A stretch of DNA of 64,000 nt. Origin: an uncultured Chloroflexota bacterium (GTDB taxonomy: Bacteria; Chloroflexota; UBA6077; CF-72). The stretch is taken from NCBI GenBank assembly GCA_964435115.1, contig CAYSYM010000012.1, positions 1,088 to 65,087 on the forward strand, given 5' to 3'. A program made the translations under genes and the position numbers. Positions 1 to 64,000 of the stretch are shown here, piece after piece (positions within the stretch are counted from its first letter, which is position 1; the number at the start of each line of letters is the position of its first letter). The notes under the pieces are model-generated. The model had not been told where the DNA came from. It saw only the letters and a program-made list of their open reading frames with translations, and did not search any database.

Positions 1-670
1 AGCCGCGGTGCGCCACATTGAGCGCCATCAGCGCGTTCTGCTCCACCAGGAGCACTGCCACCCCCTGGCGGTTGATCTCGACGATCGTGCGGAAGATCGT
101 CTCCACCAGCATCGGGGCGAGGCCCATGCTGGGCTCGTCGAGCAGCAGCACTTTGGGGCTGCTCATCAGCGCCCGGCCGATTGCCAGCATCTGCTGCTCG
201 CCACCCGAGAGCGTGCCACCCTTCTGCTTCAGGCGCTCGCGCAGGCGCGGGAAGAGCCCGAGCACCCGCTCGAGGTCGTGCCTGATCCCCTCCTGGTCGC
301 GCCGAGCGAAGGCACCCATCTCCAGGTTCTCCTGGACAGTCATGCGCGGGAAGATGCGCCGTCCTTCCGGTGCCTGGCAGATACCTCGCTCGACAATGCG
401 GTGCGGCTCCAGGCGATCGATCCGGTGGCTGTGCAAGAGCACTGCGCCCGAGCGTGGCCGCAGGATGCCCGAGATGGTTCGCAGTGTGGTCGTCTTGCCG
501 GCGCCGTTGCCGCCGATGAGGGTGACGATCTCGCCCGGGTTGACGGCGAGCGAGATGCCCTTCAGGGCGTGGATGTGGCCGTAGTAGGTGTGGACGTCGC
601 GCAGCTCCAGCGTGGCCGCCGCGCTCGGGGCGGCCGGCGCGCGCGGGGTGGACACGGAGGCGGTTGCCAT
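1..670 (-). CDS. livF: branched-chain amino acid ABC transporter ATP-binding protein (LivF-like); C-terminus runs off the window start
   Basis: Minus-strand translation from ATG (complement of 668-670) reads MATASVSTPRAPAAPSAAATLELRDVHTYYGHIHALKGISLAVNPGEIVTLIGGNGAGKTT...LSGGEQQMLAIGRAL...LLLDEPSMGLAP, i.e. Walker A, ABC signature and Walker B. It sits downstream of livG in the same operon. Confidence 0.8.
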   Translation of the reverse strand, partial: MATASVSTPRAPAAPSAAATLELRDVHTYYGHIHALKGISLAVNPGEIVTLIGGNGAGKTTTLRTISGILRPRSGAVLLHSHRIDRLEPHRIVERGICQAPEGRRIFPRMTVQENLEMGAFARRDQEGIRHDLERVLGLFPRLRERLKQKGGTLSGGEQQMLAIGRALMSSPKVLLLDEPSMGLAPMLVETIFRTIVEINRQGVAVLLVEQNALMALNVAHRG

Positions 671-683
671 ACGCTCCGTCCCC

Positions 684-1493
684 CTACGCTGGCGAGGGTT
701 GGGCAGCCGCGGGCCCCGCGCCTTCGGCGGCAGCGCGGCCCAGGTAGGCCTCGATGACGCGTGGATCGCGCTGCACCTCTTGGGGGGTGCCCTCGGCGAT
801 CTTCTGCCCGTAGTCCAGGACCGTCACGCGGTCAGAGATGCCCATGACCACCTTCATGTCGTGCTCGATCAGCAGGATGGTGAGGCTCATCTCACTCCGC
901 AGGCGGCCGATGAGCCGGGTGAGGGCCGCCGTCTCATGCGGGTTCATGCCTGCCGTTGGCTCGTCGAGCAGCAGCAGCTTCGGCTGGGTGGCCAGCGCCC
1001 GGGCTACCTCCAGCCGACGCTGGTCGCCGTACGGCAGGTGGCGCGCCCACTCCTCCTGCTTGTTGGCCAACCCCACGAACCGCAGCAGCTCCCGCGCCCG
1101 CTCACGCGCCTGCTGCTCCTCCCGCACCACCCGCGGGGTGCGCAGCACCGCCTCGAGCGCGTTGCCCTTCAGTCGGGCATGCATGCCCACCAGGACGTTG
1201 TCCAGCGCGCTCATGTTGGCGAACAGCCGGATGTTCTGGAACGTGCGCGCGATGCCGAGCCGCGTGATGGCGTGTGGCTTGAGCCCGGTGATGTTCTGGC
1301 CGGCGAACCGCACCTCGCCGCTGGTCGGCGTGTAGAGGCCGGCCACGATGTTGAAGAACGTTGTCTTCCCGGCTCCGTTCGGCCCGATCAAGCTGACGAT
1401 GGCGTGCTCGTCGATGGTGAAGTCCACCTGGTTGACGGCGACGAGGCCGCCGAACCGCTTCGTGATCGCCCTGGCTTCGAGGAGGGGAGCCAT
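684..1493 (-). CDS. livG: branched-chain amino acid ABC transporter ATP-binding protein
   Basis: 269-aa ORF with GPNGAGKTT Walker A, YGDQRRLEVARAL signature and LLLDEPTAGMNP Walker B. LivG-type C-terminal extension. Confidence 0.9.
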   Translation of the reverse strand: MAPLLEARAITKRFGGLVAVNQVDFTIDEHAIVSLIGPNGAGKTTFFNIVAGLYTPTSGEVRFAGQNITGLKPHAITRLGIARTFQNIRLFANMSALDNVLVGMHARLKGNALEAVLRTPRVVREEQQARERARELLRFVGLANKQEEWARHLPYGDQRRLEVARALATQPKLLLLDEPTAGMNPHETAALTRLIGRLRSEMSLTILLIEHDMKVVMGISDRVTVLDYGQKIAEGTPQEVQRDPRVIEAYLGRAAAEGAGPAAAQPSPA

Positions 1494-1498
1494 GGCGG

Positions 1499-2773
1499 CT
1501 AGGCGCGCACGCCGCCCATCGTGCGGTCAACGAGCGCCTCCTCGCCGAGCTGGTCCAGCTCTTCGGGCACCTCGGCGTGCAGCTCCAGCGCTCGCTGGCG
1601 GTTCGGGAAGATGCCCTCCGGCCGGGTGAGCATGAGGACGACCAGCGCCAGGCCGAAGATGCCGAACTTGTACTGGGTCAGGTCGACGGTCTGGAGGAGG
1701 TCGCTCACCAGCGGGACGTTCAAGGCGCCGGCAAGCCCGTGCAGCCAGTTCGTCGCCTCGCTGGTCAGCACGCGGTCGTAGAAGCCGAGCACGACGCCGC
1801 CGAAGATGACGCCCCAGATGTTGCCGATCCCACCGAGGATGATCATCGAGAGGACGATGATCGAGATCGAGAAGTCGAACTGGAACGGGTCGATCACCTG
1901 CAGCATGCTCGCCCAGAGTGACCCGGCGAAGCCGGAGAAGGAGGCGCCGAGCGCGAAGGCGAGCAGCTTCGTCTGCACCAGGTCGATGCCCATCGCGGCC
2001 GCGGCCAGCTCGTCCTCGCGCATCGCCATCCAGGCGCGCCCGACGCGCGAGTTGGCGAGGCGGTGGATGGCGATGACGGATACCACCCCGACGAGGAAGA
2101 TGAGGTAGTACCAGCCGGCCTGGTCGCTGTTGAACAGCTCCCTCACCTCGACCTGGCTGCCTTCGACCCACGGGACCGCCGGGCGGCCGATCGGGTTCAT
2201 CCCCTTGGAGCCCTTCGTCCACTGGTCCAGGTTCAGGAAGACGCGGGGGACGATCTCACCGAACGCCAGCGTGACGATGGCCAGGTAGTCGCCCCGCAGG
2301 CGGAGGGTTGGCGCGCCGAGGATCACACCGAAGCCGGCGGCGACGAAGAAGGAGAGAGCCATTGCGACGTAGAAGTTGGCGCTGAAGTAGGGGGCGAGCG
2401 GACTCTGGGGCGAGGTGAGGAAGGCGGCCGTGTAGCCGCCGATGGCGAAGAACGCAGCGTACCCGAGGTCGAGCAGCCCGGCGAACCCGACGACGATGTT
2501 GAGGCCGAGGGCGAGCAGTGTGAAGATGAGGATGGTTGGGAAGGCGCCCATCTTGCGCCAGCCGAGGCTGGCATCGAAGAAGGGGTAGAGCGCGAGGAAG
2601 ATGATGAACGTGACGAGGAAGGCGTTTCGGAGCACCGTGCCCGGGTCGCCGCCGTTGCGGCCCAGCACGCGGGCGAGGGCTCGCCCGCGCCCGGAGAGCC
2701 CGGCGCCAGTCGGCCCGGCGGCCTGCTGGGAGGGACGCACGGTCTGGCTGGTCATGGCATCCCAGGCGCTCAC
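1499..2773 (-). CDS. livM: branched-chain amino acid ABC transporter permease (LivM-like)
   Basis: 424-aa polytopic hydrophobic ORF with an N-terminal extension typical of LivM. Adjacent to livG and livH, 4-nt overlap with livH. Confidence 0.85.
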   Translation of the reverse strand: MSAWDAMTSQTVRPSQQAAGPTGAGLSGRGRALARVLGRNGGDPGTVLRNAFLVTFIIFLALYPFFDASLGWRKMGAFPTILIFTLLALGLNIVVGFAGLLDLGYAAFFAIGGYTAAFLTSPQSPLAPYFSANFYVAMALSFFVAAGFGVILGAPTLRLRGDYLAIVTLAFGEIVPRVFLNLDQWTKGSKGMNPIGRPAVPWVEGSQVEVRELFNSDQAGWYYLIFLVGVVSVIAIHRLANSRVGRAWMAMREDELAAAAMGIDLVQTKLLAFALGASFSGFAGSLWASMLQVIDPFQFDFSISIIVLSMIILGGIGNIWGVIFGGVVLGFYDRVLTSEATNWLHGLAGALNVPLVSDLLQTVDLTQYKFGIFGLALVVLMLTRPEGIFPNRQRALELHAEVPEELDQLGEEALVDRTMGGVRA

Positions 2774-3726
2774 GCCCGCTGGGTCGTCTCTTCGCCCAGC
2801 AGACCGGTGGGCTTGAAGATCAGAATCAGGACGAGGAGCCCGAACACGACCGCCTGGGTCCAGCGCGGGTCCCAGATCCGATCAGAGATCGCGGCGATGA
2901 TACCGATGACCATCCCGCCGAGGAACGCGCCCTGGATGTTGCCAATGCCGCCCATGACGGCGGCGGTGAACGCGTAGAGGCCGTTGCGGAAGCCCTGGAA
3001 GAACCAGGCCGAGTTGTTGTACAGGCCGTAGATCGTGCCCGCCGCGCCGGCCAGCGCCCCGCCCAGCAGGAAGGTCAGGGCGATGGTCAGGTTGATGTCG
3101 ATGCCCATCATCGCCGCGGCGTCACGATCCTGGGCGGTCGCGCGCATCGCCTTCCCGAGCCGGGTGCGCTGCACGAACAGGTGGAGCGCGACCATGAGTG
3201 GGATCGAGATCGCGATGGCGAGCAGGTCCTTGAGCGTGAACAGCACTTGCGTGCGGATGCCGAAGACGTCGTTGAAGATGTCCACGCGCGGCACGAGGTC
3301 CGGGAAGTTGACCTGGGACGCGCCCTTCCAGAGCAGCCCCACGTTGACCAGGATGAACGAGACGCCGATGGCGGAGATGAGCGGCGCCAGGCGGGGCGCG
3401 TTCCTCAACCGGCGGTAGGCGAGCCGCTCGATGCTCACGTTGAGGAACGCCGCGACGACCATGGCCACGAGGATCGCCCCGGCGAGCAAGACGGCGATCG
3501 TGGGCGGCGGCAGGAGGTAGGCCTGCCGCTCCCCGAGCAGCCCCGGGACCCAGGTGACGAGTGTCAGGGCGACCATCGTCCCGATCATGAAGACGTCGCC
3601 GTGGGCGAAGTTGATGAGCTCGATGATCCCGTACACCAGTGTGTAGCCGAGCGCGACCAGCGAGATGATGGCGCCGTTGGCGATGCCGATCAGCAGCACC
3701 TGCAGGACTTCGTCGTACCACTGCAT
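2770..3726 (-). CDS. livH: branched-chain amino acid ABC transporter permease (LivH-like)
   Basis: 318-aa hydrophobic ORF of the LivH/BPD permease type. First permease after the binding-protein gene. Confidence 0.9.
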   Translation of the reverse strand: MQWYDEVLQVLLIGIANGAIISLVALGYTLVYGIIELINFAHGDVFMIGTMVALTLVTWVPGLLGERQAYLLPPPTIAVLLAGAILVAMVVAAFLNVSIERLAYRRLRNAPRLAPLISAIGVSFILVNVGLLWKGASQVNFPDLVPRVDIFNDVFGIRTQVLFTLKDLLAIAISIPLMVALHLFVQRTRLGKAMRATAQDRDAAAMMGIDINLTIALTFLLGGALAGAAGTIYGLYNNSAWFFQGFRNGLYAFTAAVMGGIGNIQGAFLGGMVIGIIAAISDRIWDPRWTQAVVFGLLVLILIFKPTGLLGEETTQRA

Positions 3727-3873
3727 GCTATGTCGCGCGTGACCCCCAGCGAGGACGGCTAAAGCGCTTCGCGCTTGCTCTGAGAGCGGTGGTCGAGCAG
3801 GCGCTGCCCGAGCCCCCCAAGATTGCGGGAATGATGGCGTGCAGGCCTCACGCCCGCAAGTTTCCCGCCACGT

Positions 3874-3948
3874 CCCGAATCCGTGAGTCCGAGATCAGAT
3901 CCGTCACCCAGCGGGTGAAGCTTTCAATCGAGAATCCACGGATTGGGG
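3874..3948. repeat. 75-bp palindromic repeat element, copy 1 of 3, between livK and livH
   Basis: cccgaatccgtgagtccgagatcagatccgtcacccagcgggtgaagctttcaatcgagaatccacggattgggg. The terminal 12-bp arms are inverted repeats (one mismatch) and there is an inner TCACCC-AGC-GGGTGA hairpin. Near-identical copies occur at 5823-5899 and 34114-34189. Confidence 0.75.
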
Positions 3949-4024
3949 CACGTGCGAGGAGCTGGCCGCCTCCGTGACTGGCCAGCTCCTCCACTCCGTG
4001 CGGTCCGGGTTCCCGCCGCGCCGA

Positions 4025-5398
4025 CTACCTGGGCGCCTCGATCGTGACGGCGTTCTCGTCGTCGAACTTGCCGCCCTTCACCTGGCGGCCACTCATCGCC
4101 GTGAGCGTGGTGTCGCCGCTGGCCTGGAAGCTCCACCTGCCCAGGGCACCGTCGAACTCCCGGGTGGCGAAGACGGCGTCCCTGATCTTGGCGCGGTCCT
4201 TCACGCCGGCGCGCTGGATGCCATCCAGTGCGACCTTGGCGGCCTCGTAGCCATAGGCGGCGTACGCCTCCGGCTCGGACTTGAACTGGTCCTTGTACCG
4301 CGCGTACCAGTCTGCCCCCTTGCCGGTGAGCTTCTTCGGGGGCACGCCGCCGAAGGTGATGTACGCGCCCTCGGCCGCCTGGCCGGCGGCTTCGATGAAG
4401 GCCTGCTCGTAGATCCCATCGGGGCCCATCAGGCGGACGCTGTCGCCCAGCGTCGCCCGCAGGTCCTGCCAGAGCTTGCCGGCGTTGTTCTGGGTGATAC
4501 CGCCGTAGAACACGACGTCGGCGCCGCTGGCGCGCACCTTCTGGGCGAGCGCCCGGTAGTCGCTGGCCTTGGAGTCGATGCCCTCAGGGCCGCCCACGAC
4601 CTGCAGGCCAATCCTGTCCGCGGCCAGCTTGTACATGACCGCCAGCCCGCGACCGTACAGCTCGGTGTCGTCCAGCACGTACGCCTTGGTGGCGCCGAGG
4701 TTCTTGGACCACTGCGCCGCCGCCGCTCCCTGCAGCTCGTCCGACGGCACCACGCGGGTGTAGTTTCGCTGGCAGCCGGGGTAGTAGACGTCCGGCTCGT
4801 TTGGCTCGACCCCCTCCACCTTCTTGGTCAGGCCGGGGTAGGTGTTGGCTGGCGAGATCATCACCAGGTTGGCCTTGCAGAGGATCGGAATGGACACCTT
4901 GGCCGCGCCCGAGTTGAACGTGCCGATGTAGACCATCGCGTCCGGGTCGCCGGCCGTCATGTTGGCGTTCTCGGCCTCCTTGGCGGCGTCCCACGACCCC
5001 TTGGCGGCCGTCGCGTCGTCCATGTCTTCGTAGGTGATCGTCGCGTTGCCGATCCGGTTGTTTACCTCGCCCAGCGCCATCTTGATCGAGTTGACGATGG
5101 TGTCGGTCTGGCCCTTGCTCGAGCCGGTCCGCGGCAGACTGGACATGATCTTGATCGTGCCGGTCAGGGCGCCAGCGGCCGGGCTGGGCGAGGGCACCAC
5201 CGCGGGCTTGGCGGCCGGGCTCGGGCTCGCGACCGGGCTCGCCGCCGGGGCGGCGGTCGGCTTGGGCGCTTCGGCCGGCTTGGCCGGTGCCGTGGTGGGC
5301 GCCGGCTGCGCGGCAGGCGCGCACGCCGCGGCGAGCGCGGCCAGGGCGGCCGGCAGCACGAACAGGCGCCAGAACGTTGCTCTACGCATCATCTGCAT
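4025..5398 (-). CDS. livK: branched-chain amino acid ABC transporter substrate-binding lipoprotein (LivK/LivJ family)
   Basis: 457-aa ORF with a lipoprotein signal (LAALAAAC) and an Ala/Pro-rich linker. The periplasmic binding domain type I is recognisable (GIDSKASDYRALAQKVRASGADVVFYGG...). RBS GAGGAGG before MQMMRR. Confidence 0.9.
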   Translation of the reverse strand: MQMMRRATFWRLFVLPAALAALAAACAPAAQPAPTTAPAKPAEAPKPTAAPAASPVASPSPAAKPAVVPSPSPAAGALTGTIKIMSSLPRTGSSKGQTDTIVNSIKMALGEVNNRIGNATITYEDMDDATAAKGSWDAAKEAENANMTAGDPDAMVYIGTFNSGAAKVSIPILCKANLVMISPANTYPGLTKKVEGVEPNEPDVYYPGCQRNYTRVVPSDELQGAAAAQWSKNLGATKAYVLDDTELYGRGLAVMYKLAADRIGLQVVGGPEGIDSKASDYRALAQKVRASGADVVFYGGITQNNAGKLWQDLRATLGDSVRLMGPDGIYEQAFIEAAGQAAEGAYITFGGVPPKKLTGKGADWYARYKDQFKSEPEAYAAYGYEAAKVALDGIQRAGVKDRAKIRDAVFATREFDGALGRWSFQASGDTTLTAMSGRQVKGGKFDDENAVTIEAPR

Positions 5399-5461
5399 TC
5401 CTCCTCAGGGGACCGAGAATCTCCGGGCGCAGACCCTGCGTCCGCACCCATATGGGCGCCG

Positions 5462-5486
5462 GACGTCCGCCCGCCGGGCGGACGTC
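5462..5486. promoter_or_regulatory. perfect 11-bp inverted repeat (GACGTCCGCCC-gcc-GGGCGGACGTC) in the livK 5' region
   Basis: Seen directly in the sequence, 65-90 nt upstream of the livK start on the transcribed strand. It could be an operator or a leader hairpin. No U-tract follows it. Confidence 0.3.
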
Positions 5487-5822
5487 GAAAGAACGCCCTG
5501 CGGTGGGCAAGTGTTCCCCGCGGGGGGTGCCGACCCCCGCGCACCTGTCATTCAGGCGCTCGAACGTGCGGCCTGGGAGCGTTCCCCAGAGGCCGCCTAT
5601 CGCCTAGACGTTCGGCGGAGACCCCTCCTCACGCATCAACGCGGGATCGCGCGCCCCGAAGTAGCGCGCACAGAGCCACCTGCCCCTCCACGAGGCCGTC
5701 CTGTGCGTGTACGCGCTCGCCAAGGAGCGCGGACCCCAGCGCCCTAGTTACGCCGTTGTGACCCGGGCGAGCTAGCGGCACAGTACCAACGCCTCCCCCC
5801 CTTGTCAACTGCCGCCGGTGGG

Positions 5823-5899
5823 CCCGGAATCCGTGAGTCCCAGATCCGATCCTTCATCCGCTGGGTGAAGCGTTCGATCTGGAATCCACGGATTCGGGG
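5823..5899. repeat. palindromic repeat element, copy 2 of 3
   Basis: cccggaatccgtgagtcccagatccgatccttcatccgctgggtgaagcgttcgatctggaatccacggattcgggg. Same architecture as copy 1. Lies in the divergent intergenic region between the liv operon and the 6207 gene. Confidence 0.75.
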
Positions 5900-6206
5900 T
5901 GGGCGCGGAGCGCTCGGGACGCTGCCGGGGCGGGCGTCAGGTGGTGGGTGTTGGATGGCGGGCCTGCCTCCCGCTGCGCTCGCCTCTGCAATCCGCCGTC
6001 TGAAATCGGAGAGCTCCGGTGGCTGGCGGCTGGGGCGCGGAGATCGCTGGGATGGGCCCGGTGGGGGAATACGGCGCGGCGGCGTGCGTTATACGTTCTT
6101 GGAGTAGCGCATCGTCCCGCGAGCACCCCTACCTGCTGACCCCCAAGATCGGACAAGGCACAGATCCTGCCGGGCACGCTTCGCGCACGAAAGGACCGGC
6201 CCCGCA

Positions 6207-6566
6207 ATGACCACATCGACAAGCGATTCCTCCAAGCCGTCCGTCCGCACCCTGGTCGTCGCCGACGTCAAGTGCTACCTGTGCGGCACCATCTCCGGGA
6301 GGATCGAGAGCGACCGACAGCCGCTCCCGCGCAGCGTCACCTTCCACAAGGCCGGCGAGGAGAAAGCCCTGCCCGTGCTGGACTGGCGGCGCCTGCGCTG
6401 CGTTCGCTGTGGCGGCCCGATCTACCTGGACGACGCCGACGTGATCACACAGCGGATCGAGACCTACAACTGGCTCGAGGAGCGGCCCCGCCGTGGCCGG
6501 CCGCCCAAGCGGCTGGCGCAGGAGCGGCAGCGCGAGCGCGGCCCGTTCGACTCGCAAGCTGCCTGA
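6207..6566 (+). CDS. small zinc-ribbon protein (CxxC...CxxC), hypothetical
   Basis: 119-aa ORF with CYLCG...CVRCGG cysteine pairs and a basic C-terminus (RRGRPPKR). Confidence 0.45.
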   Translation: MTTSTSDSSKPSVRTLVVADVKCYLCGTISGRIESDRQPLPRSVTFHKAGEEKALPVLDWRRLRCVRCGGPIYLDDADVITQRIETYNWLEERPRRGRPPKRLAQERQRERGPFDSQAA

Positions 6567-6684
6567 GCGCGTCGCGCAGGGGGTGGTTGCTCGGCCACCC
6601 GGCTCCTCGTGAGCACGCCCTCCCGAGGCACCTTCGGGATAGCGTTTGCCGCGTGGAGCCTCCCCATTTGCCGGGGCGGTGCAG

Positions 6685-7026
6685 CTACAGCGTGATGACC
6701 TGGTCCGGGGGGTCCTGCTCCAGCGCCGCGTAGAGGTCGGGGAAGCAGCCGATCGGGATCCCCTCGATCAGCTTATCGGCGATGTCGCGCTCGTAGCAGC
6801 ACTGGTCGCAGCCCATCAGCAGGATACCCTGTGCCCGCGCAACCGCCGCCAGCCGTTCTCCAATCGGGTTGCCCTTGACCAGGACGTAGTTGTTGTCCTC
6901 GAAGAAGAACATGCCGGCCACCTGCGCGCCATGCCGCCCTTCTTCGAGCTGCGGCAGGATCATCTTGCCCAGCTTGTACGAGACGGTATGCCCCTGCGTG
7001 GCGAAGAGGTAGGCCACCCGCATCAT
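6685..7026 (-). CDS. DsrE/DsrF-like sulfur-relay family protein
   Basis: MMRVAYLFATQGHTVSYKLG...LLMGCDQCCYERD... resembles DsrE/TusD-like proteins. ATGA overlap with the upstream gene. Confidence 0.55.
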   Translation of the reverse strand: MMRVAYLFATQGHTVSYKLGKMILPQLEEGRHGAQVAGMFFFEDNNYVLVKGNPIGERLAAVARAQGILLMGCDQCCYERDIADKLIEGIPIGCFPDLYAALEQDPPDQVITL

Positions 7027-7724
7027 CGGTCCGCTCCTCGCCCCACGTCCGGGACGGTGACGCCGGCCGGCGCGGGCGCCTGCTGGGCCCGGCGGACCGC
7101 GTCGAGCGCCGCCAGGTACGCCGGGATGAGGTGCGCCCGGCTCTGAGGAGGCACGCCCAGCACGCGCTCCGCCACCTCCCACGGGGTCACGCGGGCCGCC
7201 TGGCGCAGGGGGCGGCCGCGCAGCAGTTCTGCCAGGCACTGGCAGTAGGCGAGCAGGGTGGCGCAGGTCGAGGCGCGGTACTGCACCCCGGCGATGCGGC
7301 CGTCCGCGACCCGGAGAGCGAACTGGGCGACGCGCCCGCCCTCGCCGCGCTGCTCGAGCCCGACGCACGGCAGCGTGAGCCGGCGCACGCGGTCGGCGAG
7401 AGACGCGAGGTGGGCGTCCACGCCGCGGGCGCCCGGCGGGCGCTGCTCGCTCCCCGCCCCTGGCGCCGGGTCGGGATCGCCCTCGGCCAGACGTGGCGCG
7501 GCGGCCTCGGGAGCGGTGGGCCCGCTGCCGCAGCAGGCCGGACGATCCCGCCACCCTGCCGCGTCGCGGGCGCGGGCGGTGGGGAGGGAAGCGGCGGGGT
7601 ACCCGTCGGCCATGGCTGCGACCCCATGGTACCCGCTCGCGTGCACCGGGCGGCGACCCGGCGGGTACACGACCTGCGCCCGCACGGACGACCCAACCCG
7701 CGGGGGCTCGGCGAGGCGTGTCAT
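7023..7724 (-). CDS. hypothetical protein with a degenerate NifU/IscU-like C-terminal domain
   Basis: The C-terminal ~120 aa (LTLPCVGLEQRGEGGRVAQFALRV.DGRIAGVQYRASTCATLLAYCQCLAELLRGRPLRQAARVTPWEVAERVLGVPPQSRAHL) follows the scaffold pattern of NifU N-terminal domains with three Cys. Start at MTRLAEPP assumed. Confidence 0.45.
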   Translation of the reverse strand: MTRLAEPPRVGSSVRAQVVYPPGRRPVHASGYHGVAAMADGYPAASLPTARARDAAGWRDRPACCGSGPTAPEAAAPRLAEGDPDPAPGAGSEQRPPGARGVDAHLASLADRVRRLTLPCVGLEQRGEGGRVAQFALRVADGRIAGVQYRASTCATLLAYCQCLAELLRGRPLRQAARVTPWEVAERVLGVPPQSRAHLIPAYLAALDAVRRAQQAPAPAGVTVPDVGRGADR

Positions 7725-7728
7725 ATCC

Positions 7729-8697
7729 TCACTCCACCCCGAGCGCTCTGCCGGGGCGGCCATTGCGCCGCTGGGCGACGGCCTCGCGCAGCACCGCGCC
7801 GGCGAAGAAGGCGAGGTTGGCGGGCCGTTCCGCCAGGCGCCGCATGAGGTACGGGTACCACTGGCGCCCGTACGGCAGGTAGACGCGCACGTTGTAGCCC
7901 TGCCCCAGGAGCTGGTACTGGAGGTCACGCCGCACGCCAAAGAGCATCTGGAACTCGAAACGCTCCGGCCCGATCCGGTGGCGGCGGGCCAGCTCGCGCG
8001 TGTACTGGAGGAGGCGCGCGTCGTGGGTGGCGATGGCCGGGTAGTTGCCTTCCAGGAGCAGCCGCTCGGCCAGGCGGGCGAAGCTGGCGTCCACGTCGGC
8101 CTTGCGCGGCCAGGCAATCTCGGGTGGCTCGAGGTAGGCGCCCTTGCACAGGCGCACCCGCGCTCCCAGGCGCAAGACCCGCTCGAGGTCGGCTGCGGTG
8201 CGGTAGAGCGCAGCCTGGAGCACCACGCCGACATTGCGGTACCCCTCCGACCATAGCGCCTCGTGCACGTCGAGGGTGCGGTCAGTGTAGGCGGACGACT
8301 CCATGTCGATGCGCACGAACACGTTCCCACATGAGCGGGCGTGGTCGAGGATGGAGCGCAGGTTCTCCAGGCACAGCTCGCGGCGAATGTCCAGCCCCAT
8401 CTGCGTCAGCTTGAGCGAGAGGTACGCCTCGAGTGGCGTCTGGGCGATCGCGTCGATGGCTGGCAGGTAGTCACGGGCGGCGACCCGCGCCCCGTCGACG
8501 GTGCGCACGTTCTCGCCCAGGTGGTCGAGCGAGACGGTCAGGCGCTGGGTGTTGAGCGCCTGGGCCACCGCGACGGCCTCGGCCAGGTCCTCGCCGGCGA
8601 CGTAGCGCCAGGCGATGCCACGCAGCAGGTCGTGCCGCATGATGAGGCGGTAGATCGCCGGCTGATTGGCCAGGGTGAGCAGCGCGCCTTTGAGCAT
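7729..8697 (-). CDS. proline dehydrogenase (monofunctional PutA-like)
   Basis: The Pro_dh fold is recognisable (RIDMESSAYTD...LQAALYRT...VRLCKGAY...ATHDARLLQY...). Start taken at MLKGALL, because the ORF's longer N-terminal extension is Arg-rich low complexity. Confidence 0.75.
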   Translation of the reverse strand: MLKGALLTLANQPAIYRLIMRHDLLRGIAWRYVAGEDLAEAVAVAQALNTQRLTVSLDHLGENVRTVDGARVAARDYLPAIDAIAQTPLEAYLSLKLTQMGLDIRRELCLENLRSILDHARSCGNVFVRIDMESSAYTDRTLDVHEALWSEGYRNVGVVLQAALYRTAADLERVLRLGARVRLCKGAYLEPPEIAWPRKADVDASFARLAERLLLEGNYPAIATHDARLLQYTRELARRHRIGPERFEFQMLFGVRRDLQYQLLGQGYNVRVYLPYGRQWYPYLMRRLAERPANLAFFAGAVLREAVAQRRNGRPGRALGVE

Positions 8698-8921
8698 GCT
8701 CCGACCTCGCTCGCGCTCGGCAGCACTATACACCCGCTGCGCGGGCTGACGGCCCTCCTGCTGGGCGGGTCGGCCCCTCAAGATCGGGCGGCGCGCTGCG
8801 CGCGCGGGCCGGCGCGGCGAGGTGACTTGCGCCAGCGGTGGAGTGGGGTGAGCCGCTCCCGCGCGCTGGACCCGCGCCGGCTGGGCCCGCCCGGCCTCGC
8901 AGGCAGCGAGGCTGCCAAACC

Positions 8922-11900
8922 TCAGCCCGGGTGCTTCGCCTGGTGGCGCCGGCGTGCCGGCCAGGCGGCGACGGCGAGCAGGCCGAGCACCGCGGCGAGC
9001 GAGGCGAGCGTGACCCCGAGACCGACCCAGATGCTGGCCGGCTCGAAACGGAACACCACCTGGCTCGAGCCCGCCGGCACCTGCACCACCCGGAAGAGCA
9101 GGTCGCCGCGGAGCAGGGGGCGCTCCTGGCCGTCCACGTAGGCCCGCCAGCCGGGATAGAAGGTGTCGCTGAGCACCAGGAAGGCGTCCGCGGGCGTCGA
9201 CACGCGCACCGCCACCTCGCCCAAGTCGTACCGTTCCAGGTCGGCGCGTCCCCGCTCCAGCACGCCGCTGGCCGGGAGCGTGGGGGCGATGTCGGTGGCG
9301 GAAACGGCCTGGGCCAGCAGCACTGGCGGCGTGTCTCCGGCGAGGACCACCTCGCGGCGCGGGTCGAACGGCTCGCCTGCCATCACGTCGAGCGAAGTGC
9401 CGGGCGACGCGGCGAACCGGGCGCTGGGGACGAGGAAGGCCCGCGGGAAGGCGGCGGTGTTCTCGAGGATCGCCACACTCGTGTCGCGGTACACCTCGCG
9501 GTACTTGGTCTTCTGGCGGCCGAAGAGCTGGCGGGTGTTGCCGGCCGGATCGACGAGGGCGGCCCCGTAGAGGACGAACTCGCCGCGCGGCAGGAGGCTA
9601 CGTACCTCCAGGGTTGTGCTGCCCTCGCCCCGCTCGAACGGCAGCCGGGCGAACGAGAGGAGCCGCGGCTCCGGCCGGCCGTCGCGGCCGAGCTCCGCGG
9701 CCTGCCCGGCGACTTCGACGCGTTGGTGCTGCACCTTGGGCTGGACGAGCGGGTTGTCGAACGCCCACTCCATCGTGTCGCGGCCAGCCAGCAGCGGCCG
9801 CCGCTCGATCACCTCGTTCTTCGGGTCGCGGAGGATCACCTCCGCGACCGGGGTGTCCTGGGGAACCTCCACCGCGTTCACCAGCGCCGAGACGACCCGC
9901 AGCTCGGCAATCGCGAAGCCGGCCGGGACGGCGAACGTCTGGTCGCCGAGGGCGTTGCGGCCCGGCCCGCGCAGCAGTGGGTTCTGCGCGAGGTAGGTGA
10001 CGCCGCCGTAGGCAGGCAGCGGCCCGTAGCGCGCGGGCTCGACCACGTAGCGGACGTTCCACAGGTCCAGCAGGTCGTCGTCGACGGCCTGGACACGCCG
10101 CAGGTAGTCGCGGTACCAGCGCGACTCGAGCGAGGAGTAGCCGTTGGCCGCTTGCACGGCGAGCGGCGCCAGGCGGTTGGGCGCCGTCTGCTCGAGCACC
10201 GGGGAGGTGAGCACGCGCACCGGCTGGCCGCGCCGCGCGTCGTCGGCGACCAGGCGGGCGAGCGTCTGGGTGGCGGGCGAGGAGGCAGCGAGCGCGGCGA
10301 GCGTGTCACGCGGGTGGATGTTCCAGGAGAAGAGGAGCAGGTCGAGCGTGGTGGCGGCCACGAGCGCGGCCGGCCACCCGGGCCACGCGCGCGCCCGGAC
10401 CCAGGGCCCGCTGCGCCAGGCATACAGGGCCAGCCCCAGAGCCGCCAGGCCGGCGAGGGAGCCGGCGACGCGGGGGTTGGCGAGGTCAGTGGCCCACAGG
10501 AGGCCGGCGTAGACGTCGGCGGCCGTGAGCGGGTAGGAGTCACGTGGGAGGGTGAGGTACCACGCCTCGGCCAGGGCGCGCGCCGTCTCGGCCGCCCCGA
10601 GGAGCCAGGTGTGGGCGGCGGCCAGGCCGAGCGTGAGCGCCAGCGACGGGGCAAGAGCAAGCGCCAGGGGACGGAGGCGCCACGGGCGGGCGCCGACCGT
10701 GCCGGGCGCTCCGCGCGTCCTGTTCCGGGCGCTCAGCCCGGGGGCCGCATCGATACGAGCGTCTGGCAGACGGGGGCTCCCGGACTGAGCGCGCTCCTGG
10801 AGCCAGGCTAGCCCGTACGCCGCCAGCATCGCCAGGGCGAGCACGACCACCAGGGTGAAGCGGCCGGGGGCGCGCAGGCCGGAGAAGCCCGGTGCGAGCC
10901 AGAGCAGGCGGTGCAGGTTGAGCGGGCTGTACTGCCCGAGCGCCAGGAGCAGGGCCGGCAGGCCCAGCCCTACCCACAGCCACACCTCGCGGCGGCGGAC
11001 GCGCGCCACGGCCAGCCCGGCCAGCACGAGGGGGGCGAGCCCGACGTAGAGGTACGATTCCCAGTGCGTCCACAGCCCCCACTGCCGGCCAGCCTGGTCA
11101 CGGAAGATGAAGGGGAAGAGGAGCTGTAGCAGGCCGAAGGGTGTCAGGGAGTAGGCGGCCGAGTCGGCGTAGCTGAGGCCGCTGCCGCGGGGCGAGAAGC
11201 GCGCCAGCTCCGCCAGGGGCAGGAGCTGGACGGCGCCGAGGCCGACGCCAAGGATGGCCGCGGGGACGAAGACGACCAGCACCGCCCGGAGCCGCCCGTT
11301 CCAGCCGCCCGCGCCAGCCACTATGGGCCCAACCAGCCACCGGCCGAGGCCGTAGGCGGAAATGGTGAGCAGGTCGATCGCCAGGATCTGCGTGTGCAGC
11401 CCGAGGCTGGCCAGGCCGACGGCGAGGGCCATCAGCGACGCCCACTGCAGGCGCCGGCGGCCGGCCGAACGGAGGCCGTGCTCCGCCAGCGCCAGGGCGA
11501 GCGGGAGCCAGGCGGCCGTGCGCACGACGTTCTCGTGCTGGATCTGCGCCTGCAGGAAGCTCCCCAGCGTGAAGGTGACCCCGGCGAGCGCCGACGCGGT
11601 GCGCGGGAGGCGCCAGGCGCGGGCGAGCGCGTAGGTACCGACCGCGGCGACGAAGAGGTGCAGCAGCCGCAAGGCGACGAGCGCGCGGTCGGGTGGCAGG
11701 GTGAGGAGCGCTAGCAGGACGGGCGGGTAGGCCAGGCCAATCTCGCCGTCGGCGAAGATGGGGTAGCCGCCGAAGAGCGTTGGCGCCCAGAGCGGCAGCC
11801 GGCCGGCCTGGAGCTGGCTGGCGGCCCAGGCCATCAGCGGGTAGTAGAAGACGCCCGTGTCGCGCTCGTAGGCGACCACACCGGCCAGCAGGCTATCGCC

Positions 11901-12038
11901 GAGCGACAGGCCCGCGGCGAGCAGCAGCGCGGCAGCCGAGAGGAAGAGAGGGCCCCGGCCAGCGCGCCCGCCCCGCGTGCTGAGGGCGGTGGGGGCGTGC
12001 GTCGGGCCAGGAGCGGCGGCGTCGGGTGCGGCCTGCAC
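8922..12038 (-). CDS. YfhO-like polytopic membrane protein (1038 aa)
   Basis: N-terminal ~450 aa with more than 10 TM helices resembling the YfhO/glycosyl-transferase-like membrane family. Long extracytoplasmic middle and C-terminal domain with a C-terminal TM. Confidence 0.65.
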   Translation of the reverse strand: MQAAPDAAAPGPTHAPTALSTRGGRAGRGPLFLSAAALLLAAGLSLGDSLLAGVVAYERDTGVFYYPLMAWAASQLQAGRLPLWAPTLFGGYPIFADGEIGLAYPPVLLALLTLPPDRALVALRLLHLFVAAVGTYALARAWRLPRTASALAGVTFTLGSFLQAQIQHENVVRTAAWLPLALALAEHGLRSAGRRRLQWASLMALAVGLASLGLHTQILAIDLLTISAYGLGRWLVGPIVAGAGGWNGRLRAVLVVFVPAAILGVGLGAVQLLPLAELARFSPRGSGLSYADSAAYSLTPFGLLQLLFPFIFRDQAGRQWGLWTHWESYLYVGLAPLVLAGLAVARVRRREVWLWVGLGLPALLLALGQYSPLNLHRLLWLAPGFSGLRAPGRFTLVVVLALAMLAAYGLAWLQERAQSGSPRLPDARIDAAPGLSARNRTRGAPGTVGARPWRLRPLALALAPSLALTLGLAAAHTWLLGAAETARALAEAWYLTLPRDSYPLTAADVYAGLLWATDLANPRVAGSLAGLAALGLALYAWRSGPWVRARAWPGWPAALVAATTLDLLLFSWNIHPRDTLAALAASSPATQTLARLVADDARRGQPVRVLTSPVLEQTAPNRLAPLAVQAANGYSSLESRWYRDYLRRVQAVDDDLLDLWNVRYVVEPARYGPLPAYGGVTYLAQNPLLRGPGRNALGDQTFAVPAGFAIAELRVVSALVNAVEVPQDTPVAEVILRDPKNEVIERRPLLAGRDTMEWAFDNPLVQPKVQHQRVEVAGQAAELGRDGRPEPRLLSFARLPFERGEGSTTLEVRSLLPRGEFVLYGAALVDPAGNTRQLFGRQKTKYREVYRDTSVAILENTAAFPRAFLVPSARFAASPGTSLDVMAGEPFDPRREVVLAGDTPPVLLAQAVSATDIAPTLPASGVLERGRADLERYDLGEVAVRVSTPADAFLVLSDTFYPGWRAYVDGQERPLLRGDLLFRVVQVPAGSSQVVFRFEPASIWVGLGVTLASLAAVLGLLAVAAWPARRRHQAKHPG

Positions 12039-12428
12039 GTTGAGCGGCGGTTCCTTTCGGCAAGCGCTCAGCAGGCGGGCCAGCGTTCAACCCTCACGCC
12101 AGGCACGTGCAGCCCGCGTGCTGAGCGGTGGAGGACACGCAGCGCGCAGCGCTGGAGATCGTCCCTCCACACCTGCCCTGCCGGCAGGCGACTGCATTCT
12201 ACGCGCCACGTCTGCCCGACGAACGGGCGGGCCGGGGCGAGGGCGTGTCCCGGGCACGCCGGCGGCTCTCCCGCGACTCTGGGCGGAGCGCCGGGTGCGT
12301 GGCGCGGGGGAGACGGCTGCGTCGCCGCGCCCAGCAGGACCACGACAGCGCACGTCGCAGCCGCACCACGGAGCGAGAAGCCTCACCGGCGCGAAACCGT
12401 GCCAGACGTAGGCCGACTGGCTTAGCCT

Positions 12429-12785
12429 TTGGGCGTGATGGTCGACGAGCGGGACCTCCCACAGGGGGCCACGACCCCGGTCGAGGTGGAGCTGGACCGA
12501 GAAGGCCGTCGCCTCCGCTTCACCTGGGTGGACGGTCGGCGCAGTGACTATGACTGGGAGTACCTGCGCTGGCGCTGCCCGTGCGCCTGGTGCTCGGGCG
12601 AGGGTGGCCGCCCGGGCACGCTGGAGAGCCGCACCTCACTCACGCCGGACGAGACCGAGATGGACGACGTGGAGCTCGTGGGCCGGTACGCCATCCAGCC
12701 GACCTGGAAGGACGGCCATGACAGCGGCATCTACACATTCCGCGCCCTGCGCGTGCTCGCCGAGCAGGACAGGCTGCTCACCTAG
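12429..12785 (+). CDS. DUF971 (gamma-butyrobetaine hydroxylase-like N-terminal domain) protein
   Basis: DYDWEYLRWRCPCAWC motif and overall length typical of DUF971. TTG/GTG/ATG start cluster at 12429-12440. Confidence 0.7.
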   Translation: MGVMVDERDLPQGATTPVEVELDREGRRLRFTWVDGRRSDYDWEYLRWRCPCAWCSGEGGRPGTLESRTSLTPDETEMDDVELVGRYAIQPTWKDGHDSGIYTFRALRVLAEQDRLLT

Positions 12786-12894
12786 CCGCCCGGCGCTTCG
12801 CCCTGCGTCCTCCTCGCAGGTGACGCACCCGGGCCACGCTGCCAAGGCGGCGGGCTGGGCCGCGGGCCGCATGCGCTGCGCCTGATCGTCCGCG

Positions 12895-13173
12895 ATGGTC
12901 TTCTTCTACGAGATCCTGTTCGTCGTCGCCGCCGTCGCGGCGGCCATCCTGGGCGAGCGGTGGAACCGCACGGCCGCCCTGCTGTTCCTGCTCGCCTGGT
13001 GGGCACTCGTGGCGCTGGGCTACGCCAGCTTTGGCGCACGGTTGGCCGCGGGTGGGGTGGACGAAGAAGAGAGCCGCTGGTACCGCGACGCCCGGGACGG
13101 TCTGAGGCACCTCCGGCTCCTGTTCGGCCTCGCCAGCGCGGTCGCGCTGGTCTGGCGCCTGGCGGCCGGCTGA
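12895..13173 (+). CDS. small hydrophobic membrane protein, hypothetical
   Basis: 92-aa ORF with 3 predicted TM segments. No clear RBS. Confidence 0.3.
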   Translation: MVFFYEILFVVAAVAAAILGERWNRTAALLFLLAWWALVALGYASFGARLAAGGVDEEESRWYRDARDGLRHLRLLFGLASAVALVWRLAAG

Positions 13174-13253
13174 CACCCGCGCCCTTGGCCCTGCGCCTCG
13201 CCGTCCCCGCCAGAGAGCCAGGCCGGCCGATTCTGTTAGCCTGAGGCAGGCAC

Positions 13254-15766
<2,513 letters not shown>

Positions 15767-15770
<4 letters not shown>

Positions 15771-16855
15771 GCGAGGTCCGCCTGGCCGGCTCGAACGGCC
15801 ACGTCCCTGGCATTCGCGTCGGCCACTGGAGTGACCCGGAGGCGGCGACCGGCTGCAGCGTGGTGCTGTGCGAAGCCGGCGCCGTGGGTGGGGTCGACGT
15901 GCGGGGCGCGGCGCCCGGTACGCGCGAAACCGACCTGCTGCGGCCGGGCAGCCTCGTCGAGCGCGTGCACGCGGTCGTCCTGAGCGGTGGCTCGGCGTTC
16001 GGGCTGGAGAGCGCGACTGGGGCGGTGCGCTACCTCGAAGAGCGGGGCATCGGCTTCCCCACGCCGGCTGGCCCGGTACCGATCGTGCCGGCGGCGGTCC
16101 TGTTTGACCTCGCCATCGGCCGGGCCGACGTGCGGCCGAACGCCGCGGCCGGCTACGCCGCCTGCCTGGCCGCCACGGCCGCCGTAGCCGAGGGCAGCGT
16201 GGGGGCGGGAACGGGCGCGACGGTGGGGAAGTGGGCCGGGCTCGAGCACGTGGCGAAGGGCGGCATGGGCACGGCTTCCAGGACCCTGCCGGATGGGACG
16301 GTGGTGGGCGCGCTGGTGGCGGTGAACGCCGTGGGCAGCATCTACGACCCGAAGACCGGTGCGCTGGTCGCCGGCCCGGCGGCGGGCGCAACGTCAGCCC
16401 CCCTTGGGCTCGCCGGGACCAGCACCACACTGGGCGTGGTCGCTACGACCGCGCCCCTGGACAAGGCCGGCGCGAACCGGCTGGCGGCCCTGGCCCACGA
16501 TGGGTTCGCGCTTGCCATTCGACCCGCCCACACGGCGTACGATGGCGATGTCATCTTCGCCCTCTCCCTCCCGGCTGCGCGGACGACGGCCGCCGACCCG
16601 GTGCTGCTCGCGACCAGTGCAGTGGACGCCGTAGTGGAGGCGATCCTGCGCGCGGTGCGCCGCGCGATGGCCCGGGACGGTGTGCTGGAGGTGGACCCGC
16701 GGTTGGCCTCGACGGGACTGACGCAGCCGGGTCCGCCCGCCCGGCCGGCGGCCGACCCTGTGTCTTCACTACGGAGTGGGCAGGCCGTTCCGGCCACGGG
16801 CCTGGGAGACCGTGGGAGAGCCAGGCCGCCCACCCCGGAGCCGCGCCCGCGTTGA
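15767..16855 (+). CDS. P1 family peptidase (DmpA/L-aminopeptidase, S58-like)
   Basis: The GSAFGLESATG and DGDVIFALS regions are typical of the S58/DmpA family. GTGA overlap with the lon stop. The C-terminal ~50 aa are low complexity, so the true stop may be read correctly but the tail is unusual. Confidence 0.7.
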
Positions 16856-17099
16856 CCGGGCGTTTACAGCGTGCTACGCGAGGCGCAACGCCGTGCGTCG
16901 AGACTGGAGCCCGGGTCGAGACTCCGCGGCCGGGCTGGCACGGGCTCTGCCGGACGCCAGGCGTGGCGTCTCGGCGCGCGGGCAGCCGCTCCCGAGGAAG
17001 GAGGTGAGGGTCGGCAGACTGGAGCGCGTGTCTGCCCGCCCGGCGCCACGGACTGCAGAGGCGGCCGACCCGCAGTAGCTGCGAAGGAGGAGAAACCAT

Positions 17100-17606
17100 A
17101 TGCCGGAGCAATCGATGGCGCCCGTGAAGGATGGCCGGGGCCAGCTCAGCCGGTGGGACCCCGGCGCGCTCTTCGACGAGATCCAGTCGGAGATGGAGCG
17201 GTTCTGGAACCGCTGGCCCATGCTGGGCCCGTGGCCGCTCGTCCGTCCCCTCCGCCGGATTGGGCTCGCTCCCACCACCTGGGCGCCCCGGATGGACGTC
17301 TACGAGAAGGACAACAACCTCGTCGTGAAGGCTGAGCTGCCCGGCATCAGGAAGGAAGACGTGGCAGTCGAGCTGGACGAGGGCGACCTGGTGATCCGGG
17401 GCGAGAGCAAGGGCGAGAGCGAGGTGAAGGAGGAGAACTTCTACCGTATGGAGCGGACGTTCGGCAGCTTCTACCGACGCCTGCCGCTGCCGTTCGAGGC
17501 GCAGCCTGACCGGGTAGAGGCAACTTTCGCCGACGGGATCCTGGAGGTCCGCGTGCCGAGGCCGGCCGAGGCCAAGCCGGCTGCCCGGAAGATCCAGGTG
17601 AAGTAA
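17100..17606 (+). CDS. Hsp20/alpha-crystallin family small heat-shock protein
   Basis: ACD fold motifs (DVYEKDNNLVVKAELPGIRKEDVAVEL...GILEVRVPR). Strong RBS GAAGGAGGAG 7 nt upstream. Confidence 0.9.
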   Translation: MPEQSMAPVKDGRGQLSRWDPGALFDEIQSEMERFWNRWPMLGPWPLVRPLRRIGLAPTTWAPRMDVYEKDNNLVVKAELPGIRKEDVAVELDEGDLVIRGESKGESEVKEENFYRMERTFGSFYRRLPLPFEAQPDRVEATFADGILEVRVPRPAEAKPAARKIQVK

Positions 17607-17610
17607 GCGC

Positions 17611-17647
17611 GATGCGCTGGCGGGCCGTCCGGGCTCGCCAGCGCATC
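17611..17647 (+). terminator. 12-bp perfect stem hairpin after the hsp20 stop
   Basis: GATGCGCTGGCG-(13 nt)-CGCCAGCGCATC starts 5 nt after TAA. The U-tract is weak, as is common in high-GC genomes. Confidence 0.45.
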
Positions 17648-17931
17648 CTTGGCCGAAACGTCGAGCCGCGGACGGCGCACTCCCCGCGGTGCGCGGTAGG
17701 TCCGACTTGACGGGGTGGGGGTGGAGCATCCAGCATGGCGGCGATGCGGGACGCTGCGCCGCGCTCGGCGGGGCTGGCCCCCGGGCCACGCGGAGAGGAG
17801 CGCCGCTCGGGCCAGGATGGGATGGGTGAGGAGCCGGTCCAGGCAGCCCGAGAAGACGTGCGGAAGCTGGTGGACGCGGTGCGCCGGGCGCGTCCGGCGC
17901 CAGAGGTGGAGCCGGCGTTCGTGTTCCGCGC

Positions 17932-19371
17932 ATGACCGCCGCCGACGCGCAGCGGCTGCTGGTCGAGGCTCCGCTCGCTCAGCTTGGCGCGGCGCTCCGA
18001 GCAAGCGAGGTGACGCCGCTCGAGCTGGCCGAGGCGAGCCTGGACCGGCTCGCGCGGATCGGGCCCCGGTTCAACGCGCTGGCCAGCCTGACTGCCGAGC
18101 GAGCCCTCCGCGAGGCGCGGCGAGCCGGCGACGAGCTCCGACGGGGACGCGACCGCGGCCCACTCCATGGCATTCCCTATGGCGCCAAAGACCTGCTCGC
18201 GGCGCGCGGCGCCCCGACCACCTGGGGGGCCGAGCCGTACCAGGACCAGCGGTTCGCGACGGACGCCACGGCGGTCGCTCGCCTGAGGCGCGCGGGCGCG
18301 GTCCTCGTCGGCAAGCTGGCTATGGTCGCGCTGGCCGGTGGAGGCAACTACCGCTACCCGAGCGCGTCGCTCCAGGGGCCGGGTAGGAACCCGTGGGATC
18401 CCGGCCGGTGGAGTGGGGGATCGTCGAGCGGCTCTGGCGCGGCCGTCGCCGCCCGCCTGGTCCCGTACGCCCTCGGCTCTGAGACGTCCGGCTCCATCGT
18501 CACCCCCGCGTCGTTCTGCGGGGTGACGGGACTGCGCCCGACTTACGGCCTGGTCAGCCGGCACGGGGCGATGGCGCTGAGCTGGACGCTGGACAAGATC
18601 GGCCCGCTGGCGCGCAGCGCCGAGGAGTGCGCGCTGGTGCTCGAGGCGCTGGCCGGCCCGGACCCGCGGGACCGGTCGACGGTCCGGCGCATCCGGGCCC
18701 GCCCGCGCAGCACCATTGACGTTCGGACGCTGCGGGTGGGCCACGCCCCGCGAGACTTCGAGGAGCGCCCGGCCGAGCACACGCGGGCCGCGTTCCGCGA
18801 CGCCCTGGGCGCGCTGCGCGACCTCGGCGTCCAGCTCGCCGAGGTCGCCCTGCCTCCCACGCTCCCGTACGTGGCGATCGTCGGGACGCTCATCGCGGCC
18901 GAGGGGTCCACCGCCTTCGCCCACCTGGCCGAAGACGGGCGGCTCGACCAGCTCTCGGACGAGCGCCAGAGAGCCGGGCTGCGGGCGGGGCTGGAGATCA
19001 CTGCGCGCGACTACCTGGATGCCATGCGCCTGCGGCGTCTGGTCCAGCACACCTTCCGCGAGCTCTTCTCGCAGGTCGACGTGCTGGTGGCGCCAAGCCG
19101 GCTGAGCACCGCGAGCCGGCTGGACGAGCCGCTGGACGCGGCCCGCTCGGTGCCAGCGCCCGACGAGCCCAGCAACACCGCGCTCGTCGCCGCCGGAAAC
19201 GTCGCCGGGCTGCCGGCTGTCTCGCTCCCGTGCGGCTTCGGCGCCGATGGGCTGCCGCTCGGCCTGCAGCTCGTCGGTCGTCCCTTTGACGAGGCGACGC
19301 TGGTCGCCCTGGCGTCAGCGTTCCAGGCCCGGACGGACTGGCACCTGCGCCGACCGCCTGGCATCGAGTGA
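17932..19371 (+). CDS. amidase signature family enzyme (GatA-like amidase)
   Basis: GGSSSGSGAAVAA...GSETSGSIVTPASFCG amidase signature. Confidence 0.85.
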   Translation: MTAADAQRLLVEAPLAQLGAALRASEVTPLELAEASLDRLARIGPRFNALASLTAERALREARRAGDELRRGRDRGPLHGIPYGAKDLLAARGAPTTWGAEPYQDQRFATDATAVARLRRAGAVLVGKLAMVALAGGGNYRYPSASLQGPGRNPWDPGRWSGGSSSGSGAAVAARLVPYALGSETSGSIVTPASFCGVTGLRPTYGLVSRHGAMALSWTLDKIGPLARSAEECALVLEALAGPDPRDRSTVRRIRARPRSTIDVRTLRVGHAPRDFEERPAEHTRAAFRDALGALRDLGVQLAEVALPPTLPYVAIVGTLIAAEGSTAFAHLAEDGRLDQLSDERQRAGLRAGLEITARDYLDAMRLRRLVQHTFRELFSQVDVLVAPSRLSTASRLDEPLDAARSVPAPDEPSNTALVAAGNVAGLPAVSLPCGFGADGLPLGLQLVGRPFDEATLVALASAFQARTDWHLRRPPGIE

Positions 19372-19393
19372 GGCGGGCCCTCCGGGCGGCCCG

Positions 19394-20350
19394 TCAGCGG
19401 TGGACCGAGGCGGTCCGCGCGCGGAGCCGCCATGGGCGCTGCGCCACGGCGACGCCCGCCAGGATGAGCGTGGCCGCCAGCAGCAGGGTCGGACCGGGGA
19501 CCTCGCCCAGGATCATCCAGGCGAAGAGGAGACCCATCGGCGGGATCAGGTACTGGACCGGGGCGACCCGCGAAGCGGGCAGTCGGCGCAGCGCGCTGGC
19601 CCACAGGGCGTACGTCGCGCCTGTGCCGGCGACGCCGCTCCACAGGGCCGCCAGCCGGACGTCCAGGCTGGCGCGCTCGATCGCGGCCCCGACGGCGGCC
19701 GGCCCGGCCAGCGCACCCAGGAGGATCGCGCCCACCAGGGCGGATGCGGCGGTGAGGGCGATCGGATCGCGGCCCGCACCGAGCCGCCGCCCCAGGAGGG
19801 TGTAGCCGGCCCAGGCGGCGGCCCCTGCCAGCGCCAGGATCAGTCCAGGCAGCGCCACGCCGCGCATGTCGCCGCCGCTCGCCAGCAGCGCCACGCCCAC
19901 GAAGCCGAGCGCGACGCCAACCGCGCCGAGCCACCCCGGGCGCTCGCCCAGGAGGGGCGCTCCCAGGAAAGCGAACAGCGGGCTCGTGCCGGCGAGGACC
20001 GAGTTGCTGCCGGCCGCCAGGTACTCGAGCGCGGCCATGGACAGGTAGTTGCTCGCCGCGAACCCCAGCGTCCCCAGCGCAATGGCTGCCAGGGGGTGGG
20101 CGAGCTCCGCCCGCAGCGCGCCCAGGCGCCCGGTGGCGGCGCAGACCGCCAGGAGCGCCACACCCGCCAGCGCCGCCCGCAGGAAGGTGAACTCCGCGGG
20201 TGCGAGGCCGCGCAGCGCGAGCTTGGCTGTGGGGTGGAGTGTGCCCCACAGCACGACGGCGATCGCCAGCCCGAAGTAGGCGCGCGCCACACCCCGGCTG
20301 GCAACTGAGGACGTGAGGCCGGCTCGACGGCGCGGCTCCGGGGCGATCAC
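19394..20350 (-). CDS. EamA/DMT family transporter
   Basis: Ten TM helices with two EamA repeats (...TLHPTAKLAL..., ...LWSGVAGTGATYALW...). The start is approximate: GTG at VIAPEP, while the ORF extends further upstream as Arg-rich low complexity. Confidence 0.7.
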   Translation of the reverse strand: MIAPEPRRRAGLTSSVASRGVARAYFGLAIAVVLWGTLHPTAKLALRGLAPAEFTFLRAALAGVALLAVCAATGRLGALRAELAHPLAAIALGTLGFAASNYLSMAALEYLAAGSNSVLAGTSPLFAFLGAPLLGERPGWLGAVGVALGFVGVALLASGGDMRGVALPGLILALAGAAAWAGYTLLGRRLGAGRDPIALTAASALVGAILLGALAGPAAVGAAIERASLDVRLAALWSGVAGTGATYALWASALRRLPASRVAPVQYLIPPMGLLFAWMILGEVPGPTLLLAATLILAGVAVAQRPWRLRARTASVHR

Positions 20351-20406
20351 CGAGGCAGGATAGCGCGGAATGAGCCGTGCCAGCCGCCGCGTTCGGCTGC
20401 CTGCGT

Positions 20407-21291
20407 TCACCCTCCGCGCGGCGCGCCTCGCAGCAATGCGTCTCGCTCCGCCAGGAGCTGGTGGATGATCCCCTCGAGGTTGACCGCCACGGCCGGCCAC
20501 GTCGTCCAGCCGCGCTCGACGTACATCGCCGGGATGGCGTCGTCGGCCGGCGCCGGCGCGTCCGGGGCCGCGGGGGCGGGGGGAACGCCAAAGGCGTCGA
20601 GCTGGGAGGCGTTCGCGGCACCCATACGCCAGAGCGACACGCTCTGGTAGCCGCGCTCCTCGCACCAGACCAGGCCGGCGCGCAGGTCATCTGCCACCGC
20701 GTCGTAGGGCAGGATCGGCTCGGTCGGTCCCAGGGGCTCGCACCGGCTGGCCGCTGTCTGGAGGACGTCGAGCCAGGGCTGGCGGAAGTCGGTCCAGTAG
20801 GTCTGCGGCAGGTAGGCAGACAGGCCGGCGATCAGGGCGGGCGCGTACTCCCGCCCCACCTGGCGCGGGTCCGGCGCCACAGCGATCCAGAGCCCCGGCG
20901 CCGCGGCCGCGCGCAGGGCCTCAAAGTAGCGTTGGGCTTCGACCGGGCCACCCTCCCAGAACCCCGTGTAGCCGTACTCGAAGTCGACGACCAGGCCGCC
21001 CCCCGCTCGCGCGCAGGCCAGGTGCGCGTCTGCTTCCCGAGCCGACCAACGGCTCACGACCCAGGGCACGAGCTGGAGTCCCGCGGCGGAGAACTGGGCG
21101 GCGACCCGCTCGAGCTGATCCGTGCCGGCCGGGGCGAGTGGGTGGTCGTACACCTCGCTCATCCACCACCCACCATCCATGGCCTTCAGGTAGATCCGGC
21201 TGATCCCCCGCGGCAGCAGGGTCGCTGCGATCTGCTCGGGCGTCCGCTCGCCAAGCTGGTCCAACTGGTGGATCCACATCGCCCGTTCCAT
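20407..21291 (-). CDS. hypothetical protein, possibly a glycoside-hydrolase-like TIM barrel
   Basis: MERAMWIHQLDQL...GISRIYLKAMDGGWW...LVVDFEYGY... pattern. No confident family assignment. Confidence 0.45.
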   Translation of the reverse strand: MERAMWIHQLDQLGERTPEQIAATLLPRGISRIYLKAMDGGWWMSEVYDHPLAPAGTDQLERVAAQFSAAGLQLVPWVVSRWSAREADAHLACARAGGGLVVDFEYGYTGFWEGGPVEAQRYFEALRAAAAPGLWIAVAPDPRQVGREYAPALIAGLSAYLPQTYWTDFRQPWLDVLQTAASRCEPLGPTEPILPYDAVADDLRAGLVWCEERGYQSVSLWRMGAANASQLDAFGVPPAPAAPDAPAPADDAIPAMYVERGWTTWPAVAVNLEGIIHQLLAERDALLRGAPRGG

Positions 21292-21490
21292 CGTCCATCC
21301 TCCACGTCGGAGTCGGATCGCTCGCGCGCGGTGAGGAGCGCGCACGAGCGTGTTCCACCCGGATCAGCGCATTGGCGCGCGCCGTTTGTCCGCCCATGGT
21401 GCTGCAACGGATGGCCATTCTTCTGAGACATCAGCTCGCCGCGTCGCGTGGCAACGGGAGCGTGGCGCCGCATACGCTATGCGGGCTGAC

Positions 21491-22204
21491 ATGGACCACG
21501 AACATCCCGACCAGTTGACCGGCCACGACAATCCCTGGCGCCAGGCGGAGCATGCCGAGGCGTGGATCGCGCGGACGGACGGAGCGGCACGCGACCGCAC
21601 GCGCGAGCTCGAGACCTTCGGCGCGCTCGTGCCGCTGGACGCCGAGACGCCCGCCCGCGCACTCGAGCTGGGGGCGGGCGCCGGCGGCCTGACCCGGGTG
21701 CTGCTGGAGCAGTTCCCGCGCCTCGAGGTGCTCGCGCTCGACCTCTCCCCGGTGATGATCGACGAGGGCCGGCAGCGGCTCGCGGCGTTCGGCGACCGGG
21801 TTCGCTTTGTGCAGTGGGACCTGGAAGACGAGGGCTGGCCGGTAGAAGCTGCCGGCCCGTTCGACCTCGTCGTCTCGTCCATCGCCATCCACCACCTGGA
21901 GAGGGCGCGGAAGGCGGCGCTCGCCCGTCAGATCTTCGGCTGCCTCCGGCCGGGCGGCGCGTTCCTGAACGTCGACTACGTGGCGCCGCCCACGGAGAGG
22001 CTCACGGAGCGCTACGCGCGTGCCCAGCAGCGCCTGGGCGGCGGCGAGGAACAGGGTGGCCACAGCTTCCTCGCCGGTGGGCACGCATCGGGCACGCTGT
22101 TCGAGTACCTGGAGGACCTGCACGCCGCGGGCTTCGTCGACGTGGACGTCTTCTGGAAGCAGTTCGGCCTGGCGATCACGGGCGGGACCCGGCCCGCTGG
22201 GTGA
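21491..22204 (+). CDS. class I SAM-dependent methyltransferase
   Basis: LELGAGAGGLT motif I, DLVVSS motif II, LRPGGAF motif. Start at MDHEHPDQ. Confidence 0.75.
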   Translation: MDHEHPDQLTGHDNPWRQAEHAEAWIARTDGAARDRTRELETFGALVPLDAETPARALELGAGAGGLTRVLLEQFPRLEVLALDLSPVMIDEGRQRLAAFGDRVRFVQWDLEDEGWPVEAAGPFDLVVSSIAIHHLERARKAALARQIFGCLRPGGAFLNVDYVAPPTERLTERYARAQQRLGGGEEQGGHSFLAGGHASGTLFEYLEDLHAAGFVDVDVFWKQFGLAITGGTRPAG

Positions 22205-22565
22205 GGCGCGCCCCGGCGCGCTCCGCCTCCTGGCGTGCCTACTGAGGCAGGACAGCCCGCCGAGCGCACGCGCGGCGGCTCCGAGGTCGCGAACTTGGGC
22301 GTCCTCCATTCGCCACCGCACGCGCAGGCCGCTCTCCTCGCCCTGGCTCCCGCCAAGTGTCGTCGCATACCGTTCACGTCGCCGCTCAAGCACCAGGCTG
22401 GTCGCCTCGGCCTGGAGCGACGCTGCTAGCGCGGCCCGGCTCTCCACGGGCGCGCCGCTCAGTTAGAGGCCCGGCGATCGGCGGGTCGGTGCGGACCCGC
22501 CCTGGGGCTGGTACGGCGCGTGCATTAGGAGTACGGCGAGACCTGCGGCGAGAAAGGGAGGGGAG

Positions 22566-23177
22566 ATGCACTCAGCACAGGGAGCGACCGTCGTCCAGCG
22601 GTCGCGCGACGAAACAGCCGAGTGGCCGGTCTACTGGGGCGCTGTCTGGGTCGGAGCGCTCGCCGCGCTGGCGGTGTCGCTGATCTTCGGCCTGGCCGCG
22701 ATTGCCGTGGGCGCCAACCAGGCTGGACCGGGCCGCGGCATCGTCCGGTGGAGCGACTTCGGCATGGGCGGCCTGGTCTTTGGCGTGTTCGGCGCCTTCC
22801 TCTCGTTCGTCGTCGGCGGCTGGACCGCGAGCAAGATCGCTGGCTTCCGGCGGTCGGAGCCCAGCATGCTGCATGGGGCGGTGGTCTGGCTGCTGGCCAT
22901 CCCGTTCCTGATCGGCTTCGCCGCGCTTGGCGCCGGCAGCTTCTTTGGCACGTGGACGGGCGGTCTGGCCGGGATGCCCGCGTGGGTCACCCCGGGTGGC
23001 GTGGCCGCCGATCCCACCGTCGCCGCGGCGGCCCGCAACGCGGCGCTCGGCGCCGTCACGAGCCTCCTGCTGGGGCTGGTGGGTGGTGTGGTCGGCGGCT
23101 GGATGGCCTCTGGCGAGCCGATGAGCTTGACGGCCTACCGAGCGCGCAACCCGGCGGCGGCGCGGCCGCCCGCCTGA
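22566..23177 (+). CDS. hypothetical integral membrane protein
   Basis: 203 aa with about 5 TM helices. RBS GGGAGGGGAG. The stop TGA forms the base of a GACGCGGGCG/CGCCCGCGTC hairpin. Confidence 0.55.
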   Translation: MHSAQGATVVQRSRDETAEWPVYWGAVWVGALAALAVSLIFGLAAIAVGANQAGPGRGIVRWSDFGMGGLVFGVFGAFLSFVVGGWTASKIAGFRRSEPSMLHGAVVWLLAIPFLIGFAALGAGSFFGTWTGGLAGMPAWVTPGGVAADPTVAAAARNAALGAVTSLLLGLVGGVVGGWMASGEPMSLTAYRARNPAAARPPA

Positions 23178-23225
23178 CGCGGGCGCCGCCCGCGTCCGCA
23201 GTCTGATAGGGGAAGGAGAAGAGCC

Positions 23226-23306
23226 ATGCTCTTGATCTTGTTGTGGCTGCTCGGGGTCCCTCTGGGCCTCATCGTCCTGCTCTGGCTCCTCGGCATCGGT
23301 CGCTGA
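23226..23306 (+). CDS. 26-aa hydrophobic micropeptide (MLLILLWLLGVPLGLIVLLWLLGIGR)
   Basis: ATG preceded by GGGGAAGGAGAAG 5 nt upstream. Single TM helix ending in a basic residue. Too short for the ORF track. Confidence 0.4.
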   Translation: MLLILLWLLGVPLGLIVLLWLLGIGR

Positions 23307-23439
23307 GCCCCAGGCCTGGCGCTGACCGTGCCAGGTCCTCCTCCACCGTCGGCACCCGGGAGCCGACCCTGGCCGGGCGAGCCGTCCGCTCGACCCGCCC
23401 GGCCAGGGAGGTGGGCGCTCCAGGGGGCGGCCGACCTGC

Positions 23440-23655
23440 TCAGGAGCTCGAGCCCAGCGAGAGCAGGTCGGGGCCCTCGCCGGGCAGGTTGCGTGCGTTC
23501 GCGCGCTCGTCGGGACGCACGATCAGCCGGGGCCGGCCCGTGGCGCAGGAGTAGCAGAGCCCCGGCCACACGATGCCTTTGCGGCAGATGTGGCAGCGGT
23601 TGTTCTGACGGTACTCCGTGGGGGTAGGTTCCTGGTTTGGCGTACCTACCACCAT
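23440..23655 (-). CDS. small Cys-rich (CxxC...CxxC) zinc-ribbon-like protein, hypothetical
   Basis: 71-aa ORF with CHIC...CYSC. Weak RBS. Its 3' end overlaps an 11-bp inverted repeat CCGACCTGCTC/GAGCAGGTCGG. Confidence 0.3.
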   Translation of the reverse strand: MVVGTPNQEPTPTEYRQNNRCHICRKGIVWPGLCYSCATGRPRLIVRPDERANARNLPGEGPDLLSLGSSS

Positions 23656-23700
23656 ACCATTCCGGCCGACCGGGCGCCCGACAAGCTCATCACGATCCGC

Positions 23701-24981
23701 TCACCCTTCGCAGCTCGGCGGCGGCGTGAAGACGTGCACGCGGCTCATGGGGTCAAACCAGGCGGTGGATGCCCCGCCAGGCGCCATGATCTTGGTGACG
23801 CCGTTCTCCACGAACGCGATGCCGTACGTCCCATGCTTGTTGGTGGCGCCGCTCGCATCCAGCGGCGTCTTGCTGACGGTGGCGTCGACGAACCGCCAGA
23901 CCCGATTCACCACGTCGAACACCTGCGAATTCGTCACCGTGCCGGTGATGTTGGAGGCGATGAACTCGCCGCCGAAGGAGTAAACGCAGTCGCCGACCGC
24001 GGCCAGGACGTTGGCGCTCGTGCCGACCGGCGAGTCTGGCTCACGCTGCCAGGCGGCCTCACCCGGTGCCCACGACTCGACGCCGCGCATGTGGGTAGAC
24101 CGCTCGTTGCGGCCGTTGAACGCCCAGATCCGGTCGCGGACGAACACCGCGTTGAAGTGCTCGCGGGACTCGAGCATCCCCGGGACCACCTCCCAGGTCA
24201 GGGGGAAGCGCGTGGTGTCCAGCGCCAGGACGGCGGCGGTGGTGCGAATCGACTCGTTGACTGGGTCTCGGGCGCCCAGGTTCGGCTCGACGCCGCCGAG
24301 GACGTAGATGCGGTCCCCTACGCTCACCGCCGAGCCGGCGGCGCGCGGCGCCGGCAGCCGCAGGCATTCCCCGCTCGCCGGGTCGCACGGCTGGCCGTCG
24401 GCGACGCGGATGCCACTCCAGGAGCCGTCGGGCGCGTTCGGGCTGGCGGGCGTGAAGACGTAGACCGTGTCGGTGGGCACGAAGCCGCCCACGTTGCCGC
24501 CGAACGACCAGATGCGGCCCTGGTGCGCGACCGACATGATGTGGTGGTAATCGGCGCGTGGGAAGCGCGACGGGCCGCCCAAGCTGCGCCACCTGCCCGC
24601 CTGACCCGGCGCCGCGGCCGGGTGGCCGGCCGGCGTGTAGGCGATCACGTCGTCCGTGCCCGCGAAGGGGAAAGGTTCCGGGTCGTTCTCCGTCGGCTGC
24701 GGCGGCGGCTGGATCGGCACGAACCCGCCAATGAGGTACACGAACCCGTTCAGCTCCACGGCCGAGTGTTCCTGGCGTGGTTGGAGCCGGCCGCTGGCGT
24801 CCCTGAGGTTGGGCGCTCGCACCCACTCACCGCCCTGGATCCGCGGGACCTGGGCCGGGTCCCCGAGCTCCTGGGCGCTCAGGCCGCCGGCCAGGGCCAG
24901 CAGCAGGCCGACCGACGCCACTACCCCGCCCACGGCCCTACGTGGCCACGATACACCACGAGACTGGTCGACGGTCTTCAT
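23701..24981 (-). CDS. secreted Kelch-repeat (galactose-oxidase-like beta-propeller) protein
   Basis: Signal peptide (VVASVGLLLALAGGLSAQ), then repeated GG...Y/W...D blades (FVYLIGG, RIWSFGG, RIYVLGG, RIWAFNG, CVYSFGG). RBS GGGGGTGA. Confidence 0.75.
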   Translation of the reverse strand: MKTVDQSRGVSWPRRAVGGVVASVGLLLALAGGLSAQELGDPAQVPRIQGGEWVRAPNLRDASGRLQPRQEHSAVELNGFVYLIGGFVPIQPPPQPTENDPEPFPFAGTDDVIAYTPAGHPAAAPGQAGRWRSLGGPSRFPRADYHHIMSVAHQGRIWSFGGNVGGFVPTDTVYVFTPASPNAPDGSWSGIRVADGQPCDPASGECLRLPAPRAAGSAVSVGDRIYVLGGVEPNLGARDPVNESIRTTAAVLALDTTRFPLTWEVVPGMLESREHFNAVFVRDRIWAFNGRNERSTHMRGVESWAPGEAAWQREPDSPVGTSANVLAAVGDCVYSFGGEFIASNITGTVTNSQVFDVVNRVWRFVDATVSKTPLDASGATNKHGTYGIAFVENGVTKIMAPGGASTAWFDPMSRVHVFTPPPSCEG

Positions 24982-25321
24982 CGGTTCACCCCCGTGAAAC
25001 ACTCAGCGCAGCCTGTCCTCCGACCCACGCCAGCGCCCCCACCCGGCCGGCTCGTCCGCGTGCCGGCGCCCGGCTCGGGGATTCTCGACCCCGGCAACCG
25101 CGCTCGGCCCGCGCGCGAGGCCTCGCGTGCGGCGCCGGGGTTTCCCATCACCGCTCCGGAGCGGGTGCACGCACCCCCATTGGAGAGGCTGGCGTGCCCG
25201 GTGTCAACGGGGACCGCAGCTGCGCGGCTTCCTGATTCCGGAGTGCGCGGGCACGGCCTCCGCCCGCCAGGCAGGGAGTGCTGGGCGCCTGCGATCCATG
25301 GGCACTCGGCGGAGGGCGGCC

Positions 25322-26071
25322 TCAGAGCTGGGCCTGTCCGCTGTGCCAGAACAGGACGCGTCGCTCCAGGAGGGTGAGCCCGCCGACGAGCCCGACGCCG
25401 ACGGCGGCGAGCGTCGCCACGCCGGCCAGTGTCGTAACCGTGTCGAGGTTCGCGTTGGCGAGCAGGATGGTGCGTCCCAGGCCGCGGTCGCCGCCGAGCC
25501 ACTCGGCGATGACCGCCCCAAGGAGGGCGAGCGTGGCCGAGACCTTGAGCGCGGCGAACAGGTGCGGGAGCGCGGAGGGCAGACGCAGGAGGAGCGTCTC
25601 CTGTAGGCGGCTGGCATCCAGGGAAGCCAGGACGTCGAGCGCGGCCGGCGGCGCCGCGCGCAGGCCCGAGACGGCCCCCACGAGCACGGGGAAGAAGGTC
25701 AGCAGCGCCGCAATGAGCACCCGCGGGAGCGGGCTGAAGCCGAACCAGAGGACGAACAGCGGCGCTACCACGACGACCGGCGTCACCTTCGCGACGATCG
25801 CCAGCGGCAGTAGCGCCCGCTCCAGCCAGCGCCAGTGTGCCATGGCGATGCCCGCCAAGAATGCCAGACCTCCGCCGAGCAGGAGGCCCGCCAGCGCTTC
25901 AGCCAGCGAGACGCCACCTTCACGCAAGAAGAAGGCGGGATCGGAGAGCCAGCGTGCTGCCACCCGGCTCGGCGCGGGCAGGAGGAAGGCGGGTACCTGT
26001 TGCACCCGAACGACCGCCTCCCACGCGAGGAGGAGAGCCGCCAGGAGCCCCGCGGTGGGGAGGTACTTCAC
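25322..26071 (-). CDS. ABC transporter permease (SsuC/TauC-like, binding-protein-dependent)
   Basis: 249 aa with an EAA-like motif (ASLDASRLQETLLLRLPSALPH). GTG start. Confidence 0.85.
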   Translation of the reverse strand: MKYLPTAGLLAALLLAWEAVVRVQQVPAFLLPAPSRVAARWLSDPAFFLREGGVSLAEALAGLLLGGGLAFLAGIAMAHWRWLERALLPLAIVAKVTPVVVVAPLFVLWFGFSPLPRVLIAALLTFFPVLVGAVSGLRAAPPAALDVLASLDASRLQETLLLRLPSALPHLFAALKVSATLALLGAVIAEWLGGDRGLGRTILLANANLDTVTTLAGVATLAAVGVGLVGGLTLLERRVLFWHSGQAQL

Positions 26072-26256
26072 GAGCCGTCGGCCACCGCCGCCTCGTTGCT
26101 CTGCGCCTCGACGAGGCAGAACACTTTATCGCTGGCCTCGTCAAACCAGTACTGGCGGTACCGCACGCCATAGCGGCCCTGCGCCTGCAAGTCCTGCTGG
26201 TGCGCCCCCGCCACCGCTGCTGCCGTGAGTCCCTCTACCCGGTGGTGAACATCCAT
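26068..26256 (-). CDS. DUF4242-like small protein (C-terminally short)
   Basis: MDVHHRVEGLTAAAVAGAHQQDLQAQGRYGVRYRQYWFDEASDKVFCLVEAQSNEAA matches the DUF4242 pattern. It ends about 25 aa earlier than typical members, and its stop overlaps the permease start. Confidence 0.45.
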   Translation of the reverse strand: MDVHHRVEGLTAAAVAGAHQQDLQAQGRYGVRYRQYWFDEASDKVFCLVEAQSNEAAVADGS

Positions 26257-26262
26257 GTACAG

Positions 26263-26398
26263 CAGCGAGGACCGTAGGGTCGCCAGCCCCTGCCAGCCCA
26301 ACGTCGTGAACCCGAACCAGGTCCAAGTGAGGCCGGAGCCTCAGGACGGCACGCGTGATACCACCATGAACGCTCTCGTCCACGAGGAACCGGGGCAT
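26263..26398 (-). pseudogene. DUF5615 (PIN-like toxin partner of DUF433), N-terminal ~45 codons only
   Basis: MPRFLVDESVHGGITRAVLRLRPHLDLVRVHDVGLAGAGDPTVLA matches the DUF5615 N-terminus. Homology ends exactly where the DUF4242 reading frame starts, and the remainder of the ORF is out-of-frame overlap. Confidence 0.4.
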
Positions 26399-26412
26399 TC
26401 GAACCGTTGTGG

Positions 26413-26757
26413 CTAAGGCGGCTCGGTTAGGCGCCGAGCGAGGAGCCGCTCTCGGATCCCGTGCGAGTCGCCTTGCGACTCAATGCGAGCGCGCAACGCG
26501 CCGGCCTCCTGTCTCCGTTGAGCGACGTACCTGTCCACGTCCTCGCGGTGCCGGAGATAGTAGGCCAGGACAGCGTACACAGCCGCGAGCTCCAGCGTCG
26601 GGTAGCTCAGGACGATCTCCTCGGCGGACTTACCTTCGTTGAAGGCCTCCACGACCGTGTCCAACGGGACGCGCGTGCCTTCGACGAGCACGACTCCATA
26701 CGCGGCTCGCGTCAGCGGCACTCGCTCGGTCGCCCCCGGTCCGATCGTCAGACTCAC
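26413..26757 (-). CDS. DUF433 protein (antitoxin-like partner of DUF5615)
   Basis: 114 aa. GVVLVEGTRVPLDTVVEAFNEGKSAEEIVLSYPTLELAAVYAVLAYYLRH is typical DUF433. The gene sits immediately upstream of the DUF5615 remnant. Confidence 0.65.
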   Translation of the reverse strand: MSLTIGPGATERVPLTRAAYGVVLVEGTRVPLDTVVEAFNEGKSAEEIVLSYPTLELAAVYAVLAYYLRHREDVDRYVAQRRQEAGALRARIESQGDSHGIRERLLARRLTEPP

Positions 26758-26834
26758 AATCTAGCACTCCCCCACTATGGTAACCGCTGCCTGACGGGCC
26801 GGTTGGCGACCGTCAGCCGGCCGCCAGCGTACGA

Positions 26835-27045
26835 TGGCGCTACGCGGGCCGCAGTCACCACCCGCGCCGTCCCCGGCCTGGAGGAGCGGCTGGTGGAGGT
26901 GCAGGTGGACCCCGCAGGCGCAGCGGAGCGCGACGCCCCCGCCAGGAGCTGCGCACCTTCCTCATCGTCGGCCTCGCCGACGACACAGTGCGCGAGGCGC
27001 GCGAGCGGGTGCGGGCGGCCGGCGCGGCCAGCGAGCTGGCGTTCC
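26835..27045 (+). pseudogene. ComM/YifB (Mg-chelatase-like ATPase) N-terminal fragment, frameshifted
   Basis: One frame reads ATRAAVTTRAVPGLEERLVEVQVDP (about LARVHSAALLGLDAHPVEVEVDL). After a +1 shift near 26910-26945 the next frame reads LRTFLIVGLADDTVREARERVRAAGAASELAFP (about PSFTIVGLPDTAVKESRERVRAA..SGFEFP). Nothing further downstream of the ~500-aa protein is present. Confidence 0.4.
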
Positions 27046-27410
27046 CCTGCAGGCATCTTTGCACCGCTCGGGACTACCACTGGGGACAGGGCTCACCCGC
27101 CCGACGGGCGCGCGACGACCATCCCGATCCGCGGGGATGCAGAGATTGGCGGCTGGCTCCTCCACGAGATCCTGAGGCAGCTCGGCATCAGCGAGGAGGA
27201 GTGCCTGCGGTTGCGGTAGGCGCGACCTCCGGCCGCCGAGCGGCGCGGCACCAGCCACGGGCTCAGCCCGCCGCACCGGCGGCCGAGGCACCGCCCACCT
27301 CGCTCGCACCTGAGCGGGGCGTACGAGCCGCACCCGGAAGCGCAGCCCGGTGTTCCCCCACCTCGCCTCCCCGCCAGGAGATCATCTCACGCGTACGCCC
27401 CCGCGACCAG

Positions 27411-27836
27411 TCAGGCCAGGAGCTGCCCCCACGTCCTGACGCGCTCCATGGCGACCGCAATCACGGGCCGGCCTTCGAGCTCCATGGCGCGGTACTGCGG
27501 GTACTTCTCGCGGAGCGATGCGACGGCCTCGGCGTGCTCGGGGCCCGATGCGAGCAGCCGAGCTCGTCCACGGACCAGGACGTATCCGAGCTGTGACCAG
27601 TCCTCGGCGTAGCGATCGACGACCACGGCCGCGCGAGGGTTCTCCGCCAGGTTGCGCAAGCGCTTCAGCCGCCAGGGGTTGCCCACCTTCGGCTTGCGAT
27701 CGACCACGGAGTAGAGCGTCTGGCCCACCACCGCGAAGCACACAGGCACGACATGGGGGGCTCCGCTGGCGTCCGCGGTGGCGAGGTGGCCGACGCGCTG
27801 CGCGGCCAGGAACGTTCGGGCGTCGCTCGGCAGGGT
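27411..27836 (-). CDS. pyridoxamine 5'-phosphate oxidase-like (F420-dependent PPOX class) protein
   Basis: ARTFLAAQRVGHLATADASGAPHVVPVCFAVVGQTLY...LRNLAENPRAAVVVDRY...VLVRGRARLL resembles the PPOX split-barrel fold. Start approximate, because the upstream ORF extension is low complexity. Confidence 0.6.
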   Translation of the reverse strand, partial: TLPSDARTFLAAQRVGHLATADASGAPHVVPVCFAVVGQTLYSVVDRKPKVGNPWRLKRLRNLAENPRAAVVVDRYAEDWSQLGYVLVRGRARLLASGPEHAEAVASLREKYPQYRAMELEGRPVIAVAMERVRTWGQLLA

Positions 27837-28137
27837 GCGACCGGTGGGTCCAGGCCGCCGAGCGTGCTCTTCACCTCCGCCTCGCCGCCCCGCTCGATCA
27901 GCTCCGTGCACGGTGCACCGCCGCCAGGCGAGAGCATACCCGGCCGGGCGCCCAGGGGCGCCCGAGCGCCCTGGCGGTAGCCCGGGCCCGGCCTGTGGTG
28001 GCGGCTGTCCCAACACGTGGCCCGATCCGCCTCATCGTCTCGCGGCGGCAGGCAGCGAAGCGGCGACCCGGCGGGACCGGCGCTTCGCCGCGGCCGCGCC
28101 CGCTACTGGGGCGGCCGGACGTGGCAGACTGAGGTAC

Positions 28138-28554
28138 ATGAGCGAGGCCGAACGGCCGGGCGGCGCGCCCCTAGTCGTCCTGTTCGACGGGACGTGAGGG
28201 TTTTGAACACGGGCCGTGCGCTGGCTCAGAGCGCGCGACCGAGCCGGCCGTGTGCTGGCGATCCCCAACCAGACACCCGGCGTGCCGCAGCGGTATGGCC
28301 TCAGCCGCGCCGACGTCGACCGCGCGGTGTGGTCGATCGACGGCCATGGCCGCAAGCTCGCCGGCGCGGCCGCGGCCAACCGCGCGCTGGAAGCGCTGGG
28401 CGGAGGCTGGGTGGTCCTCGCCCGCCTGTACCGCTTGCCGCCGCTCGGCTGGCTGGAGGATCGGGTCTACGACTGGGTGGCCCGGCACCGGAGTTGGCTC
28501 TCGCGCTGGTGGGGCGCTACGCCCGAGTTGGACCGACCGGTTGGGGAGGGGTGA
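28138..28554 (+). CDS. DCC-family (DUF393) thiol-disulfide oxidoreductase with two in-frame TGA codons replacing the CxxC cysteines; candidate UxxU selenoprotein (or a doubly-nonsense pseudogene)
   Basis: In frame: MSEAERPGGAPLVVLFDGT-TGA-GF-TGA-TRAVRWLRARDRAGRVLAIPNQ...LARLYRLPPLGWLEDRVYDWVARHRSWLS. TGA at 28195-97 and 28204-06 sit exactly at the two Cys positions of the family motif vLFYDGdCxlCnrwVrfl. The rest of the domain (112 aa after the second TGA, present as ORF 28216-28554) is intact. ATG at 28138 preceded by GAGG. Confidence 0.5.
28215..28237 (+). ncRNA. candidate bacterial SECIS-like hairpin downstream of the two UGA codons
   Basis: 8-bp GC-rich stem CGUGCGCU/AGCGCGCG with a 7-nt apical loop GGCUCAG. 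The loop G lies 17 nt after the second UGA and 26 nt after the first, inside the usual 16-37 nt bSECIS window. Hairpins like this are frequent by chance in 70%-GC DNA. Confidence 0.25.
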
Positions 28555-28754
28555 TGCCTGGCGGCTTGGGCGCGGGCTCATGCTACCCGCGTGAGGGTCC
28601 CCCGGCTTGAGCCGCAGGCCCCGGCCCTGCGGCCCGGCCCCGGAGTCGGGCAGGGTGGCAGTGAGATGAGCGGCGTGGCTGACGCAGCGCCCCTGGTCGG
28701 CCGTCGGCTCGATTCGGGCACGGGCGGCACTGAGACAAGACGGGAGGCGGCGCT

Positions 28755-29294
28755 CTACCCGGCCGGTGGATCCGTGCGCTCGCCTTCCCACGTCACCAGG
28801 CCGCGCTCGGTCAGTGCCCAGTGCGCCCAGCCGTTCGTGAACGTCGGCGTGCCCGTGCGTTTGCGGTAGACGGCGAGCCCGGTCGTCGTCTCCTGGACGG
28901 TATCGCCGTTCTCCGCGTTGACGTGCTCGCATTCCAGCGGCGTCCCCATCGTGTCGCCGAGGCGCTGCTTGAGAGCGGCGAACGGGGACGCGAGCTGTGG
29001 GGTCTGCCCCGGCTGGCAGTACGCGGGCGCCTGGGCGGTGGCCTCGATGACGCGCGCACCGCTCGGGATCGCCGCGGTGCGCGGCACGCCCACGGCGACC
29101 GCCGGTGGGCGGCCCACACGACTGGAGAACCCCATGAAGCTGGCGACCTGGCTGACGCCAGAGAGGTCTACTCCGATCGTTCTGGCCGCCACCCACGCCG
29201 CGGCCACGCCCGCGACGAGGACGAGGAGCAGCCCCACGAGCTCGGCGCTCCCAGCGGTGGGCCGCGCCGGGCGGCGGTTGAGGTACGCCATCGT
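28755..29294 (-). CDS. membrane-anchored hypothetical protein
   Basis: Start at MAYLNRR. N-terminal TM (LVGLLLVLVAGVAAAWVAA) then a ~130-aa extracytoplasmic domain with CxxxxxxxxC (LECEHVNAENGD). Confidence 0.5.
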   Translation of the reverse strand, partial: TMAYLNRRPARPTAGSAELVGLLLVLVAGVAAAWVAARTIGVDLSGVSQVASFMGFSSRVGRPPAVAVGVPRTAAIPSGARVIEATAQAPAYCQPGQTPQLASPFAALKQRLGDTMGTPLECEHVNAENGDTVQETTTGLAVYRKRTGTPTFTNGWAHWALTERGLVTWEGERTDPPAG

Positions 29295-29531
29295 GCGCCT
29301 CCTGGCGAAGAGTGCCGACCCGAGCTCCTCGGTCGCGACGCACGGTCTCTTCTTGCAGGAACCAGGCCAGGCGCGGGCAGGGCCTCGGACAGGTGCTAAA
29401 CCAAGGTCAAGGTGAGAACTGCACGCGCGCACGGAGCGACGCTGCGGGTTTCACCTTGGAGTCGGTAGAGCGCCCCGCCGTGACGCACCAGCCAGCCGCC
29501 CCGGGTACCCTCTGGGCCGAATGGACGACGC

Positions 29532-31256
29532 GTGGCGAGGGAGGCGGTGGTGACCGTTGGCGAGGGGCTGCTCGCCAACCTCGCCTTGGCCCTCGTCGCC
29601 GCCCTGGCTGGCGCAGTGGCGGCCCTGCGGCTGCGGCAGTCGGCCACGCTCGGCTTCATCCTGGCCGGCGTGGCCATCGGCCCGTTCACGCCCGGCTTTG
29701 TGGCCGACCTCGCCGCCGTGGAAGCGCTGGCGGACCTAGGGGTCGTCTTTCTGCTGTTCACGATTGGCGCCCAGCTCTCGCTGCGCGAGCTGCTGCGCGC
29801 CGGCCGGGTGGCGATCGTCGGCGGGAGCCTGCAGGTCGTGGCGGTGGTGGGGCTCGGCGCGGCGGTTGGCCTGGCGCTGGGCTGGCAGCTCGTGGAAGCA
29901 CTGTTCTTTGGCGCGGTCGTCTCCAACTCTTCGAGCACCGTGCTCGGCAAGGTCCTCGGGGAGCGGGGCGAGGCCGACACCGAGCATGGCCGCATCGCGC
30001 TGGCCTGGTCGACGGTGCAGGACCTCAGCACCGTCGTGCTCGTGGTGCTGCTCTCGGCGCTCGCGGGCGGGCAGGAGACGCTCATGGCGGACGTGGCCGT
30101 GGCGGTGGGCAAGGCAGTGCTGTTCCTGGTGCTCCTCATCCCGGTCGGGCTGCGGGTCTTCCCGGCGCTGTTCGAGTGGATCGCCTCCTTCCGCAGCCGC
30201 GAGGTGTTCGTGCTGGCGGTCGCCGCCGTCGCGCTGGGCACCGCCTTCGGCGCCACCCTCTTCGGCGTCTCGCTGGCGCTGGGCGCCTTCGTGGCCGGCC
30301 TGGTCGCCGGCGACTCCGACCTCTCGCACCATGTGCTGGGGGAGATCGTGCCGCTGCGCGACGTCCTGGCGGGGCTCTTCTTCGTCTCCGTGGGCATGCT
30401 CGTCGATCCCCCATTCGTCGCCGCCAACCTGCCCCTGGTCCTCCTGGCGCTCGGGCTGATCGTGCTGGCCAAGGGCGGGCTGGTCTCGGCCATCGCCCTG
30501 AGCTTTGGTGTCGCGCCGCGCACGGCGCTCCTCACCGGCCTCGCGCTAGCGCAGAGCGCCGAGTTCTCCTTCCTGCTGGCCCGGACGGGGCGCGAGGTCG
30601 GGGCGGTGACGCCCGGCGTTTACAGCCTGATGCTGGCCGGGGCCGCGGCCAGCATCGCGGTGGCTCCCTCGCTGCACGCGTTCGCCGCGCCGGCCGTCCG
30701 CTGGATCGAGCCGTGGCTGCCACGACGTGGCGACGCCACACAGCCTCGACCCGAGGGACTACCGGGCGCGCGCCGCCACGCGATTATCTGCGGGTACGGC
30801 GCCGTGGGCCAGATGGTCGGCGCGGCGCTGGCACGGCGCGGCCTGACGTACGTCGTCGTTGACCAGGACCCCCGCGTCGTACGCCGCCTGCGCGAGCGTG
30901 GCGTTCCCGCGCTGCTGGGGCGCGCCGAGAGCCCCGTGCTGCTGGAGGGCGCCGGCCTGGCGCGCGCGGCCGTGCTGGTCGTCGCGTTCTCCGATCCGCT
31001 GGCGGCACGAGAGGTAGTGCGCGTAGCACGACAGCAGGCGCCGAGGCTCGACGTGGTCGCTCGGACGCAGCGTCTGGAGGAGTTGCCGCGGCTCCGAGCG
31101 CTCGGAGCGGCCGAGGCGGTGGCAGGCGAGGTGGAAGTGGGTCTGGAGCTGACGCGGCACACCCTGCACCGGCTCGGTGTGAGCGCCGCCGAGGCGCAGG
31201 GCATCGTGCACGGCCTGCGCCAGCGCGCGGGCGCTGCCCCCGATGCCCTCCCCTGA
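29532..31256 (+). CDS. monovalent cation:proton antiporter-2 (CPA2) family K+/H+ antiporter with C-terminal RCK/TrkA-N domain (KefB/KefC-like)
   Basis: Na_H exchanger membrane domain (~390 aa) followed by IICGYGAVGQMVG...VVVDQD Rossmann/RCK. Confidence 0.85.
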   Translation: MAREAVVTVGEGLLANLALALVAALAGAVAALRLRQSATLGFILAGVAIGPFTPGFVADLAAVEALADLGVVFLLFTIGAQLSLRELLRAGRVAIVGGSLQVVAVVGLGAAVGLALGWQLVEALFFGAVVSNSSSTVLGKVLGERGEADTEHGRIALAWSTVQDLSTVVLVVLLSALAGGQETLMADVAVAVGKAVLFLVLLIPVGLRVFPALFEWIASFRSREVFVLAVAAVALGTAFGATLFGVSLALGAFVAGLVAGDSDLSHHVLGEIVPLRDVLAGLFFVSVGMLVDPPFVAANLPLVLLALGLIVLAKGGLVSAIALSFGVAPRTALLTGLALAQSAEFSFLLARTGREVGAVTPGVYSLMLAGAAASIAVAPSLHAFAAPAVRWIEPWLPRRGDATQPRPEGLPGARRHAIICGYGAVGQMVGAALARRGLTYVVVDQDPRVVRRLRERGVPALLGRAESPVLLEGAGLARAAVLVVAFSDPLAAREVVRVARQQAPRLDVVARTQRLEELPRLRALGAAEAVAGEVEVGLELTRHTLHRLGVSAAEAQGIVHGLRQRAGAAPDALP

Positions 31257-31514
31257 CGGGCCTGAGACCCGGGGACCGCTCGGGCTGGGGGACAGAGCCG
31301 CGCGCCACACTCCGCCTGTCTGACCCGGGCAGGCCGGCGCCCGGAGCGTCCTCTGGCTGGCTGGAGCGGCCCGCGCGAGGGGTGGCACGCTCAGTCGACC
31401 ATGGCTTCAGGCGAAGGTGACGTGCGGCGGCGGGTCGCCACGCTGTGCCCGGCCGCGTGGGCGCGGGCCCGGCAACGGCCGGGAACCGGCTGCCCGCGTG
31501 TGGTGTACAAGAGG

Positions 31515-32123
31515 ATGACGAGCACTCCTGTGGAGGGCCGGCCACTGGAGGACCTTGAGAGCACGCTGGTCGAACGGGCACGACAGGGTGACGCGGACGC
31601 CTATGGAGCCCTCGTGGGGCGGTACCAGGACCTTGCCTTCCGCACCGCCTACCTCGTGGTCCACGATGCGGCCGAGGCGGAGGACGCGGCTCAAGAGGCG
31701 TTCATACGCGCCTACGCCGGCCTGGCGCGCTTCAGGGCCGGCGCCCCTTTCCGCCCGTGGCTCCTGCGGATCGCGGCCAACGTGGCCCGCAATCGGCGGC
31801 GGGCGAGCAGCCGGCGTGGGAGCCTCGTGCTGCGCGCGGCGGAGGCGCGCGCCTCGGGAGAGGCGGCCCCCTCTCCCGAGGCGGTCGCGCTCGCCGCGGA
31901 GCAGCGCCGGCTGCTTCTGGCGGCGCTGAACGGGTTGCGCGAGGACGACCGCCTGGCGATTGCCGCCCGCTACTTCCTGGACCTCTCCGAGGCGGAGATG
32001 GCCGTGGCGCTCGGCTGCGCCCGGGGAACGGTGAAGTCGCGCCTGGCGCGAGCGCTTGGGCGGCTGCGAGCCGAGCTAGCGCGCACGGCCGCCGGCGAGG
32101 AGGAGGCAGCCACGCATGGCTGA
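31515..32123 (+). CDS. ECF-type RNA polymerase sigma-70 factor
   Basis: Region 2 (YGALVGRYQDLAFRTAYLVVHD..AEDAAQEAFIRAY) and region 4 HTH (LSEAEMAVALGCARGTVKSRLARA). RBS AGAGGA. 8-nt overlap with the downstream gene. Confidence 0.85.
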   Translation: MTSTPVEGRPLEDLESTLVERARQGDADAYGALVGRYQDLAFRTAYLVVHDAAEAEDAAQEAFIRAYAGLARFRAGAPFRPWLLRIAANVARNRRRASSRRGSLVLRAAEARASGEAAPSPEAVALAAEQRRLLLAALNGLREDDRLAIAARYFLDLSEAEMAVALGCARGTVKSRLARALGRLRAELARTAAGEEEAATHG

Positions 32124-32985
32124 GCGGCTCGGCCGCCTCGGGGAGGCGGAGCTGGAGCGGGCGCTGCGCGACCTGGGCCAGCACCTCGCCTACCCACCCA
32201 CCCCGAACCTGGTGCTGCCTGTACGGCAGCGACTGGCCCAGCGTCCGGCGCGCCGGCTGCCCTGGAGCGGCTGGTGGCCAGTCGGGCGGCGGTTCGCCGT
32301 GGCGCTGGCGGCGCTGCTCGCCCTGGCGAGCGCCGCGCTCCTGGCGTTCGAGCCGGGCGCGCGAACGGCGGTGGCCGAGCGGCTCGGCTTGCGCGGCGTG
32401 TGGATCGAGCGGCTGCCGTTGGTCCCCGCGCCCACGCCGACGGCCACGGCCGCGCCCACGCCGCTCCCCACACCCACCTCGATCCCGCTCGGCGCCCGGC
32501 TCGAGCTGGGGGAGGTGCTGCCGCTGCAGGAGGCCCGGGCTCGCGTGCCGTACCCGGTGGTGGTGCCGAGCCTTCCGGAGCTAGGCGCGCCGGACGAGGT
32601 GTACCTGAGCCCCGTCCCGGCCGGCGGCCAGGTGGCGCTGGTCTACCGGGCGCGGCCGGGCCTGCCACCCGCCTCGGAAACGGGCGTGGGGCTGCTGCTC
32701 ACCCAGTTCGTGGCGCGGCCAGGGACGCTCAACAGTGGTGTGTTGGGCAAGGGCGCCGGCCCCGACACCCGGATCGAAGAGACGGTGGTGAACGGCGGCC
32801 GGGGTGTCTGGCTGGAGGGCCAGCCACACCTCCTGTTTCTGTCGGATGCTCGCGGCCAGCTCCGCCAGGAGCCGGTGCGGCTGGCTGGCAACGTGCTGCT
32901 GTGGGAACAGGGCGAGCTGACGCTGCGGCTCGAGGCTGCGATCTCGAAGGCCGAGGCGCTCCGCATCGCCACCTCCGTGCGGTAG
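32116..32985 (+). CDS. putative anti-sigma factor (single TM, DUF4367-like extracytoplasmic domain)
   Basis: Translationally coupled to the ECF sigma gene. TM WWPVGRRFAVALAALLALASAALLAF. The C-terminal domain resembles anti-sigma DUF4367. Confidence 0.55.
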   Translation: MAERLGRLGEAELERALRDLGQHLAYPPTPNLVLPVRQRLAQRPARRLPWSGWWPVGRRFAVALAALLALASAALLAFEPGARTAVAERLGLRGVWIERLPLVPAPTPTATAAPTPLPTPTSIPLGARLELGEVLPLQEARARVPYPVVVPSLPELGAPDEVYLSPVPAGGQVALVYRARPGLPPASETGVGLLLTQFVARPGTLNSGVLGKGAGPDTRIEETVVNGGRGVWLEGQPHLLFLSDARGQLRQEPVRLAGNVLLWEQGELTLRLEAAISKAEALRIATSVR

Positions 32986-33178
32986 ACCGGGGGCACGCGC
33001 CCGCTGGTGCACCTGCGCCCAGGGGGCGCGCGGGCGGACACCCAGGGCCCACCGAACGTCCACCTCGGGCGTCCGCGGACACGTGGCCAGGGTTGGGGGC
33101 CGCGGCGAGCGACGCGGCCGACGGCAGGTGATGACTGACCTGGAAGGCGCTGTCGGGCGACAGCGGAAGTACAGGGGC

Positions 33179-33197
33179 TGGTGCCGAAGCGGGGACT
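33179..33197. repeat. 19-bp direct repeat of the tRNA-Leu 3' end (distal att site of an integrated islet)
   Basis: tggtgccgaagcggggact is identical to 36164-36182, which is the complement of the tRNA-Leu T-stem/acceptor/CCA 3' end. Confidence 0.55.
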
Positions 33198-33470
33198 ACA
33201 CGGAGTGGGATGCCTGGGCGTCCCCGGCCGCGCGTTTCAATCTGGGAAACCAGAACGTATGTTCGCCGGCGTGCCTGCGTGAGCCCCGGCGTTGGCCCCT
33301 CCGTTGGTCCCAGCCAGGCGCTACTTTCGCCGGGCAGGAGCGGGTGGGACGTGCTCCACCACCCTCCGACACGTACGACATACGACCTACGCTTGGGCCG
33401 GTGAGATGGCCGTCGCCGGCGCACGGGGCATCCGGCCACGCTACCGGGGTACGGTAGAGCCCCAGCAGCC

Positions 33471-33707
33471 ATGCCCACGGTCCTGAGGGTGCGCGGCTAT
33501 CGCCTCGGCTTCTTCTCGAATGAAGGAACGGAGCCGCCGCACGTCCACGTGCACCGGGCTGAGTATGAGGCCAAGTACTGGCTCTCGCCCGTGGAGCTGG
33601 CCCGGAACCGCGGCTTCAGCGGTCCGGAGCTGACGGAGATCGCCGCGATTGTCCAGGAGCATCGCGCTACACTCCTGGGCGCCTGGCATGACTACTTCGA
33701 CGCCTAG
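33471..33707 (+). CDS. DUF4160 protein
   Basis: 78 aa. GYRLGFFSNEGTEPPHVHVHRAEYEAKYWL is typical of DUF4160. Confidence 0.7.
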   Translation: MPTVLRVRGYRLGFFSNEGTEPPHVHVHRAEYEAKYWLSPVELARNRGFSGPELTEIAAIVQEHRATLLGAWHDYFDA

Positions 33708-33951
33708 ACGCGCCCGGGTACCCGCCTTCGATCCGCGGGCCGTGCAGGTGTGGTGCGACCCGGACCGGCTACACGTGCTGCTGGCGGACGGGCGGGAGAT
33801 CGCCGTGCCGCTGGCGTGGTTCCCCCGACTGGCCGAGGCGCGGCCAGACCAGCGGGCCCGGTGGGAGCCGCTCGGCGGCGGCCACGGCATGCATTGGGAA
33901 GAACTGGACGAGGACATCTCCGTCGAGGGGCTGCTGGGCCTGCCCGACTGA
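33688..33951 (+). CDS. DUF2442 protein
   Basis: Overlaps DUF4160 by 20 nt. VQVWCDPDRLHVLLADGREIAVPLAWFPRL...WEPLGGGHGMHWEELDEDISVEGLL is typical of DUF2442, the usual neighbour of DUF4160. Confidence 0.6.
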   Translation: MTTSTPRRARVPAFDPRAVQVWCDPDRLHVLLADGREIAVPLAWFPRLAEARPDQRARWEPLGGGHGMHWEELDEDISVEGLLGLPD

Positions 33952-34113
33952 GCGCCGGCCACCATCGGAGGGCCGGCGCCTCGCTCCGTCTGCACGCAGC
34001 GTGCGACGAAAGCGAGGGAAGCGACGAAAGGCCGCTGCGTCAGTCCCGGCGTCTCAGCTGCGCGCGCCGGCGCAGGGATGCCGGCGGCAGCCGGCGCGTC
34101 CACTCGAGGCCCT

Positions 34114-34189
34114 CCCGAATCCGTGGGCGCGAGTTCGATTCGTTCACCCAGAAGGTGACACTTTCAATCTGGAATCCACGGATTGGGGG
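34114..34189. repeat. palindromic repeat element, copy 3 of 3 (inside the tRNA-Leu islet)
   Basis: cccgaatccgtgggcgcgagttcgattcgttcacccagaaggtgacactttcaatctggaatccacggattggggg. Same terminal arms and inner core as copies 1 and 2. Confidence 0.75.
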
Positions 34190-34258
34190 CCCTACTGCGC
34201 TGTTGACGTGGTGGGCGCGGCCGGTGTTCACTCGCCCGTGCCGAGTTGGGGGTTCCAC

Positions 34259-34858
34259 ATGGCAACTGAGAGCATCGCGATCCGCCACACCGACCCGAGC
34301 CAGGAGATGGAGGCCCTGCAACGGGTGGCTGGCGACGTGGCGAAGATTCTCACCGCCGGTGAGGAGATTCTGTACGTCGCGCTTCAGAACCGGTCCAGCC
34401 TGTCCATGAAGAAGGACAGCGTCGTAGCCACGTCCAACCGCGTGATCCTCTACCGCCCGGGCATCCTCGGGCGTGTCAACTTCGAAGACTTCCCCTGGCA
34501 GGACGTGGCCAACGCCAAGATCAACCAGGGCTTCCTGGCCACGGACTTCACGGTGGAGACGACAGACGGCCGCAAGGCCCAGCTCGGCGGGCTCGACAAG
34601 GAGCAGGCGAAGCGGCTGTACGGCATCTGCCAGCAGCTTGAGCAGGAGTGGCGCGAGAAGCGGCGCGTCCGCCAGATGGAGGAAGATCGCGCCAAGGCCG
34701 GCGGCGTGTTCGTGACCGGCCCGGCGCCGGCGGCGGCTGCCGCCCCGGCGGAAGACCCCGTGGAGAAGTTGGCCAAGGCCAAGAAGATGCTGGACGCCGG
34801 GCTCATCTCCGAAGCCGAGTACGAAACCCTGAAGGCCAAGGTGCTGTCGAGCATGTAG
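34259..34858 (+). CDS. bacterial PH-domain (bPH_2/YokE-like) protein with C-terminal SHOCT domain
   Basis: EILYVALQNRSS...SNRVILYRPGILGRVNFEDFPWQDVANAKINQGFLATDFTVETTDG is the PH fold. The C-terminal KLAKAKKMLDAGLISEAEYETLKAKVL is SHOCT. Confidence 0.65.
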   Translation: MATESIAIRHTDPSQEMEALQRVAGDVAKILTAGEEILYVALQNRSSLSMKKDSVVATSNRVILYRPGILGRVNFEDFPWQDVANAKINQGFLATDFTVETTDGRKAQLGGLDKEQAKRLYGICQQLEQEWREKRRVRQMEEDRAKAGGVFVTGPAPAAAAAPAEDPVEKLAKAKKMLDAGLISEAEYETLKAKVLSSM

Positions 34859-34961
34859 ATCGCCGGCATCCGCCGGCTCGCACGCATGGCAGAGGCCCCG
34901 GACCATTCCGGGGCCTCATCGTGTCTCATGGACGCTGCCGGCGGCGCCGGCGTGCATGGTG

Positions 34962-35513
34962 CTACTCCGCCGGCGCGTCGGCCGCGTCCACGCCCAACCG
35001 CTTGGCGATGGCCTCCACGCGCTCCACCAGCGCCTGGCGCGGGCTCTCCTCCACCCGGAGCGGCCCACCATTCGCGCCGGTCACTTCGCGCTTCTCCGTC
35101 CACTCGCCTAGCTCCTGCGCCACCTGCTTCTCCAGCGCGCGCATCTCCGCCAGCAGCCCGGTGTCGATGCTGAACTCCACCTCGACCACCGCGCCGCGGC
35201 GGCGCTCAGAGCGCACCAGGAGGCCCGTAGACCAGCCCGGCTCCTCGGCGTAGCGTCGGTCGGCCGCGCGGGCGTCAATGACCGCCTGGAGCCGCCTGTG
35301 GCGCTCCACGTAGCCATCCACGCGGTTCTGCTTGGCCGCGATGCCGGCGCGCAGCAGCTTGGCCTGCATCTCGTGGCGGATGGTGTCCACGCGCTCCCGG
35401 AACGCCGCGTCCACCTTCCAGCGGGCCAGGGTGGACGGGGAGACCCCCACCTTCTCCGCGATGCGGACGTCGGGGACGGCATCCTCGGCCACGAGCTGCG
35501 CGGCGAGCGCCAT
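34962..35513 (-). CDS. phage-type HTH protein (terminase-small-subunit-like)
   Basis: N-terminal HTH (VRIAEKVGVSPSTLARWK), Arg/Glu-rich helical remainder. Genomic context: adjacent to an integrase remnant and an att site. Confidence 0.45.
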   Translation of the reverse strand: MALAAQLVAEDAVPDVRIAEKVGVSPSTLARWKVDAAFRERVDTIRHEMQAKLLRAGIAAKQNRVDGYVERHRRLQAVIDARAADRRYAEEPGWSTGLLVRSERRRGAVVEVEFSIDTGLLAEMRALEKQVAQELGEWTEKREVTGANGGPLRVEESPRQALVERVEAIAKRLGVDAADAPAE

Positions 35514-35532
35514 CCGGCCGGCCGTGGTGGGT

Positions 35533-36111
35533 GCCGCCGCGTTGCGGTGGGAGGACGTGGACGTGGTGCGCCGCGTCCTGCACGTGCGGCACACCCTCAC
35601 GCGGGTGCCAAAGAGCCAGGGCTCCTTCGCCTTCACCCCGCCGAAGACGATGAGTAGCCGGCGGGTCGTGCCACTGAACGACGACGCCGTGGCTGCCCTG
35701 CGCGCCCAGCGGATCGCCGCGCAGGAGGCACGGCTGTTTGCCGGGTCGAAGTGGGAAGACCACGGCCTCGTCTTCCCCAACCGCGTGGGGAAGCCACTCC
35801 GCGAGGACCACGTGCTGGCAGCCTTTCACCAGGTCTGCCACGCGGCCGGGGTGCCGCGGAAGCGCCTGCACGACTGGCGGCACTTCGCCGCGTCGGTCGC
35901 CTTCGCCAACGGCGCCGAGCTGCGGGACGTGCAAGACCTCCTGGGCCACAGCCGCATTGACATGACCAGCGCCATCTACACGGCGTCCGCACTCCACCGC
36001 ACGCGCGACGTGGTGACTCGGCTCGGGAGCGTCTTCGACGACGCGCCGGAGTCCCCGGACGCAGCCGCCGGGGCCGCGTTGGTCCCAGCGTTGGTCCCAA
36101 CGGCCGTCTGA
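35533..36111 (+). pseudogene. tyrosine recombinase/integrase, C-terminal catalytic domain only (N-terminal SAM-like domain missing)
   Basis: LRWEDVD...HTLTRV...RLHDWRHFAASVAFANGAELRDVQDLLGHSRIDMTSAIYT carries the R...HxxR...Y catalytic motifs. No core-binding domain. The ORF upstream of residue ~68 is unrelated sequence overlapping the opposite-strand gene. About 50 bp from the tRNA-Leu 3' end. Confidence 0.65.
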
Positions 36112-36120
36112 GGCATGGAA

Positions 36121-36152
36121 AAGGGCCTCTCCTGAACTTGGGAGAGGCCCTT
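36121..36152 (-). terminator. rho-independent terminator of tRNA-Leu
   Basis: AAGGGCCUCUCC-(8 nt)-GGAGAGGCCCUU 12-bp stem, followed on the minus strand by UUUUCC. Confidence 0.55.
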
Positions 36153-36163
36153 ACGCTGCCAAG

Positions 36164-36250
36164 TGGTGCCGAAGCGGGGACTCGAACCCCGACGGGAGTA
36201 CTCCCACTACGCCCTGAACGTAGCGCGTCTGCCAATTCCGCCACTTCGGC
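36164..36250 (-). tRNA. tRNA-Leu (anticodon CAG)
   Basis: Manual fold gives acceptor GCCGAAG/CUUCGGC, 3-bp D-stem with an 11-nt loop, anticodon stem CUACG/CGUAG with loop UUCAGGG, long variable arm GGGAG-UA-CUCCC, T-arm CGGGG-UUCGAGU-CCCCG, discriminator A and encoded CCA. Confidence 0.9.
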
Positions 36251-36326
36251 CGGCGTGCAGAGTATACGGGACGCGGGCGCGCGGCGAACACCCACCCGGG
36301 GCCCGCCCCCTCCCCCTTCGGGGGTG

Positions 36327-36355
36327 TTGACTTCCCCGCGGGCGACCCCTATAGT
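36327..36355 (+). promoter_or_regulatory. sigma-70-type promoter of the por operon (TTGACT-17-TATAGT)
   Basis: TTGACT at 36327-32, 17-bp spacer, TATAGT at 36350-55, about 85 nt upstream of the porCD ATG. A divergent TATACT (complement of 36261-66) lies 5-10 nt upstream of the tRNA-Leu 5' end. Confidence 0.5.
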
Positions 36356-36438
36356 CGGGGTGATTGGTCCGACCACTTTGCCATACGGCCGCGCGGGCCA
36401 GTCGCATCCGGGGAGAATGTGGAAAGGGAGCGCAACCT

Positions 36439-37662
36439 ATGGGCGTAGCAACGGCCAACGGGGCGGCCCACACCAACGGGGTCACCCGCGCGCCCGCGGT
36501 GTCCTACTCCGTCGAAGTGGTGTACCGGGGCATCTTCCAGAAGACGCTGGCTAACCGGATCGCGCGCGGGGTCGTGCTCGGCGCCCGCAAGGACGGCAAG
36601 GTAGGAACGGCCTTCGCTCGCTACGGCGATTCGCCCGAGCGCAACGGTATTCCCGCTAAGAACTTCGCCGTCGTCGCGTCGGACGAGGACGAACTCGAGG
36701 GCTCACTCGCGCGCTACGAGCCGGACGCGGTGGACGTCTCGATCGTCGTCGACGACACCATGTGCAAGGGCATCGAGTCGTGGGCCTGGTATGGCGTCCA
36801 GCCGATCAACAAGCTGGTGCGGCCCGGCGGCTACCTGGTGGTGACGTCGGCCCGCGAGCCGGACGAGCTGCTCCGCTTCATCAAGGTGAAGCCGTACGAC
36901 TACACGCTGGTCGTCATCCCCACCCAGGCGGCGCCCGGCGTCTTCGCCCCGGAGAGCACGGCGAGCCTGGGCGGCCTCTGGGTCTACAACGACGACAACA
37001 CCGACTACGCCTGCATGGCGGCCGTCGCGCGGGCCATGCCGCAGATCGTCTCGCTGGACGCGGTGCTGCAGATCGTCCGCGAGCAGACCAAGGACGAGGC
37101 GCGGGTCGAGGCGGTTCGGGCGAAGCACGCGGCGCTCAAGATCCGCCCGGTGAAGGCGGGCGAAGGGAGCACCGTCGAGTACGAGGAGTACACGAAGCCT
37201 GGCTGGACCGCCATGCGCGAGGGCATCATCGTTGAGGCGATGAAGGTTGGGACGCGCAACCCGGTCTACAAGAAGTGGAGCACACGCACCAGCCGGCCCC
37301 TCGTCAACTTCGACACGTGCATCAAGTGCACGCAGTGCTGGCTCCAGTGCCCTGACGAGGCGTTCGAGGTGACACCCGAGGGGACCTACGAGGTGATCTA
37401 CGAGGCGTGCATCGGCTGCGGCGTCTGCGCCGACGTCTGCCCCGTGCCGGACTGCATCACCATGGTCAACGAGCTGGAGTTCGACACGCTCGACAGCCTG
37501 TACCGGGTGTACAAGCAGGACCGCGCCGGCTACCAGGCGCTGCTGGAACGGCGCGGCATCCCGCTGCACCCGGAGCTGGAGGAGAAGGCACGCAAGACCC
37601 CGCCCGTGCACGACGTGGCGGAGCGCCAGTGGCCGATCGCCGTAGCGGGAGGAGAGGAGTAG
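36439..37662 (+). CDS. 2-oxoacid:ferredoxin oxidoreductase gamma-delta fusion subunit (PorC/PorD-like)
   Basis: N-terminal POR gamma domain. C-terminal two [4Fe-4S] motifs (CIKCTQCWLQCP and CIGCGVCADVCP). RBS GGGAG. Confidence 0.85.
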   Translation: MGVATANGAAHTNGVTRAPAVSYSVEVVYRGIFQKTLANRIARGVVLGARKDGKVGTAFARYGDSPERNGIPAKNFAVVASDEDELEGSLARYEPDAVDVSIVVDDTMCKGIESWAWYGVQPINKLVRPGGYLVVTSAREPDELLRFIKVKPYDYTLVVIPTQAAPGVFAPESTASLGGLWVYNDDNTDYACMAAVARAMPQIVSLDAVLQIVREQTKDEARVEAVRAKHAALKIRPVKAGEGSTVEYEEYTKPGWTAMREGIIVEAMKVGTRNPVYKKWSTRTSRPLVNFDTCIKCTQCWLQCPDEAFEVTPEGTYEVIYEACIGCGVCADVCPVPDCITMVNELEFDTLDSLYRVYKQDRAGYQALLERRGIPLHPELEEKARKTPPVHDVAERQWPIAVAGGEE

Positions 37663-37664
37663 CC

Positions 37665-38897
37665 ATGGCCATCGCGGTACGACCGGAGCGTCCGAGGGGC
37701 GCGCCCGCCGGGGAGCAAGAGCAGCTCCTGACTGGTTCGGAGGCCATCGCCCAGGCGCTGCGCATGGCGGACGTGGACATCATGGCCGCCTACCCCATCC
37801 GCCCGTACGACGCCGTTATGCAGGCGGTCGCCAAGATGATCGCCAATGGCGAGATGGACTGCGAGTACATCGTCGCTGAGGGCGAGCACTCCCAGTTTGA
37901 GCTGGTCAAGCACGCCAGCGCGGTCGGCGCCCGCTCCTTCGTCGGGTCCTCCGGCGTGGGCTGGTTCTACGCCTTCGAGTCGATCGCGGTGACGGCCGGG
38001 CTGCGGCTGCCCGTCGTGGCCAACGTGGGCAACCGCGCGCTGGACGACCCGGGCGCCTTCGGGGTGGAGCACAACGACGCGCTCGCGGTGCGCGACCTGG
38101 GCTGGCTGATGACCTGGGTGGAGACCGGCCAGGAGGCGTTCGACGCGACGGTGATCGCCTACCGCGTGGCCGAGGATAGCCAGGTGAGTCTGCCGGTGGC
38201 CATCTGCACCGACGGGGCGTTCCTGACCCACTCGCAGCACCTGGTGAAGCTGCCGCCCAGGGAGCTGGTGGCGGAGTACCTGCCGCGGTACGACCTGGGG
38301 AACCGGCTCTTCCACCCGGACAACCCCATCACCATCGCCCCGCAGGTCGACCAGGACTGGCTGATGGAGATCCGCAGGCAGAACGACGCGGCCGCGCGCC
38401 AGGCGCCGGAAGTGATTCGGCAGGCCTACCGCGAGTTCTACGAGCTGTTCGGCCGCCAGCGGGAGCCGTTCGTCGAGGAGTACATGACCGACGACGCGGA
38501 CTACGTGCTCGTGGGGCAGGGGACGATCGCCATGCCCGGGCGCGTCACGGTGCGCCGGCTGCGAGAGCAGGGCCACAAGGTGGGTTTCGTCCGGCTCAAG
38601 TGGTTCCGGCCGTTCCCTACCGAGGATATCCTGGCCAGCTTGAGCCGCTTCAAGGGCGTGGGCATCATCGACCGCGACTACAGCTTCGGCTCGCCGCACC
38701 ACGGTGGCGTGCTCTTCACCGAAATGCGAGCCGCCTTCTACGACGTGCCCAAGCGGCCAGCTATGATCAACTTCATCGCCGGTCTGGGCGGGCGCGAGAT
38801 TACCGCCGGCGAGGGCGCGGACATGTTCCGCCTGGTGCAGGAGGCGTCGGTCGGCGGCCTGAAGGACAACGTCTTCTGGATTGGCGTCCGCGAGTAG
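37665..38897 (+). CDS. 2-oxoacid:ferredoxin oxidoreductase alpha subunit (PorA-like)
   Basis: POR domain I and II conserved blocks (GSEAIAQAL...AYPIRPY..., VGFVRLKWFRPFP). RBS GGGAGGAGAGGAG. Confidence 0.9.
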   Translation: MAIAVRPERPRGAPAGEQEQLLTGSEAIAQALRMADVDIMAAYPIRPYDAVMQAVAKMIANGEMDCEYIVAEGEHSQFELVKHASAVGARSFVGSSGVGWFYAFESIAVTAGLRLPVVANVGNRALDDPGAFGVEHNDALAVRDLGWLMTWVETGQEAFDATVIAYRVAEDSQVSLPVAICTDGAFLTHSQHLVKLPPRELVAEYLPRYDLGNRLFHPDNPITIAPQVDQDWLMEIRRQNDAAARQAPEVIRQAYREFYELFGRQREPFVEEYMTDDADYVLVGQGTIAMPGRVTVRRLREQGHKVGFVRLKWFRPFPTEDILASLSRFKGVGIIDRDYSFGSPHHGGVLFTEMRAAFYDVPKRPAMINFIAGLGGREITAGEGADMFRLVQEASVGGLKDNVFWIGVRE

Positions 38898-38915
38898 CAG
38901 GGGAGAGGGAGACCC

Positions 38916-39947
38916 ATGGCTCTGGCAACTGAACCCACCACCGAGCTCGTCGATCTGAGCTCGATCAAGACCGTCAAGCAGGTGCCGTACACCGAGTACT
39001 TCGTCTCGGGGCACCGCACCTGCCAGGGATGTGAGTCGGCGCTGGTCATGCGCTACATCGCGAAGGCGGCCGGGCCACGCACGATCGTGCTGGGTAGCAC
39101 GGGGTGCATGTACGTGGCCAACACCAGCTACTACACCACGCCGTGGGTGGTGCCCTGGATGCACACCCAGCTCGGCGCGGCCGGCTCGGCGGCGCTGGGC
39201 GCGGCGGCCGGGCTGAAGGTGCTGATGCGCAAGGGCAAGCTGAAGGACGAGCCGATCAATGTGATCGCCTTCTGTGGCGACGGCGGCGGCGCCGACATGG
39301 GCCTGGGCGCCATCAGCGCCTCGCTCACCCACGCCGACTACCGCTTCCTAATCATCCTGTACGACAACGAGTCGTACGCTAACACCGACATCCAGCTCTC
39401 CGGCTCGACACCCTACGGCGCGGTCACGACCTTCTCGCCTACAGGCAAGAAGCGGCGGCTCATGCACACGCGCTGGAAGAAGAACACCCCAGGGGCGCTG
39501 CTGGCGGGGCACCCGGACGCGGCCTACATCGCCACCGCGGACGCGGCCTTCGGCGTGGACTTCATGAACAAGGTGCGCAAGGGCCTCGCTTCCGGCGGGC
39601 CGGCGTTCATCCAGGTGCTCGATCCCTGCCCCAAGGGGTGGCATTATGACCCGCAGCTCTCCAGCGAGCTCGGCAAGCTGGCGGTCGAGACCGGCGTCTG
39701 GCCCCTGTGGGAGATGGAGCACCACAAGGTCAGCCTGAACAGCACGACCAAGGCGATCGCCGAGGGGCGGTTCAAGCGGAAGCCGGTGCGGGAGTACCTG
39801 AGCCGGCAGGGCCGGTTCGCCCACTTCACCGACGAGGACTACACCTACTTCCAGCGGCGCGTGGACGAGATGTGGACTGACTGGCTCATCCCGGGCGTCG
39901 TCTCCTTCGGGGTGGAGCGCGGCACGCCGCTCAACGTCCCGGCGTAA
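38916..39947 (+). CDS. 2-oxoacid:ferredoxin oxidoreductase beta subunit (TPP-binding, PorB-like)
   Basis: GHRTCQGCE...GCMYV Cys cluster and TPP-binding GDGGGADMG motif. Confidence 0.9.
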   Translation: MALATEPTTELVDLSSIKTVKQVPYTEYFVSGHRTCQGCESALVMRYIAKAAGPRTIVLGSTGCMYVANTSYYTTPWVVPWMHTQLGAAGSAALGAAAGLKVLMRKGKLKDEPINVIAFCGDGGGADMGLGAISASLTHADYRFLIILYDNESYANTDIQLSGSTPYGAVTTFSPTGKKRRLMHTRWKKNTPGALLAGHPDAAYIATADAAFGVDFMNKVRKGLASGGPAFIQVLDPCPKGWHYDPQLSSELGKLAVETGVWPLWEMEHHKVSLNSTTKAIAEGRFKRKPVREYLSRQGRFAHFTDEDYTYFQRRVDEMWTDWLIPGVVSFGVERGTPLNVPA

Positions 39948-40177
39948 GCGCGCTGCCTCCTTGCGCTCGAGGTGGATCTGAGGCTGGCCCCGGCTGGGCC
40001 GTACTCCAGCCGGGGCCAGCCGTGCCCACACGCTTCACACCCTTCTCCACGGGAAGCGCGACGCACGTGGGCTGAGTCGTGCCAGGCCCTGGCCGGCTGG
40101 CCTGCCGGCCACGGGCGGCCCCGTGGAGCGGCCACCGGCTCGTTCGCCTCTCCGAGGGCGGGCGCGGCGCTGGCGCG

Positions 40178-41368
40178 TCAGGCGGCGCCGGCCTGGAGCA
40201 GGCGGATCTCGTCCTCCGAGTAACCCACCTCGCGCAGCACCTCAGCCGTGTGCTGCCCCAGCAGCGGCGGCCCGCATCGGATCTCGGCGGGTGTCGCCGA
40301 GAGGCGGTAGGCGAAGCCGGTCGTCTGCAGGCCCTTCACATTCGGATGAGGGGTGGGCTGGGCGAGCTGGAGGTGCTGCGCCTGAGGATCGGCGAACACC
40401 TCCGCCAGGTCGAACACGGGACCGACAGGCACTTCGGCGCCTGAGAGCGCCTCGATCACCTCGGCGGTTGCCATCGTCCGCAGGCGTTCCTGGATCAGGG
40501 CGCTGAGCGCGTCACGGTTCGCCACCCGATCCGGATTCGACGCGAAGCGCGGATCCTCGAGCAGCGCCTGCAGCCCGAGCGCGTGGCAGAGCCGCTGCCA
40601 CATCCCCTCGTTCCCGCACGCGACGTTGACGTAACTATCCCGCGTCGGGAAGGTCTCGTACGGGGCGATGCTGGCGTGGCGGTTGCCGATCCGCGCCGGC
40701 GCCCGGCGCGTGGCGAAGTAGCGGCCGGCCAGGTGCGTGAGCATGGCCACCTGGCTGCCGAGCATCGAGGTATCGATCCACTGGCCCCGGCGCTGCGGGT
40801 CGCGCTCGCGGGCGAAGAGGGCGGCCACCACGGCGAACGCGGCGAACATACCCGCCGTGATGTCCGCGACCGGCGGGCCCACCTTGGTCGGTGGCCCGTC
40901 CGGCTCGCCCGTCAGGCCCTGGAACCCCCCTATCCCCTGCAGGATCGCATCGTAGGCCGGCTGCATGGCGCGCGGCCCCGTCTGGCCGAAGCCGGAGATC
41001 GAACAGTAGACCAGCGACGGGTTGAGCGACTGCGCCTGCTGGTAGCTCAGCCCCAGACGATCCATCGTCCCCGGCCGGAAGTTCTCCACCAGCACGTCCG
41101 CGCGCGCGGCGAGCCGCTGCAGGGCTGCCTGGCCCCTGGCGCCCTTCAGATCGAGCGCCACACTGCGCTTGTTGCGATTGACGCTCAGGAAGTAGCTGCT
41201 CTCGTCCGCCTGGAACGGCGGGCCCCACTGGCGGGTCTCGTCGCCGGACCCTGGCAGCTCGATCTTCACCACGTCGGCGCCCATGTCGCCGAGCATGAGG
41301 GTGCAGTACGGTCCCGCCAGCGCGCGGGTGAGGTCAAGGACGCGGATGCCCGCGAGAGGTCCAGCCAT
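40178..41368 (-). CDS. CoA-transferase family III (CaiB/BaiF) protein
   Basis: GIRVLDLTRALAGPYCT...DVVKIE...LVENFRPG are family III hallmarks, including the catalytic Asp region. Confidence 0.85.
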   Translation of the reverse strand: MAGPLAGIRVLDLTRALAGPYCTLMLGDMGADVVKIELPGSGDETRQWGPPFQADESSYFLSVNRNKRSVALDLKGARGQAALQRLAARADVLVENFRPGTMDRLGLSYQQAQSLNPSLVYCSISGFGQTGPRAMQPAYDAILQGIGGFQGLTGEPDGPPTKVGPPVADITAGMFAAFAVVAALFARERDPQRRGQWIDTSMLGSQVAMLTHLAGRYFATRRAPARIGNRHASIAPYETFPTRDSYVNVACGNEGMWQRLCHALGLQALLEDPRFASNPDRVANRDALSALIQERLRTMATAEVIEALSGAEVPVGPVFDLAEVFADPQAQHLQLAQPTPHPNVKGLQTTGFAYRLSATPAEIRCGPPLLGQHTAEVLREVGYSEDEIRLLQAGAA

Positions 41369-41476
41369 GCGCGCCCATGGTAGCCGAGCAGTGCGATTAC
41401 GGTCGGATCACACCTGCGGCAGCGGATGAGAGCCGCCTGGCCGGGCCGGGTGGGGGGCGCTAGACTGCCTGGAGGG

Positions 41477-42106
41477 ATGTCCGAAGACACGCTCGAGCAG
41501 GTGGCCGCGGACGTCCGGCGCTGCCAGAAGTGCCGCCTGTTCAAGACGGCGACGCAGGGCGTCCCCGGCGAAGGCAGCCCGACCGCCGAGGTCATGTTCA
41601 TCGGGGAAGGGCCGGGCTACCACGAGGACCAGCAGGGCCGGCCGTTCGTCGGCGTGGCCGGCCAGCTCCTCGACGAGATGATCGCGCGCATCGGCCTGCG
41701 GCGCGCCGACGTGTTCATCACCAACGTCGTGCGCCACCGACCGCCGGACAACCGCGATCCAGCGCCGGACGAGCTGGCCGCCTGCGATGAGTACACGCAG
41801 CGGCAGATCGCGCTGCTCAGACCCAGGCTGATCGTGACCCTGGGCCGCTACTCGATGGCGCGCTTCTTCGGCGCGGACGCCAGGATCAGTCGCATCCACG
41901 GCCAGACCACCAGGTGGAACGGCATCACCTGTCTCGCCATGTACCACCCCGCCGCCGTCCTGCGAGCGCAATCGTCCGACATGCGCCGCGCCTACGCGGA
42001 CGATTTTGCCAGGATCCCGGCCCTGCTGCAGCAGGTCGAGCGGCAGCCGGAGCCTCACCTCCCGCCCGGGTCGCCGGAGAAGGTCGACCAGCTCCCCCTG
42101 TTCTGA
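41477..42106 (+). CDS. uracil-DNA glycosylase, family 4
   Basis: CQKCRL...GEGPG...VGVAGQLLD...HPAAVLR motifs. Start at MSEDT. Confidence 0.85.
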   Translation: MSEDTLEQVAADVRRCQKCRLFKTATQGVPGEGSPTAEVMFIGEGPGYHEDQQGRPFVGVAGQLLDEMIARIGLRRADVFITNVVRHRPPDNRDPAPDELAACDEYTQRQIALLRPRLIVTLGRYSMARFFGADARISRIHGQTTRWNGITCLAMYHPAAVLRAQSSDMRRAYADDFARIPALLQQVERQPEPHLPPGSPEKVDQLPLF

Positions 42107-42111
42107 GCCAT

Positions 42112-44406
42112 ATGGTCATCCGCTCAGTCGCGCAACCGACCCGCGGTCCGGCCACGCCGGGCAGCCGTCGGCGCCCCCATGCGCCCCAAGGGCGCAGCCG
42201 CTGGCCGCTCGTGCGAGACGGCCTCGCCGTCCTGGCGATCGCGCTGGGGATCTTCCTGGGGGTCGTGGTGTTCCTTCCCAGTGAGGGGCGGGTAGCTGGC
42301 CCGCTGCGCGACGCCCTAGCGCTGCTGCTCGGCCGTGGGACGTTCCTGCTCCCTATCGTGCTCGTCGCCTCGGGGGCTGCCGTGCTCACGCGCAGCCTTT
42401 TCCCTGAGGTGCCCATCCCCTTTGCCCGGCTGACTGGCGCGGCGCTGCTCGCCGCGGCGGCGCTGCCCTCCATGCAGCTCGTCGGCCTCGAGCCCGGCGA
42501 GTCGCTGGCGCGGGCCCAGGCGCGCGACGGCGGTGGGTTGGTGGGGCACTGGCTGGCCACCGGCCTGCTGGAGTGGCTGGGAGGGCCGGCGACGACCGCG
42601 CTCCTGGCCGGGGCGATCGCCATCGGCCTGCTGCTCGCGTCCGACCTCACAGTAGGGGAGGTCGCGCACGCCCTCTCGGTCGCCGCGCGCTGGCTGTGGC
42701 ACTACCTCGTCCTGCTCGCCCGCGCCGGGACGCGCGCGGCCGGCGCGGCCGGCGCTGCCCTCTCCGCCCGGCGTGGCGCGCGGGCTCCCAGCCCGAGCGC
42801 ATGGCCACGCTGGCCGGTCGGGCGGACCAGCCGTGGATCGGCCGTCCCACCCGCGGCATCGGCCGTGCCCGCCCCCCCAGCCATGCTGCCCCGCCCGGGC
42901 ACGGAGCCTATCATGGCTCCCTCGGCAGAGTGGGAGCGCCACCCGGCGCGGCTCACGCAGGCGGGCCCACCCGCATCGGCGCCGGTACCCAGCGTGGCGT
43001 CCGTGGTCGCGCCACCGCTCCCAGTCGCACCGGCGCCGGCGAGCCCGGCGGAACTGTGGCGGCTGCCGACGATTGACCTCTTCCGGCCGCGCCCCCAGGC
43101 CGAGCTGGGCGCTACGGACTTGCGGGCGCGGGCGCGCATCATCGAAGACACACTGGCCAGCTTCAACATCGAGGCGAGGGTGGTCGAGATGAACCAGGGC
43201 CCGGCCGTCACCCAGTTCGGCGTGGAGCCGGCGCACGGCGTGGCCGTGAACCGCATCCTCTCGCGCCAGAACGACCTGGCGCTTCGGCTGGGCGCGTCCC
43301 CCATCCGCCTGGAGGCGCCGGTGCCGGGCAAGCGCCTGGTCGGCGTGGAGGTGCCGAACCGGTCGATCGCCACGGTCACCCTGCGCGACGTCGTCGAGTC
43401 GCCCGACTGGGAGCGCGGGCGCGGCAAGCTGCGGATCTTGCTCGGGCGGGACGTGTCCGGCCAGTCGATCGTTGGCGACCTGTCCCGGATGCCACACCTG
43501 CTGATCGCCGGCGCGACGGGCTCGGGCAAGAGCGTGTGCCTCAACGCGATCGTCGGCAGCCTGCTGTACCAGCTCACGCCCGACGAGCTCCAGCTCGTGA
43601 TGATCGACCCGAAGCGAGTCGAGCTGGCGGCGTACGCCGACATCCCGCACCTGCGGCTCCCCGTGGTGACCGAGATGGGGAAGGTGGTTGGCGCGCTGAA
43701 GTGGGTGGTGCTGGAGATGGAGCGGCGCTACAAGCTCTTCGCCCAGCGCGGCGTGCGTCACCTGGAGGGGTACAACCGCTGGGCCGTGGGCCAGGAGCGC
43801 GCCGAGGAGCGTCCACTCCCGTTCCTGGTGGTGGTAATCGACGAGCTGGCGGACATGATGATGACCGCGGCCGAGGAGGTGGAGAAGAAGCTGTGCCGGC
43901 TGGCGCAGCTCGCCCGGGCGACAGGCATCCACCTGGTCGTGGCGACGCAGCGGCCGAGCGTGGATGTAGTGACCGGCTTGATCAAGGCGAACTTCCCCAC
44001 GCGGATCGCCTTCGCGGTGTCGTCGCAGACCGATTCCCGGGTAATCCTGGACCAGGCGGGTGCCGAGAAGCTGCTCGGACGGGGCGATGCGCTATACACG
44101 CCGCCCGACGCGATGAAGCCCATTCGCCTCCAGGGCGCGTTCGTGTCTGACGAGGAGATCCAGGCGCTCGTGACCCACTGGCAGGAGCAAGGTGGGCCGC
44201 GCTACACGGATGAGGAAGTAGAGCAGGTAGAGTCTCTCGGTCGGGGCGGTGACGAGGACGACGACGTGTACGAGCGGGCCGTCGAGCTGGCCGAAACAGT
44301 GGGCCGGCTCTCGGCCTCGCTCCTCCAGCGGCGTCTGGGGATCGGCCACGTCCGCGCCCAGCGGCTGCTGGACCGATTGGTCGACGAGGGCATCGCCGAG
44401 GAGTAG
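42112..44406 (+). CDS. ftsK: DNA translocase FtsK/SpoIIIE
   Basis: N-terminal TM segments, Pro/Ala linker, FtsK alpha/beta motor (GATGSGKS, VVIDELADMMM) and C-terminal winged-helix gamma domain. Confidence 0.9.
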   Translation: MVIRSVAQPTRGPATPGSRRRPHAPQGRSRWPLVRDGLAVLAIALGIFLGVVVFLPSEGRVAGPLRDALALLLGRGTFLLPIVLVASGAAVLTRSLFPEVPIPFARLTGAALLAAAALPSMQLVGLEPGESLARAQARDGGGLVGHWLATGLLEWLGGPATTALLAGAIAIGLLLASDLTVGEVAHALSVAARWLWHYLVLLARAGTRAAGAAGAALSARRGARAPSPSAWPRWPVGRTSRGSAVPPAASAVPAPPAMLPRPGTEPIMAPSAEWERHPARLTQAGPPASAPVPSVASVVAPPLPVAPAPASPAELWRLPTIDLFRPRPQAELGATDLRARARIIEDTLASFNIEARVVEMNQGPAVTQFGVEPAHGVAVNRILSRQNDLALRLGASPIRLEAPVPGKRLVGVEVPNRSIATVTLRDVVESPDWERGRGKLRILLGRDVSGQSIVGDLSRMPHLLIAGATGSGKSVCLNAIVGSLLYQLTPDELQLVMIDPKRVELAAYADIPHLRLPVVTEMGKVVGALKWVVLEMERRYKLFAQRGVRHLEGYNRWAVGQERAEERPLPFLVVVIDELADMMMTAAEEVEKKLCRLAQLARATGIHLVVATQRPSVDVVTGLIKANFPTRIAFAVSSQTDSRVILDQAGAEKLLGRGDALYTPPDAMKPIRLQGAFVSDEEIQALVTHWQEQGGPRYTDEEVEQVESLGRGGDEDDDVYERAVELAETVGRLSASLLQRRLGIGHVRAQRLLDRLVDEGIAEE

Positions 44407-44647
44407 GCGGCGCGTGCGTTTGCCTGTGAGCAGAGCGGAGCCGCGTGATAGAATCAGCCGAAACGGCGCCGGGGCCGGCCGCGCCTGAGGCGCACCGCCA
44501 GGCTCCGTTCGCCCGACGCGGCCGGCCCCTGTCCAGCCGAGCCAGCGCGTCGTTACCGCCGCGTGGATGGGTGCGCGATCCACCTCGGGGACTGGTGGCA
44601 GAGCCAGCTTCGCCAGGCATGCTCGCTCCTCCCGAAAGGATGGCCCT

Positions 44648-44998
44648 GTGGCTCAGACCAAGACTTCTCAACGCAGCCCGTCACGCGTGGGGGTGAACCG
44701 CGAGCAAGCCCGCCGCGGCGCCTTCGCTGCGCCCACCCCGGGACGCCCGGCGGCCCCCATGCCGGCCGCTGCCGGGCGGGGGCGCCGGGGCGGCCCCACG
44801 TCTATCGTGGGCTTCGTGCGGGACATTCGATCGGAGCTGCGGAAGGTCACCTGGCCGACGACGCGCGAGACCACCAACCTGACCGTTGTCGTCCTGGCGC
44901 TGTCGATCGCGGTTGGCCTCTTCCTCGGCGGGGTGGACTTCATCTTCCAGGAGTTCTTCCGACTCCTGCTGAGCCTGACCGGAAACGGTGGATTCTGA
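44648..44998 (+). CDS. secE: preprotein translocase subunit SecE
   Basis: GTG start with RBS AAGGA. The C-terminal VRDIRSELRKVTWPTTRETTNLTVVVLALSIAVGLFLGGVDFIF is the SecE TM helix. It precedes nusG with a TGATG overlap. Confidence 0.8.
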   Translation: MAQTKTSQRSPSRVGVNREQARRGAFAAPTPGRPAAPMPAAAGRGRRGGPTSIVGFVRDIRSELRKVTWPTTRETTNLTVVVLALSIAVGLFLGGVDFIFQEFFRLLLSLTGNGGF

Positions 44999-45597
44999 TG
45001 GAGGAGCAGACCAGAGTCGCGGAGCGGGGGGCGGGGATGCGAGCGCCCGACGAGGTGGCGCAGCCTGACGCCAACCGCAAGTGGTACGTCATCCACACCT
45101 ACTCGGGGTACGAGAACAAGGTCAAGACGAACCTGGAGCACCGCATCGACTCGATGGGCGTCCAGGACAGGATCTTCCAGGTGGTCATCCCCACCGAGGA
45201 GGAGATCGAGATCAAGGACGGCCAGCGCCGGACGGTCCAGAAGAAGGTGTTCCCCGGCTACGTGCTGGTCGAGATGGCGATGAACGACGACGCCTGGTAC
45301 GTGGTGCGCAACACGCCCGGTGTCACCGGGTTCGTCGGCTCCGGCACGCGCCCATCGCCGCTGCAGGACGAGGACGTCAAGAAGATCCTGAAGAAGATCG
45401 GCCAGGAGCCGCCCAAGGTGAAGGTGAGCTTCGCCAAGGGCGAGCGCGTCAAAGTCGTGGACGGCCCCTTCACCGACTTCATCGGTATCGTCGACGACAT
45501 CAACGCCGAGAAGGGCAAGGTCCGCGTGCTGGTGTCATTCTTCGGCCGCGAGACGCCGGTCGAGCTGGACTTCCTGCAGGTGCAGCGGATCGTGTGA
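44998..45597 (+). CDS. nusG: transcription termination/antitermination factor NusG
   Basis: NGN domain (WYVIHTYSGYENKV) and KOW (GERVKVVDGPFTDFIGIVDDI). Confidence 0.9.
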   Translation: MEEQTRVAERGAGMRAPDEVAQPDANRKWYVIHTYSGYENKVKTNLEHRIDSMGVQDRIFQVVIPTEEEIEIKDGQRRTVQKKVFPGYVLVEMAMNDDAWYVVRNTPGVTGFVGSGTRPSPLQDEDVKKILKKIGQEPPKVKVSFAKGERVKVVDGPFTDFIGIVDDINAEKGKVRVLVSFFGRETPVELDFLQVQRIV

Positions 45598-45776
45598 CGC
45601 GAGCCGCCGCGACGGCAGGTCGCAGGTATTGGCTAGGTATTGGGTGTTAGGTATCGGGGTCTCAGGAGGGGGCTCCCTGCGCTCAGACCGGACGCTTGCA
45701 AGCTGCAATCTGCAATCTGACATCCGGGAACCGGCCCCCGACTCCGGTACCCAACACCTGACATCTGGAGAGACGT

Positions 45777-46202
45777 GTGGCGAAGAAAGTGAAGGCGGTC
45801 ATCACCCTGCAGCTCCCGGCAGGAAAGGCGACCCCGGCACCGCCGGTGGGCCCTGCGCTCGGGCAGCACGGGATCAACATGATGCAGTTCCTGAAGGAGT
45901 ACAACGAACGGACGGCGGCGCAGGCTGGGACGGTGATCCCGGCGCTGATCACCGTCTATGAGGATCGCTCCTTCTCCTTCGTCACCAAGACGCCGCCTGC
46001 GGCCGACCTGATCAAGAAGGCGGCCGGCATCGAGAAAGGCAGTGGTGCCGCCGGGCGCACCGCCGCGGGCACGCTCTCGCGCGCCAAGGTGCGGGAGATT
46101 GCCGAGGTGAAGCTGAAGGACCTGAATGCCAACGACCTCGAGGCGGCGATGCGGATCGTCGAAGGGTCCGCGCGAAGCATGGGTGTCCGGGTCCAGGACT
46201 GA
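45777..46202 (+). CDS. rplK: 50S ribosomal protein L11
   Basis: [38 protein letters not shown]... GTG start. Confidence 0.95.
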
Positions 46203-46279
46203 GGGACGCGCGGCGCGCGGACGTTCGTGGGAGGCAGGCGGAGCGCCTGCCGCAGGAACCACAGGGAGGTGCACACTGC

Positions 46280-46993
46280 ATGGCGCAGCAGGGAAAGAAG
46301 TACCGGGCCGCGGCCGAGCGGGTTGATGGCCGGGCGGCGTACGCGCCCGAGGAGGGCGTGCGGCTGGTGAAAGAGACCGCGTTCGCCCGCTTCGACGAGT
46401 CGGTCGAGCTGCACATTCGCACGGGCGTGGACCCGCGCCACGCGGACCAGCTCGTGCGGGGCTCGGCGGTGCTCCCCGCCGGCACGGGCCGGCCGGTGCG
46501 CGTGCTGGCGTTCGCGCAGGGCGACAAGGCGCGCGAGGCCGAAGCCGCCGGGGCCGACTACGTGGGCGCGGACGACCTCGTCCAGCGCATCCAGGGCGGC
46601 TGGACCGACTTCGACGTGGCGGTGGCGACCCCTGACATGATGGGGATGGTGGGACGCCTGGGGAAGATCCTCGGCCCGCGCGGCCTGATGCCGAACCCGC
46701 GCTCGGGGACGGTCACGCCCGAGATCGACCGCGCGATCCGTGAGATCAAGGGCGGCCGCGTCGAGTTCCGCGTGGACAAGACAGGCGTCATCCACGCCCC
46801 CATTGGCAAGGTCAGCTTCCCTGAGGAGCAGATCCTGCGCAACCTCGGCGCCCTCGTCGATGCCGTCGTGCGCGCGAAGCCGAGTGGCGCCAAGGGGCAG
46901 TACATTCGCTCCGTCACCATCGCAGCCACCATGGGCCCCGGGGTGAAGCTGGACCTCCAGCCAACGCTGGCGCTCGCGACGGCGGAGAGCTAA
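46280..46993 (+). CDS. rplA: 50S ribosomal protein L1
   Basis: L1 fold motifs ([17 protein letters not shown]...[13 protein letters not shown]). Confidence 0.95.
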
Positions 46994-47348
46994 ACTCTCG
47001 CCAGCTCCAACTGCATAGCCGCAGACCGCCGGTGCCCCGCGCTCGGGGCCGAAAGGCTGGGAAGATCGCCCAGTCGCCCGCCGAGGCGAAACCCCGGGTG
47101 CCAGGGTCTGGCGCCGGGTCTCGGGGCATGCTCCCCGACACCCGATACCAGACACCTGATCCCCCGACGGCCTTCGACCTCGGTGCAGGTCGGAGGCCTT
47201 TCTGTTGGCAGGCGAGGGCGCGCGCTGGTCGTCGTCGCGCCGGGGTGGCCGGTGCGAGACCGGCGCCCGCGAGCGGCTGGTGGCGAGCCGCGGGCGATGC
47301 CCGGCTCCGGGCAAGCGAAGCGACTCATGAAAGGAGGGGCGTCCCCTG

Positions 47349-47918
47349 GTGGCCAAGAGTGGCGCGAAGGCCCGCGCGGAGAAGGCGGAGGCGATCGAGG
47401 TGCTCGCTGCGAGGCTGGCCGGCGCCGAGATCGCCGTGCTCACCGGGTATCGGGGCCTCTCGGTGGCGGACATCCGCGACCTGCGGACTCGGTTTCGGCC
47501 GGTGGGCGTGGACTACGTGGTGGCGAAGAACACGCTCGCGCGCTTCGCCGCCGAGCGGACCGGCCGCACGGCGATCGTGGGGGATCTCGAAGGCCCCACC
47601 GCGATCGCCTTCGGCTCGGATCCCGTCGCCACGGCGAAGGTGCTGCAGGAGTTCATCCGCGCCAACAAGGTGCTGGTGCTCAAGTCAGCCCTGCTCGGGG
47701 GCCGGCGGCTCGATAGCCGCGAGCTGGACGAGCTCGCCAGCCTGCCGCCCGTCGACGAGCTACGGGCGAGGACGTTCGGGATGATCGTGAGCCCGCTCCA
47801 GCGGACCGTGAGCGTTCTCACGGCACCGCTGGCCGGGTTGGCGCGGGTGATCGAAGCGAGAAGGAACTCCGTGGAAGAGTCCGGTGGCAGTGCCGCCGCG
47901 GAAGGAGGAGCAGCCGAC
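47349..47918 (+). CDS. rplJ: 50S ribosomal protein L10, with no stop codon: the reading frame continues in frame into rplL
   Basis: The L10 domain [25 protein letters not shown]... runs to ...[27 protein letters not shown] and is followed directly, in the same frame, by the rplL ATG. No stop codon occurs anywhere in that frame between the two. RBS AAAGGAGGGG. Confidence 0.8.
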
Positions 47919-48302
47919 ATGGCAACGGTTGACGAGCTGGCCAAGAGTCTTGGCGATCTGAAGGTGCTGGATCTCGCCGCGCTGGTGAAGCGGCTGGAGG
48001 AAGAGTGGGGGGTCTCGGCTGCGGCGGTCGCGGCGCCGGTGGCCGCCGCGCCTGCGGCTGCTGGCCCGGCCGCGCCGCCCGTGGAGGAGAAGACCGAGTT
48101 CGACGTGGTGCTGAAGGAGTTCGGGGCCAAGAAGATCGAGGTGATCAAGGTCGTCCGCGAGCTGACCAGCCTCGGCCTGAAAGAGGCCAAGGACCTCGTG
48201 GAGGCCGCCCCGAAGCCAGTGCTCGAAGGTGTGGCCAAGGACGCCGCCGAAGCGGCCGCCACCAAGCTGCGCGACGCCGGCGCGACCGTCGAGGTCGTCT
48301 AG
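47919..48302 (+). CDS. rplL: 50S ribosomal protein L7/L12
   Basis: [49 protein letters not shown]...[25 protein letters not shown]. Own strong RBS GAAGGAGGAG 8 nt upstream. Confidence 0.9.
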
Positions 48303-48321
48303 CGGCTCCAGGGTCGAACGG

Positions 48322-48360
48322 CCTGAGGGCTGAGCGCGCACCCGCCGCTCAGCCCTCAGG
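48322..48360. terminator. bidirectional rho-independent terminator between convergent rplL and tyrA
   Basis: 15-bp perfect stem CCTGAGGGCTGAGCG/CGCTCAGCCCTCAGG followed by TTTCTTCT on the plus strand. The tyrA stop codon (48356-58) lies inside the stem. Confidence 0.7.
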
Positions 48361-49309
48361 CTTTCTTCTGCCCCCAGCGCCCGAGGAGGTTCCCGGCGAT
48401 CAGCGAGCGGCTGCTCGGCAGGCTCTCCGGCGCGTCGGCTGTGAAGCCCTGGGCCCGCCCGCTCAGCCAGTCGCGGTGCAGGGCCCGCGCCTGCTCAAGC
48501 TGCTCCTTGAGATCGGGGTCGTCACGAGCGATGCTGTCGCGGAGGGCGACCAGCGCGTCCACGTAGCGGTCGAGCCGGCGGACGAGGTTGTCGCGGTTGG
48601 TCCGCGCGATGTCGGCGAACATCTGCGGGTCGCTCTCGGCGAGGTGCGTCGCGTAGGCGAAGCCGCCCGCGGCCAGGGACGCCGTCTCCCGCCAGCTCCG
48701 TTCGGCGCCCAGGTGGCCGATCAGCGCCACCGACATCAGGTAGGGCAGGTGGCTTACCGCGGCCACCAGGCCGTCGTGCTCGCTGGCATCGAGGAAGTAG
48801 GGGACAGCGCCGAAGCTCTCGATGAGCTTCACGATCTCGTCGACCGGCTGGCGCGGGGTGGAGGGTGAGGGGACCACGCACCACACGGCGCCCTGGAAGA
48901 GGCGGGCATCCGCAGCGTCGGGGCCCGTCTCCGTCTTGCCGGCCATGGGGTGGCTGCCGACGAAGTTGACGCCGTCGGGCAGGAACTCCTGCGCCCACTC
49001 GAGGACGCGCGCCTTGGTACTGCCCGTGTCCATGACCACCGTGCCCGGACGCACTCCGGGGCCGATCTCCTGGAACAACGCCCGCATCGCCGCCACCGGG
49101 GTCGCCACCACCACGAGCTGCGCGTCGCGAATGGCGTCTGGGAGCGAGCCGGCGCGATCGACGGCCTTGGCTCGCTGGGCGTCGCGCGCGTGGTGGCCTG
49201 AGGCGTCGTAGCCCGCGATCTGCACGCTCGGCCGGGTCGCTTTGATGGCGAGCCCGACGGATGAGCCGATGAGGCCGGTTCCCAGGATGGCGACGCGATC
49301 AAATGGCAC
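48356..49309 (-). CDS. tyrA: prephenate dehydrogenase
   Basis: VAILGTGLIGSSVGLA Rossmann motif and the PDH domain (HPMAGKTETGPDAA). GTG start with GGAG 10 nt upstream, because the ORF's longer N-terminus is low complexity. Confidence 0.8.
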   Translation of the reverse strand: MPFDRVAILGTGLIGSSVGLAIKATRPSVQIAGYDASGHHARDAQRAKAVDRAGSLPDAIRDAQLVVVATPVAAMRALFQEIGPGVRPGTVVMDTGSTKARVLEWAQEFLPDGVNFVGSHPMAGKTETGPDAADARLFQGAVWCVVPSPSTPRQPVDEIVKLIESFGAVPYFLDASEHDGLVAAVSHLPYLMSVALIGHLGAERSWRETASLAAGGFAYATHLAESDPQMFADIARTNRDNLVRRLDRYVDALVALRDSIARDDPDLKEQLEQARALHRDWLSGRAQGFTADAPESLPSSRSLIAGNLLGRWGQKKA

Positions 49310-50069
49310 GATAGAGCGTCTCCAGGAGTGAGAGGAAGAAGCCCATGCCCGCCTCCACGATGGTGCCGAGGACGGGTGGGAACCCGGGCACGAGGCGAGG
49401 CAGGAACACCAGCCCGAGCAGGATCCAGGGCCCGTACACCTGGATGGGCTGAAGGACGAGCTGGAGCGGGCGGGGCGAGAGCCCATAGACGAAGCCGAAC
49501 CCGTCGAGCGGCGGGAGCGGAATGAGGTTGAAGACCGCTAGGACGACGTTGATCCCGATGAACTGCTGGACGAGCTCGCCGAGCAGCGGCTCCCGTGGGC
49601 TGCCGAGCGCCGCCACCAGCACTACGGCTGCTGCCGACGCCAGGAGGTTGGAGACGGGCCCGGCCACCGAGGACAGCGCCCACCCGAGGCCCGGGTAGCG
49701 CATGGCGTTGGGGTTGATCGGGACGGGCTTGCCCCAGCCGAAGCGCGCGATGAGGAACAGGAGGCTACCGAGGAGGTCCAGGTGGGCGAGCGGGTTCAGG
49801 GTGAGCCGGCCGGCCCGCCGCGGCAGGTCGTCGCCGAACAGCGTCGCGACCAGGGCATGGCTGAACTCGTGGACGGTCACCGCCAGGACGATGGCGACCA
49901 GGAACGGGATGGAGTCGACGAGGCTGCCCAGCAGCGAGTCGGGACTGCTGATCCGCAGCAGCCCCATCTGGTCCAGGAGCAGCAGGACGAGGACCGCCAG
50001 CCCGATCCACTGGAGCGGCGAGTTGCGAGAACGGGGCGGAGAGGAGGCTGGGGCTGGCTGGGCGCACAC
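49299..50069 (-). CDS. M50 family (site-2 protease-like) membrane metalloprotease
   Basis: HEFSHAL (HExxH) in a TM helix and the second zinc-ligand region LPLPPLDG. Multiple TM helices. Confidence 0.7.
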   Translation of the reverse strand: MCAQPAPASSPPRSRNSPLQWIGLAVLVLLLLDQMGLLRISSPDSLLGSLVDSIPFLVAIVLAVTVHEFSHALVATLFGDDLPRRAGRLTLNPLAHLDLLGSLLFLIARFGWGKPVPINPNAMRYPGLGWALSSVAGPVSNLLASAAAVVLVAALGSPREPLLGELVQQFIGINVVLAVFNLIPLPPLDGFGFVYGLSPRPLQLVLQPIQVYGPWILLGLVFLPRLVPGFPPVLGTIVEAGMGFFLSLLETLYRAI

Positions 50070-50230
50070 AGTAGCTCGATTCTACTGGGCCCAGCCCCGC
50101 GGGCAGCGGGTTCGTCCGGCTCGGGTGGCCGCTCGCACGCCTGCCCTGGCTGTGTCCGATCAGCGCCTCAGCGTGCACCTCGCCGCGCAAGGGACCGCCA
50201 CGAGCAGCCTGGTGGTTTGGCCTGGAACGG

Positions 50231-50430
50231 CTAGCCAGTGCTAGCCAGCGTGGCAAGCGCCGCCCGCACCCGGTCGAGGCTGGCCAGGGCTCGACGGCGT
50301 GGGCCAGCCGACGGCTCGGGCGCCCCGGTTGGCGGGCGGAGCTGCCGCAGCAGGCGCTCCTGGGCGGCCTGCCGCAGGTACTCCTCCTGCTTGTACCTGG
50401 CGCGTGCTTCGAGTGCATTGTCGCTCGACA
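50231..50430 (-). CDS. small hypothetical protein (66 aa)
   Basis: MSSDNALEARARYKQEEYLRQAAQERLLRQL..., preceded by GGGAGA 7 nt upstream. Divergent from the STAND regulator gene. Confidence 0.45.
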
Positions 50431-50794
50431 TCGGTGTGTCTCCCTTCCCCCGGGTCGTCGAGTGCAGCCCCCAGGCCGGGTGCTCGCGTCCCAACCTCCA
50501 GGGTCCTACGTACGACGCGTGCGGCCCAGCCTGATCTCCTGCTCATTTGCCGATCGTTTCCCACTCGTTTCGCCTTCTGCGGCTCCGTTGCTCGCCACTC
50601 CACCGCGTGGAGACGCGCTTCAGCCGCGGGTGCCGCGGTGCCAGCACGCGCTCGGCGCCCCCACCTGCCGTCGCGGTGGCCCTGGCGTCGACCGCCGTGC
50701 GCTGGCGCCTCGGACCCGGCCAGGCGCGCCGCTGCAGGGTTTCACGCCCGCGGCGGCCGGCCCATCGCCTACACTGGGAGGAGCGGGGGCGCGG

Positions 50795-53371
50795 GTGGCA
50801 CAGCGCGAGGGGGGCCTGCAGCCGACGACAGGCAGGGGCGGGCGAGGGTCGTTTGGGGCCCAGCTCCGGCTGCTCCGGGAGCACGCCGGGCTCAGCCAGG
50901 AGGCGCTGGCCGAGCGCGCCGGGCTGGGCGTAGCCACCCTGGCGGCCATCGAGCGTGACCGGCGGCAGCGGCCGCACCCTCGCACACTGGCGACCCTGGC
51001 CGAAGCGCTCGGCCTGGCGCCCACCGAACGGACCTCGCTGCTGGAGAGCATGCGAGCTGGCGAGCCAGCGCCACTGGGCCCACACCGTCGGGCACCGCCG
51101 CGACCGGATTCGCACTCCGGCCGCGACGCCCCCGGCACTCGGCACCGGCCACGCCGCCCAAACGGGCCACGGCGGGACAGCGCGCACAACCTGCCGACCG
51201 GTCTCAGCAGCCTGGTCGGCCGACAGCAGGAGCTGGCAGACGTGGTCCGGCTCCTCCAAACCGTCCGCCTGGTGACGCTCACCGGTGGCGGCGGGGTAGG
51301 CAAGACGCGTCTGGCGCTGGGCGCCGCGGCGGCCGCGCTGCCGACGTGTCCTGACGGCGTCTGGCTGGCTTCCCTAGCGCCACTGCAGGACCCGATGCTG
51401 GTGTCCCACGCCGTGGCCGCTGCCATCGGGGTGCCCGAGTGGAGTGGCCTTCCGCTGCTGGCGACTCTGACCGAGGCATTGCGCGAGCGGCGCGCGCTGT
51501 TGGTGCTGGACAACTGCGAGCACCTGGTCCAGGCTTGCGCCGAGCTGGTCGAGGCGCTGCTGAGCGCCTGCCCCGACCTGCGCATCCTGGCCACCAGCCG
51601 CGAGCCGCTGGGGCTGGCCGGCGAAGTCACCTGGCGTGTTCCGTCGCTGGGTCTGCCGAAGCCGCCCCCGCCGCCGGTGGAAGAGCTGTCCAAGTACGAG
51701 GCGGTGCGGCTGTTCATCGAGCGTGCCGTGGCCGCGCGTCCCGACTTCGAGGTGACCGCCACCAACGCCCCGGCGGTCGCGGAGGTGTGTTGGCGGCTCG
51801 ACGGCATCCCGCTAGGGATCGAGCTGGCAGCCGCCTGGGTCCGAACCCTGAGCGTCGAGCAGCTGGCGGCGCGGCTGGACGACCGCTTCCAGCTGCTGGT
51901 GGGCGGCAGCCGCACGGCGCCGCCGCGGCAACAGACGCTCCGCGGAGCCATCGACTGGAGCTACGCCTTGCTGAGCGAGCCCGAGCGCCGCCTGTTCGCG
52001 GGGCTGAGCGTCTTCGCCGGTGGGTGGACGCTGGAGGCGGCCGGAGCGGTCTGCGCCCGCGAGGGCGTGGACGCCCGGGACATCCTGGTGCTACTGCGAC
52101 AGCTCGTCGACAAGTCGTTGGTGGTGGTCGACGCGACGCCTGAGGGAACCCGCTACCGACTACTCGAGACCCTGCGCGCGTACGGCCGGGAGCGCGCGGA
52201 GGCAGCCGGCGAGCTTGCCACGCTGGAACGGCGACACCTGGAGTGGTGTCTCGGGCTGGCTGAAGCTTCACCCCCGGAACGGCTCGACCCGAAACACGTC
52301 GCGCTTCTGGCGCAAGAGCAGGACAATGTACGGGCTGCCCTGCGCTGGTGCATCGCGGCTGGCGCTGTCGATGCTGGCTTGCGCCTGGGCGCGGCGCTGT
52401 GGCCGCTCTGGTACCTGCGAGCCCTGTATACCGAGGGCCAAGCGTGGCTGGACGAGCTGCTCGCCCTTCCCGGGGCACCCGCGCCCACAGCCGCGCGGGC
52501 GCGGGTGCTGGCCTTGGCCGGACATCTGGCCTACTGCCGCGCCGACTACGCCGCGGCCACGGCTCGTCTCCAGGAGGCGCTCGCCACCGCGCGCCGGGCG
52601 CAGGACGACGTGGAGGGTGGCGTCGCACTCCTGTTCCTCGGCCACGTCGCGCGGGTCCAGGGTGACCTGGAACGCGCTGAGCACTGCTACGTGTCAACGC
52701 GCGAGACGCATCGGCGGGGAGGCAACCTGGCCTGGGAGGCGCTCACCGTAGGCAATCTCGCCCTGCTCTGCGAGGAACGCGGAGATGCCGCGCGAGCCGA
52801 GGCGCTCGCGGCGGAGGCGCTCACCCTCACCCAGGCAGCGGGCCAGTTGCCGGGCGTTTCGCGGATGCTCGCCCTCCTCGGCCGTCTGGCGTTCCAACAA
52901 GGCCACCACCGGGAGGCGGGGCAACTCCTCGCGGAGAGTCTGGCCCTCCAGCGCGAGCAGGGCTACCAGCAAGGTCTGGCCTGGACCCTGCTCAGTCTGG
53001 CACGGGTCGCGCATGCCGAGGGCGACGACGCGCGGGCCGGCCGGCTGTTGGTCGAGGCCCTCGAGAGCGCGCACGATGTGGGCGACCGGCTCGCGCTGGC
53101 GCGAAGCATGGAGGAGGCCGCGGCTATCGCCGCCGCCAGTCAGCCCGCGCCTGCCGTCTGCCTGGCGGGCGCGGCCGAGGCGCTGCGGCAGACCGTCGGG
53201 GCGGACCCGCTGCCGGCCGAACGTGATCGCCTGGCGCGCTGGCAGGTTGCCGCCCGCGTGGCGCTGGGGGCAGACGGCTATGCTGCCGCCTTGGCCGCCG
53301 GGCGGCGCTATTCCCTCAAGCAGGCCACCGCCGCAGCACTCGAGCTGGCAGAAAGTCGTGGCCCGGCCTGA
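50795..53371 (+). CDS. HTH_XRE / NB-ARC (STAND NTPase) / TPR-repeat regulatory protein
   Basis: HTH FGAQLRLLREHAGLSQEALAERAGLGVATLAAIERDRR. P-loop LVTLTGGGGVGKTRLAL and the Walker B region LLVLDNCEH. The C-terminal ~400 aa are Ala/Leu-rich TPR-like helical repeats. GTG start with GGGAGGAG 12 nt upstream (approximate). Confidence 0.7.
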   Translation: MAQREGGLQPTTGRGGRGSFGAQLRLLREHAGLSQEALAERAGLGVATLAAIERDRRQRPHPRTLATLAEALGLAPTERTSLLESMRAGEPAPLGPHRRAPPRPDSHSGRDAPGTRHRPRRPNGPRRDSAHNLPTGLSSLVGRQQELADVVRLLQTVRLVTLTGGGGVGKTRLALGAAAAALPTCPDGVWLASLAPLQDPMLVSHAVAAAIGVPEWSGLPLLATLTEALRERRALLVLDNCEHLVQACAELVEALLSACPDLRILATSREPLGLAGEVTWRVPSLGLPKPPPPPVEELSKYEAVRLFIERAVAARPDFEVTATNAPAVAEVCWRLDGIPLGIELAAAWVRTLSVEQLAARLDDRFQLLVGGSRTAPPRQQTLRGAIDWSYALLSEPERRLFAGLSVFAGGWTLEAAGAVCAREGVDARDILVLLRQLVDKSLVVVDATPEGTRYRLLETLRAYGRERAEAAGELATLERRHLEWCLGLAEASPPERLDPKHVALLAQEQDNVRAALRWCIAAGAVDAGLRLGAALWPLWYLRALYTEGQAWLDELLALPGAPAPTAARARVLALAGHLAYCRADYAAATARLQEALATARRAQDDVEGGVALLFLGHVARVQGDLERAEHCYVSTRETHRRGGNLAWEALTVGNLALLCEERGDAARAEALAAEALTLTQAAGQLPGVSRMLALLGRLAFQQGHHREAGQLLAESLALQREQGYQQGLAWTLLSLARVAHAEGDDARAGRLLVEALESAHDVGDRLALARSMEEAAAIAAASQPAPAVCLAGAAEALRQTVGADPLPAERDRLARWQVAARVALGADGYAAALAAGRRYSLKQATAAALELAESRGPA

Positions 53372-53774
53372 CGGTGCTGCGGCGCCCGGGGGGAGCCGCG
53401 CCTGACTGCGTGAGTGTGGTATGGCCCGCAATCCTCACCATGAGGACGGATCCAGGGGCGGGCCAAGAGGACGGTGAGGGAGGAGGTGAAGCCGACACTC
53501 GACCGCGCGAAGGCTGAGGCGGCTTGCACTCTCATCGGGGCGGCCTCGACTTCATCGGAAGTGGTCGACATCGCGCTGCCCGCCGTGGTCCTCGGCCGCC
53601 GCCGGCTGATCCATGTGGCCGCGCTCGAGCGCTGGGCGGCTGAGCAGGCCGGGCTGTCCGGTGCCACGCCGCCCGCCGGCGGACACCTCGGCTCGAACGT
53701 GGCCTAGCGGTGCCGGGACGATCACCTCGCACGTGTGCGGCCAAGTGAGACACAGGCCCCCTGAAGAGGCGACC

Positions 53775-54479
53775 ATGAACCGGACGACCATCCAGCCCCA
53801 GTGCCGCCCGCCACAGGAGCGAGTGTGTGACCGCCCGGAGTTGACCGTGACCACAAGCGTCAAGGAGCGCCTCCACCGGCTCATCGATGAACTGCCCGAC
53901 GACGAGGATCTCGGCTTCGGTCGTGGTGCCCGGCCGCCCCTGGCGCTCCGCGAACTCCTGGATGAGCTGCGGCGCCTCGGCGTGGACGCGGGGCCGGACG
54001 TTCGCCCGGCGGGACAGGAGCGGGACGCCCAGCTCCTCCGTGCCGTCCTGGCGCAAGCGCCCCATCTGCCTGTCGCGGCCGTGGACCTGCTGCGGCAGGT
54101 CGGGGCGAACGCCGCCGATGTCGAGGCGGAGCTGCTGGCGGTGGACGGGCCGCCGCTCGACGTGAAGCAAGTCGCCGCGAAGCTTGGGATCTCGCCTGGC
54201 GGGGTCGGCCGTCGCGCCCAGCAGGGGCCCCTGCTCGTTCTGGAGCGGGCCGGCAAGCCGGACGCCTATCCGGCGTGGCAGTTCACGTCGACGGGGCGGC
54301 TGCCCGGCCTGGAGAAGGTTCTAGCCGCCCTTCGGGTCTCCCCCTGGGCGCAGGCTGCCTGGTTCCTGAGTGGGGACGCCCGCCTCGGCGACCGCCGCCC
54401 CCTGGACGTGCCGCGCGAGGGTGAGGTAGACGCGGTGCTCCGCGCGGCGGCGGCCTACGGGGAGCAGGGTGCCGCGTAG
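53775..54479 (+). CDS. Xre/MbcA/ParS-type antitoxin (DUF2384 C-terminal domain) of a RES-Xre toxin-antitoxin pair
   Basis: The C-terminus (VLAALRVSPWAQAAWFLSGDARLGDRRPLDVPREGEVDAVLRAAAAYGEQ) matches DUF2384. An HTH-like segment precedes it (LDVKQVAAKLGISPGGVGRRAQQG). Overlaps the downstream RES gene by 11 nt. Confidence 0.65.
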   Translation: MNRTTIQPQCRPPQERVCDRPELTVTTSVKERLHRLIDELPDDEDLGFGRGARPPLALRELLDELRRLGVDAGPDVRPAGQERDAQLLRAVLAQAPHLPVAAVDLLRQVGANAADVEAELLAVDGPPLDVKQVAAKLGISPGGVGRRAQQGPLLVLERAGKPDAYPAWQFTSTGRLPGLEKVLAALRVSPWAQAAWFLSGDARLGDRRPLDVPREGEVDAVLRAAAAYGEQGAA

Positions 54480-54966
54480 GCCCACTCCGCCGCGCTCGCC
54501 CAGCCGCCACCCGTTCCCCTCACCCGATCTCCCGAGCCGCCCGCTCCCACTGGCCGCGCTGGATGGGCCTTGGCGCCGGGTCTACTTCCCGGTGGATCGT
54601 CGAGGGAAGCCGCGCAGCCCGCTCGCCCTGGCCAGGAACCGGGAGAACCGCTTCGACTCGCCGACGCGCCGCTACGGTGTGCTCTACGTGGCCGAGACCC
54701 TGGACGGGGCGCTCATCGAGACCTTCGGGCGGGTCCTGGGGAGGCGTGTGCTGCAACTCGGCGATGTCCGGTCCCGCCACCTCGCCACGGTATCCGCAAC
54801 GCGGCCGCTGCGCCTGGTGGATCTCACCGGCCGCGGGCTCAGCCTGATCGGTGCCGACGCGAGCCTCGCCGCCGGCCGCGACTACGAGGTCACGCAGGCG
54901 TGGTCGCGTGTGCTCTACGAGCACCCGGACCGGCCCGACGGCAGCCCGCGCCGGCCGTCTGCCTGA
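54469..54966 (+). CDS. RES-domain toxin (NAD+-targeting RES family), possibly C-terminally truncated
   Basis: GPWRRVYFP...NRENRFDSPTRRYGVLYVAETLDGALIETFGRV is the RES N-terminal core. The ORF ends at ...DRPDGSPRRPSA*, where family members usually continue ~15 aa (DGIxYPSxR..G.NlvlF). The N-terminal ~30 aa of the ORF are Pro-rich, so the true start may be internal. Confidence 0.6.
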   Translation: MPRRPTPPRSPSRHPFPSPDLPSRPLPLAALDGPWRRVYFPVDRRGKPRSPLALARNRENRFDSPTRRYGVLYVAETLDGALIETFGRVLGRRVLQLGDVRSRHLATVSATRPLRLVDLTGRGLSLIGADASLAAGRDYEVTQAWSRVLYEHPDRPDGSPRRPSA

Positions 54967-55094
54967 TGGGGAGTGGCTACCACGTTACGAGCTGACGCTG
55001 GTTGTCGGTGTCCGGTTGTAGCCTGCCTCGTCAAAGAAGTGCGTCGAGGTACTCAGGTAACTGTGGCTTATCTGGCAATCTTTGATGGACCAGG

Positions 55095-55403
55095 TTAACC
55101 CTGTGCTATGCGAGGTTGCACCCGGCGATGCCCATTGCCAACCAGTGTCGTAGTCCCACGTGAAGACGCCGTTACAGTCTGTCCTCCCTGGTTACGGGTA
55201 CCAAGATTGTCCATAGGAGCGTCGGTCCAGGAGTTCCCAGAGCCGCGGTAAGTCCACTGGGATGGCCAGTCGAGACAACTATTGGCGTGAGCGCCAACAC
55301 CGCCGACACTGCCGTTCCACTGGCTCTCACAGACGACAGCTAGAACGGGCGGGACGCCTGTTGCCGCTGCAGCGAGTACAATGACGCTGACGAGTGCGGC
55401 CAT
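55095..55403 (-). CDS. secreted small Trp/Gly/Ser-rich protein with 2 Cys, in a low-GC segment
   Basis: Signal peptide MAALVSVIVLAAATGVPPVLA, then mature VVCESQWNGSVGGVGAHANSCLDWPSQWTYRGSGNSWTD.... The local GC content (~52-55%) is far below the ~70% backbone. Confidence 0.4.
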   Translation of the reverse strand: MAALVSVIVLAAAATGVPPVLAVVCESQWNGSVGGVGAHANSCLDWPSQWTYRGSGNSWTDAPMDNLGTRNQGGQTVTASSRGTTTLVGNGHRRVQPRIAQG

Positions 55404-55668
55404 GCGAACAAGGCCGAAGCGCGGGTGGAGCGAGCACGCCGGCTTCGACGCCACACCCATCATGGTGTGCTGCCCGCGAACGAGCGGACTGCTGTCCCGG
55501 GCGGAGGCCGGAACGTCCAGAAGTTCGGGTCCAAACTGGAGGCGGGGAGCGTTTCCTGGGAGAGCACCTGACGCTCCTCGATGACGGTCCGCCGCCCTGC
55601 CTGGTCGACAGCCCAGCGTGTTTGCCGGATGACCTGGCCGGACGACACTTGTGTCTCGACCTGGATCT

Positions 55669-56211
55669 CTACGGGAGTGAGGTCGGCGAAATACCCCCAG
55701 GCCCTTTCCGCTCGCCGCTGGCTCTCAAGCAGATCCGCCGGACGACCTCCCGGCGCGGAGAGACGCCGTCAGGCAGCTTCGCCGCCGGTATGTTCGTCGT
55801 GGAGGCTTGCGGAGGCGGGAACTGAATGGCCGTGTTGTCGGTCGGGTAATAGACCCACATCTCCGTGGGGCTGACCACCGTCCGCTGTACCTCCTGGCCC
55901 GCGAGGGTGGTCGCTCTAGCAGTCGACCGGACCACTCGATCTCCCACCCGGAGCAGCCACGCCTCGTTCTGCACGCGTTCGGGTAGGTTCGGGATCACCC
56001 AATCGCCCGGGAACACCGGCGCTGCCCGGGTGGCGGGCTTCTGCCGGCTGAAGTCCCGTGACTGAATGTGGAGGACGACGTCTGCGGCGGCGTAAGAGGG
56101 CGAAGGCAGCGCCGTGCTGCCAAGGAGGAGCACCCCCGCCCCGAGGCTGGTTGCCACCAGCCCGCTGGCCAGCCAGACCAGCGTATGAGGGAATCCCCAA
56201 TCCACGCTCAC
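55669..56211 (-). CDS. membrane-anchored hypothetical protein
   Basis: N-terminal TM (LVWLASGLVATSLGAGVLLLGS) then a ~140-aa extracytoplasmic domain. It sits upstream of, and is co-oriented with, the secreted peptide gene. Confidence 0.4.
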   Translation of the reverse strand: MSVDWGFPHTLVWLASGLVATSLGAGVLLLGSTALPSPSYAAADVVLHIQSRDFSRQKPATRAAPVFPGDWVIPNLPERVQNEAWLLRVGDRVVRSTARATTLAGQEVQRTVVSPTEMWVYYPTDNTAIQFPPPQASTTNIPAAKLPDGVSPRREVVRRICLRASGERKGPGGISPTSLP

Positions 56212-56590
56212 ACCCCTATGTCCGCCTGTGCGCGCGTAGCGGACGCCCGCTCGGCATAGGGTATGGCCGGTTCCCGGAATGCGTCACACTGGCGAATCGC
56301 CTCACAGAAGATCCGACCGTGAGGGGGTGTCGATGCCTCACGCGGAATCCGACCCAAGGAGCTCCTGGCGAAGGGGGCGGTCGGGCGCAGCCGGCGAGTC
56401 GGTACGAGGATGTGCGGGCGGTGGCGACGCGCCGCCCGAGGAGGCCACCCCCAAGAGCGTGGCGCGCGCGGGGCGGTGGACCACCTGCTGGCGGCCGCGG
56501 TCGGGTGTCAGCCGTAGGTGCCCCAGGCCGGAGCCATCCCGCGCTCCGCACGCCGGGCCGCGAGTGGGCGGTCGGTATACTGCCACCTGC

Positions 56591-57577
56591 ATGGCACGGG
56601 CCCACCGAAGACGCATTGGGATTGTGGGTGTCTCCGGGTATGGAGGGGGCGAGATCCTGCGTCTGTGCGCCCGCCATCCCGGCGTGGAGGTGGTCTACGC
56701 GGCCGGCGAGAGCAGCGCCGGGCAGCGGCTGGGCGAGCGCAACCTCTGGCTGAACGGTGGCCTGGGCGAGCTGACGATCCAGGCCTGGGACCCAGAGAGC
56801 GTGCCTGAGCTGGACCTGCTCTTCCTCTCGCTCCCCACGGGGCAGTCGCGGGCGGCAGCGCAGGCGCTCCCGGCCGAGCTGAAGCTGGTGGACGTCGGCG
56901 GCGACCACCGCTTCGTCGAGGGCTGGACGTACGGCTTGCCAGAGGTGTTTGGCACGGAGACGGTCGCCCGGTCCAGCCGTGTGGCTGACCCCGGCTGCTT
57001 CCCGGCGGCCGCGCTTCTGGCGCTCGCGCCCCTGGTCAGCGCGGGTCTGGTGGACCCGACAAGCATTGTCGTCGACGCCAAGACCGGCATCAGCGGCGCC
57101 GGCCGTGGCGGCGGCTCCACCTACGGCTTCGCCGAAGTGAACGAGGACGTCGTGGCCTACAACCTGTTCCGGCACGCGCACCTGCCCGAGATGCAGGAGG
57201 CGCTCACACGCCTCGCCGCACGCCCAGCGTGGCTCGTGTTCACGCCGCACCTCGTGCCGATGACTCGCGGCATCCTCGCGACGTGCTACGCGCGCGGGAC
57301 CCTGGCGACGGACGCGGCGCTGCGAGCCGCGCGCGACTACTACGCCGAGGCGGCGTTCGTGCGCGTGGTCGACCGGCCGCCGCACACCAAGTGGGCCCAG
57401 GGCACGAACCTCGCGTTCGTCTCCTACGCCGCCGATCCTGCCACCCGGACGGTCGTGGCGCTCGGGGTGGTCGACAACCTGGGCAAGGGCGCCGGCGGCG
57501 CAGCCGTGCAGAATATGAACCTCATGCTCGGCTTCGCGGAGACGACGGGCCTGGACCTCGTCCCCACCTCCCCGTGA
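56591..57577 (+). CDS. argC: N-acetyl-gamma-glutamyl-phosphate reductase
   Basis: IGIVGVSGYGGGEILRL NAD-binding motif and the catalytic Cys region (ADPGCFPAAALLAL). TATACT sits 9 nt upstream of the ATG, suggesting a leaderless transcript. Confidence 0.85.
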   Translation: MARAHRRRIGIVGVSGYGGGEILRLCARHPGVEVVYAAGESSAGQRLGERNLWLNGGLGELTIQAWDPESVPELDLLFLSLPTGQSRAAAQALPAELKLVDVGGDHRFVEGWTYGLPEVFGTETVARSSRVADPGCFPAAALLALAPLVSAGLVDPTSIVVDAKTGISGAGRGGGSTYGFAEVNEDVVAYNLFRHAHLPEMQEALTRLAARPAWLVFTPHLVPMTRGILATCYARGTLATDAALRAARDYYAEAAFVRVVDRPPHTKWAQGTNLAFVSYAADPATRTVVALGVVDNLGKGAGGAAVQNMNLMLGFAETTGLDLVPTSP

Positions 57578-58800
57578 CGCAAGCCACCGAGCTGGCAGCC
57601 ATGCTGCCGGTGCCGGAGGGGTCGGTGACCAGCGCGCCGGGGTTCCGCGCTGGTGCCGTCGCCGCGGGCATCAAGGCGTCCGGCAAGCCGGACCTGGGTC
57701 TCCTGGTCGCCGACTGCCCGTGTGTCGCCGCGGCCACGTTCACACGAAACGCGTTCCCGGCGGCGCCGGTCGCCCTCAGCCGCGCGCGCGTCCAGGCTGG
57801 CCAGGCCCAGGCGGTCGTGTTCAACAGCGGGAACGCCAACGCGTGCACCGGCGAGTGGGGCCTGGCGGACGCGGAGGAGATGGCCAGGCTGGCCGGCGAG
57901 GCGCTGGGCGTGCCGTCCGACCTGGTACTGGTCGCCTCCACGGGCGTTATCGGCCACCCACTGCCGATGGACCGCGTGCGCGACGGCCTGCGCCGGGTGG
58001 TGGTGCGGCCGGACGGCGGCCACGAGGCAGCCCTGGGCATCATGACCACGGACAGCCGACCCAAGGAGGTAGCCGTCCGAACAGAGATCGGGGGTCGCGA
58101 GGTCCGCATCGGCGGCATGGCGAAGGGCGTCGGCATGATCCACCCCGGCATGGCGACCATGCTCGTCTTCCTGGCCACCGACGCCGTGCTGGAGCCTGGC
58201 TTTGCGCGGCCGGCACTGAAGCGGGTGGTGGATCGCACCTTCAACATGGTCAGCGTCGACGGCGACACCAGCACGAACGACTCGTGCTTCCTGCTGGCGA
58301 ACGGTCTAGCGGGTCATCCACCTCTTGGCGAGGGCACGGCGGGCGCCGAGCGGTTCGTCGCGGCGCTCGAGCTGGCGTGCACGCGGCTTGCGCGGCTGCT
58401 GGCGAGCGACGGCGAGGGCGCGACCAAGCTGCTCGAGGTCGCCGTCACCGGCGCGCGCACCGAGGCTGACGCCCGGGCGGCGGCCCGCGCGGTGGTGCGT
58501 TCGAACCTGGTCAAGGCAGCCGTGCACGGCGAGGACCCGAACTGGGGCCGCATCTTCATGGCGGTGGGCAACTCGGGCGCGGCGGTGGACCCGCGGCGGG
58601 CTGCACTGTGGATCGGCTCGCTCCAGATCGCCCGCGACGGGGTTGGCCTCGGCGTCTCGCAGGCGGACGGACGGGCGCAGATGGCAGGCAGCGAAGTCCA
58701 GGTGCGGGTCGACCTGGGGCTCGGCTCGGCCAGCGCCCGGGCCTGGGGCTGCGACCTCACCGAAGCGTACGTGGTCGAGAACAGCGCTTACACCACATAA
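57574..58800 (+). CDS. argJ: bifunctional glutamate N-acetyltransferase / amino-acid acetyltransferase
   Basis: GTG start overlapping the argC stop (GTGA). ArgJ alpha/beta motifs (GMAKGVGMIHPGMATML, autoprocessing ATML site). Confidence 0.9.
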   Translation: MTQATELAAMLPVPEGSVTSAPGFRAGAVAAGIKASGKPDLGLLVADCPCVAAATFTRNAFPAAPVALSRARVQAGQAQAVVFNSGNANACTGEWGLADAEEMARLAGEALGVPSDLVLVASTGVIGHPLPMDRVRDGLRRVVVRPDGGHEAALGIMTTDSRPKEVAVRTEIGGREVRIGGMAKGVGMIHPGMATMLVFLATDAVLEPGFARPALKRVVDRTFNMVSVDGDTSTNDSCFLLANGLAGHPPLGEGTAGAERFVAALELACTRLARLLASDGEGATKLLEVAVTGARTEADARAAARAVVRSNLVKAAVHGEDPNWGRIFMAVGNSGAAVDPRRAALWIGSLQIARDGVGLGVSQADGRAQMAGSEVQVRVDLGLGSASARAWGCDLTEAYVVENSAYTT

Positions 58801-59252
58801 GCCGAGCGCTGGGTCGCCTGCAACATCTCGGCGGCAGTTGCGTTCAGTCAGGGAGAGGCCCCATACCTGCACACAGCGAGGGAGGGCTGGATCATGCAGC
58901 AGCGGTGGATCGTTGGCTGCGCTGGCGCTGGTTGGCCTGAGCCTGAGCACGCTGGCCAGCAGCGGCGCCGTTCCGCTCGCCGCGCTCGCCCAGTCGCGCC
59001 GGCCACGCCGATGGTGCCTCCGCCTGCGGCGCCCGCCGCCCGCCCATCCACGGCTACACCCGTCATGAATCCTCCCACACCGGCGCCCACGTCCACCGCT
59101 GCCCGTCAGCCGTAGTTGCACTTCCGTCTCAAGCAACTGGAATGTAAGCCGTGGTCGCGGCCGCTGGGGACCGGAATATGGCGTGTCAACGGGGCCTCAC
59201 GAGCGCATGTGGCCGCCTGCAGGTCCGACAATCAAGCGGAGGAGTGGCGAGT

Positions 59253-59722
59253 ATGGCCGACCGGATCGAGCGGTTCGACGAGCGGGCGCGCAAGGTCCTA
59301 CAATTGGCGCAGGAAGAGGCGCAGCGCTTCAACCACACCTACATCGGCACCGAGCACCTGCTGCTCGGGCTACTGGCCGAGGGGCAGGGCGTGGCCGCCA
59401 GGACGCTCGGCGAGCTGGGCGCGGACCTGCAGCGGGCACGCACCGCGTTTGCCGAGGTGGTGGGCCCCGGGGACGAGCCGCCCGGGGCGGACGTGGGGCT
59501 CACATCTCAGGCCAAGCGTGCCATCGAGCAGGCGGTGGCCGCGGCCCGCCGGCTGCGCCACCACGAAGTCAACACCGGCCACCTGCTGCTGGGTCTGCTG
59601 GCGGGTGTGGACCGAACGTCGCCCTCCGGCTGCTGGCCCGGCTCGGGATCGAGGCCGCCTCCGTCCAAGCAGCGGCGGAGCAGCGCCTGAGTGCGGGGGA
59701 GCGCGACCAGGGAGCGCAGTAG
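59253..59722 (+). pseudogene. Clp N-terminal (Clp_N double-repeat) domain protein interrupted by a single-base frameshift
   Basis: Frame A reads MADRIERFDERARKVLQLAQEEAQRFNHTYIGTEHLLLGLL...RLRHHEVNTGHLLLGLLAGVD. The second Clp_N repeat continues in the +1 frame as PNVALRLLARLGIEAASVQAAAEQRLSAGE*. The junction GTGGACCGAAC would restore ...VDPNVALR... with one extra C (CC to CCC). Confidence 0.55.
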
Positions 59723-59815
59723 CCACCACGCGCCAGCACGTGCGCTTGACGACTATCGAATCCTGCCACACTGCCCACTTGCCTGGCCGGTGTGCGACAC
59801 TCCGCAGCACGTATG

Positions 59816-60700
59816 GCCCACCTCCAGGAAGACGGTTCAGCGCTCAGCACCGACCAGAAAACGGCGGCGATCCTCGAAGCGCTGCCGTACATCTGCGAGT
59901 ACGTCGGCAAGACGCTCGTCATCAAGGTCGGCGGGGCGGTGGGCGATGAGGGGACGGTGCTCGACGACATCGTCTGGCTGAAGAAACTGGGGATCAACCC
60001 GGTCATCGTGCACGGCGGCGGGCCCCAAATCTCGGAGATGCTCGAGCGCCTCGGAGTGGAGACGCGCTTCGTGGAGGGCCGCCGCTACACAGACGAGCGG
60101 ACGCTCGACGTGGTGCACATGGTGCTGATGCGGATCAACGGCCAGTTCGTCTCCCACCTGGACCGGCAGGGCATCCACGCCGTGGGGCTGAACGGGCTGG
60201 ATGGTGGCATGCTGCGGGCCCGGCTGCGCGACGAGCGGCTGGGGCTGGTGGGCGAGGTCGAGGCCGTCGACCTGCGGCCGATCGTCTCACTCGTGGAGCA
60301 GCGCTACGTGGTGGTGATCGCGCCGCTCGCGTGCGGCCCTGAGTCACAGCCGCTCAACGTCAACGCCGACACGGTCGCCGGCGAGGTGGCGCGAGCGCTG
60401 CACGCGGAGAAGCTGGTGCTATTCACTGACGTGCCCGGCGTGATGGACGAGCACGGCCGGGTGCTCCCGGAGATCCCGGTGGGCGAGGTCCCGGCACTCG
60501 TCGACCGAGGAGTGATCGGCGGTGGCATGATCCCGAAGATCGAGGCGTGCCTGAGGGCGCTCGAGACGGTCCCGCGAGCGCACGTCCTCGACGGTCGCGT
60601 GTCGCACGCCCTGATCCGCGAGCTGTTCACCCGCGAGGGCGTCGGTACCATGCTGGTCACCGCACGGCCCGGAGAACCAGGAGGTCTCACACAGCCATGA
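59816..60700 (+). CDS. argB: acetylglutamate kinase
   Basis: LVIKVGGA...VIVHGGGPQI...NVNADTVAG AAK family motifs. Confidence 0.9.
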   Translation, partial: AHLQEDGSALSTDQKTAAILEALPYICEYVGKTLVIKVGGAVGDEGTVLDDIVWLKKLGINPVIVHGGGPQISEMLERLGVETRFVEGRRYTDERTLDVVHMVLMRINGQFVSHLDRQGIHAVGLNGLDGGMLRARLRDERLGLVGEVEAVDLRPIVSLVEQRYVVVIAPLACGPESQPLNVNADTVAGEVARALHAEKLVLFTDVPGVMDEHGRVLPEIPVGEVPALVDRGVIGGGMIPKIEACLRALETVPRAHVLDGRVSHALIRELFTREGVGTMLVTARPGEPGGLTQP

Positions 60701-62043
60701 GTACCGCGCACCTTGCCACGCCTTCGACCGCCAGCGCGCCGTGGATCGAGCTGGAGAAGCGCGTCTTCTTCCAGATGTTCCGGCGTGCGCCGGTCGTGCT
60801 GGAGCGAGGGCAGGGGTGTCGGGTGTGGGACGTGGAAGGTCGCGAGTATCTGGACCTGGTGGCGGGGATTGCAGTCGACGCGCTCGGGCACGCTCACCCG
60901 GCCATCCAGCAGGCGCTGGTAGAGCAGGGGGCGAAGCTGCTCCAGACCTCCAACCTGTTCTACTCGATCCCCCAGCTTGAGCTGGCCGAGATGCTGGTTC
61001 AGCATTCGCCGTTCGACCGGGTCTTCCTGTGCAACAGCGGAGCCGAGGCGAACGAGGCGGCCATCAAGCTGGCGCGGAAGTGGGGCAAGATGCACCGCGG
61101 CGGTGCCTTCGGGATCATTACCGCCGAGCACGGGTTCCACGGCCGGACGCTGGCCACCGTCGCCGCCACGGGCAAGCCGGCCTACCAGGCGCCCTTCACG
61201 CCCATGCCCGAGGGGTTCGTCCACGTGCCGTTCAACGACATGGACGCGCTGGAGCGCGCGGCGGACGAGCGGACGGCGGCGGTCTTGCTGGAGCCTATCC
61301 AGGGCGAAGCTGGCGTGCACGTGGCGAGCGAGACGTACCTGCGCGACGTGCAGGACTTCTGCAAGGCGAAGAACCTGCTGTTCATGGTGGACGAGGTCCA
61401 GACAGGTGTGGGCCGGCTGGGCACGCTGTGGGGGTTCGAGCGCTGGGGCGTGCAGCCAGATGTCATGACGCTGGCCAAGGGCCTGGGTGGTGGCGTGCCG
61501 ATCGGCGCCTTGCTGGCGCGTGACGAGGCGGCCGTCTTCGAGCCGGGCGACCACGGCTCGACGTTCGGCGGCAATGCGCTCACCTGCGCGGTGGCGACGG
61601 CGGTGCTGCGCCACATCCTGGAGCACGACGTGCTCGGCAACGTGCGGCGCACGGGGGCGAGCCTGAAGGCCGGTCTCGAGGCGCTGCGCCAGGAGCAGCC
61701 GCTGATCGCGAGCGTGCGTGGCGAGGGGCTGTTGCTGGCGCTTGAGCTCACAGCCGACGCCGCCGCGGAGGTCGTCCGCCTCGCGCTGGACGAGGGACTG
61801 CTCGTCAACAACACCGGCCCGGCAACGCTGCGGCTGGCGCCGCCGCTGATCCTGAGCGAGGCGGAGGCTGGCGAGGCAGTGGAGAAGCTGGGCCGCGCGC
61901 TGGCGCGCGTGGACGTGCCGGCGACGACCGCCGGCTCACCCGGCGGGCCTCCAGTCGGCACCGCCGGCGGCCGAGCCCGGGGCGCGGGCGGCGGTGCTGG
62001 AGTGGACGCGCAGGACTCGCTCCAGGCCGGCCTGGTCGGGTAG
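60697..62043 (+). CDS. argD: acetylornithine aminotransferase
   Basis: ATGA overlap with argB. Class III PLP aminotransferase (LCNSGAEANE, DEVQTGVGRLG, LAKGLGGG Lys site). The C-terminal ~40 aa are low complexity and overlap the convergent prmC 3' end. Confidence 0.85.
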   Translation: MSTAHLATPSTASAPWIELEKRVFFQMFRRAPVVLERGQGCRVWDVEGREYLDLVAGIAVDALGHAHPAIQQALVEQGAKLLQTSNLFYSIPQLELAEMLVQHSPFDRVFLCNSGAEANEAAIKLARKWGKMHRGGAFGIITAEHGFHGRTLATVAATGKPAYQAPFTPMPEGFVHVPFNDMDALERAADERTAAVLLEPIQGEAGVHVASETYLRDVQDFCKAKNLLFMVDEVQTGVGRLGTLWGFERWGVQPDVMTLAKGLGGGVPIGALLARDEAAVFEPGDHGSTFGGNALTCAVATAVLRHILEHDVLGNVRRTGASLKAGLEALRQEQPLIASVRGEGLLLALELTADAAAEVVRLALDEGLLVNNTGPATLRLAPPLILSEAEAGEAVEKLGRALARVDVPATTAGSPGGPPVGTAGGRARGAGGGAGVDAQDSLQAGLVG

Positions 62044-62892
62044 CACCTCCACTGCGGCATCCGGGTACAGGCACCGAGCCGTGGAGGCCAGGGCCGCGCC
62101 CTGGCCGTCGTCGATCTCCAGGGCCATCTCGGCGCCTGGCACGAGCAGCGGCGCGGCCTGGCGCAGCAGGCGCTCCACCAGCTCCCGCCCGTGCGGTCCG
62201 CCGACGAGCGCGGCCCGTGGCTCGTAGGCGTGGACGTCGCGCGGGAGCGGTCGCTGGGCAGGGAGGTATGGCAGGTTGGCCAGGAGGACGTGGATCGGGC
62301 CGCGCACGCCGGCCAGGAGGTCCGCCTGGGCGAGCCGCACCCGCCGGGCCTGCCCGAGCGACCGCGCATTCTCCCGGGCAAGCGTGAGCGCCGGGAACGA
62401 AGCGTCCGTGGCGAGCACCATCGCATCCGTCTCGGCGGCGAGGCTCACGGCAATCGCACCCGACCCGGTGCCGATGTCGACGACGCGTGGTTCCACACCC
62501 CTCGCACGCCAGCCTGCGACGGCCTCGAGCCCGAGCTCGACGAGCATCTCCGTCTCCGGGCGCGGGATGAGTGCCCGGCGGTCCACCCGGAAGCGCCGAC
62601 CGTAGAACTCGCGCTGGCCGAGGATGTAGGCGATCGGCTCGCCGGCTTCGCGGCGAGCGCGGAGCGCATCGAACGTCGCCGCGGCCAGGTCGGGAACGAT
62701 ACGTTCGGGATGTGCCAGGAGCTCCGTCCTGGACCAGCCGGTGGCGTGGCTCAGGAGCAGCGTCGCGTCCAGGCGCGCGCTGGCCGAGCCCGCGCTGGCC
62801 AGCCGTCGGGCGGCAGCGTCGAGCAGGTCAGCCGCGGATGTCAGGCCCCGCTTCACGCTCCGAGCCCGTGGGCTGCACCGGCGCCGGTCCAT
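61936..62892 (-). CDS. prmC: release factor glutamine N5-methyltransferase
   Basis: VVDIGTGSGAIAVSLA SAM-binding motif and NLPY(L) substrate motif. Adjacent to prfA. Confidence 0.8.
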   Translation of the reverse strand: MDRRRCSPRARSVKRGLTSAADLLDAAARRLASAGSASARLDATLLLSHATGWSRTELLAHPERIVPDLAAATFDALRARREAGEPIAYILGQREFYGRRFRVDRRALIPRPETEMLVELGLEAVAGWRARGVEPRVVDIGTGSGAIAVSLAAETDAMVLATDASFPALTLARENARSLGQARRVRLAQADLLAGVRGPIHVLLANLPYLPAQRPLPRDVHAYEPRAALVGGPHGRELVERLLRQAAPLLVPGAEMALEIDDGQGAALASTARCLYPDAAVEVLPDQAGLERVLRVHSSTAARAPGSAAGGADWRPAG

Positions 62893-62912
62893 GCCGAACG
62901 TCGGGTCACGGG

Positions 62913-64000
62913 CTACGCGATCGCTCCGTCCTCGCCGTCGTGGGCCGCGTCCGACAGGGCGTCCACGAGCGGGTCGAGCTGACCTTCCAGAACGCGGTCG
63001 AGCGTGTAGAGGGTGAGGCCGATGCGGTGGTCGGTGACACGGTTCTCGCGGAAGTTGTAGGTGCGGATCTTCTCGGCCCGCTCGCCGCTCCCCACCTGCA
63101 GCCGCCGCAGCGCACCAACCTCATCCCGCTGCTTGCGGAGCTGCATCTCGAACAGACGCGAGCGCAGCACCTCCAGCGCCCGGGCCTTATTCTTGAGCTG
63201 CGAGCGCTCGTCCTGGCAGGTCACGACCAGCCCGGTGGGGAGGTGGGTGAGCCGAACCGCGGAGTCGGTGGTGTTGACGCCTTGGCCGCCGTGGCCGCCC
63301 GCGCGAAAGACGTCCACCCGCAGGTCCTCCTCGTCGATCTGCACGTCCACTTCCTCCGCCCTGGGCAGGACGCTGACGGTGGCCGTGGAGGTGTGGATGC
63401 GCCCCTGCGCCTCGGTGGCGGGCACGCGCTGAACGCGGTGGGTGCCGCCTTCCCACTTCAGACGGGAGTAGGCGCCGCGCCCGTGGATCTCGAAGGTGAC
63501 CTCCTTGATGCCGCCGAGGTCGGTCTCGCTCGTGTTCAGGACCTCGACCTTCCAGCCCTTCAGCTCCGCGTAGCGCATGTACATGCGCATCAGATCTGCC
63601 GCCCACAGGTTGGCCTCCTGGCCGCCCTCGGCGCCGCGAATCTCCAGGATCACGTCGCGGGCAGCGTTCGGATCGCCCGGACGCAGGAACTCCTGGAGGC
63701 CCGCCACCACCTCGTCCACCTGGGGCTCGAGCTGCGCCAGCTCATCCGCGGCCAGCGCCTTCATCTCCTCGTCGGACCCGTCACGGAGCAGGTCGCGCGC
63801 CTGGTCCACGCGGTCGACTAGCGCCTGGTAGTGGGCGTAGCGCTCCACCACGTCGGCGAGGTCGGCCTGCTCGCGGCCGAGGTCTGCGACCCGACGGGTG
63901 TCGCCGAACGTGGCCGGATTGGAGAGCAGGTCGGCGATCGCCTGGTAGCGCCGGCGCGCGCCCTCCAGCCGTTCGAGGGCAGCCTCACTCAGCCGGTTCA
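62913..64000 (-). CDS. prfA: peptide chain release factor 1; 5' end lies beyond the window
   Basis: GGQ motif (AGGHGGQGVNTTDSA) and PAT tripeptide (RVPATE). The frame stays open upstream of the first in-window Met (63851) to position 64000, reading ...LERLEGARRRYQAIADLLSNP..., which is the RF1 N-terminus. Confidence 0.9.
   Translation of the reverse strand, partial: NRLSEAALERLEGARRRYQAIADLLSNPATFGDTRRVADLGREQADLADVVERYAHYQALVDRVDQARDLLRDGSDEEMKALAADELAQLEPQVDEVVAGLQEFLRPGDPNAARDVILEIRGAEGGQEANLWAADLMRMYMRYAELKGWKVEVLNTSETDLGGIKEVTFEIHGRGAYSRLKWEGGTHRVQRVPATEAQGRIHTSTATVSVLPRAEEVDVQIDEEDLRVDVFRAGGHGGQGVNTTDSAVRLTHLPTGLVVTCQDERSQLKNKARALEVLRSRLFEMQLRKQRDEVGALRRLQVGSGERAEKIRTYNFRENRVTDHRIGLTLYTLDRVLEGQLDPLVDALSDAAHDGEDGAIA

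Follow-up and report, generated by a model that had tools for sequence, protein, structure and literature searches.

A 74–76-bp palindromic repeat family of uncultured Chloroflexota that is very probably a non-autonomous DNA transposon, with one copy inside a liv operon

In an uncultured Chloroflexota genome, the spacer that separates the binding-protein gene from the first permease gene in a liv-type ABC-transporter operon holds a palindromic repeat of about 75 bp, and two further copies lie within the same 64-kb stretch of DNA (64,000 nucleotides; hereafter the window). The first-pass annotation of the window likened the repeat to the REP/BIME elements of enterobacteria and proposed that it stabilises upstream mRNA, so that binding protein and permease are expressed differentially. 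Does the repeat serve the operon, or did it arrive there as mobile DNA? Comparison of its sequence across copies and sites indicates that the repeats are very probably copies of a 74–76-bp non-autonomous DNA transposon (MITE), which consists mostly of two terminal inverted repeats of ~36 bp. This reading is built on the inverted repeats, target-site duplications, dispersal to unrelated sites, absence from orthologous sites and lack of coding capacity.

Copy 1 occupies positions 3874–3948 on the plus strand (75 bp; nhmmer 69.7 bits, E 2.7e-20), in the spacer between the binding-protein gene and livH. Copy 2, at 5823–5898 (plus strand, 76 bp), has the most perfect palindrome and precedes the start codon of the binding-protein gene by ~420 bp. 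Copy 3, at 34114–34188 (plus strand, 75 bp), has a DUF2442 gene (33634–33948, plus strand) on one side and a bPH/SHOCT gene (34259–34858, plus strand) on the other. These positions agree with those first annotated to within ±1 nt, and pairwise identity among the copies is 75–84%. A repeat search returned 3874–3948, 5824–5898 and 34114–34188 as the largest direct-repeat family of the window, with 80–83% identity to copy 1. The 13-mer GAATCCACGGATT has three exact occurrences in the window and five at two or fewer mismatches, against 0.36 expected from shuffles. The common plus orientation of the copies, also recorded at first pass, is borne out by nhmmer scores of 64–70 bits on the plus strand versus 36–41 bits on the minus strand. 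Orientation is unlinked to gene strand, copies 1 and 2 being antisense and copy 3 sense. The three sites differ in kind: one is intercistronic, one is upstream of the binding-protein gene and one is in a tRNA-linked island, and copies 2 and 3 are not intercistronic.

The region around copy 3, 33634–36250, looks like an integrated island beside a tRNA-Leu(CAG) gene (36164–36250, minus strand). In addition to the DUF2442 and bPH/SHOCT genes, it holds a truncated tyrosine recombinase gene (35332–36111; Phage_integrase positions 41–169 of 172) and a gene for a weakly matching HTH protein (34962–35780, minus strand).

The element is 74–76 bp long and has left and right arms of ~36 bp, mutually inverted and separated by a spacer of 3–4 nt. 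In copy 1, the left terminal inverted repeat spans 3874–3909 on the plus strand (CCCGAATCCGTGAGTCCGAGATCAGATCCGTCACCC) and the right one spans 3913–3948 on the minus strand (reverse complement CCCCAATCCGTGGATTCTCGATTGAAAGCTTCACCC). The arm tip, 5′-CCC[G/T]AATCCGTG[G], and the inner end, TTCACCC, are both near-invariant on either arm. Across 17 of 17 copies, the outermost 12–13 nt are invariant at both ends except at positions 3–4; each copy has CCC or CCT at its start and GGG or AGG at its end. Differences specific to the left or right arm occur in mid-arm and are inherited throughout the family. The inner hairpin TCACCC-NNN-GGGTGA is present as first described. The same holds for the terminal arms, CCCGAATCCGTG and CACGGATT[G/C]GGG, but the 'conserved mismatch' reported between them is limited to the subfamily of this genome; in soil relatives the terminal arms pair perfectly (CCCTAATCC and GGATTAGGG). 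Judged by this layout, the element is a MITE cut down almost to its two predicted transposase-binding ends.

The similar peptides that all copies yield in spurious open reading frames (RIRESEIRS...NPRIG) were reproduced, and the element is non-coding, as had been concluded. Frames on the plus strand are inconsistently open or closed across the copies, and translated copies match other copies only. The element is thus without coding capacity and falls under the size of ~500 bp that applies to MITEs.

Directly outside each copy in the window stand 5-bp direct repeats, which the first-pass annotation overlooked. Copy 1 is flanked by CACGT (3869–3873 and 3949–3953), copy 2 by GTGGG (5818–5822 and 5899–5903) and copy 3 by GCCCT (34109–34113 and 34189–34193). 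Duplications were counted in 17 aligned copies with 8 nt of flank per side: three from the window, 13 from metagenomes and one from a metagenome-assembled genome (MAG). An exact 5-bp duplication in register was found in 11 of the 17, including all three window copies. The duplication at locus L014 is exact if its right end has a fourth G, as the window copies do (a 1-nt boundary ambiguity), and that at L017 matches at 4/5 positions. No recognisable duplication was present in four of the 17 copies, namely L001, L007, L046 and L008 (the last matching at 2/5 positions in register, or at 4/5 when shifted by 1 nt). When the upstream flank of one copy was paired with the downstream flank of another, a 5/5 match occurred in 0 of 272 pairings, and shifted windows gave at most 3/5. 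Duplicated pentamers at loci outside the window include TAGTC, TGGAG, TTCTC, TGCCC, GCTCT, GCGGT, AGTAC and CCCCG; no consensus unites the pentamers, which resemble the host DNA in being GC-rich. Reconstructed pre-insertion sites gave no evidence of a preference for insertion beside hairpins.

These 5-bp repeats are target-site duplications, and each copy therefore reached its site by transposition. It is proposed that a transposase encoded elsewhere would bind both ends of the element and insert it at a staggered target cut of 5 bp, the repair of which would leave the direct repeats seen at each copy; we infer mobilisation in trans and DDE-type chemistry. Such transposition of a non-autonomous element, with a staggered cut of 5 bp in the target, is mechanistically ordinary, and the finding is an ordinary one for mobile DNA. 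As part of this reading, the three window copies are in all likelihood three independent insertions into non-coding DNA. They diverge from each other by 16–25%, yet all three keep perfect duplications, which suggests that the divergence mostly predates insertion and reflects several source lineages, not decay in place. The possibility that copies 1 and 2 are the ends of a composite transposon around the binding-protein gene was also considered and rejected, since each is flanked by a separate duplication and in relatives the gene is in place without the repeats.

The first-pass annotation described a new, non-coding, dispersed family of nested palindromes, and members lie outside the window too, on 13 distinct contigs from metagenomes and on one from a MAG. 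A scan of species representatives with an exact pattern (one genome per species, in a collection that does not contain the source genome) yielded one true relative, L001 (JACQVT010000473.1), whose 2.9-kb contig belongs to a groundwater MAG with the label Planctomycetota. This copy is the closest to the window subfamily, at 86% identity to copy 1. Its label could reflect either spread across phyla or a mis-binned Chloroflexota contig. A pattern scan of metagenomes returned 20 contigs, with clear members in 12 distinct ones (from 13 loci, since L012 and L015 are identical in sequence). All 12 have a TTCACCC...GGGTGAA core like that of the window copies. A translated-peptide search with a 48-aa concatenation matched four proteins and added L046 as the 13th metagenome member.

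The metagenome members come mostly from soil and rhizosphere contigs with 56–71% G+C, and single samples hold several different insertion sites. In all-against-all BLAST of DNA and flanking open reading frames, the flanks proved mutually unrelated. A conserved neighbouring gene was considered as an explanation and dropped, since matches between flanks and between flanking frames ran only through the element; no locus has a conserved gene next to its copy. The gene adjoining one soil copy has homologues labelled Chloroflexota. Contig L021, a 1.8-kb soil contig, holds two copies within 0.9 kb, a full one at 5–78 and one at 885–946 whose left end lacks its outermost 12 nt. On L023, a 308-codon open frame with high GC3 (2–928) ends at a TAA within the MITE tip (CCCTAA), and the insertion may here provide a truncated gene with its stop codon.

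The position of copy 1 in the operon was annotated correctly, and Pfam matches place the genes on the minus strand: a Peripla_BP_6 periplasmic binding-protein gene (4025–5398), a first, LivH-like BPD_transp_2 permease gene (2770–3726), a second BPD_transp_2 permease gene (1499–2773) and an ABC ATPase gene (684–1493). Copy 1 is therefore antisense to transcription of the operon. By its LivH homologues, the host of the window belongs to Chloroflexota. Orthologous liv operons were taken from MAGs whose LivH is 88–90% identical, the closest retrievable relatives, and gene order in them is the same. The spacer between the binding-protein gene and livH is 298 bp in the window versus 169–200 bp in the orthologous operons, in which HMMs of the element and of its single ends found no trace of it. 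None was found either in other Chloroflexota loci, in a total of ~210 kb that includes a further 110 kb of other contigs. The coding DNA of the relatives is ~80% identical and the spacers are unalignable, so that the comparison establishes absence of the element and not a base-precise empty site. On the upstream side of the binding-protein gene, synteny with the relatives is lost, which leaves copy 2 without a site for comparison.

The spacer also contains a native hairpin that is not part of the MITE. It lies at 3956–3991 on the minus strand, just past the stop codon of the binding-protein gene, with a predicted folding energy of -33.5 kcal/mol (z -5.3), and copy 1 is inserted 2 nt beyond it. 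Both orthologous operons have a hairpin after the binding-protein gene (-44.8 and -32.8 kcal/mol), and the z-scores of all three lie between -4.7 and -5.5. The orthologous hairpins (L027, ~9850–9890; L030, ~9830–9870) conserve the shape and not the sequence, and have no U-tract. On these folding predictions, the native hairpin, rather than the MITE, is the better candidate for an intercistronic attenuator or mRNA stabiliser, and it is this conserved neighbour, not the repeat, that is probably functional. If any structure sets the ratio of binding protein to permease, the native hairpin would be the candidate and the MITE a later passenger. Within the MITE reading, the place of copy 1 in the operon is very likely a tolerated insertion site and does not amount to evidence of regulatory design.

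The hairpin of the element itself is predicted to be stable on both strands (z -2.0 to -5.7), and the mRNA-sense strand of copy 1 folds into a long hairpin of -33.9 kcal/mol (z -2.6). Rfam 15 gave no match at the gathering threshold across the whole window, and only noise for 3840–4030 at E ≤ 10. In RNAalifold, the 20-pair consensus has a covariation term of +0.28, with a compensated change in just three of the 20 pairs. Interior identity is 0.56 from arm to arm within a copy, 0.67 from left arm to left arm between subfamilies and 0.51 from left to right arm across subfamilies. As there is essentially no covariation and arm similarity is no higher than that between left arms, the palindrome is explained by two ends that bind one protein together with common descent, and an RNA fold is not required. 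No promoter-like or terminator-like signal was found in the element, nor a U-tract.

How, then, do the alternatives fare against transposition? A REP/BIME-like element would be an extragenic palindrome that the host maintains and a RAYT (TnpA_REP) spreads, and it would stabilise the binding-protein cistron and set the binding-protein:permease ratio. Like the enterobacterial elements at malE-malF and hisJ-hisQ, the repeat is an intergenic imperfect palindrome with one copy between binding-protein and permease genes, and the long hairpin in the mRNA-sense strand of that copy fits such a role. REPs, however, are 20–40 nt long, carry a GTAG/CGTC tag, make no target duplication, form BIME clusters and are linked to RAYTs (PMC3733652). 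The present element is twice as long, at 75 bp, and has no GTAG, while CGTC occurs in copy 1 alone and is not conserved; its copies are single, unclustered and in the same orientation, with no alternating clusters. The 5-bp target-site duplications and ~36-bp terminal inverted repeats are transposon hallmarks that REPs lack, the other two window copies are not intercistronic, and the orthologous operons are without the element and have a stronger, conserved hairpin already at the spot. The analogy therefore fails, and the REP/BIME account is highly improbable; the regulatory role proposed for copy 1 is likewise unsupported, since orthologous operons do without it and have a hairpin of their own. 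The first-pass annotation had itself held that a match to the terminal repeat of a known IS, or to a MITE of a characterised transposon, would count against its proposal; the element corresponds to a MITE, although its mover is not a characterised transposon. The case is a warning against taking an intercistronic palindrome for a REP-type regulator. A structured RNA conserved across Chloroflexota, whether a cis-regulatory leader or the product of a small RNA gene, would account for the stable hairpin predicted on both strands and for conservation of the sequence in many metagenomes. Yet it would have no Rfam match, essentially no covariation (the arms being kept by descent and not by pairing), no constant neighbouring gene family or fixed orientation to genes and no promoter-like or terminator-like signals, and it would leave the flanking duplications unexplained. 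This makes an RNA of either kind extremely improbable.

Two other alternatives keep a mobile origin. In one, copy 1 began as a MITE and was then co-opted, its transcribed hairpin contributing to differential liv expression or mRNA decay. A location within the operon, at 2 nt beyond the native hairpin, together with an intact duplication and a stable fold in the mRNA sense, would suit this proposal, which is nonetheless very unlikely given that the insertion is conserved in no relative, has no U-tract or terminator-like signal and would share a niche that the native hairpin already occupies. In the other, the repeat is a Tn3-family-derived miniature element (TIME) moved by a Tn3-type transposase. 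The combination of 5-bp duplications with inverted repeats of ~36–38 bp is the classic Tn3-family pairing. Tn3-family ends, however, are conserved as 5′-GGGG...CCCC-3′ with an inner TAAG, whereas the tips here read 5′-CCC...GGG-3′ and there is no inner TAAG. A Tn3 end also scores far below the MITE tips on a matrix of IS1380-family ends, which shows the dissimilarity of the two and no more. Known TIMEs are also larger, at 200 bp or more. TIMEs resemble the element in being non-autonomous, in their documented 5–6-bp direct repeats, with 5-bp duplications among them, and in inverted repeats of similar length (about 38–40 bp) (PMC4133298). They differ from it in size, those described being 262 bp and longer, and in their AT-rich targets, where the element is far shorter and its targets are GC-rich (PMC4133298). 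A Tn3-type origin is accordingly very unlikely.

With non-autonomous transposition as the preferred reading, a source of transposase was sought. The window, ~450 kb of fetched loci, PLSDB plasmids and IMG/VR contigs yielded neither an autonomous parent nor a cognate transposase. In the window and at every locus, HMMs for the complete element and for a single end failed to detect solo ends or long elements; BLASTN against PLSDB plasmids gave noise only, two scans of viral contigs in IMG/VR gave 0 matches, and tblastn with the ISEcp1 and ISKpn23-like transposases found no match in the window or the retrieved loci.

The tips of the element point to the IS1380 family as a lead, not a result. In the ISfinder family table, CC tips and duplications of 4–5 bp describe this family. 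ISEcp1 makes a duplication of 5 bp. The ends of eight IS1380-family records all start CC[C/T]. Those of ISEcp1 are CCTAGATTCTACGT and CCTAAATTCCACGT, and seven further plasmid members start CC[C/T]G, such as CCCGAATCTCTCA (Rhizobium), CCCGGATTTCTCA (ISPa33) and CCTGAATTATGCA. In the window tip, CCCGAATCCGTG, the first eight bases agree with those of the Rhizobium IS1380-family element. The element thus resembles IS1380 elements (ISEcp1, IS1247/ISKpn23, ISPa33 and IS1678) in its 5′-CC[C/T] ends and 4–5-bp duplications: its tip CCCGAATC is identical to the Rhizobium IS1380-family end and similar to those of ISPa33 (CCCGGATT) and ISEcp1 (CCTAAATTCC). Unlike them, it has no transposase gene, and similarity is poor past the first 8 nt. 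On a matrix of 16 IS1380 ends, the MITE tips rank only in the top 0.4–3% of window 12-mers, and in five sampled IS1380 members the duplication is clearly 4 bp (CTAG or CTAA), versus five GC-rich base pairs here. Descent from an IS1380-family parent may therefore be entertained tentatively, with the odds somewhat against it. The clean 5-bp duplication signature can steer the search for the transposase. A more specific proposal combines a near-minimal MITE of an undescribed, IS1380/piggyBac-related Chloroflexota transposon with a co-opted copy 1 that tunes mRNA decay or read-through beside the native hairpin; as a whole it is very improbable. Were it true, the complete end requirement of the transposase would be defined in 74 bp.

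Among bacterial MITEs, Correia/CREE of Neisseria, RUP of Streptococcus pneumoniae and MITEAba12 of Acinetobacter are likewise short non-coding elements that have terminal inverted repeats and make target-site duplications (PMC6382973, PMC9330008). They also share with the element many intergenic copies, a long hairpin if transcribed and a transposase that acts in trans. The element differs from all three in its unrelated sequence, its smaller size (74–76 bp, almost ends only) and its uncultured Chloroflexota host. The duplicated target is TA for Correia and RUP and 9 bp long for MITEAba12 (PMC6382973, PMC9330008), whereas the duplications here are of 5 bp and have no target consensus. A previously undescribed MITE family is thereby gained for a poorly studied, uncultured phylum. 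Repeats of this kind break up metagenome assemblies and yield spurious open reading frames, and their recognition aids annotation.

Several other palindromes and repeats came up in the searches. Short palindromes at L026 980–1048, L016 1870–1940 (the same as L025 2112–2182) and L011 523–589 have an outer stem AATCCGTG[A/G]G...GAATCCACGGATT and wholly different cores. In L026 the tip reads CCTGAATCC, and TATT[A/G] may be repeated in the flanks. These palindromes may be sister MITE families or chance matches. Gemmatimonadota MAGs (L004 7592–7674, L006 199–272 and L003 3103–3164) carry another palindromic repeat, whose arms are tandem runs of GGAATCCGTG and CACGGATTCC around a GGGGATTCCC-type core; it has a 9-mer in common with the MITE arms and is otherwise unrelated. 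A Treponema MAG (L002, 5100–5500) contains a tandem array of ~21-nt, GGAATCCATGGATTATAAGTC-like units, which matched only through the search 13-mer.

Follow-up and report, generated by a model that had tools for sequence, protein, structure and literature searches.

Does a redox gene whose two catalytic Cys codons are both replaced by in-frame TGA encode a selenoprotein, or is it dead? A locus in a 64,000-nt stretch of DNA (hereafter, the window) from an uncultured Chloroflexota bacterium with 72% GC raises this question. The frame that opens at ATG 28138 reads MSEAERPGGAPLVVLFDGT(stop)GF(stop)TRAVRWLRARDRAGRV...GEG(stop). When Cys was substituted for both internal stops, a Pfam scan matched the product to the DCC1-like family PF04134 with a score of 76.2 bits (cut-off 27.8, E 6.1e-21), and to no other family at E <= 0.01; NCBIfam gave 0 matches to the window protein. 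It spans the profile from position 1 to 112 (length 113), in agreement with an earlier sequence-only reading of this DNA, which took the rest of the domain to be intact. That reading had also placed the TGAs exactly on the two redox Cys codons of the DCC motif, and alignment with Cys-type homologues agrees: every column of D-G-T-[UGA]-G-F-[UGA] has its counterpart in DGTCGFC, e.g., in P0002 (LFDGTCGFCTR), and Cys occupies the aligned positions in P0002, P0003, P0007, P0008, P0010 and others. The protein thus has the DxxCxxC feature of the DCC family provided that UGA is read as Sec or Cys. In the predicted structure of the closest Cys-type homologue, which has a thioredoxin-like fold, the motif sits at the N-terminal end of helix 1, where UxxU would take the place of CxxC. 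The C-terminal CxxxxxC pair present in most relatives is missing from the window copy. The features of the locus are collected in Table 1.

Table 1. Features of the DCC1-like locus, in window coordinates.
Feature	Position	Strand	Description and basis
Shine-Dalgarno-like GAGG	28131..28134	+	3 nt upstream of start codon; read from sequence
DCC1-like oxidoreductase CDS	28138..28554	+	138 codons including two UGA; translation, PF04134 match
UGA1, proposed Sec	28195..28197	+	First (N-terminal) Cys position of DxxCxxC
UGA2, proposed Sec	28204..28206	+	Second Cys position of DxxCxxC
Hairpin H1	28215..28237	+	8-bp stem CGUGCGCU/AGCGCGCG, loop GGCUCAG; MFE folds
Hairpin H2, proposed SelB-binding core	28243..28259	+	GCCGGC-CGUGU-GCUGGC, encodes Ala-Gly-Arg-Val-Leu-Ala; conservation, compensatory changes
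Truncated ORF P0001	28252..28554	+	100 aa, beginning MLAIPNQ; public gene-caller annotation instead of full gene
Terminator TGA of the gene	28552-28554	+	Translation

A search with (A)GRVLA[LI]PN(Q), a peptide pattern that carries no information on the TGAs, brought up related loci, and TGA stood at the first Cys position in 57/57 of the loci obtained in this way. The sequence-only reading had proposed examining both codons in orthologues. Among 42 non-redundant genes the first position is always TGA, never TAA, TAG or TGC, and the second is TGA in 36 and TGC in 6, giving 36 UxxU and 6 UxxC forms; CxxU was never found in the clade. The in-frame stops are TGA in 78/78 cases, without a single TAA or TAG, and the true terminators of the same genes (41 orthologues) are distributed over TGA (18), TAG (15) and TAA (8). 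Two genes recovered by protein search, L004 and L005, have 57% and 53% identity to the window protein and different neighbours, and read LFDGT(stop)GV(stop)TR; two more UxxU genes, L074 and L076, carry other downstream peptides. Three assemblies made independently for the same species (L001-L003) share the identical double TGA. Approximately 40 distinct orthologues from several phyla share 50-68% protein identity with the window protein. The loci come from MAGs of Chloroflexota, Dormibacterota, Actinomycetes, Acidiferrales and Dehalococcoidia and from metagenomes, with the taxonomy of the carriers assigned from Lon homologues. Many of the carrier MAGs are labelled SMAG, a label from which a soil origin is inferred. 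Carriers include the assembly GCA_027310525.1 and the MAGs CADDYW01, CAVXYC01 and DATLRG01. Beyond subclade-level neighbours, the related loci showed no conserved gene neighbourhood; the Cys-type relative L075 adjoins a gene for an FAD-dependent disulfide reductase.

Conservation extends to the coding frame on both sides of the stops. Upstream, the LLFDGT frame is kept with synonymous variation; at the amino acid level L, L, F, D and G never change, while each is written with 2-6 synonymous codons. In all, amino acid conservation covers 8-12 codons ahead of UGA1 as well as the two that separate the UGAs, and because the peptide is conserved on both sides, translation must pass both UGAs. Decay of the orthologues had been named as a finding that would speak against recoding, and the orthologues proved to be intact, the great majority being free of other stops or frameshifts (L013 and L026 may have C-terminal frameshifts). 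Recurrence of the same TGAs at the same codons in 42 non-redundant orthologues is, as far as comparative data go, more than chance, and the alignment demonstrates strong purifying selection on both UGAs as UGA across at least 42 non-redundant genes. Public annotation cuts every member of the clade at the second UGA, so that the catalytic motif is invisible in protein databases; N-terminal truncation is an imperfect proxy for the Sec type, as P0177 and P0184 are CxxC genes with mis-called starts.

Comparison of the orthologues also establishes that two RNA hairpins within 65 nt after the UGAs are selected at the RNA level. The proximal one, H1, corresponds to the hairpin that the sequence-only reading had proposed as a SECIS element within bSECIS spacing. 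The bSECIS model (PMC13188914) calls for an apical loop of 3-9 nt, a stem of >=4 bp, G in the first two loop positions, a distance of 16-37 nt from the UGA and a dG no higher than -7.5 kcal/mol. The H1 loop begins 25 nt past UGA1 and 16 nt past UGA2, and window H1 agrees with the model in every respect for both UGAs (-13.1 kcal/mol); three additional outer pairs lengthen it to 28210-28241. That fit holds for the window itself, but a perfect-stem H1 fits the model for both UGAs in only 20/41 relatives. The H1 region is stabler than synonymous recodings in 41/41 orthologues (mean z -1.73), and the folding energy of the window sequence is ordinary for its composition when compared with dinucleotide shuffles (z = 0.11). 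RNAalifold predicted no consensus helix at H1, the register of which differs among subclades; pair counting across orthologues gave 66.6% paired for the window register, and the joint covariation score of H1 in this register and H2 was not significant.

The universally conserved element is instead H2, which lies further downstream and was absent from the sequence-only reading. Its family form, GCYGGCCGKGUGCUGGC with the loop CGKGU, was found in every Sec-type sequence examined, 60 loci each contain a single copy of the exact motif GCYGGCCGKGTGCTGGC, and H2 is the sole consensus helix predicted by RNAalifold. Its synonymous sites are frozen: GGC in 42/42, GTG in 42/42, CTG in 41/42, and an Arg codon that is CGU or CGG only. 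The loop nucleotide K is accordingly G or U only, and CGC, which dominates in other Arg columns, never appears at the H2 Arg codon. Pairing was retained in 99.6% of cells, with 3 pairs changed on both sides, a result reached by 0/500 shuffles; the compensatory evidence comes from three sequences. Like the H1 region, H2 is stabler than synonymous recodings in 41/41 genes. It agrees with the bSECIS model in loop and stem, and in energy in 40/41 cases, but at 51 nt from UGA1 and 42 nt from UGA2 it lies outside the 16-37 nt range (PMC13188914). Judged from this arrangement in the sequences, the putative SECIS layout is non-canonical. Rfam contained no family at gathering score in the whole window, with matches around the TGAs at chance level only (E > 3). 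H2 is absent from five Cys-type genes (L067, L069, L071, L073 and L075), and the peptide of Cys-type homologues at this position is variable (SGLVNA, RGRLTF, EGRLEV and others) in comparison with AGRVLA. An exception is the Cys-type representative P0186, which encodes AGRVLV, and AGRVL therefore fails as a strict marker of the Sec type.

The genes needed for Sec insertion were sought around the locus and its relatives. The 64-kb window and ~280 kb of flanks from related loci contained no selA, selB, selD or tRNA-Sec, as is expected by chance at that sampling. When E. coli SelA, SelB and SelD served as tblastn queries, no hit arose in the window or in any of the loci (345 kb, including 20 kb of E. 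coli query loci, which were excluded), and ARAGORN detected only a tRNA-Leu in the window, with no tRNA-Sec. A 97-nt ‘tRNA-Thr’ adjoining the gene in L023 was treated as a false positive, as it falls within what looks like antisense coding sequence and Rfam gave no match to it. A scan of the window for other selenoprotein genes (TGA with high-GC3 coding on both sides) found none, giving two antisense artefacts only. Use of Sec is well documented in Chloroflexota, where up to 49 selenoprotein genes per MAG have been reported (PMC13326102), and Sec occurs in hydrogenases of Chloroflexota and Acidobacteriota (PMC13582414).

Several alternatives to Sec insertion have to be weighed against these observations. 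Global reassignment of UGA was rejected, as the sequence-only reading had anticipated: TGA ends this gene and 18/41 of its orthologues, and it is an ordinary stop in the window, where the 31 long high-GC3 ORFs terminate in TGA (17), TAG (12) or TAA (2). That TGA is the commonest ordinary stop, and that a single change turns TGC into TGA, would also suit a gene recently inactivated by two nonsense mutations, or an error of sequencing or assembly. However, the same two TGAs recur in the three assemblies and across phyla with neither TAA nor TAG in their place, synonymous sites and structure are conserved directly downstream of them, and the diversity of the sequences together with the different neighbours of the related loci excludes copies of one contaminant. 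Comparative data effectively refute a pseudogene or sequencing error, which we regard as extremely improbable. It is also very unlikely that the UGAs are simply never read through, with translation of a downstream ORF (e.g., from GTG 28216 or ATG 28252) producing a DCC domain that has lost its redox motif and the upstream part serving as an untranslated or separately translated leader. Gene callers do annotate such an ORF, and one subclade has no canonical start codon upstream of UGA1 and an ATG after UGA2 (TR-M-ARW). Against this, the codons before and between the UGAs are maintained as amino acids with synonymous variation, those preceding UGA1 correspond to beta-strand 1 plus DGx, with which the Pfam domain begins, only TGA is found among the stops, each exactly on a Cys column, and by structural prediction a thioredoxin fold would not be expected to form once strand 1 and the first part of helix 1 were lost.

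A subtler possibility accepts recoding but has one or both UGAs read as Cys by a SelB-dependent tRNA-ReC (selC*) acting with a SECIS, so that the product would be CxxC, UxxC or CxxU. Genes resembling tRNA-ReC occur in ~56% of genomes encoding UxxU hydrogenases, compared with ~2% of the remaining Sec-type genomes, and the same study notes that Cys may then be inserted at one UGA or at both (PMC13582414). A conserved UGA with conserved hairpins is equally compatible with Cys insertion, and the UxxC relatives indicate that Cys is tolerated at position 2. On the other hand, a Cys product could use plain UGC, which makes the lasting UGA at position 1 (42/42) hard to explain, and the existence of SelL demonstrates that true UxxU diselenide proteins are found in nature (PMC2397514). 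The window and flanks showed no tRNA-ReC-like gene, a result that is uninformative at that sampling. Overall, we consider Cys insertion rather unlikely. Sec recoding of both redox Cys codons, the interpretation favored by the sequence-only reading over a dead gene, has strong support, because the TGAs, the frame on both sides and the downstream RNA structure are conserved in divergent orthologues. It is likely, from the sequence comparisons, that the gene encodes a 138-residue thioredoxin-fold DCC1-like (PF04134) oxidoreductase in which Sec replaces both Cys of the redox motif (D-G-T-U-G-F-U).

If both UGAs are read as Sec, an in-ORF SECIS would recruit SelB with Sec-tRNA(Sec), and UGA1 would be decoded, followed by UGA2 nine nucleotides on. 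The invariant distal H2 is the candidate SelB-binding element; in its loop, C-G-[G/U]-G-U, positions 2-3 are G followed by G/U, in agreement with the consensus for bacterial SECIS elements. The proximal H1, which varies, may act as a spacer with structure of its own, as a further docking site or as a site of pausing; in the window, H1 on its own also fits the canonical SECIS model. By analogy with CxxC DCC proteins and SelL, the protein would cycle between a diselenol and an intramolecular diselenide while reducing a substrate, and the UxxC relatives would form a selenenylsulfide in place of the diselenide. The predicted activity of the DCC1-like product of 28138-28554 is that of a thiol/selenol-disulfide oxidoreductase.

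The closest parallel to this proposed chemistry is SelL. Two papers (PMC2397514, PMC2398784), both citing Shchedrina et al. 2007, describe the SelL or ‘Prx-like 2’ UxxU proteins in fish, invertebrates and marine bacteria (the marine bacteria in PMC2397514), report that the diselenide was demonstrated for SelL, and present SelL as restricted to aquatic organisms. SelL resembles the proposed window protein in its thioredoxin-like fold, in having Sec for both Cys of CxxC, in UGAs 9 nt apart and in a bacterial SECIS inside the CDS. However, the window protein belongs to an unrelated family, matching PF04134 only and no peroxiredoxin-like model; it would work like SelL without being a member. The DCC clade also has a different SECIS layout, with two hairpins of which the conserved one is at 42 and 51 nt, and its carriers are MAGs of Chloroflexota, Dormibacterota, Actinomycetes and Acidiferrales, many of them SMAG (inferred soil), in contrast to the aquatic distribution described for SelL.

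The sequence-only reading had supposed UxxU to be otherwise confined to eukaryotic SelL. This was mistaken, as UxxU is already known in several bacterial families: besides bacterial SelL, it is listed for Prx-like, metal-binding (NF041115) and FmdB-family selenoproteins (PMC13188914) and occurs in Group 4 [NiFeSe] hydrogenases (PMC13582414). The large subunits of the latter carry an N-terminal UXXU, CXXU or UXXC (PMC13582414, 2026) and share with the DCC clade bacterial UxxU forms with single-Sec relatives, a Sec/Cys mosaic in the tree, occurrence in Chloroflexota and Acidobacteriota, and the tRNA-ReC caveat; one downstream SECIS has been proposed to serve both of their UGAs (PMC13582414). In these large enzymes Sec residues are ligands of the Ni-Fe centre, whereas in the DCC clade they would make up the redox motif of a small protein with a thioredoxin fold, and CxxU, dominant in the hydrogenases, never occurs in the DCC clade, where all members are UxxU or UxxC. 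The Cys-type DCC proteins (PF04134/DUF393), which include Arabidopsis DCC1, B. subtilis YuxK, P0002, P0003, P0008 and P0010, have the same domain and DxxCxxC position and, by prediction, the same fold as the window protein, with up to 65% identity (P0002) and Cys rather than Sec. In Arabidopsis, the partner protein that DCC1 reduces is CA2 of complex I (PMC7598583). The thioredoxin-, glutaredoxin- and DsbA-like UxxC selenoproteins (Table 1 of PMC13188914) have Sec at the N-terminal nucleophilic Cys of a thioredoxin fold, and six non-redundant members of the DCC clade are exactly UxxC in the same manner. They differ from those proteins in Pfam family, which is not in that table, and most members of the clade have a second Sec.

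No DCC selenoprotein was found in the 2026 inventory of 119 prokaryotic selenoprotein families, in NCBIfam or in a literature search, nor in the main text of the BSepDB paper. The gene very probably yields a two-Sec product, and its family is missing from current selenoprotein catalogues. More tentatively, and with considerable doubt, the locus could be a founding member of an uncatalogued family of DCC-type diselenide oxidoreductases in soil Chloroflexota, Dormibacterota and neighbouring phyla, with a new class of bacterial SECIS in which a variable spacer hairpin comes first and an invariant SelB-binding hairpin, 42-51 nt downstream, dictates AGRVLA through its sequence. If true, the new class would extend the 16-37 nt rule of all current bacterial selenoprotein predictors; the conserved hairpin at 42 and 51 nt, which constrains the peptide AGRVLA, lies outside the spacing assumed by bSECISearch-type tools. 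The clade may also offer a testable system for asking how SelB handles a pair of UGAs at 9-nt spacing and what the maximum SECIS-codon distance is in bacteria, and its UxxU, UxxC and nested CxxC relatives (the latter being P0002/P0003 and P0008/P0010) form a natural series for Sec/Cys exchange. A widespread thioredoxin-fold family, PF04134, would be added to the list of bacterial selenoproteins, as one of very few bacterial families with UxxU, likely forming a diselenide, and in terrestrial-type lineages as opposed to the aquatic ones of SelL.

PF04134 comprises the DCC1-like thiol-disulfide oxidoreductases, formerly DUF393. With cysteine placed at both internal stops, the 138-residue product of the gene matches this Pfam profile at 76.2 bits (threshold, 27.8) over 112 of 113 positions; no model in NCBIfam release 20 matches it. 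Translation from the ATG reproduces exactly the frame and TGA positions of the sequence-only reading, and alignment with Cys-type (CxxC) homologues carrying LFDGTCGFCTR places the two TGAs (as RNA, UGA1 and UGA2) on both cysteines of the DxxCxxC motif, as that reading had proposed. Its further claim that TGA is not globally reassigned also holds: long ORFs in the window (71.6% G+C) end in TGA (17/31), TAG (12/31) or TAA (2/31), and as TGA is the commonest ordinary stop, the code is not reassigned. The public annotation contains only a 100-aa ORF from Met 28252 (28252-28554; P0001, GCA_027310525.1, locus L002 511-813), and the catalytic motif is therefore absent from protein databases; most relatives are likewise annotated short, with starts at MARW.., MRARD.. 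or MLALPNQ... Between the gene and its divergent PNPOx-like neighbor lie ~390 bp of GC-rich DNA (27750-28137) without a convincing ORF, where a consensus scan found no sigma-70-type promoter and no intrinsic terminator.

Features of the DCC1-like gene and its surroundings (window coordinates)
Feature	Position	Strand	Remarks
PNPOx-like gene	27411-27749	minus	divergent from DCC gene
GAGG	28131-28134	+	precedes ATG 28138
DCC1-like CDS	28138 (ATG)-28554	+	MSEAERPGGAPLVVLFDGT(stop)GF(stop)TRAVRWLRARDRAGRVLAIPNQ...PVGEG(stop)
UGA1, first in-frame TGA	28195-28197	+	from translation
UGA2, second in-frame TGA	28204-28206	+	from translation
Hairpin H1	28215-28237	+	8-bp stem, loop GGCUCAG
Hairpin H2	28243-28259	+	GCCGGC-CGUGU-GCUGGC, encodes Ala-Gly-Arg-Val-Leu-Ala
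Terminator TGA	28552-28554	+	from translation

Of the 40 relatives returned by a protein search, about half are 100-118 residues long and begin just after the CxxC position, as expected when gene callers run into an in-frame stop. Upstream of two of these, P0019 (802-kb ENA contig) and P0024 (JGI contigs), which are 57 and 53% identical to the window protein and have unrelated neighbors, the DNA reads LILLFDGT(stop)GV(stop)TRMARW and LVVLFDGT(stop)GV(stop)TRMARW, respectively. Further loci were gathered by the downstream peptide pattern (A)GRVLA[LI]PN(Q), which is blind to the TGAs: 19 from species-representative genomes (mostly Chloroflexota/Anaerolineae, with five from Dormibacterota and one each from Actinomycetes, Acidiferrales and Dehalococcoidia) and 38 from metagenomes. 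The sequence-only reading had weighed Sec recoding against a dead gene and pointed to relatives at both positions, and these favor recoding: the first Cys codon is TGA in every pattern-gathered locus, and the second is TGA in 36/42 non-redundant sequences and TGC in 6/42. Position 1 is thus always Sec (as UGA) and position 2 Sec or Cys; CxxU was never found. The in-frame stops are never TAA or TAG, although these genes terminate in TGA (18), TAG (15) or TAA (8). Before UGA1, the residues L-L-F-D-G are invariant or nearly so, each with two to six synonymous codons, a signature of translation there. In a rough neighbor-joining tree, Sec-type (UxxU or UxxC) genes form one cluster with two Cys-type lineages (P0002/P0003 and P0008/P0010) nested inside, and UxxC forms arose at least three separate times, a pattern typical of dynamic Sec/Cys exchange. 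Two UxxC copies, L013 and L026, have C-terminal halves that continue into unrelated tails of 171 and 110 aa, possible frameshifts or assembly errors, and may be decaying.

There is next to no chance that the gene is a pseudogene or the TGAs sequencing errors: three independent assemblies of this species (L001-L003) share an identical double TGA and the TGAs are kept across relatives, which excludes both explanations for practical purposes. A short product beginning after UGA2 is what annotators call, but it is very improbable, being at odds with the protein-level conservation upstream of the UGAs and with the fold. The confident AlphaFold model (pLDDT 95.8) of P0002, the closest Cys-type homologue at 65% identity to the window protein, runs strand-helix-strand ... 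strand-strand-helix before a helical tail, and helix 1 carries CxxC at its N-terminus. That one or both UGAs are decoded as Cys by a SelB-dependent tRNA (tRNA-ReC) is unlikely, although tRNA-ReC was specifically associated with UxxU genomes in a hydrogenase study (PMC13582414). Sec insertion remains our preferred reading. None of selA, selB, selD or tRNA-Sec occurs in the window or the flanks of related loci, which is uninformative at such sampling. Lon protease from the window has an NCBI protein identical to it (100%), and the closest named relatives of this Lon, at 64% identity, belong to Chloroflexota MAGs. Sec use is common in Chloroflexota: Dehalococcoidia MAGs in BSepDB have 46-49 selenoprotein genes (PMC13326102), and both Chloroflexota and Acidobacteriota possess Sec-type Group 4 hydrogenases (PMC13582414). 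A 97-nt "tRNA-Thr(cgt)" called by ARAGORN just downstream of the DCC gene in L023 (3607-3703) is treated as a false positive, since the site is apparently opposite-strand coding sequence without an Rfam match.

RNA structure was assessed in a gap-free alignment of 41 non-redundant segments, from UGA1 to +75. The bacterial SECIS (bSECIS) model calls for a loop of 3-9 nt, a stem of ≥4 bp, G in the first two loop positions, a distance of 16-37 nt from the UGA and dG ≤ -7.5 (PMC13188914). The downstream hairpin placed within this spacing by the sequence-only reading stands for the window itself, where H1 fits the whole model for both UGAs (loop start 25 and 16 nt downstream, -13.1 kcal/mol), but not family-wide, as a perfect-stem hairpin fits it for both UGAs in only 20/41 sequences. 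The register of H1 differs between subclades; when pairs are counted in a single register, H1 is 66.6% paired, and the joint H1 and H2 covariation score is no better than shuffles. Compared with synonymous recodings that keep the peptide, both the H1 region (mean z -1.73) and the H2 region (mean z -1.76) are the more stable in 41/41 genes.

H2 is the sole helix predicted by RNAalifold from the 41 sequences, and its motif, GCYGGCCGKGTGCTGGC, occurs exactly once per locus in 60 loci. Its synonymous sites are frozen (Gly GGC 42/42, Val GTG 42/42, Leu CTG 41/42), whereas elsewhere in these genes conserved Gly, Leu, Ala and Arg columns draw on three to six codons. The loop Arg codon is CGU or CGG, never the CGC that dominates other Arg columns, and the loop is therefore always C-G-[G/U]-G-U; the bacterial SECIS consensus has G then G or U in the first loop positions (PMC13188914). 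The lone CUA (Leu) variant, in L052, is matched by a GCU (Ala) variant to give a U-A pair. Profile searching of the whole library brought up two UxxU genes whose peptide differs here, L076 (AGRVSA) and L074 (NRRVRI), both retaining a CGUGU-loop hairpin at the same position via compensating changes. With these added, 99.6% of cells are paired and in three pairs both partners have changed; not one shuffle out of 500 attains any of the H2 measures, and slid registers pair only 19-56% of cells. UGA1 and UGA2 precede H2 by 51 and 42 nt, respectively (3 nt less in L025, where one codon is deleted), farther than the 16-37 nt of the model, so the SECIS arrangement of this family does not fit the standard spacing rule. 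UxxC relatives retain H1 and H2; H2 is thus not specific to the second UGA.

The peptide encoded by H2 falls on strand 2 of the fold. At this position the Cys-type homologues compared vary (SGLVNA, RGRLTF, EGRLEV...), and no H2-like hairpin occurs in the sequenced Cys-type genes L067, L069, L071, L073 and L075; the best reading of AGRVLA in the Sec-type clade is therefore that the RNA dictates it. The Cys-type representative P0186 carries AGRVLV, so that the link of AGRVLA to the Sec type is strong, not absolute. Cys-type L072 (P0003) has, after its CxxC, a shortened H2 look-alike, GCCGGCCGGCUGGC, encoding PAGRLA. Such Cys-type genes (L072, P0186), like the nested lineages P0002/P0003 and P0008/P0010, may have reverted from Sec to Cys and kept traces of a SECIS.

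The "TRMARWVRRRD" subclade (Dormibacterota and Actinomycetes MAGs: L016, L017, L020, L025, L048, L050, L051, L057) may have unusual starts. Eight genes, all but L025 and L048, have no ATG, GTG or TTG in frame from the stop upstream as far as UGA1, and in those two the sole such codons lie 30-36 codons upstream. The peptide ..IADPLVLIFDGT before UGA1 (codons -12 to -1; L016 ~2990-3025, L017 ~2636-2672) is conserved with synonymous changes, and a conserved Ile codon (ATA or ATC), with a TAnnnT box 4-7 nt ahead of it, stands 11-13 codons before UGA1. From these features the mRNA looks leaderless, with a non-canonical AUA or AUC start.

Position 1 of the motif is the exposed nucleophile in thioredoxin-fold enzymes. 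The only characterized DCC member found, Arabidopsis DCC1, reduces a complex I subunit (PMC7598583). The window protein ends ...ATPELDRPVGEG (28522-28551), without the C-terminal P-E-C-x-x-P-x-x-x-C cysteine pair present in ~25/42 Sec-type relatives and many Cys-type proteins; a dozen relatives end PEW.., and this possible resolving or relay pair is thus dispensable. Comparison of related loci revealed no conserved gene neighborhood pointing to a partner. Single-lineage neighbors, none conserved clade-wide, are possible pointers to partners: an Aminotran_5 protein of 552-567 aa and the cysteine desulfurase/selenocysteine lyase type directly downstream of Sec-type genes (L005 10432-12090, L006 4008-5711, L007 1088-2746), and, beside Cys-type DCC genes, a downstream pyridine-nucleotide disulfide oxidoreductase (Pyr_redox_2 plus dimerisation domain; L075 759-2161) and an FMN_red protein (L073 579-1103).

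Judged from these comparisons, the UGAs are demonstrably maintained as UGA and translated through, and selection acts on two RNA hairpins downstream. In the mechanism we propose, SelB with Sec-tRNA(Sec) would dock on an in-ORF SECIS and place Sec first at UGA1, next at UGA2. The SelB-binding hairpin would be H2, whose G-[G/U] loop is invariant, and H1 would be either a structured spacer that positions H2 close to the mRNA entrance or an additional site for docking or pausing. Speculatively, H1 would still be folded with UGA1 in the A site, because it begins ~10 nt after UGA1, and partly melted with UGA2 there, which could offset the 9-nt shift between the UGAs. The product would cycle between diselenol and diselenide, and UxxC forms via a selenenylsulfide. 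Because the redox potential of diselenides is very low and their reduction difficult (PMC2397514), the protein might depend on a dedicated reductase or serve to bind a metal or metalloid.

The sequence-only reading took UxxU as otherwise described for eukaryotic SelL, but bacterial examples are already recorded: SelL/Prx-like proteins of marine bacteria (PMC2397514), metal-binding protein NF041115 and the FmdB family (PMC13188914), and Group 4 hydrogenases (PMC13582414). The 119-family table of a May 2026 review (PMC13188914) lists none of PF04134, DCC, DUF393 and YuxK, nor do the deep-Sep supplements or the BSepDB text (PMC13326102), though an unsearchable supplement or database may hold the family; a literature search found no paper joining selenoprotein with DUF393 or DCC terms. 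Like known selenoproteins, the window gene would have Sec for Cys in a thioredoxin-fold redox motif, here in the rare UxxU form. The DCC selenoprotein family is not categorically new; that it is real, and a new family within a known kind, is well supported by comparative evidence, and it is relevant to selenium biology and genome annotation.

Follow-up and report, generated by a model that had tools for sequence, protein, structure and literature searches.

The window, by which we mean the whole 64,000-nt stretch of DNA analysed here, holds at 33179–36182 a 3 kb islet bounded by direct repeats of the 3′ end of a tRNA gene. That gene, tRNA-Leu(CAG), is the integration target and lies at 36164–36250 on the reverse strand (ARAGORN); the same tRNA is found beyond a related integrase at another locus (L085). 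Its last 19 nt, TGGTGCCGAAGCGGGGACT, occur as two exact copies in the window, one at 36164–36182, where they form the 3′ end of the functional tRNA gene (attR core), and a displaced one at 33179–33197 (attL core), where ARAGORN predicted no tRNA and which the chromosomal flank adjoins (end of an anti-sigma-like gene at 32985). No further copy with up to two mismatches was found in the window, for which shuffled sequences give an expectation of 0.01, and the duplication claimed in the preliminary description is thus exact and confined to these two positions. The repeat spans the last 3 nt of the T-loop, the 3′ strand of the T-stem, the 3′ strand of the acceptor stem, the discriminator and CCA, and the identity stops with the 3′-terminal nucleotide of the tRNA. 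Reconstructed (synthetic) junctions would read ...GGAAGTACAGGGGC-TGGTGCCGAAGCGGGGACT-CGAACCCCGACGG for attB and ...CTTACGCTGCCAAG-TGGTGCCGAAGCGGGGACT-ACACGGAGTGGGATG for attP.

The islet arrangement recurs at 99.9–100% identity on four contigs from further assemblies of this strain, and is therefore not an assembly artefact of the window. All of the genes named in the preliminary description were recovered within it by Pfam and ORF analysis, while a search of Rfam gave no match. The GC content of the islet (65–73%) falls within the range of its flanks; a compositional anomaly was dropped as evidence because the islet is not clearly unlike its surroundings.

The gene adjoining the tRNA-proximal att site is int′ (35524–36111, forward strand), which encodes the C-terminal 195 aa of a tyrosine integrase (Pfam PF00589; alignment with P0002, P0003 and P0010) and is 55–59% identical to P0002- and P0003-like integrases. 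The Phage_integrase match in the ORF at 35332–36111 covers positions 41–169 of the 172-position profile, and the alignment of int′ with a 382-aa integrase begins at residue 213 of the latter. Gone are the arm-binding domain, the core-binding (SAM-like) domain, whose loss had been recognized earlier, and the catalytic Arg I: the homolog alignment opens at AAALRWEDVD, directly past the TGLRFGE Arg-I motif, and an Ala stands nine residues ahead of the Trp. Lys (PPKT), HxxR (HDWRH), His (GHS) and Tyr (AIY) are retained, and the earlier statement that the RHRY motifs are present has to be corrected, as the set that an active tyrosine recombinase carries is incomplete. Because Arg I is missing, int′ is, judged from its sequence, catalytically dead beyond the mere loss of its N-terminal domains. 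The last base of its stop codon is 36111, which leaves 52 bp to the tRNA 3′ end (estimated before at about 50 bp), and int′ converges on the tRNA. Two other integrases are placed in the same way, one of 46% identity at tRNA-Leu(CAG) (L085) and one of 34% identity at tRNA-Leu(TAA) (L291). We regard tRNA-Leu(CAG) here as an integration hot spot.

Short tandem repeats with a period of 12 lie inside both cores. At 33277–33312 (forward strand, repeat family D1), GCGTGAGCCCCG, GCGTTGGCCCCT and CCGTTGGTCCCA follow one another 80–115 nt inside attL as candidate arm-type sites of the P′ arm; at 36076–36099 (forward strand, repeat search), two copies of GCGTTGGTCCCA within the 3′ coding region of int′, 65 nt from the tRNA 3′ end, are the candidates for the P arm. 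The exact 11-mer CGTTGGTCCCA is found just three times in the window, always at an islet end and with both ends represented. Related tandem pairs, again of period 12, are found at L085 (GGTTGCTACA twice, 67 nt from tRNA-Leu) and L291 (GCGTTGCTACA twice, 94 nt from tRNA-Leu), and such pairs thus stand 65–94 nt from the tRNA at all three loci. The tandem GCGTTGGTCCCA-type repeats inside both cores probably serve as arm-type sites to which the N-terminal domain of the integrase would bind. The motif GCGTTG-N-T-N-CA, in tandem with a period of 12, is conserved in this little-studied clade of tRNA-Leu-targeting integrases, and as a candidate arm-type site it represents a small gain.

Head to head with int′ lies terS′, a 183-aa ORF on the reverse strand (34962–35513) and the sole phage hallmark gene inside the islet. 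The preliminary description had called its product a terminase-small-like HTH protein. The Pfam HTH match is weak, and it is the gene neighbourhood of the homologs that identifies the protein as a genuine small terminase subunit: the genes for homologs P0044 (59%) and P0046 (51%) are directly followed by those for large terminase, portal and capsid, and the large terminase comes immediately downstream at L156 and L158 as well as in 8 of 10 sampled IMG/VR TerS loci, the family being present on 48 IMG/VR contigs. The ancestor was therefore most likely a tailed phage. This adjacency holds for the homologs; no terL lies beside terS′ in the window. In alignment A3 terS′ is short by about 10–25 N-terminal residues, the HTH being kept and the first helix lost.

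Homology to TerS starts at 35507 and homology to the integrase at 35533 (alignments A1 and A3). The interval between the 5′-truncated terS′ and the 5′-truncated int′, 35508–35532, is most simply read as marking one deletion junction. A second deletion, from terL onward, must have occurred, with its junction somewhere in 34859–34961. A 10-bp perfect GC-rich hairpin read from the sequence (GAGGCCCCGG-accatt-CCGGGGCCTC, 34892–34917) lies between the convergent stops of the PH-SHOCT gene and terS′. Neither the window nor the intergenic ORFs of the islet hold a remnant of terL, portal, capsid or any further phage gene, or of a second integrase. The terS′ and int′ ORFs should be called pseudogenes in annotation.

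The left part of the islet carries an overlapping gene pair on the forward strand, in which both of the Pfam domains expected from the preliminary description were confirmed. The DUF4160 gene (33471–33707) encodes a full-length DhiT-type toxin of 78 aa (PF13711, E 4.6e-19, profile positions 1–65 of 65), and it is overlapped by 20 nt by the DUF2442 gene (33688–33951) for a DhiA-type antitoxin of 87 aa (PF10387, E 5e-22), the limits of which were taken from gene calls in other assemblies (L081, L082). DhiTA (DUF4160/DUF2442) is an experimentally validated type II toxin-antitoxin family, with toxicity and neutralization shown only for Dickeya and Thermus members (PMC8198452, PMC12724237). In the validated pairs the toxin gene comes first and the antitoxin gene second (PMC8198452, PMC12724237), as in the islet, where DUF4160 is followed by the overlapping DUF2442 and both are near-complete in profile coverage. 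A sequence search of the PDB matched only an uncharacterized DUF2442 structure, 3k8r. By gene content and order the pair is a DhiTA-type toxin-antitoxin system, which may be active in this host. It may help to explain the retention of the islet, and adds, as a small gain, another DhiTA pair surviving on a prophage remnant. The cargo had been described as of unknown function, which still applies to PH-SHOCT and no longer to DUF4160/DUF2442.

The PH-SHOCT gene is intact (34259–34858, forward strand, 199 aa), and its product carries the Pfam bPH_3 and SHOCT domains, in agreement with the preliminary description. It has 260 homologs at 60–77% identity, and an AF2 model shows a bPH fold, with which a fold search returned generic PH domains only. 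A literature search for its function gave nothing useful, and none of the five islet proteins matched a defence-system model in PADLOC. Homologs occur on tRNA-integrated elements at L291, in a prophage lysogeny module between repressor and int, and at L289, 4 kb from a tRNA-Asp-adjacent integrase, whereas another homolog (P0119) has a plain chromosomal context. PH-SHOCT is probably a phage accessory (‘moron’) gene, of a widespread, strongly conserved and uncharacterized family of mobile-element genes. Its unusual conservation (60–77% across phyla) and its place in the prophage immunity region at L291 are what suggest a further reading, to which we attach a low probability: that DhiTA and PH-SHOCT form a selected, prophage-derived protection mini-cassette (e.g. 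for superinfection exclusion or abortive infection), still movable by a related phage integrase because the att cores and candidate arm sites survive.

Between the toxin-antitoxin pair and PH-SHOCT lies the third copy of a 75-nt repeat (34114–34188, no strand assigned), noted earlier and found to be real. The three copies share 80–83% identity, and the repeat folds into one long hairpin; on sequence grounds it is a genome-specific REP/MITE-like element. Other assemblies break inside this copy.

Relatives were sought through the genes on either side of the islet. A search of genome contigs with a PFOR subunit found the closest genomes at 69–76% amino-acid identity; in these, synteny is confined to the right-hand side and breaks off exactly at the tRNA, with no tRNA-Leu(CAG) upstream. 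When metagenome contigs were searched for the anti-sigma-like protein, 68 loci matched at ≤58% identity, and none of the 60 scanned has a tRNA near the homolog. No relative with a conserved anti-sigma/tRNA-Leu/PFOR neighbourhood was found among the genome and metagenome contigs, and look-ups of exact proteins returned same-strain contigs only, all with the islet. An empty site was thus not found, close relatives being lacking and those available too distant and non-syntenic at the islet. Phage collections gave a similar picture: single-protein searches of IMG/VR yielded one TerS locus and, for the integrase, no relative, and alignment-based searches yielded many integrase loci and many TerS loci, none with both int and TerS and none with the cargo genes. 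In INPHARED, tblastn gave one distant TerS match and no PH-SHOCT match, and an intact sibling prophage was found in neither collection. With no empty site or intact sibling at hand, insertion is inferred from the anatomy of the locus and not from comparison.

Taken together, the islet at 33179–36182 is very probably a temperate tailed phage (Caudoviricetes) reduced to a grounded stump at tRNA-Leu(CAG). The decayed prophage or integrative element proposed in the preliminary description is supported by the terS neighbourhood, the int–tRNA geometry and the tandem candidate arm-type motifs flanking both cores. A phage tyrosine integrase would have inserted the phage into the 3′ end of tRNA-Leu(CAG), with the crossover inside the 19-bp block because identity runs from the T-loop to CCA; the attP copy would have restored the tRNA (attR), displacing the original 3′ end to the attL position. 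One deletion would have begun within int, immediately 3′ of the Arg-I codon, and reached beyond the early region into the initial ~25 codons of terS, leaving both genes fused head to head; at least one more, downstream of terS, would have removed the stretch that begins with terL and includes the tail and lysis genes. The intact survivors would be the DhiTA-type pair, the PH-SHOCT gene, which probably came from the far end of the prophage, and the host hairpin repeat, which would have landed later between the two. Lacking a working integrase, the element has no means of excising by itself. The location of PH-SHOCT at L291 counts against this scheme, as two deletions give the islet order only if PH-SHOCT lay elsewhere in the ancestor.

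Several other readings bear on this one. The stump may also be a cis-/trans-mobilizable, CIME-like cassette, excised by or co-integrating with a related phage via Int and Xis, a proposal that is compatible with a remnant origin and so no true alternative to it. The two 19-bp cores are identical, candidate arm-type repeats survive on each side, and related tRNA-Leu-targeting integrases exist in environmental genomes; against this, no circular junction, empty site or helper phage was found, and the four other same-strain contigs all show the integrated form, so that we hold such mobility to be rather unlikely.

tRNA genes commonly gather tandem arrays of elements, and the islet could be a composite in which an older island with the toxin-antitoxin pair and PH-SHOCT and a later prophage with terS′ and int′ accreted at the same tRNA before the internal att site and most of both were deleted. 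Such an origin would suit the position of PH-SHOCT at L291, beside int and not at the prophage far end, which misfits a single lambda-like ancestor, and the convergence of terS′ and PH-SHOCT only 103 bp apart. We nevertheless consider it unlikely, since the window holds no third att copy with up to two mismatches and no second integrase remnant, and since the same candidate arm-type motif at both outer ends indicates that one kind of integrase served the elements from which both ends derive.

A phage satellite or small integrative island (PICI-/SaPI-like), with its own integrase and a terS hijacking helper packaging, is a quite improbable ancestor. Phage satellites do encode int and terS without terL, and the window shows no remnant of terL, portal or capsid, but in nearly all sampled cases the TerS homolog is followed directly by the large terminase and by head genes, which is the order of ordinary phages, and with int and terS both truncated the islet would be a remnant in either case. 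That chance or a duplication artefact accounts for the 19-bp repeat in a region of ancestral chromosome, as the GC content near that of the surroundings and the failure to find an empty site might suggest, is extremely improbable given 0.01 expected matches, a repeat that stops exactly at the tRNA terminus, and integrase and terminase fragments with matching arm motifs precisely between the copies.

The phage stump is an ordinary genome scar of a well-known kind, which leaves current understanding unchanged and is mainly of practical value for annotation. Its closest counterparts are cryptic or defective tRNA-gene prophages such as CP4-57 of E. coli K-12 (at ssrA), e14, Rac and Qin, which likewise have a tyrosine integrase and a target 3′ end duplicated as attL/attR, have lost lytic genes by internal deletions, and retain accessory genes including toxin-antitoxin pairs. 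The islet differs from these in being far smaller (3 kb versus 10–25 kb), in that its integrase itself is broken (N-terminal half and Arg I gone), in keeping only one hallmark gene fragment (terS′), and in its host, an uncultured high-GC bacterium that probably belongs to the Chloroflexota. The product of terS′ resembles phBC6A51-type HTH small terminase subunits in its N-terminal HTH, with weak matches to PF13384, PF13022 and PHROG terminase-small families, and in the position of its homologs upstream of terL, whereas terS′ itself lacks its first ~10–25 residues and its partner terL.

The candidate att architecture resembles lambda-type attP in its short core inside an identity block and its tandem direct repeats (65–115 nt each side), with a motif conserved among related integrases; in contrast to lambda, the right-hand candidate pair lies inside the int coding region, and neither Xis nor IHF sites were recognized. 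The toxin-antitoxin pair shares with dhiTA of Dickeya dadantii and the Thermus ‘persistence-enhancing module’ the same two Pfam domains in small overlapping genes, toxin first, but is found in another host phylum and on a prophage remnant. Finally, CIMEs, which are ICE-derived elements that have lost their recombination and transfer modules, have intact att flanks and no working integrase, as does the islet, which is phage-derived rather than ICE-derived.

The islet beside the tRNA-Leu(CAG) gene (33179-36182) is a grounded prophage stump, and the preliminary description, which had read it as a decayed prophage or integrative remnant, proved essentially right: the finding is real. The tRNA-Leu(CAG) gene (36164-36250, minus strand) is the sole tRNA that ARAGORN detects in the window. 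The reverse complement of its final 19 nt, TGGTGCCGAAGCGGGGACT, is exact both at 36164-82 (attR core) and at 33179-97 (attL core), as had been noted, and these are the only two copies in the window even when up to two mismatches are allowed (shuffles expect 0.01). This 19-nt block comprises the three final T-loop bases, the T-stem 3' strand, the acceptor 3' strand, the discriminator and CCA. Identity between the copies has one edge exactly at the tRNA terminus and the other within the T-loop, and the block is the footprint expected of an element whose attP bears the tRNA 3' end. The same region was recovered at 99.9-100% identity in four contigs of other assemblies, from two Logan runs and the NCBI MAG GCA_027310525.1. 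An Rfam gathering-threshold scan of the whole window returned no family, tRNA included; the tRNA-Leu(CAG) found by ARAGORN has a normal long variable arm.

Pfam searches bore out the full gene list proposed earlier: DUF4160 (33471-33707) and DUF2442 (33688-33951), overlapping by 20 nt, a bPH_3 plus SHOCT domain protein (PH-SHOCT, 34259-34858), a minus-strand helix-turn-helix (HTH) protein with a weak match (34962-35513), and a partial Phage_integrase match (35524-36111) spanning only profile positions 41-169 of 172. The nearest relatives of this integrase fragment are the proteins P0002 and P0003 (55-59% identity) and P0010 (46%). In the alignment, homology starts at AAALRWEDVD, directly C-terminal of the TGLRFGE motif that bears catalytic Arg I, and an Ala lies nine residues ahead of the Trp. 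In a comparison with a 382-aa relative, the match begins at residue 213. The fragment has therefore lost both the arm-binding and the core-binding domain as well as Arg I. The RHRY motifs had been described as present, but only Lys, HxxR, His and Tyr are kept.

The integrase P0010, in locus L085, is convergent with a tRNA-Leu(CAG) gene in exactly the arrangement of the window, and locus L291 carries a 34%-identical integrase convergent with tRNA-Leu(TAA). Repeat finding revealed two tandem copies of GCGTTGGTCCCA (36076-99), which lie 65 nt from the end of the tRNA, and the related GCGTTGGCCCCT and CCGTTGGTCCCA at 33289-33312, 92-115 nt inside attL; the exact 11-mer of this repeat has just three occurrences in the window, all within these sites. 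Beside their own tRNA-Leu genes, L085 (1190-1211) has GGTTGCTACA x2 at 67 nt and L291 (11042-11064) has GCGTTGCTACA x2 at 94 nt. All three integrases thus have a period-12 tandem pair at a distance of 65-94 nt from the 3' end of the tRNA, with motif, period and position common to integrases just 34-46% identical to the window's fragment. The repeats are best explained as arm-type binding sites, the binding itself being something we infer from sequence, and as such candidate sites they link both islet ends to one kind of recombinase.

Taken alone, the profile matches of the HTH protein are weak; its predicted identity as a small terminase (TerS) is settled by the gene neighbourhood of its homologs. 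The nearest, P0044 (59%) and P0046 (51%), are immediately followed by genes for the large terminase, portal, protease and capsid. An alignment-based scan placed the family on 48 IMG/VR contigs, and the next large ORF was a large terminase by Pfam in eight of ten sampled. The window gene lacks the first 10-25 residues that all homologs have. In tblastn comparisons with phage loci, TerS homology begins at 35507 and integrase homology at 35533, so the head-to-head join of the two 5'-truncated genes falls within 35508-35532. Lambda-like prophages have divergent int and terS genes separated by the early region, and one deletion would suffice for this junction. The gene callers' starts (ATG at 35513, GTG at 35524) are probably fortuitous. 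No terL or other phage remnant downstream of the terS fragment was found anywhere in the window, so that a minimum of one other deletion is needed, its junction falling in 34859-34961.

The islet flanks look chromosomal, with genes for an ECF sigma factor and an anti-sigma-like protein on the left and a pyruvate/2-oxoacid:ferredoxin oxidoreductase operon on the right (top matches Chloroflexota MAGs, 69-76% identity). GC content is ~72%, and that of the islet is not clearly deviant. In the left-hand pair (31401-32985), the sigma factor gene and a 289-aa gene without a Pfam domain overlap; the latter behaves as an anti-sigma partner would, and the two are conserved together in many metagenome loci. 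Compared with the nearest Chloroflexota genomes (L002, L003, L006), the window is syntenic rightwards from the oxidoreductase operon (36364-42115), ending at the tRNA-Leu gene; no match to any part of the window lies in the 10 kb that precede the operon in these loci. No empty site was found among genome-collection relatives, whose synteny is not retained across the tRNA, and no tRNA near the anti-sigma-like homologs in relatives located through that protein. Exact-protein look-ups matched the same strain only. A search for an intact sibling prophage found none either, so with no empty site we infer insertion from its anatomy alone; that anatomy is very specific.

The islet also holds one of three window copies (3874-3948, 5824-5898, 34114-34188; 80-83% identity) of a 75-nt imperfect palindrome (CCCGAATCCGTG...CACGGATTGGGG), which folds into a single long hairpin (-34 to -48 kcal/mol; z from -2.6 to -4.9). 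In 159 related loci no copy occurs, and the repeat resembles a REP/MITE-like element specific to this genome; the first two copies flank a gene, and contigs in other assemblies of the strain end within it. Its AT-rich 11-mer TTTCAATCTGG (34162-34172) recurs at 33235-33245, 40 nt inside attL (two matches in just 1 of 100 shuffles), and may represent a partial copy of the repeat or a binding site that both places share.

The cargo had been considered of unknown function, but DUF4160/DUF2442, each full length here, is the known dhiTA family, validated as a type II toxin-antitoxin with the toxin gene first in Dickeya dadantii (PMC8198452) and shown in Thermus thermophilus to serve as a module for plasmid persistence whose second gene cannot be deleted (PMC12724237). 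PH-SHOCT has 260 homologs at 60-77% identity across phyla, an unusually conserved family. Its AlphaFold model (pLDDT 82) combines a bacterial PH domain and a long helix with a disordered linker and a helical SHOCT hairpin; among solved structures the nearest, 3dcx and 3hsa, are both uncharacterised. Among three neighbourhoods examined, PH-SHOCT recurs on tRNA-integrated elements, once within a prophage immunity module: in L291 (8001-8600) its neighbours are the CI/ImmA immunity genes on one side and, on the other, the integrase of the tRNA-Leu(TAA) prophage, in L289 (5304-5891) it is 4 kb from an integrase adjoining tRNA-Asp, and P0119 sits in plain chromosome. By analogy, the L291 position suggests a lysogeny-expressed accessory gene. 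No islet protein matched PADLOC defence models.

A prophage stump at a tRNA gene is a well-known kind of feature; in this one a deletion junction has been mapped precisely, arm-type sites are probable, and the genes kept include a known toxin-antitoxin family and the conserved PH-SHOCT gene.
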